Shown here: positions 1 through 5,160 of the stretch, one piece after another
Layout of the letters: each line of letters opens with the position of its first letter
Position numbering within the stretch: the stretch's first letter is position 1
Origin: a virus
Taxonomy: Duplodnaviria > Heunggongvirae > Uroviricota > Caudoviricetes
Direction: 5' to 3' (one strand)
Length of the DNA stretch: 5,160 nt
Virus record (IMG/VR): IMGVR_UViG_2778261666_000002
Coordinates: 1 to 5,160 of that record
Notes under the pieces: generated by a model
The model's input: only the letters and a program-made list of their open reading frames with translations
Told to the model about the DNA's origin: nothing
Databases searched by the model: none
Made by a program: the position numbers and the translations under genes

Positions 1-325
1 AGTCCCAGCAAATGTTTGTCCCGTTATCGTTCAGGTTAAGGCGCGCCATTGCGTTACCTGGACTGTCTATCCATTTTTTGAGGTATAGTTCGCAATACGC
101 ATCCTCAACACCTGCTGTCCTGTGAGTTGAGCGGAGTTTTCTCCCAAATATAGCTCCGCTAGTTGGCAATACCTGCTGATACCATGAAGCAGACCAGTCA
201 CCAACGATTTCATCTTTGCTGTCTACATATAATTTTGTTGCGTAGCTTCCTTGATCGTTTTTTAATTTGCTAACGTCGGATTTTAGCGTTTTGATGTCAT
301 CAGGAATTACTGTCGATGTAGCCAT
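1..325 (-). CDS. Hypothetical protein, N-terminal 108 codons only (3' end beyond window start); unknown function
   Basis: ATG at 325..323 preceded by GAGGAAG (the orf93 stop TGA 337..335 lies inside this SD; 9-nt spacing). Hand translation MATSTVIPDDIKTLKSDVSKLKNDQGSYATKLYVDSKDEIVGDWSASWYQQVLPTSGAIFGRKLRSTHRTAGVEDAYCELYLKKWIDSPGNAMARLNLNDNGTNICWD has no stop down to position 1. Absent from the ORF track only because it has no in-window stop. Confidence 0.5.
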   Translation of the reverse strand, partial: MATSTVIPDDIKTLKSDVSKLKNDQGSYATKLYVDSKDEIVGDWSASWYQQVLPTSGAIFGRKLRSTHRTAGVEDAYCELYLKKWIDSPGNAMARLNLNDNGTNICWD

Positions 326-334
326 TTTTCTTCC

Positions 335-616
335 TCACATCCAGCCACGAAGTTGATGCTCAACAGCAACCACGTATTCATCGAATAATGACGATATTTG
401 CGAATCATTAATGATGCGCACGTTTACAAAATATCCGTCTTCCTTAACACATACCGGTTCGCCATCTTCAGTCAGTTCTCCGGTTTCTTTGTACACGTTA
501 CCTATCACGTCAATAAGAATATCATCCTGCATCGACTCGTCATCATAATAGCCAATACTCTCCATAAAGGCCGAAAAGTCGGCCCTGTCGGCAAATTTGA
601 GTGTTAAATCTTTCAT
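335..616 (-). CDS. Hypothetical small acidic protein (93 aa), start overlapping the stf stop; possible tail-fibre accessory or chaperone, function unknown
   Basis: ATG 616..614 overlaps stf TAA 618..616 (TAATG). GGGGGAG lies about 8 nt upstream. About 21 Asp/Glu against about 7 Lys/Arg. No similarity I can recognise to the lambda Tfa / T4 gp38 family. The only competing ORF is a shorter antisense one. Confidence 0.6.
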   Translation of the reverse strand: MKDLTLKFADRADFSAFMESIGYYDDESMQDDILIDVIGNVYKETGELTEDGEPVCVKEDGYFVNVRIINDSQISSLFDEYVVAVEHQLRGWM

Positions 617-2991
617 TAGATTGACTCCCCCACCTGAGCATCAGTCAATGCCTTGTGCCATATTCTGAAATTCCTGACATGACCAAATAAATGACGTAAC
701 CCGGCTGTAGTCTGGCCTCCAATACGGATAATTGCAGTGTTCTGAATATAGGACCATGTGGTTTTTGTTTCGCTGGATATACGCCCGTTACTTACTGAGC
801 ACGTAGACTGATCTGACTTTACACGCATCCCCATAACCATTTTTTCAAGCAATGCGTTTTCGTTTACCCGTCTGTTAGCTCCTCCAATATCGCAATAAGG
901 AAATCCGTCGTAATCTGTTGAACGACCGAAGCCAAGAATAATAGCCGCTCCGGTTTGATGACCGCCGGTATCAAAAACACGTGGCGCTGCATTTGGCGTT
1001 TTATACCAGTTCTTATGTACCTCACAAAGAACCGTAAAAGGAAGATTATAAAGATTATTCTTAATTGGAACTGTAACTATATCGCTTGCGCGGGTCGCCG
1101 CCGTCGTTCCTGATATAATAAAAGATGATACACAAGGCCCATTTTCTACTTGTGGGGTGGCCAGATAAATATAGTCACCAGATACGGTTGCCCCGCCCTG
1201 CTTAGGAGAATACTGTATCTGAGAACCTATTTTTAACTCCCCATCAATTGCCTGAATTGTTGCCTCTGCAAAAATCCATCCGGTAGCTTCGTCCTTTCTG
1301 ACTCTCGCTGTAATCCTTGAGGCAGCGCCGCCTGTCATATTAATTTCAAGCGTTTGTGTATCAATATATGCATCACCAAGAAAAGTTGTTGCGCTACCGT
1401 CATATTTATCAAACCGGATACGCAACCTTACCTGCAGTTCTGTTTTAAAACGACATGAGGTTGTCACGTATTTATTATCGCCTGAGACATCAACTGACTT
1501 TGTTGCAGCAATTGATGCCATATTAATGGCTGAGGTTTGCCCAATCAGAGAATCGTTACAGACAAACTTTCCATAGGTAAAACCAAAACTATCCGTCCCG
1601 GTTTCGGGAACATCCATATTTGACGATCGCCCCCAACTGGCAGGGTTTTCCGAATTGAGCATGTAGTTCGTTCTTTGCCCCTCAATAAGCAGGCCATCAC
1701 GTTCAAACCGTGGCTCGTCAATGGCAGCCTCTGTCAGCACACCAGATTTATTAATATAGGTTGCTTTCGATGCGCGTTTAAACTTTACAACCTTATCGCC
1801 AGGCATCGTTATTTCATCATCACCAATAACAATCTTTTTATATGACGGCGAAAAGCCCGTAATCATATCCAGCGAATCGTTAAACGGTATCCACACATCG
1901 GGAAGCGGCTGCAAAACTTGTTTATACGGCTCCGCAGCCTGGCTTGCATACTCTCTGGCTGCGTCTTCACTTTCTTTAGCTGCCGTCTGGCTTGCAGCGG
2001 ATGCTTTCGCCGAGTTCGCAGCCGCTGTTTCGCTTGTCTTTGCATTGGTTTCACTGGTTTTTGCTGCTTTTTGACTGTTGGCTGATGCAGTGGCAGAAGC
2101 CGCCGCCGCGCTTGCAGAACCAGCTGCGGCACTCTCGCTTTGGGCCGCTGCATCCTGACTGTTTTTCGCCGCAGTTTCGCTGGCTTTGGCATTCGTTTCG
2201 CTGGTCTTCGCTGCCGTCTGGCTGGACTTTGCGTTAGTTTCGCTCGTCTTCGCTGCTTTCTGGCTGTTAGCCGCAGCAGTTGCTGAGCCAGCAGCTGAAG
2301 TCGCAGAACCGGCTGCCGCGCTCTCGCTTTGGGCTGCTGCAGCCTGGCTGTTTTTTGCCGCAGTTTCACTGGCTTTGGCATTCGTTTCGCTGGTTTTCGC
2401 TGCCGTCTGGCTGGACTTTGCGTTAGTTTCACTCGTCTTTGCGGCTGTCTCGCTATTTTTCGCGTTGGTTTCTGATTTTTTGGCTGCTGTCGCGGAGTTT
2501 GCCGATGCAGTCTGTGAGGTCGCTGCCGCCTGTGCGCTGTTAGCTGCATTCGTTTCTGAGGTTTTCGCCGCGTTCTTCGATGATGCCGCTGCAGTTTCGG
2601 ATTTCTTTGCCGCCGCTGCGCTCTGAGAGGCGGCTTCGGCGTTGCGTGCCGCTTCTTCCACCATTTCCTCAAAACGGCGCAATGCCTCCGGCATGACATC
2701 ATCTTCCGTCATGGCACCGAGAAAATCATTCAGCGTACCTGGTCTGGAACCTTCATAGACGGTAATGGTCCCGGCATGTGAAGGCGGAAAACCTTCAACC
2801 AGCAGGGTGACGCTGTACTGGCCATACTCAACATCCATGCTGTAACGTCCGGCTTCATCCGGATTTTCAGAAGCCACCGTGTTCACCAGTACCGTGGTGC
2901 TGTTACGCTTTGCCTTCAGTTGAATAGTGCAGTTCTGTATTGGTTTTCCCGCACCATCTTTCAGCACACCTGAGATTTTTACTGCTGCCAT
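616..2991 (-). CDS. stf: Side tail fibre protein: lambda-Stf-like N-terminal domain, A/S/T/K-rich heptad-repeat shaft, C-terminal LamG/concanavalin-like jelly-roll (putative receptor-binding) domain
   Basis: N-terminus MAAVKISGVLKDGAGKPIQNCTIQLKAKRNSTTV…GRYSMDVEYGQYSV…GFPPSHAGTITVYE matches the lambda Stf N-terminus as recalled. Likely start is ATG 2991..2989, preceded by GGAG (TTTTTTGTGGAGTGGATATG); the ORF track's GTG at 2997 sits inside that SD. Stop TAA at 618..616. C-terminal end …IRIGGQTTAGLRHLFGHVRNFRIWHKALTDAQVGESI resembles the conserved LamG_3 terminal motif. Confidence 0.85.
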   Translation of the reverse strand: MAAVKISGVLKDGAGKPIQNCTIQLKAKRNSTTVLVNTVASENPDEAGRYSMDVEYGQYSVTLLVEGFPPSHAGTITVYEGSRPGTLNDFLGAMTEDDVMPEALRRFEEMVEEAARNAEAASQSAAAAKKSETAAASSKNAAKTSETNAANSAQAAATSQTASANSATAAKKSETNAKNSETAAKTSETNAKSSQTAAKTSETNAKASETAAKNSQAAAAQSESAAAGSATSAAGSATAAANSQKAAKTSETNAKSSQTAAKTSETNAKASETAAKNSQDAAAQSESAAAGSASAAAASATASANSQKAAKTSETNAKTSETAAANSAKASAASQTAAKESEDAAREYASQAAEPYKQVLQPLPDVWIPFNDSLDMITGFSPSYKKIVIGDDEITMPGDKVVKFKRASKATYINKSGVLTEAAIDEPRFERDGLLIEGQRTNYMLNSENPASWGRSSNMDVPETGTDSFGFTYGKFVCNDSLIGQTSAINMASIAATKSVDVSGDNKYVTTSCRFKTELQVRLRIRFDKYDGSATTFLGDAYIDTQTLEINMTGGAASRITARVRKDEATGWIFAEATIQAIDGELKIGSQIQYSPKQGGATVSGDYIYLATPQVENGPCVSSFIISGTTAATRASDIVTVPIKNNLYNLPFTVLCEVHKNWYKTPNAAPRVFDTGGHQTGAAIILGFGRSTDYDGFPYCDIGGANRRVNENALLEKMVMGMRVKSDQSTCSVSNGRISSETKTTWSYIQNTAIIRIGGQTTAGLRHLFGHVRNFRIWHKALTDAQVGESI
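2068..2445 (-). repeat. Two tandem 189-bp units (63 codons each) inside the stf shaft-coding region, embedded in a wider heptad-periodic region (about 1930-2650)
   Basis: 2211-2250 and 2400-2439 are near-identical at a 189-bp offset. Protein copies are residues 185-247 and 248-310 (AAKTSETNAKSSQTAAKTSETNAKASETAAKNSQ… twice), followed by a degenerate partial third copy. Confidence 0.85.
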
Positions 2992-3001
2992 ATCCACTCC
3001 A

Positions 3002-3029
3002 CAAAAAAGCCCGCCAGAATCTGCGGGCT
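3002..3029 (-). terminator. Putative rho-independent terminator after lom (minus-strand RNA: AGCCCGC-agauucug-GCGGGCU followed by UUUUUUGU), overlapping the stf ribosome-binding region
   Basis: 7-bp inverted repeat at + strand 3008-3014 / 3023-3029 with an 8-nt loop. A6 run at 3003-3008 gives a U-tract on the minus strand only. Confidence 0.55.
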
Positions 3030-3055
3030 GTCATAACACTGTGTTACCTGGCTAA

Positions 3056-3655
3056 TCAGAATTTATAACCGACACCCACGATGAAACCGTCAGTGCGCCA
3101 GTCGCCACTGCCGGAACCTTCATAAGCAATATCAATGGCCACGGATTCGGTCGGGTTAAACTGCACGCCAGCCCCCCACGCCAGAGACGTGTTGCTGTGG
3201 CGACCGCCATCACTCCCGGTCAGCACATCGTGCGTTTTCCCCTTGCTGTCAGTTACGCGGAGATAATCCCCGGAGAACGTCGAAACACGGCTGCAAGCCA
3301 CACCTGCCATCGCATAAGCACTGAACCATTCATTCACGCGCACAGACGGCCCCGCCATCATGCTGAACCAGCGGTTACGCACTGAATCTTCATGCCAGCG
3401 GGTATCGCTGTAATGCGTTTTTTGCTCATCTTTGGCATTGGCATAACTGAATGACGTCACCAGCCCCAGCGTGTCCATAAATTCATAACGGTATTTCACG
3501 TTAATGCCCTTCAGGTCATCACTGCCTGGCATATCAGTATGGGTCTGAAGATACCCGGCGCTTAGTGTGGACTGATGCTCTGCTGCGCTCGCTGGCGTAC
3601 CAGCGGCAACCAGCCAGACTACTGCGGACAGAATAACAGCACATAATTTACGCAT
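3056..3655 (-). CDS. lom: Lom/Ail/PagC/OmpX-family outer-membrane beta-barrel protein (lambda Lom homologue), 199 aa
   Basis: N-terminal signal peptide MRKLCAVILSAVVWLVAAGTPASA^AE (A-x-A cleavage site). Internal GINVKYRYE and SAYAMAGVA motifs and C-terminal IAYEGSGSGDWRTDGFIVGVGYKF with terminal Phe, matching lambda Lom as I recall it. Position directly after J is the canonical lom position. Confidence 0.93.
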   Translation of the reverse strand: MRKLCAVILSAVVWLVAAGTPASAAEHQSTLSAGYLQTHTDMPGSDDLKGINVKYRYEFMDTLGLVTSFSYANAKDEQKTHYSDTRWHEDSVRNRWFSMMAGPSVRVNEWFSAYAMAGVACSRVSTFSGDYLRVTDSKGKTHDVLTGSDGGRHSNTSLAWGAGVQFNPTESVAIDIAYEGSGSGDWRTDGFIVGVGYKF

Positions 3656-3660
3656 AATTA

Positions 3661-3666
3661 CCTCTC
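3661..3666 (-). promoter_or_regulatory. Shine-Dalgarno GAGAGG, 5 nt upstream of the lom ATG
   Basis: Reverse complement of 3656-3670 is AAGCGAGAGGTAATT, immediately followed by ATG (3655..3653). Confidence 0.6.
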
Positions 3667-3674
3667 GCTTTTCT

Positions 3675-3704
3675 GCAATAAAAAAGGCGTCATTTCTGAC
3701 GCCC
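3675..3704 (-). terminator. Putative rho-independent terminator directly after the J stop (minus-strand RNA: GGCGUCA-gaaa-UGACGCC followed by UUUUUUAUU)
   Basis: Perfect 7-bp inverted repeat at + strand 3686-3692 / 3697-3703 with a 4-nt loop. A-run at 3681-3685 on the + strand gives a U-tract only for minus-strand transcription. Confidence 0.6.
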
Positions 3705-3722
3705 GTATTGGGGTTATAAAAT

Positions 3723-5160
3723 TCAGCTGATACTGATGCCTGCGGTGGCTTTCTTCATCACCACAACCAGCAAATCGCTGATACTTGCTGTGGGATACCA
3801 GTCATTTACCAGCCATGCTGACACCGAAAACTCCAGCGTCATGTGACCGTGACCGGCAGGCATATCAATAACGCCACTGTAAATCAGCGTATTATCCAGC
3901 GCGGTACGGTTATAAATTTCAGCACCGTTTTTCCGCACTATCAGACGGCATGAGGAGTAAATATCAGTATGCTCTCTCTCATGTTTAGCGCCGCTGAATG
4001 CCACCGCCGGAATAACAATCTGCCGGTCAAACGGCTGATCGTCATAAATCCTGACGGTAATGGTCCCTGATGGCCACCGTTCCGGTGCACGGGAGTCCCG
4101 GGGGAAAGCTTTGCCCACTGTTTTAACGAGATCGCCTTCAATCTGGTTCGCGGACAGTTTTCCCAGAACCCGGCAGTTCTCGTTAATCGTGACGTTGTTG
4201 AGCGACCCGGAGTTCGCATTCACGTTACCGCTGATATCGGCATTTTTCGCCGTCAGCCGCCCGTCCGGTGTCAGGGAAAATGCCGGAGGATTACCGCCGC
4301 TGGTAATGGTGGGAGCCGTCAGATATTTCAGGAACACTTCGTTCATGAATATCTGATCGCCCTGACCAACAAACATCGGCCTTGTGTTGCCATTCGCAGG
4401 ATTAACCATCGCAATCCTGTCCGCCGCCAGCAGCACCTGACTCTGCATACCGTCAGGAGTATTCTCAATACCGGCACCAATACCCGCGATATAAAGGCGT
4501 CCGTCCTGCATCTGCTGCAGCTTCACAGCCCACATGCTGTTCAGGTTATTATTTGTATCAACCTGAACCTTCTGTATCTGCTGAATTGCCGCACTCTGGT
4601 CTTCCAGTTTCTTATTGACGGTCTGCGTGATTTCATTGCTGACATCCGTAATGGACGTCCTGATTTCAGCCAGGTCAGGCGCAAGCTGACCGTTATCAAT
4701 CTGCGTCCACAGCTCCTGAGCCAGATGGCTTTTCCCTATCTCGCCTTTGAAAAAATCCAGATAGCCGGATGCATCATCACTCGGCTGGCCAACAGCCTCC
4801 ACAAATGCCGATTTGCCAACGGTGTTCACACTGCGGATGTAAAAATAATAATCATGGCCCGGTTTGATATTGATACTGGCGGCTATCCAGTACAGCGCCG
4901 TACCAAGATAGCGGGCTGTGGTTTCAACCTGCCTGATATCGGTAATCCGCTTTTCCGAGAACCAGAACTCAAACTGTACCGTCGGGTCATAAACCGCAAG
5001 ATGCGGCGTGGCGGTTATCTGAAAATAGCCCGGCGTCAGCTCAATCCTCGACGGTGCTGCCGGTGCGGCAATCCGGAACGATACCGACGCCGGATCGCCC
5101 TGCTGCCCCCACGCATTTACCGCCCGGACTGTCAGCCTGTAGTTCCCCAGCGCCAGTTGC
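3723..5160 (-). CDS. J: Host-specificity / central tail fibre protein J, C-terminal about 479 codons; 5' end lies beyond the window. TGA stop at 3725..3723.
   Basis: Hand translation of the minus-strand frame from 5159 down to 3723 is uninterrupted (…[41 protein letters not shown]…[23 protein letters not shown]…[31 protein letters not shown]…). It matches lambda J as I recall it, including the MPAG…KK…GISI-type C-terminus. The ORF track's 368-aa call simply begins at the first in-frame GTG (4829); the frame stays open upstream of it. Confidence 0.9.

Follow-up and report, generated by a model that had tools for sequence, protein, structure and literature searches.

A short tail-fibre gene behind stf and orf93 in a lambdoid prophage: probable third gene of a widespread side-fibre module

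Introduction

In K1F endosialidase, T5 pb1 and GA-1 gp12, the Peptidase_S74 domain (PF13884) aids trimerisation of the polypeptide and then self-cleaves. As a chaperone the domain acts in cis, that is, on the polypeptide of which it is itself a part, as in endoNF and T5 pb1.

The lateral fibres of siphoviruses may consist, as pointed out by the authors of the BASEL study, either of one large polypeptide or of two or more proteins. Their AlphaFold-Multimer model of phage Bas32 (IrisVonRoten) has gp24, the distal "T-shaped" receptor-binding protein, seated on gp22, a proximal fibre with a galectin-like domain at its end (bioRxiv 10.1101/2024.09.12.612763). A genetic precedent is the branched LtfA/LtfB fibre of phage DT57C (PMC4728585). 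According to the reports on this fibre, LtfB shows no homology to tail proteins, has an N-terminus resembling phiEco32 gp15 and is inferred to be attached via LtfA, and LtfA and LtfB each add a host specificity (PMC4728585; PMC10713586).

The DNA considered here (the window) is a stretch of 5,160 nucleotides from a tailed virus of the Caudoviricetes (IMG/VR record IMGVR_UViG_2778261666_000002, positions 1 to 5,160). At its left edge there is an open reading frame on the minus strand (positions 1–325) which had been left unassigned in the original prediction made from the sequence alone. The explanation that we favour, and in which as a whole we have good confidence, is that this frame is the start of a short tail-fibre gene, the third gene of a stf-orf93-fibre side-fibre module.

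Gene organization of the window

Every gene of the window is carried by the minus strand. Read in the direction of transcription, these are J (3723–5160; its C-terminal 479 codons as obtained by frame reading, open to the right edge), lom (3056–3655 in the list of open reading frames), stf for the long side tail fibre (616–2997; PF08400, NF048003, phrog_1419), orf93 for a small conserved protein (335–616; phrog_1361, a family of no known function) and the 5′ end of the short tail-fibre gene (1–325; 108 codons plus 1 nt). The list of open reading frames shows J only at 3723–4829, and an interruption of this gene was therefore considered; it was rejected, since the frame is open to the right edge. 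Also rejected was the possibility that stf is a pseudogene, as it is labelled by RefSeq in the related locus of Escherichia coli 7/2 (L001): its reading frame is intact. Stf, orf93, lom and the C-terminal part of J are all intact in the window.

The stop codon of stf and the start codon of orf93 share one base (TAATG, position 616). The TGA of orf93 (337–335, minus strand) overlaps the Shine-Dalgarno sequence GAGGA of the fibre gene (336–332), which is separated by a 6-nt spacer from the ATG at 325–323. From there 108 sense codons reach position 2 without the frame being closed at the window edge, in agreement with the original prediction that the window edge cuts the gene. A consensus scan of the minus strand from stf to the left edge turned up neither promoter-like nor terminator-like sites. 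On this strand the closest terminator-like hairpin, a stem-loop with a run of T between lom and stf (3029–3008, found by scanning the strand), lies upstream of stf and appears to mark the 5′ limit of the stf-orf93-fibre unit; as a predicted terminator it is presumably read through by late antitermination. The same element is found upstream in L001 (5672–5693), in which a second terminator-like hairpin directly follows the stop codon of the fibre gene. Stf, orf93 and the short-fibre gene are a single transcription and translation unit. Their translational linkage had been proposed from the beginning and is borne out by the TAATG overlap, the position of GAGGA over the orf93 stop and the lack of an internal terminator-like site.

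The stf gene has 793 codons when counted from a GTG, the ATG two codons further into the gene being the likely start. Its product has a lambda-type N-terminal attachment domain (PF08400, residues 5–134, E = 7e-67), a shaft of Ala-rich repeats, a match to NF048003 at residues 437–637 and a lectin-like C-terminal domain ending ...RNFRIWHKALTDAQ; PF13884 is not among its matches in the Pfam search. Homologues of orf93 occupy the equivalent position in lambdoid, T1-like, 9g-like and T5-like loci, always 3′ of a long-fibre gene with the same type of C-terminus. A tblastn search detected the small protein in 183 phage records, in each of them next to, or overlapping with, a gene annotated as a fibre gene, and a small gene of the window's type is present in about 990 of the 5426 complete E. 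coli genomes. Comparison of the orf93-family profile with PDB and Pfam revealed no relative. Within the module, orf93 would serve either in assembly or as an adaptor. Of these genes phage 21 possesses stf, the small one and orf97 and lacks the third fibre gene; orf93 is therefore not solely an adaptor for the short fibre.

The complete gene and its product

Megablast with positions 1–700 of the window as query gave matches in 1108 E. coli records and 13 phage records. The locus of E. coli 7/2 (L001) is 99.9% identical to these 700 nt, and the phages 2G7b, HannyBb, Tritos and PhiR63_1 are 99.3–99.6% identical. Extension of the frame to the left, which had been suggested as a check, was thus possible from loci of 99.3–99.9% identity: the full gene, recovered from L001 (8376–9416), has 1041 nt and encodes 346 amino acids, 238 codons lying beyond the left edge of the window. 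Since the window holds only codons 1–108, all tests of the full-length protein were run on the L001 gene, which is 99.7% identical to positions 1–325 and has the same 108 residues.

The open reading frame is a real gene and not a chance frame, because phages 2G7b, Tritos, HannyBb and PhiR63_1 encode the visible 108 residues with 100% identity and because 429 of 5426 complete E. coli genomes contain the 325-nt piece (coverage ≥80%), with every copy lying within an annotated coding sequence. It is an ordinary, already annotated gene of a known kind, that of a short tail fibre of 346 residues. The RefSeq entry for the full protein is WP_001314683.1 ("tail fiber domain-containing protein"), and gp24 of phage 2G7b, annotated as "tail fiber protein", is the same gene. 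By its profile matches the full protein is assigned to a tail-fibre family: phrog_4563 (tail fibre) is matched over residues 1–346 of the 346-position profile with E = 2.6e-220, and the fragment in the window alone matches it over residues 1–108 with E = 1.6e-55. The gene can consequently no longer be called unassigned; a clear match of the whole protein to a routine tail-fibre family, which the original prediction had named as evidence against itself, exists in phrog_4563. Among the options that it listed was, however, also a second fibre component, and this one is correct.

Many tail-fibre PHROGs of greater length have distal ends that match residues ~130–346. The last 120 residues are a Peptidase_S74 intramolecular chaperone domain with a Ser/Lys dyad: PF13884 is matched at residues 227–278 with 52.8 bits (cut-off 22), and the dyad is contained in S227-D-R-D-L-K232, in which S227, D228, L231 and K232 are invariant in 57 homologues. 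This stretch aligns with SSDRRIK of PDB 6f45. The i/i+5 spacing of serine and lysine is a trait of the self-cleaving domain in K1F endosialidase and in MYRF. When compared with PDB, the family profile matched the S16 long tail fibre in its chaperone domain (6f45, 2e-8), MYRF in its autoprocessing domain (7dc3, 1e-3) and, with residues 165–215, the repeats of T4 gp34 (4uxe and 5nxf, about 1e-5). The AlphaFold2 (AF2) monomer model of the full protein is of moderate confidence (pLDDT 67). Searches of Pfam, NCBIfam and PHROG with orf93 and with the fibre protein found no Tfa family.

Anatomy of the visible N-terminal part

The fragment of 108 residues alone matches no Pfam or NCBIfam model, and searches for homologues with it yield only partial proteins. 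In a phmmer search of 1.84 billion representative proteins there were 11 matches, nearly all of them fragments or variants of the same family, so no deeper family came out of this search. That the original prediction could not place it has its reason in this lack of a Pfam or NCBIfam model together with the existence of just 11 relatives.

Codons 1–34 (224–325, minus strand) encode, as judged from the comparison of homologues and from AF2, an anchor motif followed by a short coiled coil. Residues 1–15, MATSTVIPDDIKTLK, fit the motif M-x-T-x-T-x-I-P-x-D-I-x-x-L-K, which is kept in homologues of 40% overall identity and also in Bas32 gp24 (MVTKTVIPTDITKLK) and Bas06 gp35 (MATVTNIPADITALK). Among the matches listed, 34 of 120 PF13884 homologues have this motif, and all 34 are proteins of about 190–370 amino acids. 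AF2 predicts a helix at residues 9–29, with I11, L14, V18 and L21 in heptad a/d positions. In homologues this stretch is longer by insertions of 7, 14, 21 or 28 residues, and the homologues give weak matches to the LPP zipper. The heptads, the insertions in multiples of seven and the zipper matches are consistent with a trimeric coiled coil. We propose that codons 1–34 encode the docking end of the fibre.

Codons 40–108 (1–208, minus strand) are the visible part of a sharply bounded, hypervariable β-domain cassette, as delimited by identity profiles and AF2. Beta strands are predicted at residues 39–128 with pLDDT 65–88. Compared with the homologue P0034, the protein is 95–100% identical at residues 1–20 and 141–346 and 30–40% identical at residues 41–100; a second, milder variable patch relative to P0034 is found at residues ~181–220, just ahead of the predicted cleavage site. 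At the DNA level the identity between L001 and L014 drops from 95–100% to 48–60% over gene nucleotides ~130–370 and then returns to 92–100%. Many matches in other E. coli genomes are 98–100% identical up to gene nucleotide 44 or 106, after which the sequences diverge. The cassette (codons ~40–125) is probably the specificity domain that binds the receptor. The AF2 monomer model of residues 1–137 has a pLDDT of 63. Foldseek found nothing in PDB with this model (best E = 0.66) and found weak matches in BFVD, nearly all of which are tail fibres, including DT57C LtfA (E from 4e-3 to 0.1). These BFVD matches lend soft support to the tail-fibre reading.

The three-gene module in other phages

The order of the module is that of a long fibre of 650–810 amino acids, a small protein of 89–93 amino acids whose gene overlaps the stop codon of the long-fibre gene, and, 9–12 nt downstream of the small gene, a PF13884 fibre with the anchor motif. 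The module is present, its three genes all being homologous and their order unchanged, in lambdoid loci (L001–L004, L006, L014, L015), in the virulent Nonagvirus ESCO3 (L005), in T1-like loci (L007, L010, L012) and Bas06 KarlJaspers, and in T5-like loci (L008, L011) and Bas32 IrisVonRoten. ESCO3 is 97.9% identical to the 700 nt of the window, and over orf93 and the fibre gene its DNA identity is 93%. PF13884 was above cut-off in all five of the third-gene products tested, and the order and tight coupling are kept in all 103 evaluable IMG/VR loci. In the loci examined the fibre gene was never found apart from the long-fibre gene and the small gene. To judge from this distribution, the module moves between temperate phages and virulent ones.

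The long fibres have the last ~500–550 residues, ending ...RHLFGHVRNFRIWHKALTD, in common. At the N-terminus they vary from backbone to backbone, being of the PF08400 type in lambdoids, MAxTTKIIVQQ in T5-likes and MAIYRxGQ in T1-likes, whereas the N-terminus of the third protein is constant across backbones.

Does the short fibre travel with the type of stf, as had been asked? Its presence and its first codons do; its body does not. In 76 of 76 evaluable IMG/VR loci with a 93-aa small gene the fibre gene lies 9 nt downstream and its product starts with MA[TI]STVIP, and in 27 of 27 with an 89-aa small gene the gap is 12 nt and the start is MVTKTVIP, residues 2–4 of the anchor thus being strictly linked to the small-gene type. 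Since the genes are only 9–12 nt apart, it is conceivable that this linkage is plain physical linkage rather than co-adaptation. The bodies of the fibres fall into at least three classes, namely the cassette allele of the window (42 loci), another cassette allele (6 loci) and an unrelated body of 227–241 amino acids (28 loci), and all three are found with both small-gene types. For example, the allele of the window is paired with the 89-aa type in L105, L115, L117 and L120. In L003 and L015 the entire fibre body is replaced, and the flanks, that is, the small gene with the first 44 nt of the fibre gene on one side and the downstream orf97 on the other, are 95–97% identical. On the basis of these pairings and of L003 and L015, the third fibre gene and its first codons go with stf and orf93, and the body is exchanged independently.

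Beyond the fibre gene, related prophages carry cargo genes (orf97, a methyltransferase, OmpT, sitABCD), and in related loci tfa fragments are found further downstream.

Proposed function and alternative explanations

By analogy with other PF13884 fibres, three chains of the protein would trimerise with the help of the chaperone domain, each chain would then cleave itself at Ser227, and a mature fibre of ~226 residues would remain. It would be made up of the anchor peptide, the short trimeric coiled coil, the hypervariable β-domain at residues ~40–125 and a T4-gp34-like repeat tip at residues ~160–215. The anchor may dock on the conserved C-terminal part of Stf, on orf93 or on both; we infer this because the N-terminus of the long fibre changes with the backbone and the anchor of the short fibre stays constant. 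The strict link between anchor residues 2–4 and the small-gene type, next to freely reassorting bodies, the Bas32 model and the DT57C precedent also speak for such docking. The result would be a branched or two-segment side fibre with the short fibre as branch or as distal receptor-binding subunit. The cassette and the tip could provide one or two extra receptor specificities, probably for surface glycans, which phages would exchange by recombination.

It is tempting to go further and to regard the trio as a self-contained "plug-in" branched side fibre, with orf93 as the junction and the cassette as a second receptor site. A new N-terminal adaptor on the long fibre would then suffice to fit it to lambda-, T1-, 9g-, T5- and possibly rV5-like virions; orf93 would form the junction that holds the short fibre, and the site on the laterally presented cassette would make the 226-residue fibre bivalent. 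This extension is tentative, and we would rather bet against it than on it in all its parts.

An independent short fibre, the anchor of which sits on the tail tip or baseplate (J or its neighbours) instead of forming a branch of Stf, is unlikely but has to be taken seriously. J-like tip proteins are present in lambdoid and T1-like phages, and a tail protein with a Phage-tail_3 domain is encoded in the T5-like locus, which would allow for a common docking surface on the tail; the contact with Stf is a proposed one. Against this, the gene occurs in the loci examined only together with the long fibre and the small gene; the attachment domain of the long fibre varies with the backbone and that of the short fibre does not; and in the published Bas32 model the homologue is seated on the proximal fibre.

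That the protein is an assembly chaperone for Stf and not part of the virion is very unlikely. In its favour, Bas06 gp35, a homologue with this anchor, bears the annotation "putative lateral tail fiber chaperone", the protein described here is small, and the gene is missing from phage 21 despite an Stf of the same type. But the PF13884 domain works in cis, the mature part contains T4 gp34-like fibre repeats, and a hypervariable cassette is typical of receptor-binding parts. Moreover, a chaperone should vary along with its client, but here different bodies are combined with the same Stf and small-gene types.

It is very unlikely that in the source genome the frame breaks off shortly past the window edge and gives no more than a short non-functional peptide. 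Many E. coli prophages are defective, and a few IMG/VR loci with the allele of the window have shortened forms of 189, 90 and 227 amino acids. Most of the 42 loci with this allele, however, encode the complete protein of 345–347 amino acids, plaque-forming phages have the 108 codons with 100% identity, and stf, orf93, lom and the C-terminal part of J are undamaged. Accessory cargo for lysogenic conversion or anti-phage defence, suggested in the original prediction, is so improbable that it can be set aside. It would fit the place of the gene, which lies distally in the tail-fibre region where the late operon ends, with true cargo just beyond in related prophages. But a PADLOC-DB search of the fibre protein, orf93 and orf97 gave no match at E ≤ 0.01, a tail-fibre family fits the protein from end to end, the gene is translationally coupled to structural genes, and it is carried by strictly virulent T1-like, 9g-like and T5-like phages, which do not lysogenise.

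The favoured reading, a short fibre that belongs to the Stf side fibre, makes the frame at the left edge a routine annotated tail-fibre gene, neither cargo nor defence, within a host-range module that is very common in E. coli prophages; its value for phage biology is modest. Anyone who wishes to engineer the host range of lambda-based particles has practical cut points in the boundaries at gene nucleotides ~44, ~106 and ~130–370. What interest remains is small and lies in the module as a whole: the role of orf93, the docking of the anchor and the binding of receptors by the cassette.

Comparison with known systems

The Bas32 locus has three genes in the same order and with overlapping junctions (gp22, gp23 of 92 amino acids, gp24). 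Its gp23 is 39% identical to orf93, its gp22 has the same ...RNFRIWHKELTD lectin-like C-terminus as Stf, and its gp24 starts with MVTKTVIPTDITKLK, the same anchor motif, and ends in PF13884. Unlike the protein described here, with its 346 amino acids, Bas32 gp24 has 574 and carries a Gp12-like RBD1 and a T5-like RBD2; the middle part of our protein has no BLASTP match to gp24 at E 0.01. The N-terminus of gp22 is of the T5 LtfA type, whereas that of Stf is of the lambda PF08400 type and the locus is in a temperate lambdoid prophage. Single-chain fibres, DT571/2 LtfA among them, contain an internal stretch homologous to residues 27–100 of Bas32 gp24, whose first 26 residues are found only in phages with full-length matches, including T5-like ones with the small gene. 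This pattern of homology is consistent with a "split fibre".

DT57C and DT571/2 likewise have tandem fibre genes, and both their proteins have autocleavable PF13884 C-termini; a small intervening gene is not mentioned in the accessible parts of the reports (PMC4728585; PMC10713586). The long fibre here differs from theirs in that it has a lectin-like end in place of PF13884.

With K1F endosialidase, T5 pb1, GA-1 gp12 and the S16 tip (6f45) the short fibre shares the C-terminal PF13884 domain and a Ser...Lys dyad (i, i+5) with a long helix behind it. All of them exceed it greatly in size and are bound to the virion directly, whereas the mature part of the short fibre would comprise just ~226 residues with an anchor motif of its own, if by analogy it is cleaved in the same way.

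Finally, the locus has the same place as stf and tfa in phage lambda (J - lom - stf) and an Stf with the same PF08400 domain. It differs from lambda in that a lectin-ended Stf, orf93 and the short fibre replace the distal part of Stf and tfa.

The module in temperate and virulent phages

The module composed of the distal part of the long fibre gene stf, the small gene orf93 and the short tail-fibre gene is found not only in lambdoid loci but also in the virulent Nonagvirus Escherichia phage vB_EcoS_ESCO3 (OM386652, positions 5001-6431). ESCO3 is 97.9% identical over positions 1-700 of the window, and its orf93 and short-fibre gene show 93% DNA identity, which points to this host-range module having recently passed between temperate and virulent phages. 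The product of orf93 (335..616, minus strand) belongs to phrog_1361, a family of proteins of about 92 amino acids for which searches of Pfam and the PDB found no relative. Members are present in 183 phage records (lambdoid, Drexlerviridae, Dhillonvirus, Nonagvirus, T5-like and rV5-like), in every case encoded directly 3' of the long fibre gene and overlapping it. Invariant in the family are M1, D3, L6, F8, D36, I38, G39, G61, V64, N65, R67, R90 and W92.

The long fibre gene

The Ala-rich, SETNAK-type shaft of Stf contains a tandem duplication (2114..2454) of 189 nt (63 codons; 1.8 copies, 90% match) with sub-repeats of 21 and 42 nt, which suggests that the length of the fibre changes with repeat number. 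The C-terminal part (616..1700, minus strand) matches NCBIfam NF048003 (E 1.4e-13), the "phage head spike fiber domain" of gene transfer agents, and ends in ...RNFRIWHKALTDAQ, a motif typical of lectin domains of the LamG/concanavalin-like kind. For Bas32 gp22, the BASEL authors (bioRxiv 10.1101/2024.09.12.612763) describe the corresponding part as galectin-like. A tfa chaperone gene is absent after the distal part of stf in the window. It should be noted that in the near-identical prophage locus of E. coli 7/2 (L001) RefSeq splits stf (5710-8085) into a truncated pseudogene and a second CDS named "head spike fiber". Since the 791-codon frame runs through there without a break, this annotation is probably an artefact of the repeats.

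Regions flanking the module

On the minus strand lom lies between two hairpins that are rich in G+C and carry T-runs, one between lom and stf (3008..3029) and one between J and lom (3685..3704). Late transcription would require read-through at each of them, and lom may be an insert with independent termination.

In lambdoid loci the short-fibre gene is followed by orf97, which in E. coli 7/2 (L001:9459-9752, about 1.1 kb past the window's left edge) encodes a 97-amino-acid predicted membrane protein (phrog_1443) and is preceded by a terminator-like hairpin (9423-9437). The phage 21 copy is 95% identical; orf97 was not found in the T1-, 9g- or T5-like loci examined, and a PADLOC search gave no match. 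orf97 is a candidate for the region's first true "moron", with a possible role in superinfection exclusion or lysogenic conversion. Just past the fibre region lie the iron/manganese transporter genes sitABCD. They occupy this place near the prophage of E. coli 7/2 (L001:11565-15014) and also within the phage 21 genome (L013:5677-9126), and may therefore be cargo carried by phage. Other lambdoid loci have fragments of a lambda-type tfa gene downstream of the module (L002:10671-10969; L003:7463-7597), in one case together with the invertase gene pinQ (L015:5029-5827). These look like remnants of an older, invertible stf-tfa fibre end displaced by the present module.

The third gene of the module is not always present. 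For example, phage 21 has an orf93 homologue and no third fibre gene. In two IMG/VR loci with an 89-amino-acid type of small gene (L112 and L113), the small gene is followed only by a 32-codon ORF and not by a fibre gene with the anchor motif; here the third gene may have been deleted, as in phage 21.

Follow-up and report, generated by a model that had tools for sequence, protein, structure and literature searches.

Lambda-type side tail fibre gene with a predicted jelly-roll module and a short fibre gene downstream

Results

Organization of the locus

The window analysed in this work is a stretch of 5,160 nucleotides from a virus of the class Caudoviricetes (IMG/VR record IMGVR_UViG_2778261666_000002, positions 1 to 5,160). 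Its minus strand encodes the 3′ portion of J, the central tail fibre gene, which is truncated at the window end (3723-5160; Ig_GpJ_C and Phage_Tail_Tip domains), lom for an Ail/Lom outer-membrane protein (3056-3655; PF06316, E 7e-125) and a gene for an stf-like side tail fibre (616-2991). This order, J C-terminus, lom and stf, is the lambda arrangement, and the gene occupies the side fibre position of a lambdoid tail operon; the lom context thus fixes the locus as J-lom-stf. The J fragment is 62% identical to residues 682-1132 of lambda J, being near-identical at first and diverged later. A terminator-like hairpin was located in the gap between lom and stf (3008-3029, minus strand) by a consensus scan only; in phage 21, from which lom is absent, a terminator is annotated between J and stf.

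Downstream of stf, on the same strand, there is an orf of 93 amino acids (335-616; phrog_1361, unknown function), whose ATG overlaps the stf stop codon (TAATG), followed by the beginning of a second, short tail fibre gene, of which 108 codons lie within the window before its other end is reached (1-325). Both of them had been passed over in the initial annotation of this DNA.

The listing of open reading frames gives stf as one minus-strand orf of 793 codons (616-2997) with a mechanical start at GTG 2997. Residues are numbered here from that GTG, so that positions in the likely real protein are lower by two. The start codon is likely ATG 2991, in agreement with the coordinates given initially; it is preceded, five bases upstream, by the ribosome binding motif GGAG (3001-2998) and yields a product of 791 amino acids with the stop codon at 616-618. 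The whole product is matched end to end by phrog_1419 and is 97.7% identical to gp22 of phage 2G7b, annotated there as the same 791-aa gene. Two further long orfs overlapping the repeat region of stf (279 aa on the same strand and 146 aa on the opposite one) were rejected as by-products of biased composition. The locus occurs in about 8% of the complete E. coli genomes; near-identical copies of it number in the hundreds among sequenced E. coli genomes, and several named phages have it as well. This type of side fibre, common among E. coli prophages, is a well-populated and largely ordinary piece of phage host-recognition gear.

Lambda-type anchor and shaft

The collar/anchor domain (StfN) of the stf product corresponds to residues 5-97 (2707-2985, minus strand). 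It is recognized by PF08400 (phage_tail_N; residues 5-134, to nt 2596, E 7e-67, 223.9 bits against a cutoff of 26.6) and by chain Ta of PDB 9e7m, the collar domain of the Ur-lambda side fibre (residues 5-97, E 8e-49), and shares about 88% of its residues with the solved StfN of Ur-lambda. In Ur-lambda the collar consists of twelve StfN copies holding four trimeric side fibres (PMC12617516). By homology to the solved structure, the first ~95 residues would fix the side fibre onto the tail tip.

The anchor is followed by an Ala/Ser/Thr-rich shaft with similarity to lambda orf-401 (residues ~102-362; 1912-2694, minus strand). BLASTP aligned the product with lambda orf-401 across residues 5-342 at 59% identity. 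In blocks of 30 residues the identity is 87, 93, 83 and 70% to about residue 120, 37-67% through the shaft and at most 23% past approximately residue 330, and the similarity ends around residue 345. Hence, the initial assignment of the first ~115 residues to lambda Stf was right about the anchor but drew the limit too early, since weaker similarity of the repetitive shaft extends to about residue 345. The shaft appears to correspond to the proximal coiled coil of lambda Stf, which is trimeric in lambda; residues 102-393 of the Ur-lambda protein form a coiled coil (PMC12617516).

The DNA encoding the shaft has a GC content of 0.56-0.60 and an AT skew of about -0.6. It contains a tandem repeat (2114-2454, minus strand) of 1.8 copies of a 189-nt (63-aa) unit at 90% identity, and the two protein copies (residues 182-244 and 245-307) share 56 of 63 residues. 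The commonest close homologues, of 727-728 aa, are shorter by exactly one 63-aa unit; shaft length differs among relatives by the repeat unit.

Breaks in similarity between relatives

Lambda homology is not continuous along the full length of the protein. No similarity was detected between its C-terminus and lambda orf-314, the distal half of Stf, in keeping with the earlier statement that the last ~440 residues are unrelated to the distal part of lambda Stf. A Tfa (Caudo_TAP) gene adjoining stf is also absent, the next orf being the one of 93 aa, without a Pfam or NCBIfam match; phage 2G7b retains short tfa remnants only, further downstream.

Comparisons with relatives placed breakpoints at about residues 360, 450 and 630. 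Against the fibre of a P2-like myophage the block identity is 10-30% to residue 360 and 90-100% thereafter; against PhiR46_1 it is 93-100% to residue 360 and then 23-43%; against ev207 it remains at ~97% to residue 630 and falls to 10-47% beyond it. Judged from these sharp identity breaks between relatives, the mosaicism is real. From about residue 363 a portable module of ~430 residues takes the place of the distal half of lambda type and of the Tfa chaperone that belongs to it, as shown by sequence comparison and a confident structural model.

The transferable module

The module is predicted to consist of a conserved junction of ~90 residues and two unrelated beta-sandwich domains. The junction (residues ~363-449; 1651-1911, minus strand), delimited by block identities, runs from PLPDVW to LLIEGQRTNYMLNS and is 77-100% identical even to fibres of T5-like, Drexlerviridae, Nonagvirus and P2-like phages. 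Residues 410-449 are the best-conserved blocks of a 53-member family, with R430, G435, E439 and N444 invariant. The segment ERDGLLIEGQRTNYMLNS, proposed initially as the beginning of a jelly-roll, proved to be the top-conserved stretch of the family and the point at which NCBIfam model NF048003 begins.

The first beta-sandwich domain (residues 437-637; 1087-1689, minus strand) overlaps the junction by 13 residues and is of the GTA head-spike-fibre type. It passes NF048003 (GTA_spike_fiber) with 51.8 bits against a cutoff of 36 (E 1.4e-13), the match covering residues 437-637 and profile positions 1-181 of 182. Its core (residues 450-609) is highly variable across the family.

The second beta-sandwich domain (residues 638-793; 619-1086, minus strand) is Laminin_G_3-like and bears the conserved terminal motif LFGHVRNFRIWHKALTDAQV within nt 631-777. 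The full-length Pfam scan (E<=1) returned no C-terminal match; the LamG signal appeared only with the fragment and the relatives. When the C-terminal 444 aa were scanned alone, Laminin_G_3 (PF13385) aligned at residues 741-789 with profile positions 103-150 of 151, at 17.6 bits (E 0.0045), below the gathering threshold of 27.6 bits. Of 53 diverse relatives, 33 matched the same model at E<=0.01 (best 1.9e-11), always in the last ~150 residues, and of ten relatives checked individually four exceeded the Pfam cutoff (P0160, 44.8 bits; P0178, 34.2; P0167, 32.2; P0140, 30.0). The LamG_3-like terminal motif noted at the outset is therefore borne out by the relatives while remaining sub-threshold in the protein itself.

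An AlphaFold2 model of the module, built on an alignment of 53 diverse sequences, has a pLDDT of 91.3 and a pTM of 0.88; the first domain is all-beta in it, with pLDDT above 90. The module shows the curved two-sheet beta-sandwich (jelly-roll) fold of concanavalin-A-like proteins. The top single-domain fold matches are carbohydrate-binding modules, not assigned to the first or the second domain, and enzymes score lower in the fold search. A sequence search of the PDB with the module found nothing; besides the collar match, the protein gave only low-complexity shaft matches. The domain search advised initially gave NF048003 and, in relatives, Laminin_G_3, and the structure prediction of the module gave the jelly-roll fold. 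On sequence and model, the side fibre is a lambda-type anchor joined to a concanavalin-A/LamG-like jelly-roll end. The view of the C-terminus as one LamG domain had to be abandoned in favour of the junction with two unrelated domains, the second of which can be exchanged alone, as in ev207 and phage 21. A recent duplication as the origin of the two domains was also rejected, as hhalign of their sub-alignments gave a probability of 0.1% and no similarity.

Residues invariant in the family (R430, G435, E439, N444, Q616, E618 and S625) are situated in the junction and in the inter-domain segment, outside the variable cores; the last strand is also well conserved. Due to this location, they are more readily explained by a structural or docking role than by conserved binding of a sugar.

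The 93-aa orf and the second fibre

The product of the 93-aa orf is 39% identical to gp23 of the T5-like phage IrisVonRoten (E 3e-26). A small orf of this kind follows the module in 2G7b, PhiR46_1, phage 21, ev207, tinuso, JenP2, IrisVonRoten and a P2-like prophage, and CarlMeissner has a longer homologue of 110 aa in the same place. The order module, ~92-aa orf and distal fibre recurs in lambdoid, Drexlerviridae, Nonagvirus, T5-like and P2-like phages. The small orf was looked for beside the distant metagenomic family member P0160 and not found, so the three-gene cassette characterizes the enterobacterial branch rather than the family in its entirety.

The second fibre starts with the conserved N-terminal peptide MATSTVIPDDIKTLK, encoded at 325-281 of the window. 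The near-identical full-length gene of phage 2G7b encodes 345 aa with an intramolecular chaperone domain (Peptidase_S74). Across six phages belonging to five groups, nine of the first 15 residues do not vary. The distal fibres are alike only in these first ~15 residues, and they lack an anchor of lambda, T5 or P2 type. Among the matches listed in both searches, the peptide is encoded ~300-400 nt 3′ of the module, on the same strand, in every phage record. Since the tails of these phages are unrelated, the module and the small protein are the sole common partner for the N-terminal peptide. Phage 21 and ev207 possess the module and the small orf without the distal fibre, implying that docking is not the sole role of the module and may not be its role at all.

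Discussion

A proposed two-part fibre

Most likely, the stf product makes up the proximal portion of a branched fibre in two parts, like the one predicted for IrisVonRoten. The arrangement that we consider reasonably probable comprises the anchor, the shaft and the lectin-like module, with the short fibre docked on a socket made of the module and the 93-aa protein. Such a socket is suggested by gene order and by the N-terminal peptide. The distal fibre (345 aa in 2G7b) would carry a self-cleaving S74 chaperone domain, and the side fibre of the virion would be branched and have at least two receptor-binding elements. The lectin-like domains may bind surface polysaccharide (O-antigen, capsule or LPS core) in a first, reversible contact with the cell, while final, irreversible binding would still be made by the central fibre J. 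Glycan binding by the module is proposed on the grounds of its fold and of the homologous GTA head-spike fibre, which binds capsule (PMC10218006).

In this phage the module is probably not the fibre tip. Given the conserved 93-aa orf and the peptide-bearing second fibre in five unrelated phage groups, host range is likely shared with, or dominated by, the downstream fibre. The initial idea of a host-range module swapped onto a conserved anchor is consequently upheld as to the swap, visible in the sharp identity breaks, but needs correction as to host range, in which the downstream fibre likely has a share or the larger part.

It is unlikely, in our judgement, that the lectin-like module forms the terminal receptor-binding tip of an unbranched fibre, with the downstream fibre an independent appendage elsewhere on the tail or a non-virion protein. 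The module must end the fibre in phage 21 and ev207, which have no second fibre; the cores of both beta-sandwiches vary strongly and are exchanged one domain at a time, as receptor-binding parts would be, and the homologous GTA head-spike fibre binds capsule by itself. Attachment of the distal fibre at a site particular to each tail type is hard to reconcile, however, with distal fibres that in five groups have nothing but the 15-residue peptide in common, are always encoded just 3′ of the module and are devoid of any lambda-, T5- or P2-type anchor; the published multimer model of IrisVonRoten also seats the distal fibre on the proximal one. Still less probable is a purely architectural module, a knob or socket capping the coiled coil and holding the distal fibre without receptor binding of its own. 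In its favour, the invariant residues from R430 to S625 and the best-conserved blocks map to the junction, to the segment between the domains and to the last strand, and the structure most like the two domains together is that of a baseplate wedge protein to which tail fibres are held. A part with a structural role alone, though, has no need of cores as divergent as 20-30% identity or of independent exchange of the second domain between fibres that are otherwise near-identical. The module is also kept where the distal fibre is absent, and carbohydrate-binding modules head the single-domain fold matches.

We regard as very improbable, and have set aside, a concanavalin-A-like enzyme (a GH16-type glycanase or a polysaccharide lyase) degrading O-antigen or capsule in the manner of a tailspike: a regex scan of residues 350-793 found neither the ExDxxE nor the ExDxE form of the GH16 catalytic motif, and enzymes have the lower fold scores. 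The preferred reading, a two-part fibre with a docking socket, invites a more speculative extension, to which we give somewhat less than even credence. The 93-aa protein and the 15-residue peptide might, together with the junction-plus-lectin module, constitute a universal plug-and-socket for the free swapping of distal receptor-binding fibres among enterobacterial phages as different in architecture as lambda-like, T1-like, T5-like, Nonagvirus and P2-like ones, the 93-aa protein being an unrecognised fibre-joining adaptor or a dedicated chaperone without a structural relative.

It is through its side or lateral fibres that a phage selects the strains to which it first adheres, and chimeras of lambda Stf have already been engineered to retarget delivery particles. 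The breakpoints, the lectin-like end and the probable second, exchangeable fibre could aid both the choice of fusion points and the prediction of host range for E. coli prophages.

Comparison with known systems

The module shares 9-16% identity with members of the concanavalin-A-like superfamily (AbnA domain 4, CBM40, botulinum toxin Hcn and pentraxins) and 12-14% with gp46, the baseplate wedge protein of Pseudomonas phages Pa193 and E217 (PDB 9B45, 8ENV), at a TM score of 0.35 and with poor global superposition; gp46 is a part of the myophage baseplate triplex and not a fibre end. The head-spike fibre of RcGTA (rcc01080), the namesake of NF048003, is beta-rich and lectin-like and has been shown experimentally to bind capsule (PMC10218006), and its model is passed by the first domain described here. 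Unlike the side fibre, it is placed on the vertices of the capsid, where ten N-terminal residues anchor it, and lacks a coiled-coil shaft; the module is only ~28% similar to Rhodobacter phage proteins.

The Stf of Ur-lambda (UniProt P03764; PDB 9E7M) shares with the present protein the J-lom-stf locus, the collar (~88%), the linker and an Ala/Ser/Thr-rich shaft similar in sequence to its proximal coiled coil, whereas the hinge, the distal six-chain coiled coil and the T4 gp37-like tip of lambda, which needs the Tfa chaperone and binds OmpC, are replaced here from about residue 363.

Branched lateral fibres are known from the T5-like phages DT57C and DT571/2, in which LtfA and LtfB each have an O-antigen specificity (PMC4728585, PMC10713586). 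Compared by description, the principle is shared: one tail-anchored fibre protein carries a second one that has no tail anchor. The systems differ in that LtfB docks on LtfA mid-shaft, where the latter is related to phiEco32 gp14/gp15, and that LtfA has a terminal S74 domain of its own, with no ~92-aa partner described (PMC4728585, PMC10713586).

IrisVonRoten (Bas32) offers a parallel for the cassette. Its Gp22 contains the same module, 63% identical over the full 444 residues, and Gp22-Gp23-Gp24 repeat the gene order, the overlapping start and stop codons, the distal peptide and, as judged from the 2G7b gene, the S74 domain. It differs in a T5-type anchor and in a T-shaped, dual-domain distal fibre of 574 aa, against the 345-aa fibre (2G7b) here. 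The paper completing the BASEL collection predicts that the distal Gp24 attaches to the proximal Gp22 and that the C-terminal 'galectin-like domain' of Gp22 protrudes as a possible extra receptor-binding domain (doi 10.1101/2024.09.12.612763).

Organization of the locus

All genes of the window lie on the minus strand and make up the last part of a lambda-like tail operon. First come the central fibre gene J, of which only the 3′ part (3723-5160) falls within the window, and lom (3056-3655), whose product belongs to the Ail/Lom family (E 7e-125). They are followed by the stf-like side fibre gene (616-2997 as a mechanical ORF, 616-2991 from ATG), a small ORF of 93 codons (335-616) whose ATG overlaps the stf stop codon, and a second short tail fibre gene (1-325), which begins at 325 and is truncated by the window end after 108 codons. 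A GGAG motif is located five bases upstream of ATG 2991 and GTG 2997 falls within the spacer; the start at 2991 chosen in the initial annotation is therefore preferable to GTG 2997, and the side fibre protein has 791 amino acids. Residue numbers used here refer to the 793-codon ORF from GTG 2997 and should be reduced by 2 for the likely real protein; the 30-residue block identity profile is numbered on the 791-residue protein, an offset too small to matter at that resolution.

The best phage match was Escherichia phage 2G7b (97% identity over 94% of the window), in which the matching genes bear the annotations tail protein, hypothetical protein and tail fibre protein. Of 5426 complete E. coli genomes, 448 contain at least 80% of window positions 1-3100. 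J is mosaic too, being near-identical to lambda J over residues 682 to ~805, followed by a 29-residue insertion (29 gap positions in the alignment) and a C-terminal receptor-binding domain that has diverged, the overall identity being 62%; because of this divergence its receptor may differ from LamB used by lambda. Terminator-like hairpins with T-runs on the minus strand follow lom (3008-3029) and J (3685-3704), each immediately ahead of the next ribosome-binding site, that of stf and of lom, respectively; such hairpins are no more numerous in the window than expected from shuffled sequence.

Anchor and shaft of the side fibre

The N-terminus, initially annotated as that of lambda Stf, matched PF08400 over residues 5-134 (E 7e-67) and PDB 9e7m, the collar domain structure of the Ur-lambda side fibre, over residues 5-97 (E 8e-49), both of which bear out the assignment. 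Block identity to lambda orf-401 is 87, 93, 83 and 70% up to residue 120, 37-67% in the Ala/Ser/Thr-rich repeats and at most 23% after residue 330. Nothing in the protein matched lambda orf-314, the distal half of lambda Stf, in agreement with the earlier claim that the distal part is unrelated to that of lambda Stf. Since similarity to orf-401 extends through the shaft and orf-314 gives no match, the proposed chimera is real, but its lambda-like part is not limited to ~115 residues and comprises the anchor and the whole proximal shaft. In the Ur-lambda structure (PMC12617516), twelve copies of Stf residues 1-91 make up the collar, a linker spans 92-101, and 102-393 are folded as a trimeric coiled coil.

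The shaft carries a 189-nt tandem duplication (window 2114-2454), the protein copies of which (182-244 and 245-307, 63 aa each) are identical at 56 of 63 positions. The commonest close homologues, of 727-728 aa, are exactly one 63-aa unit shorter, and fibre length therefore varies by whole repeat units. Overlapping ORFs in other frames of the repeat region (1863-2702 minus, 279 aa; 2186-2626 plus, 146 aa) coincide with a GC content of 0.56-0.60 and an AT skew near -0.6, and seem to be side effects of biased Ala/Ser/Thr codon usage; in lambda the annotated antisense ORF orf206b is placed similarly to the antisense one.

The C-terminal module

Our analysis shows that the side fibre consists of a lambda collar domain, a lambda-like shaft and a swapped-in end of two concanavalin-A-like domains (437-637 and 638-793). 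A Pfam scan of the full-length protein gave no domain past the anchor, and a sequence search of the PDB found nothing for the module. Residues 437-637 matched NCBIfam NF048003 (phage head spike fiber domain) with 51.8 bits against a cutoff of 36, so that by the curated cutoff the module belongs to this family. An exhaustive search of cluster representatives with the last 444 residues gave 1969 relatives, and a family set of 53 sequences was composed of the window sequence and 52 relatives spanning the whole module (25-78% identity). Laminin_G_3 was matched at E ≤ 0.01 by 33 of the 53 (best E 1.9e-11), always within the last ~150 residues and in some relatives above the Pfam threshold, as the LamG-like terminal motif noticed initially had correctly indicated. 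The window's own C-terminal fragment remains below that threshold (17.6 bits, E 0.0045; residues 741-789, the last third of the profile), while some of its homologues pass and the fold agrees. The AlphaFold2 model built from the 53-sequence alignment is all-beta (mean pLDDT 91.3, pTM 0.88), and Foldseek ranked highest the baseplate proteins of Pa193 and E217, with ~390 alignment columns spanning both domains. The two domains have no profile similarity to each other.

Within the family, blocks 410-449 and 770-789 are the best conserved, followed by 610-649, and variability is high in the cores 450-609 and 650-769; R430, G435, E439, N444, Q616, E618 and S625 are invariant. Identity to the fibre of a P2-like prophage is 10-30% up to residue 360 and 90-100% from there to the end, whereas against the lambdoid PhiR46_1 it is 93-100% up to residue 360 and then 23-43% across both cores. 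The ev207 fibre is ~97% identical up to ~630, and that of phage 21, which has a shorter shaft, is highly similar from ~360 to ~630; in both the drop to 10-47% is confined to the second domain. The junction (361-450) retains 77-100% identity even to T5-like, Drexlerviridae and Nonagvirus fibres. These sharp breaks indicate that the module is a transferable unit, with exchange points deduced from the alignments near residues 360, 450 and 630. At least six kinds of N-terminal anchor were found to carry the module.

A giant protein of the representative library (P0220, 4244 aa) matched the module in seven separate stretches, and in many multi-stretch matches the junction/first-domain segment was also the best-matching stretch. 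The RFE..GLLIEG..TN unit appears from these matches to be a widely reused building block.

The small ORF and the distal fibre

The small ORF follows the module in every enterobacterial phage examined: the lambdoid 2G7b and PhiR46_1, the Jouyvirus phages 21 and ev207, tinuso (Drexlerviridae), JenP2 (Nonagvirus), the T5-like IrisVonRoten, one P2-like prophage and, in a longer form, the rV5-like CarlMeissner. It was absent beside a distant metagenomic relative of the module. All 369 database matches of its family are named hypothetical, no Pfam domain was found in it, and its AlphaFold2 model (pLDDT 79.5) gave no informative structural relative.

The small ORF is in most of these phages followed by a gene for a short fibre. 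The distal fibres (224-574 aa) differ in their receptor-binding parts and assembly device: five carry the Peptidase_S74 intramolecular chaperone domain, including the full-length 345-aa fibre of 2G7b, and that of the P2-like prophage has gp34/gp37-type domains and a separate Caudo_TAP gene. All those compared start with M-(A/V)-T-x-T-x-I-P-x-D-I-x-x-L-K, nine of the first 15 residues being invariant, and the first 15 residues of the window's distal fibre, MATSTVIPDDIKTLK, are conserved across five unrelated phage groups. Searched with this peptide, the phage collection gave 62 records; in every record also listed for the module, the peptide starts ~300-400 nt downstream of it on the same strand. 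The exceptions are phage 21 and ev207, where the small ORF is followed by a membrane protein and sitABCD and there is no second fibre; these iron/manganese transporter genes replace the distal fibre at 6008-9332 of the phage 21 record (L003) and 1-2333 of the ev207 record (L011). In 2G7b (L001, 732-1030) the cassette is followed by two short fragments carrying the annotation tail fibre assembly protein, which resemble the remains of a lambda-type stf-tfa end that has been replaced.

Proposed function

The lambda collar domain is the part that holds side fibres on the tail tip, and in the proposed mechanism the two concanavalin-A-like domains would bind surface glycans. Glycan binding is suggested by the fold together with the variable, domain-wise exchanged cores, and by the assignment of the first domain to the family of the GTA head-spike fibre, for whose founding member capsule binding has been shown in vitro (PMC10218006); that lateral fibres of these phage groups generally bind O-antigen also backs it. 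The module could instead be purely structural, a reading favoured by the location of invariant residues in the junction, but its cores are variable and swapped separately. It could also be an enzyme of concanavalin-A-like fold, against which speak the absence of a catalytic motif from the module and fold-search scores lower for enzymes than for lectins.

By its conserved N-terminal peptide the distal fibre would dock on the conserved junction, the 93-aa protein or both, so that the side fibre as a whole would be branched and made of two parts. This docking is proposed by parsimony, since phages with unrelated tails share the peptide and otherwise have only the module and the small protein in common at this locus; the same reasoning has been applied to LtfA/LtfB of DT57C (PMC4728585). 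Alternatively, the module could be the sole tip of its fibre and the second fibre be attached elsewhere, an arrangement favoured by phage 21 and ev207, against which speaks the N-terminal peptide common to distal fibres. For IrisVonRoten, whose proximal fibre Gp22 carries the module at 63% identity, the distal fibre has been modelled on the proximal one, from the C-terminus of which a galectin-like domain protrudes (doi 10.1101/2024.09.12.612763).

Comparison with known systems

Near-identical genes are already known in named phages and hundreds of genomes, a PHROG of exactly the length of the window protein exists, and a homologue has been described with the lectin-like end and the proximal/distal arrangement. 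New are the mapped exchange points, the placing of the lambdoid version in one cassette type with its T5-like, T1-like, Nonagvirus and P2-like counterparts, and the conserved putative docking peptide with its ever-present 93-aa partner. The window protein shares the anchor and locus of the lambda Stf family and departs from it in the distal tip and Tfa; every sequence feature of the IrisVonRoten-type fibre set that can be tested within the window agrees with it. The base of this fibre probably works like the lambda side fibre, and its end probably functions as do the lateral fibres of T5-like phages, which consist of two parts.

Follow-up and report, generated by a model that had tools for sequence, protein, structure and literature searches.

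Among described systems, the side tail fibre (Stf) of Ur-lambda (PDB 9e7m / 9mgh; PMC12617516) is one of the closest to the gene examined here. Each lambda side fibre contains three copies of gpStf, wherein a collar domain attaches the fibre to the tail tip and residues 102-393 form the proximal coiled coil (PMC12617516). The stretch of DNA that we analysed, hereafter the window, comprises 5,160 nucleotides of a tailed phage (IMG/VR record IMGVR_UViG_2778261666_000002, positions 1 to 5,160), and its stf gene resembles that of Ur-lambda in its collar domain, in its position after J and lom, and in a rod composed of x-x-S-x-x-x-A heptads. In contrast, the lambda rod lacks the 189-bp duplication that is the subject of this report (the best 126-nt identity at an offset of 189 is 0.49), and the C-terminal receptor-binding half of the lambda protein is unrelated. 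Literature on this duplication, or on heptad variation in Stf, was limited to the general description of the lambda Stf coiled coil. We conclude, with a probability of roughly 0.8, that the window carries an ancient in-frame duplication of nine heptads, which acts as a tolerated rod-length module and is occasionally lost by recombination.

The stf gene and its heptad rod

The stf gene occupies positions 616-2997 on the minus strand and was identified as a lambda-type side tail fibre gene from the ORF list, from a match of aa 5-134 of its product to Pfam PF08400 ('prophage tail fibre N-terminal', E=7.3e-67), and from phrog_1419, which aligned with the product from end to end. The product has 793 aa when counted, as in the ORF list, from the GTG at 2997. 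The true start is likely the ATG at 2991 (791 aa), judging from homologue annotations, which begin at MAAVK. Upstream on the same strand, the ORF list and Pfam place the C-terminal domains of J and an Ail/Lom protein, and the order J, lom, stf also occurs in E. coli A0 34/86 and in lambda. On the other side, where lambda has the orf-194 assembly gene, the window has a 93-aa ORF (335-616, minus strand) whose first nucleotide is also the last of the stf stop codon. This ORF matches phrog_1361 (function unknown) and returned no match in a Pfam search; a lambda-style tail fibre assembly gene of the orf-194 type was not found directly downstream of stf.

Three parts of the protein can be distinguished, all encoded on the minus strand. 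The N-terminal collar domain (aa 5-97, positions 2707-2985) was delimited by a phmmer match to Ur-lambda Stf chain 9e7m (E=7.6e-49), and the alpha-helical heptad rod (aa 104-354, positions 1936-2688) by a heptad table and AlphaFold2 helices. The C-terminal receptor-binding module (aa 362-793, positions 616-1914) was delimited by the partial match of phage vB_EcoS_ESCO3, which aligns with window positions 616-1911 only, at 97%. As this match and the C-terminal types discussed below indicate, the module is swapped as a cassette and not together with the rod.

Beginning at aa 124, the rod contains 33 heptads without interruption, with Ser at position 3 in 32 of 33 and Ala at position 7 in 30 of 33. 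Its core is thus made of Ser/Ala and not of Leu/Ile, and the canonical heptad periodicity of coiled coils is present. AlphaFold2 predicted helices at aa 104-228 and 237-354, in a monomer model of modest confidence (mean pLDDT 57; helices 70-78). The hairpin that this model forms at a break spanning aa 229-236 is probably an artefact of modelling a monomer. For lambda Stf, a folded-back prediction of the same kind was reported to be inconsistent with cryo-ET (PMC12617516), and by analogy with this homologue the rod encoded in the window would be trimeric.

A repeat of nine heptads and the overlapping reading frames

Within the rod, two 63-codon units of nine heptads each lie side by side on the minus strand, namely copy 1 at 2251-2439 (aa 187-249) and copy 2 at 2062-2250 (aa 250-312), with boundaries set by repeat detection and by the codon and heptad register. 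Tandem Repeats Finder reported a period of 189 with 1.8 copies and 90% matches (score 584) at 2114-2454, and a second repeat search recovered one 189-nt pair with a spacing of 189. The best 126-nt block at an offset of 189 has an identity of 0.93, which is far above the heptad background, since other multiples of 21 nt give at most 0.67. The adjacent 63-codon repeat proposed in an earlier, sequence-only reading of this DNA therefore exists. The interval given there, 2068-2445, is the same array displaced by two codons and still in frame, and the equation of 63 residues with nine heptads agrees with the heptad register.

That reading had also called the repeat near-perfect, with near-identity at first and divergence after. 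The gradient is indeed present: in gene orientation, the first 126 nt are identical at 117 of 126 positions (93%) and the last 63 nt at 44 of 63 (70%). The term 'near-perfect' was an overstatement, given that the copies share 161 of 189 nt (85%) overall and 58 of 63 aa. Between the high-identity cores, at 2314-2439 in copy 1 and 2125-2250 in copy 2 (both minus strand), there are eight synonymous codon changes and one that is non-synonymous. The split between 93% and 70% is not explained by one simple duplication without later conversion or replacement. A later event may have homogenised the first 126 nt; alternatively, mosaic exchange may have replaced the last 63 nt.

This two-tier divergence, together with saturated synonymous sites in the tail and a background heptad identity that reaches 73% for 63-nt blocks, would also suit a history in which no duplication changed the length of the gene. 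A 126-nt tract would instead have been gene-converted onto an existing heptad stretch 189 nt away, the tails being merely heptad-similar. However, the tail match, though weak, still exceeds all but 0.9% of the comparisons made in heptad register, the last heptad, ANSQKAA, has the same protein sequence in both copies, and the motif KTSETNA follows each unit. Furthermore, exactly one core and one tail are missing from the single-copy alleles described below, and the rods of lambda and phage 4C10, which belong to the same family, are shorter and without the repeat. We therefore regard conversion onto an existing stretch as quite unlikely. In keeping with an in-frame tandem duplication, the period is constant, the identity is above background, and there are relatives that are shorter by one unit. 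Next to copy 2, at 2020-2061 (minus strand), are two heptads, KTSETNA KTSETAA, with 71% nucleotide identity to the unit start and with the motif KTSETNA K(T/S)S; they constitute a direct repeat at the flank or, alternatively, an incomplete third copy.

Two long ORFs overlap the rod: a 279-aa ORF in the +1 frame of stf that is co-extensive with the heptads (1863-2702, minus strand), and a 146-aa antisense ORF inside them (2186-2626, plus strand). Both had been dismissed as spurious products of the repeat. They are spurious, but the 189-bp repeat is not their cause. When the codons of the rod were shuffled (500 shuffles), the +1 frame had 0 stops versus 0 observed, and the antisense frame had 2.8 versus 3. 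Without a second copy, the +1 frame remains open too, over 218 codons in a single-copy allele and over 136 codons in a duplication-free rod. Both ORFs are artefacts of the codon composition of the rod, to which the duplication merely adds 63 codons.

One might nevertheless propose that these ORFs are real overlapping genes for which the duplication has been kept, because they are long and because a RefSeq record of CFT073 lists the antisense ORF as a hypothetical protein, even with an open stf frame at that place; the lambda counterpart, orf206b, is annotated as well. We find this proposal extremely improbable, given that the stop counts in codon-shuffled rods are about equal to those observed, that stf codons vary mostly at their third position (46 of 62 variable sites), and that the translations are of low complexity, being rich in Arg/Gln/Pro or in Ala/Phe/Val/Leu.

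Copy number among relatives and the age of the copies

Of 5,426 complete E. coli genomes, about 1,000 contain a two-copy rod of this length, and the 29 full-coverage rows that were sampled from these all had the same length. Phages 2G7b, HannyBb, Tritos, PhiR63_1, and ev207 carry the two-copy rod too. The near-identical stf genes of these phages and of the approximately 1,000 E. coli prophages (phrog_1419; 91-98% nt) share the rod length of the window and differ from it by point substitutions only. No record identical to the window allele was present among those searched, the top match being 98.2%.

Other relatives carry a single copy. Their alleles keep an intact CDS and fall short of the two-copy length by exactly 63 aa (189 bp), and they were found in phage IdasGreatGrand, in at least four complete genomes (E. 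coli AVS0655, MSB1_4I, CB209, and FFFEB2), and in 48 protein clusters, one of which has 219 members. In IdasGreatGrand, AVS0655, MSB1_4I, and cluster P0145, the gene, its flanks, and the heptad register are the same as in the window, and the unit that is present is copy-2-like from nt 83 on. Among 15 fixed diagnostic sites (nt 83-188), the units of the first three match copy 2 at 13 to 15. The expectation that fibre length varies among relatives through this repeat is thus borne out, and the comparison of homologues reveals both one-copy and two-copy alleles rather than an identical copy number in all.

Between single-copy and two-copy alleles, the 5′ flanks have dS values of 0.05-0.13. Because these values are far below the dS between paralogous copies given in the next paragraph, the single-copy alleles represent secondary losses, and on the same ground we rejected the idea that they are ancestral relics. 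Additional whole-heptad variants (-7, -14, -28, and -49 aa) have their junctions at repeated heptad motifs. A few alleles are off by non-heptad amounts (-4, -12, -16, -30, and -41 aa), and in these either the register is broken or the assemblies contain errors.

Paralogous copies differ at 13-19 of 147 nt and orthologous copies at 1-9 of 147, with dS values of 0.79-0.86 and 0.10-0.20, respectively, and with dN of 0.036-0.05. In a DNA-level comparison of six two-copy alleles of equal length, each copy was orthologous to its counterpart without exception. Since the dS between paralogues greatly exceeds that between orthologues, the duplication is old and the copies have been evolving separately, both under purifying selection since the duplication. 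Concerted evolution, by which gene conversion would keep the copies alike, was rejected because paralogues are far more diverged than orthologues; the 93% core leaves room for an older conversion event.

These comparisons also bear on whether the repeat is a hypervariable contingency locus, at which frequent slippage or recombination would adaptively switch fibre length within lineages. Length variants do exist, both as one versus two copies and as whole-heptad indels, and the single-copy alleles occupy different flank backgrounds, suggesting recurrent events. However, the copies are just 85% identical, with dS of 0.8-0.9, and orthologous copies are distinct in each of the six alleles mentioned above. 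The uniform length of the 29 sampled rows and the failure of searches to find more than two copies likewise argue against such switching, which we consider very unlikely. The hallmarks of contingency loci, which are many near-identical copies and two-way copy-number change among close relatives, are absent here. The locus is stable, with occasional loss of a unit, and is not hypervariable.

To look for a three-copy allele, synthetic queries with three units were compared, as DNA, with the 5,426 complete E. coli genomes and, as protein, with 5.8 billion proteins; in both searches, two-copy alleles alone were returned. One hit with 209 additional bp (H181) was excluded, being a frameshifted pseudogene from an assembly rich in errors. 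The absence of three-copy alleles from these results counts against unequal exchange, which is expected to yield expansions as well as deletions.

Rod length and the proposed course of gain and loss

The duplication would add ~9 nm of rod (63 x ~0.148 nm), thereby extending it from ~28 to ~37 nm, and is predicted to leave the coiled-coil register undisturbed. With its register undisturbed, the added segment would act as a tolerated length module and not as a functional site, and we infer that rod length is nearly neutral. Alternatively, selection might adjust rod length to the receptor-binding module or to the surface of the host, with its capsule or LPS of a given depth, such that one-copy and two-copy alleles mark distinct ecotypes. 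Rods of either length are encoded by intact genes and have been retained in viable phage isolates, and a dN/dS of ~0.04 indicates that both copies are constrained. Yet C-terminal type 0 is combined with 37 two-copy and 22 one-copy rods, and type 1 with 4 and 16. Copy number and receptor-binding type were not linked, several C-terminal types carrying both rods, and selection for a fitting length is an unlikely explanation. It is likewise doubtful, and for now speculative, that selection acts on the unit of nine heptads as a quantum of length, wherein rods of ~28 and ~37 nm tune the reach beyond the central J fibre and recombinational switching fits that reach to capsule or LPS depth.

For the tolerated duplication that we favour, the most likely origin would be that two 'AAKTSETNAK' heptad motifs nine heptads apart underwent unequal homologous exchange. 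An exchange between motifs at this distance would account for a duplication that keeps both the reading frame and the heptad register exactly, and the two heptads at 2061-2020 are likely the substrate of the original event. Loss would proceed by copy-to-copy recombination within the first ~83 nt, where the copies are most alike, which would remove exactly one unit and leave viable single-copy fibres. The other whole-heptad variants could have arisen by exchange between shorter heptad motifs. As for a stimulator of recombination, no Chi site (GCTGGTGG) is present within the window.

The importance of these findings is limited, and the duplication with minority loss of one copy is ordinary evolution of a fibrous protein. 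The locus does provide a well-populated natural example of a phage coiled-coil fibre whose length shifts by whole heptads, apparently through recombination at its own motifs, with both rod lengths found in viable phages. For the engineering of chimeric lambda Stf proteins, the alleles suggest that the rod tolerates in-register removal of 63 residues (and 7 to 49 more). For annotation, the origin of the long spurious ORFs is explained, one of which has been annotated in RefSeq in place of the real gene.

A comparable case outside phages is the streptococcal M protein, an alpha-helical coiled-coil fibre in which in-frame repeats in multiples of the heptad are gained and lost by homologous recombination, thereby changing its length. 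The M-protein repeats are more numerous and more alike, and they vary frequently under immune selection. In contrast, the stf gene in the window has two old, diverged copies, one of which is rarely lost.

Tandem 63-codon units in the side tail fibre rod

The side tail fibre gene stf (616–2997, minus strand, 793 aa) carries, within the alpha-helical heptad stretch that forms its rod, two adjacent 189-bp units on the same strand, placed in codon register at 2439–2251 (copy 1, aa 187–249) and 2250–2062 (copy 2, aa 250–312). Tandem Repeats Finder reports the array at 2114–2454 (period 189, 1.8 copies, 90% matches, score 584), and the tandem repeat located at 2068–2445 by the sequence-only reading is the same array offset by two codons. 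The copies are alike at 161 of 189 nucleotides and 58 of 63 amino acids. Their core (the first 126 nt in gene orientation) is 93% alike, with eight synonymous changes and one replacement, and their tail (the last 63 nt) is 70% alike, which bears out the earlier description of near-identity followed by divergence. Identity of 126-nt blocks peaks at 0.93 for an offset of 189 and is at most 0.67 at all other multiples of 21 nt; therefore, the repeat is not heptad background. The 70% tail match ranks in the top 0.9% among 467 heptad-register comparisons, and two heptads past copy 2 (2061–2020, KTSETNA KTSETAA) are 71% similar to the unit start.

One unit is exactly nine heptads, as had also been claimed, within a rod of 33 uninterrupted heptads (aa 124–354) in which 32 of 33 have Ser at position 3 and 30 of 33 have Ala at position 7, giving small core residues a 3/4 spacing. 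With the standard coiled-coil rise of ∼0.148 nm per residue, one unit lengthens the ∼37-nm rod by about 9.3 nm. The AlphaFold2 monomer model predicts helix at aa 104–228 and 237–354 (pLDDT 70–78 within helices), and the break between them, like the hairpin it creates, is probably an artefact of modelling a monomer. The break is confined to glycine-containing heptads of copy 1 (window 2290–2313, aa 229–236, AGSATSAAG), which could instead mark a flexible point; at the equivalent heptads of copy 2 (AGSASAAAA), the long modeled helix is unbroken. A cryo-EM/cryo-ET study of Ur-lambda identified homologous residues 102–393 as the side fibre's proximal coiled coil, with three gpStf copies forming each side fibre (PMC12617516), and the rod examined here would likewise be trimeric. 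The heptad motif of the rod recurs, as AKTSEDNAKSSENAAKNSE and with a weak match (E = 0.003), at aa 129–175 of a phage 'depolymerase' chain (PDB 7lzj_A), near its N terminus. The solved 'depolymerase' chains 7vyv and 7vz3 likewise bear it near the N terminus, and thus the motif is shared with tailspike-type proteins.

Age of the duplication and changes in rod length

Between the window and six other two-copy alleles, copy 1 differs at 4–7 of 147 nt and copy 2 at 3–9 of 147, compared with 13–19 of 147 between the two copies inside every genome compared. Nei–Gojobori dS values are 0.79–0.86 for paralogues and 0.10–0.20 for orthologues (dN 0.036–0.05). Because paralogues have diverged further than orthologues, the duplication must have occurred before this rod type spread, and no ongoing conversion keeps the copies alike. 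Core dS is 0.38, whereas tail synonymous sites are saturated, a contrast that implies a later event, either core conversion or tail replacement. Other tail combinations are found in alleles such as PhiR47_1 and P0050. Megablast matches to other stf lineages stop within the rod (window ∼2102–2105, ∼2365, and ∼1911), which fits patchwise mosaic exchange. The rods of lambda and phage 4C10 share the heptad scaffold but lack the 189-bp repeat.

The sequence-only reading had also suggested that fibre length may vary among relatives. Single-copy and heptad-step alleles do exist, but the variation is modest in extent. When an 811-nt rod query was compared with 5,426 complete E. coli genomes, 1,002 had a place covering at least 80% of it; in an even sample, 29 of 29 full-coverage rows were exactly 811 nt. 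Within its PHROG family, the protein normally has two copies. Single-copy alleles, exactly 189 bp shorter with reading frames intact, occur in the viable phage IdasGreatGrand, in E. coli AVS0655 and MSB1_4I (coding sequences read), in E. coli CB209 and FFFEB2 (recognized from a 622-nt span), and in 48 protein clusters, of which one contains 219 sequences. Alleles shorter by 7 aa are present in at least nine genomes, and those shorter by 14, 28, and 49 aa have junctions at repeated AAKxSETxA motifs. A few singleton alleles have putative non-heptad lengths (−4, −12, −16, −30, and −41 aa; homologues P0043, P0044, P0128, P0059, and P0118) that would shift the coiled-coil register, and these may be stutters near rod ends or assembly errors. 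Synthetic three-copy queries, DNA or protein, found no three-copy alleles.

Some prophage copies of stf are decayed. E. coli EFF60 (L012) has an IS200 between lom and stf, together with a fragmented rod that is 84 bp shorter, and in E. coli SCU-306 (L010), stf is frameshifted. Draft-genome homologues (P0001–P0120) are mostly 'partial' proteins of 470–660 aa ending in the C-terminal half. The median number of stf places per genome is 2, with up to 13, and short-read assembly breaks are common in stf, presumably owing to its presence in several prophages of one genome.

Single-copy alleles might be taken for relics that predate the duplication. For the three checked as DNA, this is ruled out by the 5′ flanks, which differ from those of two-copy alleles by a dS of only 0.05–0.13, far below paralogue divergence, and these single-copy alleles are therefore secondary deletions. 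There are 15 fixed diagnostic sites between nt 83 and nt 188 of the unit, and each of the three alleles is copy-2-like at 13 to 15 of them; the first ∼83 nt hold no more than two or three differences between the copies. Such a copy-2-like unit is the product expected of exchange within those first ∼83 nt. Flank backgrounds differ among the three, MSB1_4I being nearest the two-copy PhiR63_1/ev207 type. This suggests that a unit was deleted more than once, although recombination in the flanks could give the same picture. Because the same C-terminal receptor-binding types are found with one-copy and with two-copy rods, copy number does not go with any one receptor module.

Gene context and alternative-frame ORFs

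The genes of the window, all encoded by the minus strand, make up the distal end of a lambdoid prophage tail module: J, represented by its C-terminal part (3723–4829, continuing off the window end), lom (3056–3655), stf, and a 93-aa ORF (335–616) whose ATG shares one base with the stf stop codon. The mechanical stf ORF starts at a GTG at 2997 (V-D-M-A-A-V-K), and annotated homologues begin two codons on, at an ATG (MAAVK, window 2991), giving 791 aa. Membership in the lambda Stf family rests on the N-terminal domain (PF08400, E = 7e-67) and gene position; the protein also matches the Ur-lambda Stf collar domain (solved structure 9e7m, E = 7.6e-49) and, end to end, phrog_1419. The top database match is an E. 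coli A0 34/86 prophage (98.2%), and the gene recurs at 96–97% in the isolated phages 2G7b, HannyBb, Tritos, and PhiR63_1. Compared with lambda, the C-terminal module differs and no recognizable tail fibre assembly gene lies downstream. The place of that gene (orf-194) is occupied by the 93-aa ORF, which has no Pfam family and corresponds to phrog_1361 (unknown function); given this position, it may encode a chaperone of another type than lambda's. The C-terminal receptor-binding half of stf (616–1911) and the 93-aa ORF form a cassette, bounded at the rod end (LQPLPDVWIPF), that is shared at 97% with phage vB_EcoS_ESCO3 and at 80–84% with phages VogelGryff, tunus, and tinuso. A record under the name 'Campylobacter phage C13' matches it at 80% too, which is surprising given the host.

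Two further ORFs overlap the rod, a 279-aa ORF (1863–2702, minus strand) in the +1 frame of stf that spans the whole rod (aa 96–377) and a 146-aa ORF (2186–2626, plus strand) antisense within it. Both had been ascribed to the repeat. The duplication does lengthen them, but they are by-products of the heptads' Ala/Ser/Thr/Lys/Glu codon set and are open without it. The +1 frame is free of stops both in the actual rod and in 500 codon shuffles, and remains open for 218 codons in a single-copy allele and 136 codons in the unduplicated 4C10 rod; the antisense frame has 3 stops versus 2.8 expected from shuffles. Six alleles of equal length vary at 62 sites, 46 of which are at stf codon position 3. 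In a CFT073 RefSeq record (L015:697–1137), a near-identical 146-aa antisense ORF is annotated as 'hypothetical protein WP_011076512.1', and stf is split into a 'partial' pseudogene and hypothetical proteins, although its frame is open across the whole fetched stretch. An analogous antisense orf206b is annotated within orf-401 of lambda (L014:1248–1868).

Proposed mechanism and comparison with known repeats

We propose, with a probability of roughly 0.8 for the mechanism as a whole, that the in-register duplication, which a coiled coil would tolerate, arose when two heptad motifs separated by nine heptads underwent unequal homologous exchange. Purifying selection would keep both copies as parts of a length-tolerant rod, whose length may be nearly neutral, and rare exchange between the copies would delete one unit.

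A literature search found no paper on this particular stf duplication, which is an ordinary internal duplication in a fibrous protein. Streptococcal M protein is a coiled-coil surface protein with size-variable repeats, and these resemble the stf repeat, although the stf case is much smaller and slower in scale.

Follow-up and report, generated by a model that had tools for sequence, protein, structure and literature searches.

The two hairpins that flank the lom gene in the DNA analysed here (5,160 nucleotides, referred to throughout as the window) are probably ordinary Rho-independent terminators internal to the Q-antiterminated late operon of a lambda-like E. coli prophage, a reading to which we give a probability of about 70%. 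The first hairpin, T1, lies in the gap between J and lom, and the second, T2, in the gap between lom and stf. After induction, polymerase modified by Q at pR' would ignore both T1 and T2 and produce a single J-lom-stf message. In the repressed prophage T1 would stop unmodified polymerase that comes from upstream and T2 would stop polymerase having transcribed lom, leaving stf and the genes beyond it silent. The analysis shows where the structures lie, which way they point, how they are conserved and covary, and that lom lacks a recognisable promoter; from anatomy, covariation and homology we infer that the hairpins terminate transcription, that Q allows read-through and that stf is kept silent. 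Lambda Q biology makes it reasonable to suppose that stf depends on antiterminated transcription.

The genes, hairpins and concepts involved are already known, and the same elements are found in lambda and K-12. What is added here is quantitative support, in the form of T1 covariation, together with a correction of the "classic moron" label that the earlier note had applied, and with it of the view that lom forms a self-contained cassette of promoter, gene and terminator. The outcome is two well-supported terminator features for lambda-like prophages, neither of which is annotated in the RefSeq lambda record, with little significance beyond annotation. A conserved terminator before the lom ribosome-binding site, with no recognisable promoter, also bears on the expression of lom in lysogens, and Lom is linked to adhesion in lysogens.

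Genes and intergenic hairpins of the window

All long open reading frames in the ORF list of the window lie on the minus strand, and the gene identities given in the earlier note are supported by Pfam. The tail-tip gene J is represented by its 3' part (the C-terminal 478 codons at 5159..3723, feature 3723..5160, running off the window), which ends in a TGA stop codon at 3725-3723 and carries the domains Ig_J_second, Phage_Tail_Tip and Ig_GpJ_C; it is also annotated as J in phages that are 96-98% identical to the window. Downstream of it lies lom (3056..3655, minus strand), whose product belongs to the Ail/Lom outer-membrane protein family (PF06316, Ail_Lom), the profile covering the protein end to end with residues 1-199 on positions 1-199 (E=7.3e-125). 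A Shine-Dalgarno (SD) sequence, GAGAGG, can be read from the sequence at 3661..3666, 5 nt before the lom ATG. The side tail fibre gene stf (616..2991, minus strand; phage_tail_N, E=7e-67) encodes 791 aa from the ATG at 2991. The ORF list places its start at GTG 2997, and the SD spacing and the lambda homologue, which begins at the ATG equivalent to 2991, favour the latter (MAAVKISG...). Its N-terminal domain is conserved with lambda in the identity profile.

Several minor features lie further along the same strand. The middle of stf holds a tandem repeat of 189 nt (window 2114-2454, 1.8 copies, 90% match) with nested 42- and 21-nt periods, which encodes an Ala/Ser/Thr/Lys-rich fibre-shaft repeat (..KTSETNAK..), and it is this low-complexity region that gives rise to the long plus-strand ORFs at 1863-2702. 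Overlapping the stf stop is a 93-codon ORF (616..335, minus strand), followed by the start of a further minus-strand ORF running from 325 (window 1-325); neither has a Pfam match, both are only "hypothetical" in relatives, and they occupy the position of lambda tfa. From the C-terminal half of stf onward the G+C content falls to 42-44%, a drop that points to separate acquisition of a receptor-binding module.

Lambdoid coliphages such as PhiR46_1 and 2G7b share 96-98% identity with the lom region (2900-3800), prophages of many E. coli chromosomes are 97.6-98.2% identical to the window over its whole length, and 4986 of 5426 complete genomes contain some match to it. Apart from the J-lom and lom-stf gaps, each of which holds one hairpin, the window has no sizeable intergenic gap.

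The hairpins with U-tracts described in the earlier note at 3675-3704 and 3002-3029 were both located there, and their minus-strand orientation was borne out, in that the T-runs follow the stems on the minus strand only and both elements are co-oriented with the genes. T1 (3677..3704) reads GGGCGTCA-GAAA-TGACGCCT followed by TTTTT-A-TT, with its 5' arm at 3704-3697, its 3' arm at 3692-3685, a stem of 8 pairs (5 G-C), a loop of 4 nt and a T6 run at 3685-3680. It begins 18 nt past the J stop, and the whole gap on the minus strand is TGA-ATTTTATAACCCCAATAC-GGGCGTCA-GAAA-TGACGCCT-TTTTT-ATTGCAGAAAAGC-GAGAGG-TAATT-ATG, so that only 24 nt (3679-3656), SD included, separate the T-run from the lom ATG. 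T2 (3001..3029) reads AGCCCGC-AGATTCTG-GCGGGCT followed by TTTTT-GT, with its 5' arm at 3029-3023, its 3' arm at 3014-3008, a stem of 7 pairs (6 G-C), a loop of 8 nt and a T6 run at 3008-3003. It begins 26 nt past the lom stop, in a gap that reads TGA-...ATGAC-AGCCCGC-AGATTCTG-GCGGGCT-TTTTT-GT-GGAG-TGGAT-ATG on the minus strand. The stf SD, GGAG (2997..3000), stands 5 nt before the ATG; T2 had been said to overlap it, and the T-run ending at 3003 in fact leaves a gap of 2 nt, so that the terminator abuts the SD.

Both hairpins are stable. In isolation T1 folds at -13.1 kcal/mol (z -4.6, with 0 of 200 shuffles as good) and T2 at -13.4 kcal/mol (z -3.0, with 1 of 200 as good), and both are kept in the minimum free energy and centroid folds of 150-180 nt contexts, in which no competing structure or alternative pairing to either is predicted; weak stability, which the earlier note had named as grounds against its reading, was not found. 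Each has a G+C-rich stem within the usual range of about 5-14 bp, a short loop, a 3' T-run and a position past a stop codon, as intrinsic terminators do. A loose terminator scan showed no overall enrichment in the window (7 sites against 5.9 expected in shuffles), and T1 and T2 were its top two entries. Under a strict criterion that was set post hoc, after T1 and T2 had been seen (perfect stem of at least 7 bp with at least 5 G-C pairs, loop of 3-8 nt, at least 6 T in 7), they were the only matches on either strand; across 300 dinucleotide shuffles the mean was 0.01 sites, with no shuffle giving two. A d'Aubenton-Carafa-type score was positive for T1, T2 and both of their lambda counterparts (hairpins of up to 40 nt). 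An Rfam scan of the window returned sub-threshold chance matches only, the single one near the hairpins being Trp_leader over T2 (E=0.15, 23.9 bits against a gathering score of 41).

Conservation and covariation across related loci

The conservation of both elements was followed in 160 related loci from IMG/VR, which fall into three Lom allele classes: window-like, lambda-like, and a class that is 60-85% identical to one or the other. The lom SD GAGAGG is invariant among the W-class loci. A T1-type hairpin with its T-run is present in 158 of the 160, ending 23-29 nt before the lom ATG, and the two loci without it have, respectively, unrelated upstream sequence and an insertion sequence in the left arm. 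For the lom-stf gap 157 loci carry enough downstream sequence to be informative, and a terminator stands directly before stf in 152 of them, this being T2 in 134 and an unrelated terminator in 18; neither is found in the other 5. The 18 loci have a different lom-stf spacer of about 155 nt, with the unrelated strong terminator at its end, directly before the stf SD.

In an alignment of 25 variants of T1, three pairs show double changes, in 18 cells, and 98% of cells are paired; 0 of 500 shuffles reach the covariation observed, so that T1 displays the compensatory changes expected of an intrinsic terminator. Whole stems are interchangeable among loci (GGGCGTCA/TGACGCC, GGGCGCCA/TGGCGCC, GGGCACCA/TGGTGCC and GGGCACCTC/GAGGTGCC), with the paired replacements GTCA/TGAC, GCCA/TGGC, ACCA/TGGT and ACCTC/GAGGT. 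Judged from these alignments, T1 is kept by structure and not by sequence. GNRA-type loops (GAAA or GGAA) are recurrent among the variants, the stem type correlates with the lom allele class, and a motif, TTTATAACCC, is conserved directly upstream of the hairpin. T2 is 96.6% paired over 15 variants, with 7 wobble-compatible single changes and 0 double changes. It lies inside a block, extending from the last ~75 nt of lom through the N-terminal domain of stf, over which window and lambda are 80-100% identical, whereas the end of J, T1 and most of lom are 40-70% identical in the same comparison; because of this location, and without a double compensatory change, the conservation of T2 may be due in part to hitch-hiking.

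Some individual loci deserve mention in their own right. In locus L139 (~2945-2970) T1 has the same stem with its loop reverse-complemented (GGGCGCCA-TTTC-TGGCGCC in place of -GAAA-), which resembles a hairpin-loop inversion. Two loci have lom parted from J by mobile elements, an IS3-family orfA/orfB insertion beside T1 in L078 (1719-2932) and an IS4-like transposase element in the T1 left arm in L135 (1545-2555). The idea that T1-lom-T2 moves as a cassette was considered on the strength of two loci with lom and no J upstream, and it was dropped, these being insertions beside or inside T1 and hence uninformative. In L015, L024 and L028 the divergence begins right after T2 TTTTTTGTG, with the start of stf about 776 nt beyond it; the joint, whether an insertion or a mosaic one, falls exactly at the boundary between terminator and SD.

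The alternative spacer of about 155 nt (L048 3601-3755; also L067, L123-L125 and others among the 18 loci), which takes the place of T2, consists of a long 5' hairpin, a single-stranded stretch and a strong terminator (GAAGCCCG...CGGGCTTTTTTT), and some versions contain a promoter-like TTCTGT...TGGTATAAT. It folds at -43.9 kcal/mol (z=-5.1), has no Rfam match and looks like an unannotated prophage small RNA gene. The small RNA 24B_1 of phi24B, located "between lom and vb_24B_43", was considered and set aside as of no relevance to the window, being encoded in a different, 428-nt spacer of short-tailed Stx phages in which its authors found no intrinsic terminator (PMC4426718).

A search of GTDB genomes for Lom in more distant contexts returned the same alleles and no new diversity, along with many low-coverage contigs of the lambda-DNA contaminant type. 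Among the genome contigs, L175-L186 are lambda-type lom loci about 45% identical to the window Lom, as lambda Lom is. Their contigs are of low coverage, some of them ~48.4-48.5 kb long, in assemblies that carry the labels Pseudomonas, Shewanella, Neobacillus, Bradyrhizobium and others, and are most likely lambda control-DNA contamination of these assemblies.

Terminators in late operons and the moron label

Lambda (NC_001416, 18903-19650) has the same J-lom-stf order as the window, and each of the two gaps holds a hairpin and T-tract that stands as far from the start codon as it does here. Its T2 is homologous to that of the window, whereas its T1 is unrelated in sequence (CGTCCG-GGAA-CGGGCG-TTTTATTAT) and weaker (-9 kcal/mol, with an interrupted T-run). 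Lambda Lom is only ~45% identical to the window protein, and the C-terminal part of stf and the downstream genes also differ. The Rac prophage of K-12 has the same T2 between lomR and stfR, its lomR being split by IS5Y. Literature searches for mapped RNA 3' ends at T1 or T2, lom transcripts, a lom promoter or lomR-stfR terminators found none.

The two lom-flanking gaps are not the only ones so equipped. A scan of the lambda late operon for hairpins with a T-rich tail and a dG of -8 kcal/mol or lower found elements in the gaps D|E, E|FI, I|J, J|lom and lom|stf, among them one at 15461-15494 in the I|J gap and one on either side of the capsid gene E (6099-6116 and 7163-7180), with five further matches, one upstream of nu1 and four in coding sequence (A, C and two in I). 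PhiR46_1, a close relative of this phage, likewise has a hairpin in its I|J gap, AACCGCC-TGCG-GGCGGTT-TTGTCGTTT, 20 nt before J, and in locus L002 (8345-8310, minus strand) the I-J gap holds AACCGCC-TGCG-GGCGGTT with a T-rich tail ~20 nt before the J ATG. The N15 record annotates stem-loops as "putative rho-indep. terminator" immediately in front of gene 21 (J) and of the tail-fibre gene 25, the latter coming after the accessory genes 22-24, cor included. The HK97 record, which comes from the authors of the term "moron", lists gp22 as a "moron product" and after it, 11 nt before J, a "putative terminator", as lom is followed by T2. These equivalent hairpins in other lambdoid late-operon gaps, together with the HK97 and N15 annotations, argue for a general feature and not for a lom-specific insulator, and insulation of lom in particular, as the earlier note had it, is not supported: T1 is one more of the hairpin/T-tract elements that punctuate lambdoid late-operon gaps.

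Beyond the lambdoid phages, the conAn processive-antitermination operon of pLS20 contains several internal terminators with 7-11 bp stems, which curb spurious transcription and are bypassed by modified polymerase only (PMC10325885). The operons of lambda Q/pR', N15 and pLS20 conAn share with the window several intrinsic terminators, with 7-9 bp stems, in the gaps of a long operon, which only modified polymerase is presumed to pass. Judged from lambda synteny and its 96-98% identity to complete lambdoid phages, the window itself probably belongs to a Q/pR' operon, Q, qut/pR' and tR' lying outside it.

Reviews describe a moron as an accessory gene that has been inserted and carries a promoter and a terminator of its own, often with deviant composition (PMC3594210, PMC8065619, PMC2629481). 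What speaks for the moron label in the case of lom is its insertion between late genes in some relatives, its dispensability in lambda (PMC10695390), its own downstream terminator and the matching hairpins of lambda; a promoter of its own in the sigma-70 search and a deviant base composition are not seen, and a pair of flanking terminators departs from the classic moron layout of own promoter, gene and own terminator. Since T2 would stop polymerase that has transcribed lom, it may be regarded as a moron-style terminator of lom. Morons were defined for HK97 and HK022 by Juhala et al. in 2000 (reviewed in PMC3594210). Morons of that type resemble lom in being accessory genes among late genes with a terminator directly before the next ribosome-binding site and differ from it in their own promoter and usually deviant composition; HK97 gp22, unlike lom, has no upstream terminator, so that the double bracket is foreign to the classic layout. 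In P22 the ant moron before the tailspike gene is, like lom, an accessory cassette between the morphogenetic cluster and a fibre or spike gene, and is thought to affect the number of late transcripts reaching the tailspike gene (PMC2629481), but it differs in its genes and regulation (mnt/arc/sar/ant) and in having documented promoters.

Competing readings of the hairpins

The most serious alternative, though a doubtful one, is that lom is an autonomous, insulated moron, transcribed in the lysogen from a promoter of its own, with T2 ending the transcript and T1 shielding the gene from upstream transcription. In its favour, lambda lom has been reported as expressed in lysogens, from the repressed prophage (PMC7067206, PMC1151598), the gene is dispensable and is absent between J and the fibre gene both in HK97, where J is followed by stf, and in N15, where other genes occupy that place, T2 stands at the expected position of a moron terminator, and the T1 stem type tracks the lom allele class. 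Against it stands first the search for a promoter, in which the earlier note's failure to find a convincing sigma70 promoter was confirmed. Consensus and position weight matrix (PWM) scans of the minus strand up to 450 nt upstream of lom gave no convincing sigma-70-like promoter; the best PWM score was 6.7 bits, which dozens of random positions reach, the matrix, built from consensus frequencies, covering sigma-70-like promoters only. The same search upstream of lom in lambda and in the third allele class gave nothing convincing or positionally conserved. Three individual hexamers were considered and rejected as lom promoters: TATAAC upstream of T1, from which the RNA would terminate at once, TATTGC in the T1 tail, and in lambda TATTAT, which overlaps the T1 tail, is absent from the window and has no usable -35.

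The geometry of the gap also weighs against insulation. With only 24 nt between T1 and the ATG, any lom promoter must lie upstream of T1 and fire through it, so that T1 would sit inside, and not in front of, any lom transcript; the suggestion that lom could be expressed alone accordingly finds no support in the sequence. If lom does have its own promoter, T1 would be part of its leader and would have to be leaky or regulated. Base composition is equally unhelpful to this alternative, in that the G+C content of lom (54.0%, GC3 57%) matches that of J (52.9%, GC3 60%), and the foreign composition that is a hallmark of morons is thus absent. Equivalent hairpins also occur in gaps without a moron, and one array study from 2007 did not detect lom in a lysogen and called its promoter little known (PMC2147009).

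Under the preferred reading, of ordinary terminators within a Q-antiterminated operon, any lysogenic expression of lom here would come from transcripts begun in or before the 3' end of J and leaking through T1, and the reported lysogenic expression of lambda lom is awkward if T1 is efficient 24 nt before the ATG with no later promoter. A passage in one paper (PMC9836094, citing Liu 2013) describes Lom as strongly expressed in the lytic cycle, and such expression would require read-through of T1.

It is rather unlikely, and less probable than an autonomous lom, that the hairpins act mainly as RNA-stability or processing elements, tuning relative protein yields rather than stopping polymerase. 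Once the long late transcript had been cut by an endonuclease, the hairpins would shield the J and lom segments at their 3' ends, or T1 would shield lom at its 5' end. The similar hairpins flanking the lambda major capsid gene E, the placement of all such hairpins 16-29 nt before the next start codon and the recurrence of GNRA-type loops in the T1 variants fit such a role, but a long uninterrupted T-run, conserved at both sites, would be needless for 3' protection. The two roles are not exclusive.

Less probable again is that T1 is an attenuator in the lom leader, where transcripts from a weak promoter in the end of J would mostly stop at T1 and read through it conditionally; in one variant the short T1-terminated RNA might act as a prophage small RNA. 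Such a regulatory leader, if real, would explain expression of lom in lysogens despite no visible promoter, along with a covarying leader terminator. The position of T1 directly before the lom SD, the conservation of TTTATAACCC immediately upstream of it and the lysogenic expression reported despite T1 are in keeping with this proposal. It is opposed by the folds, which predict no alternative (antiterminator) pairing, by the Rfam scan, in which no leader or riboswitch matched at threshold, and by the candidate -10 hexamers (TATAAC or TATTAA), which lack the key final T and have no -35 partner.

That T1 and T2 are chance inverted repeats beside T-rich sequence, as the near-shuffle count of the loose scan might suggest, is effectively refuted by the covariation of T1 together with the strict shuffles (0.01 expected against 2 observed), and stands equally against the confinement of both elements to the only two intergenic gaps, on the coding strand, and their near-universal presence in the 160 loci and in lambda.
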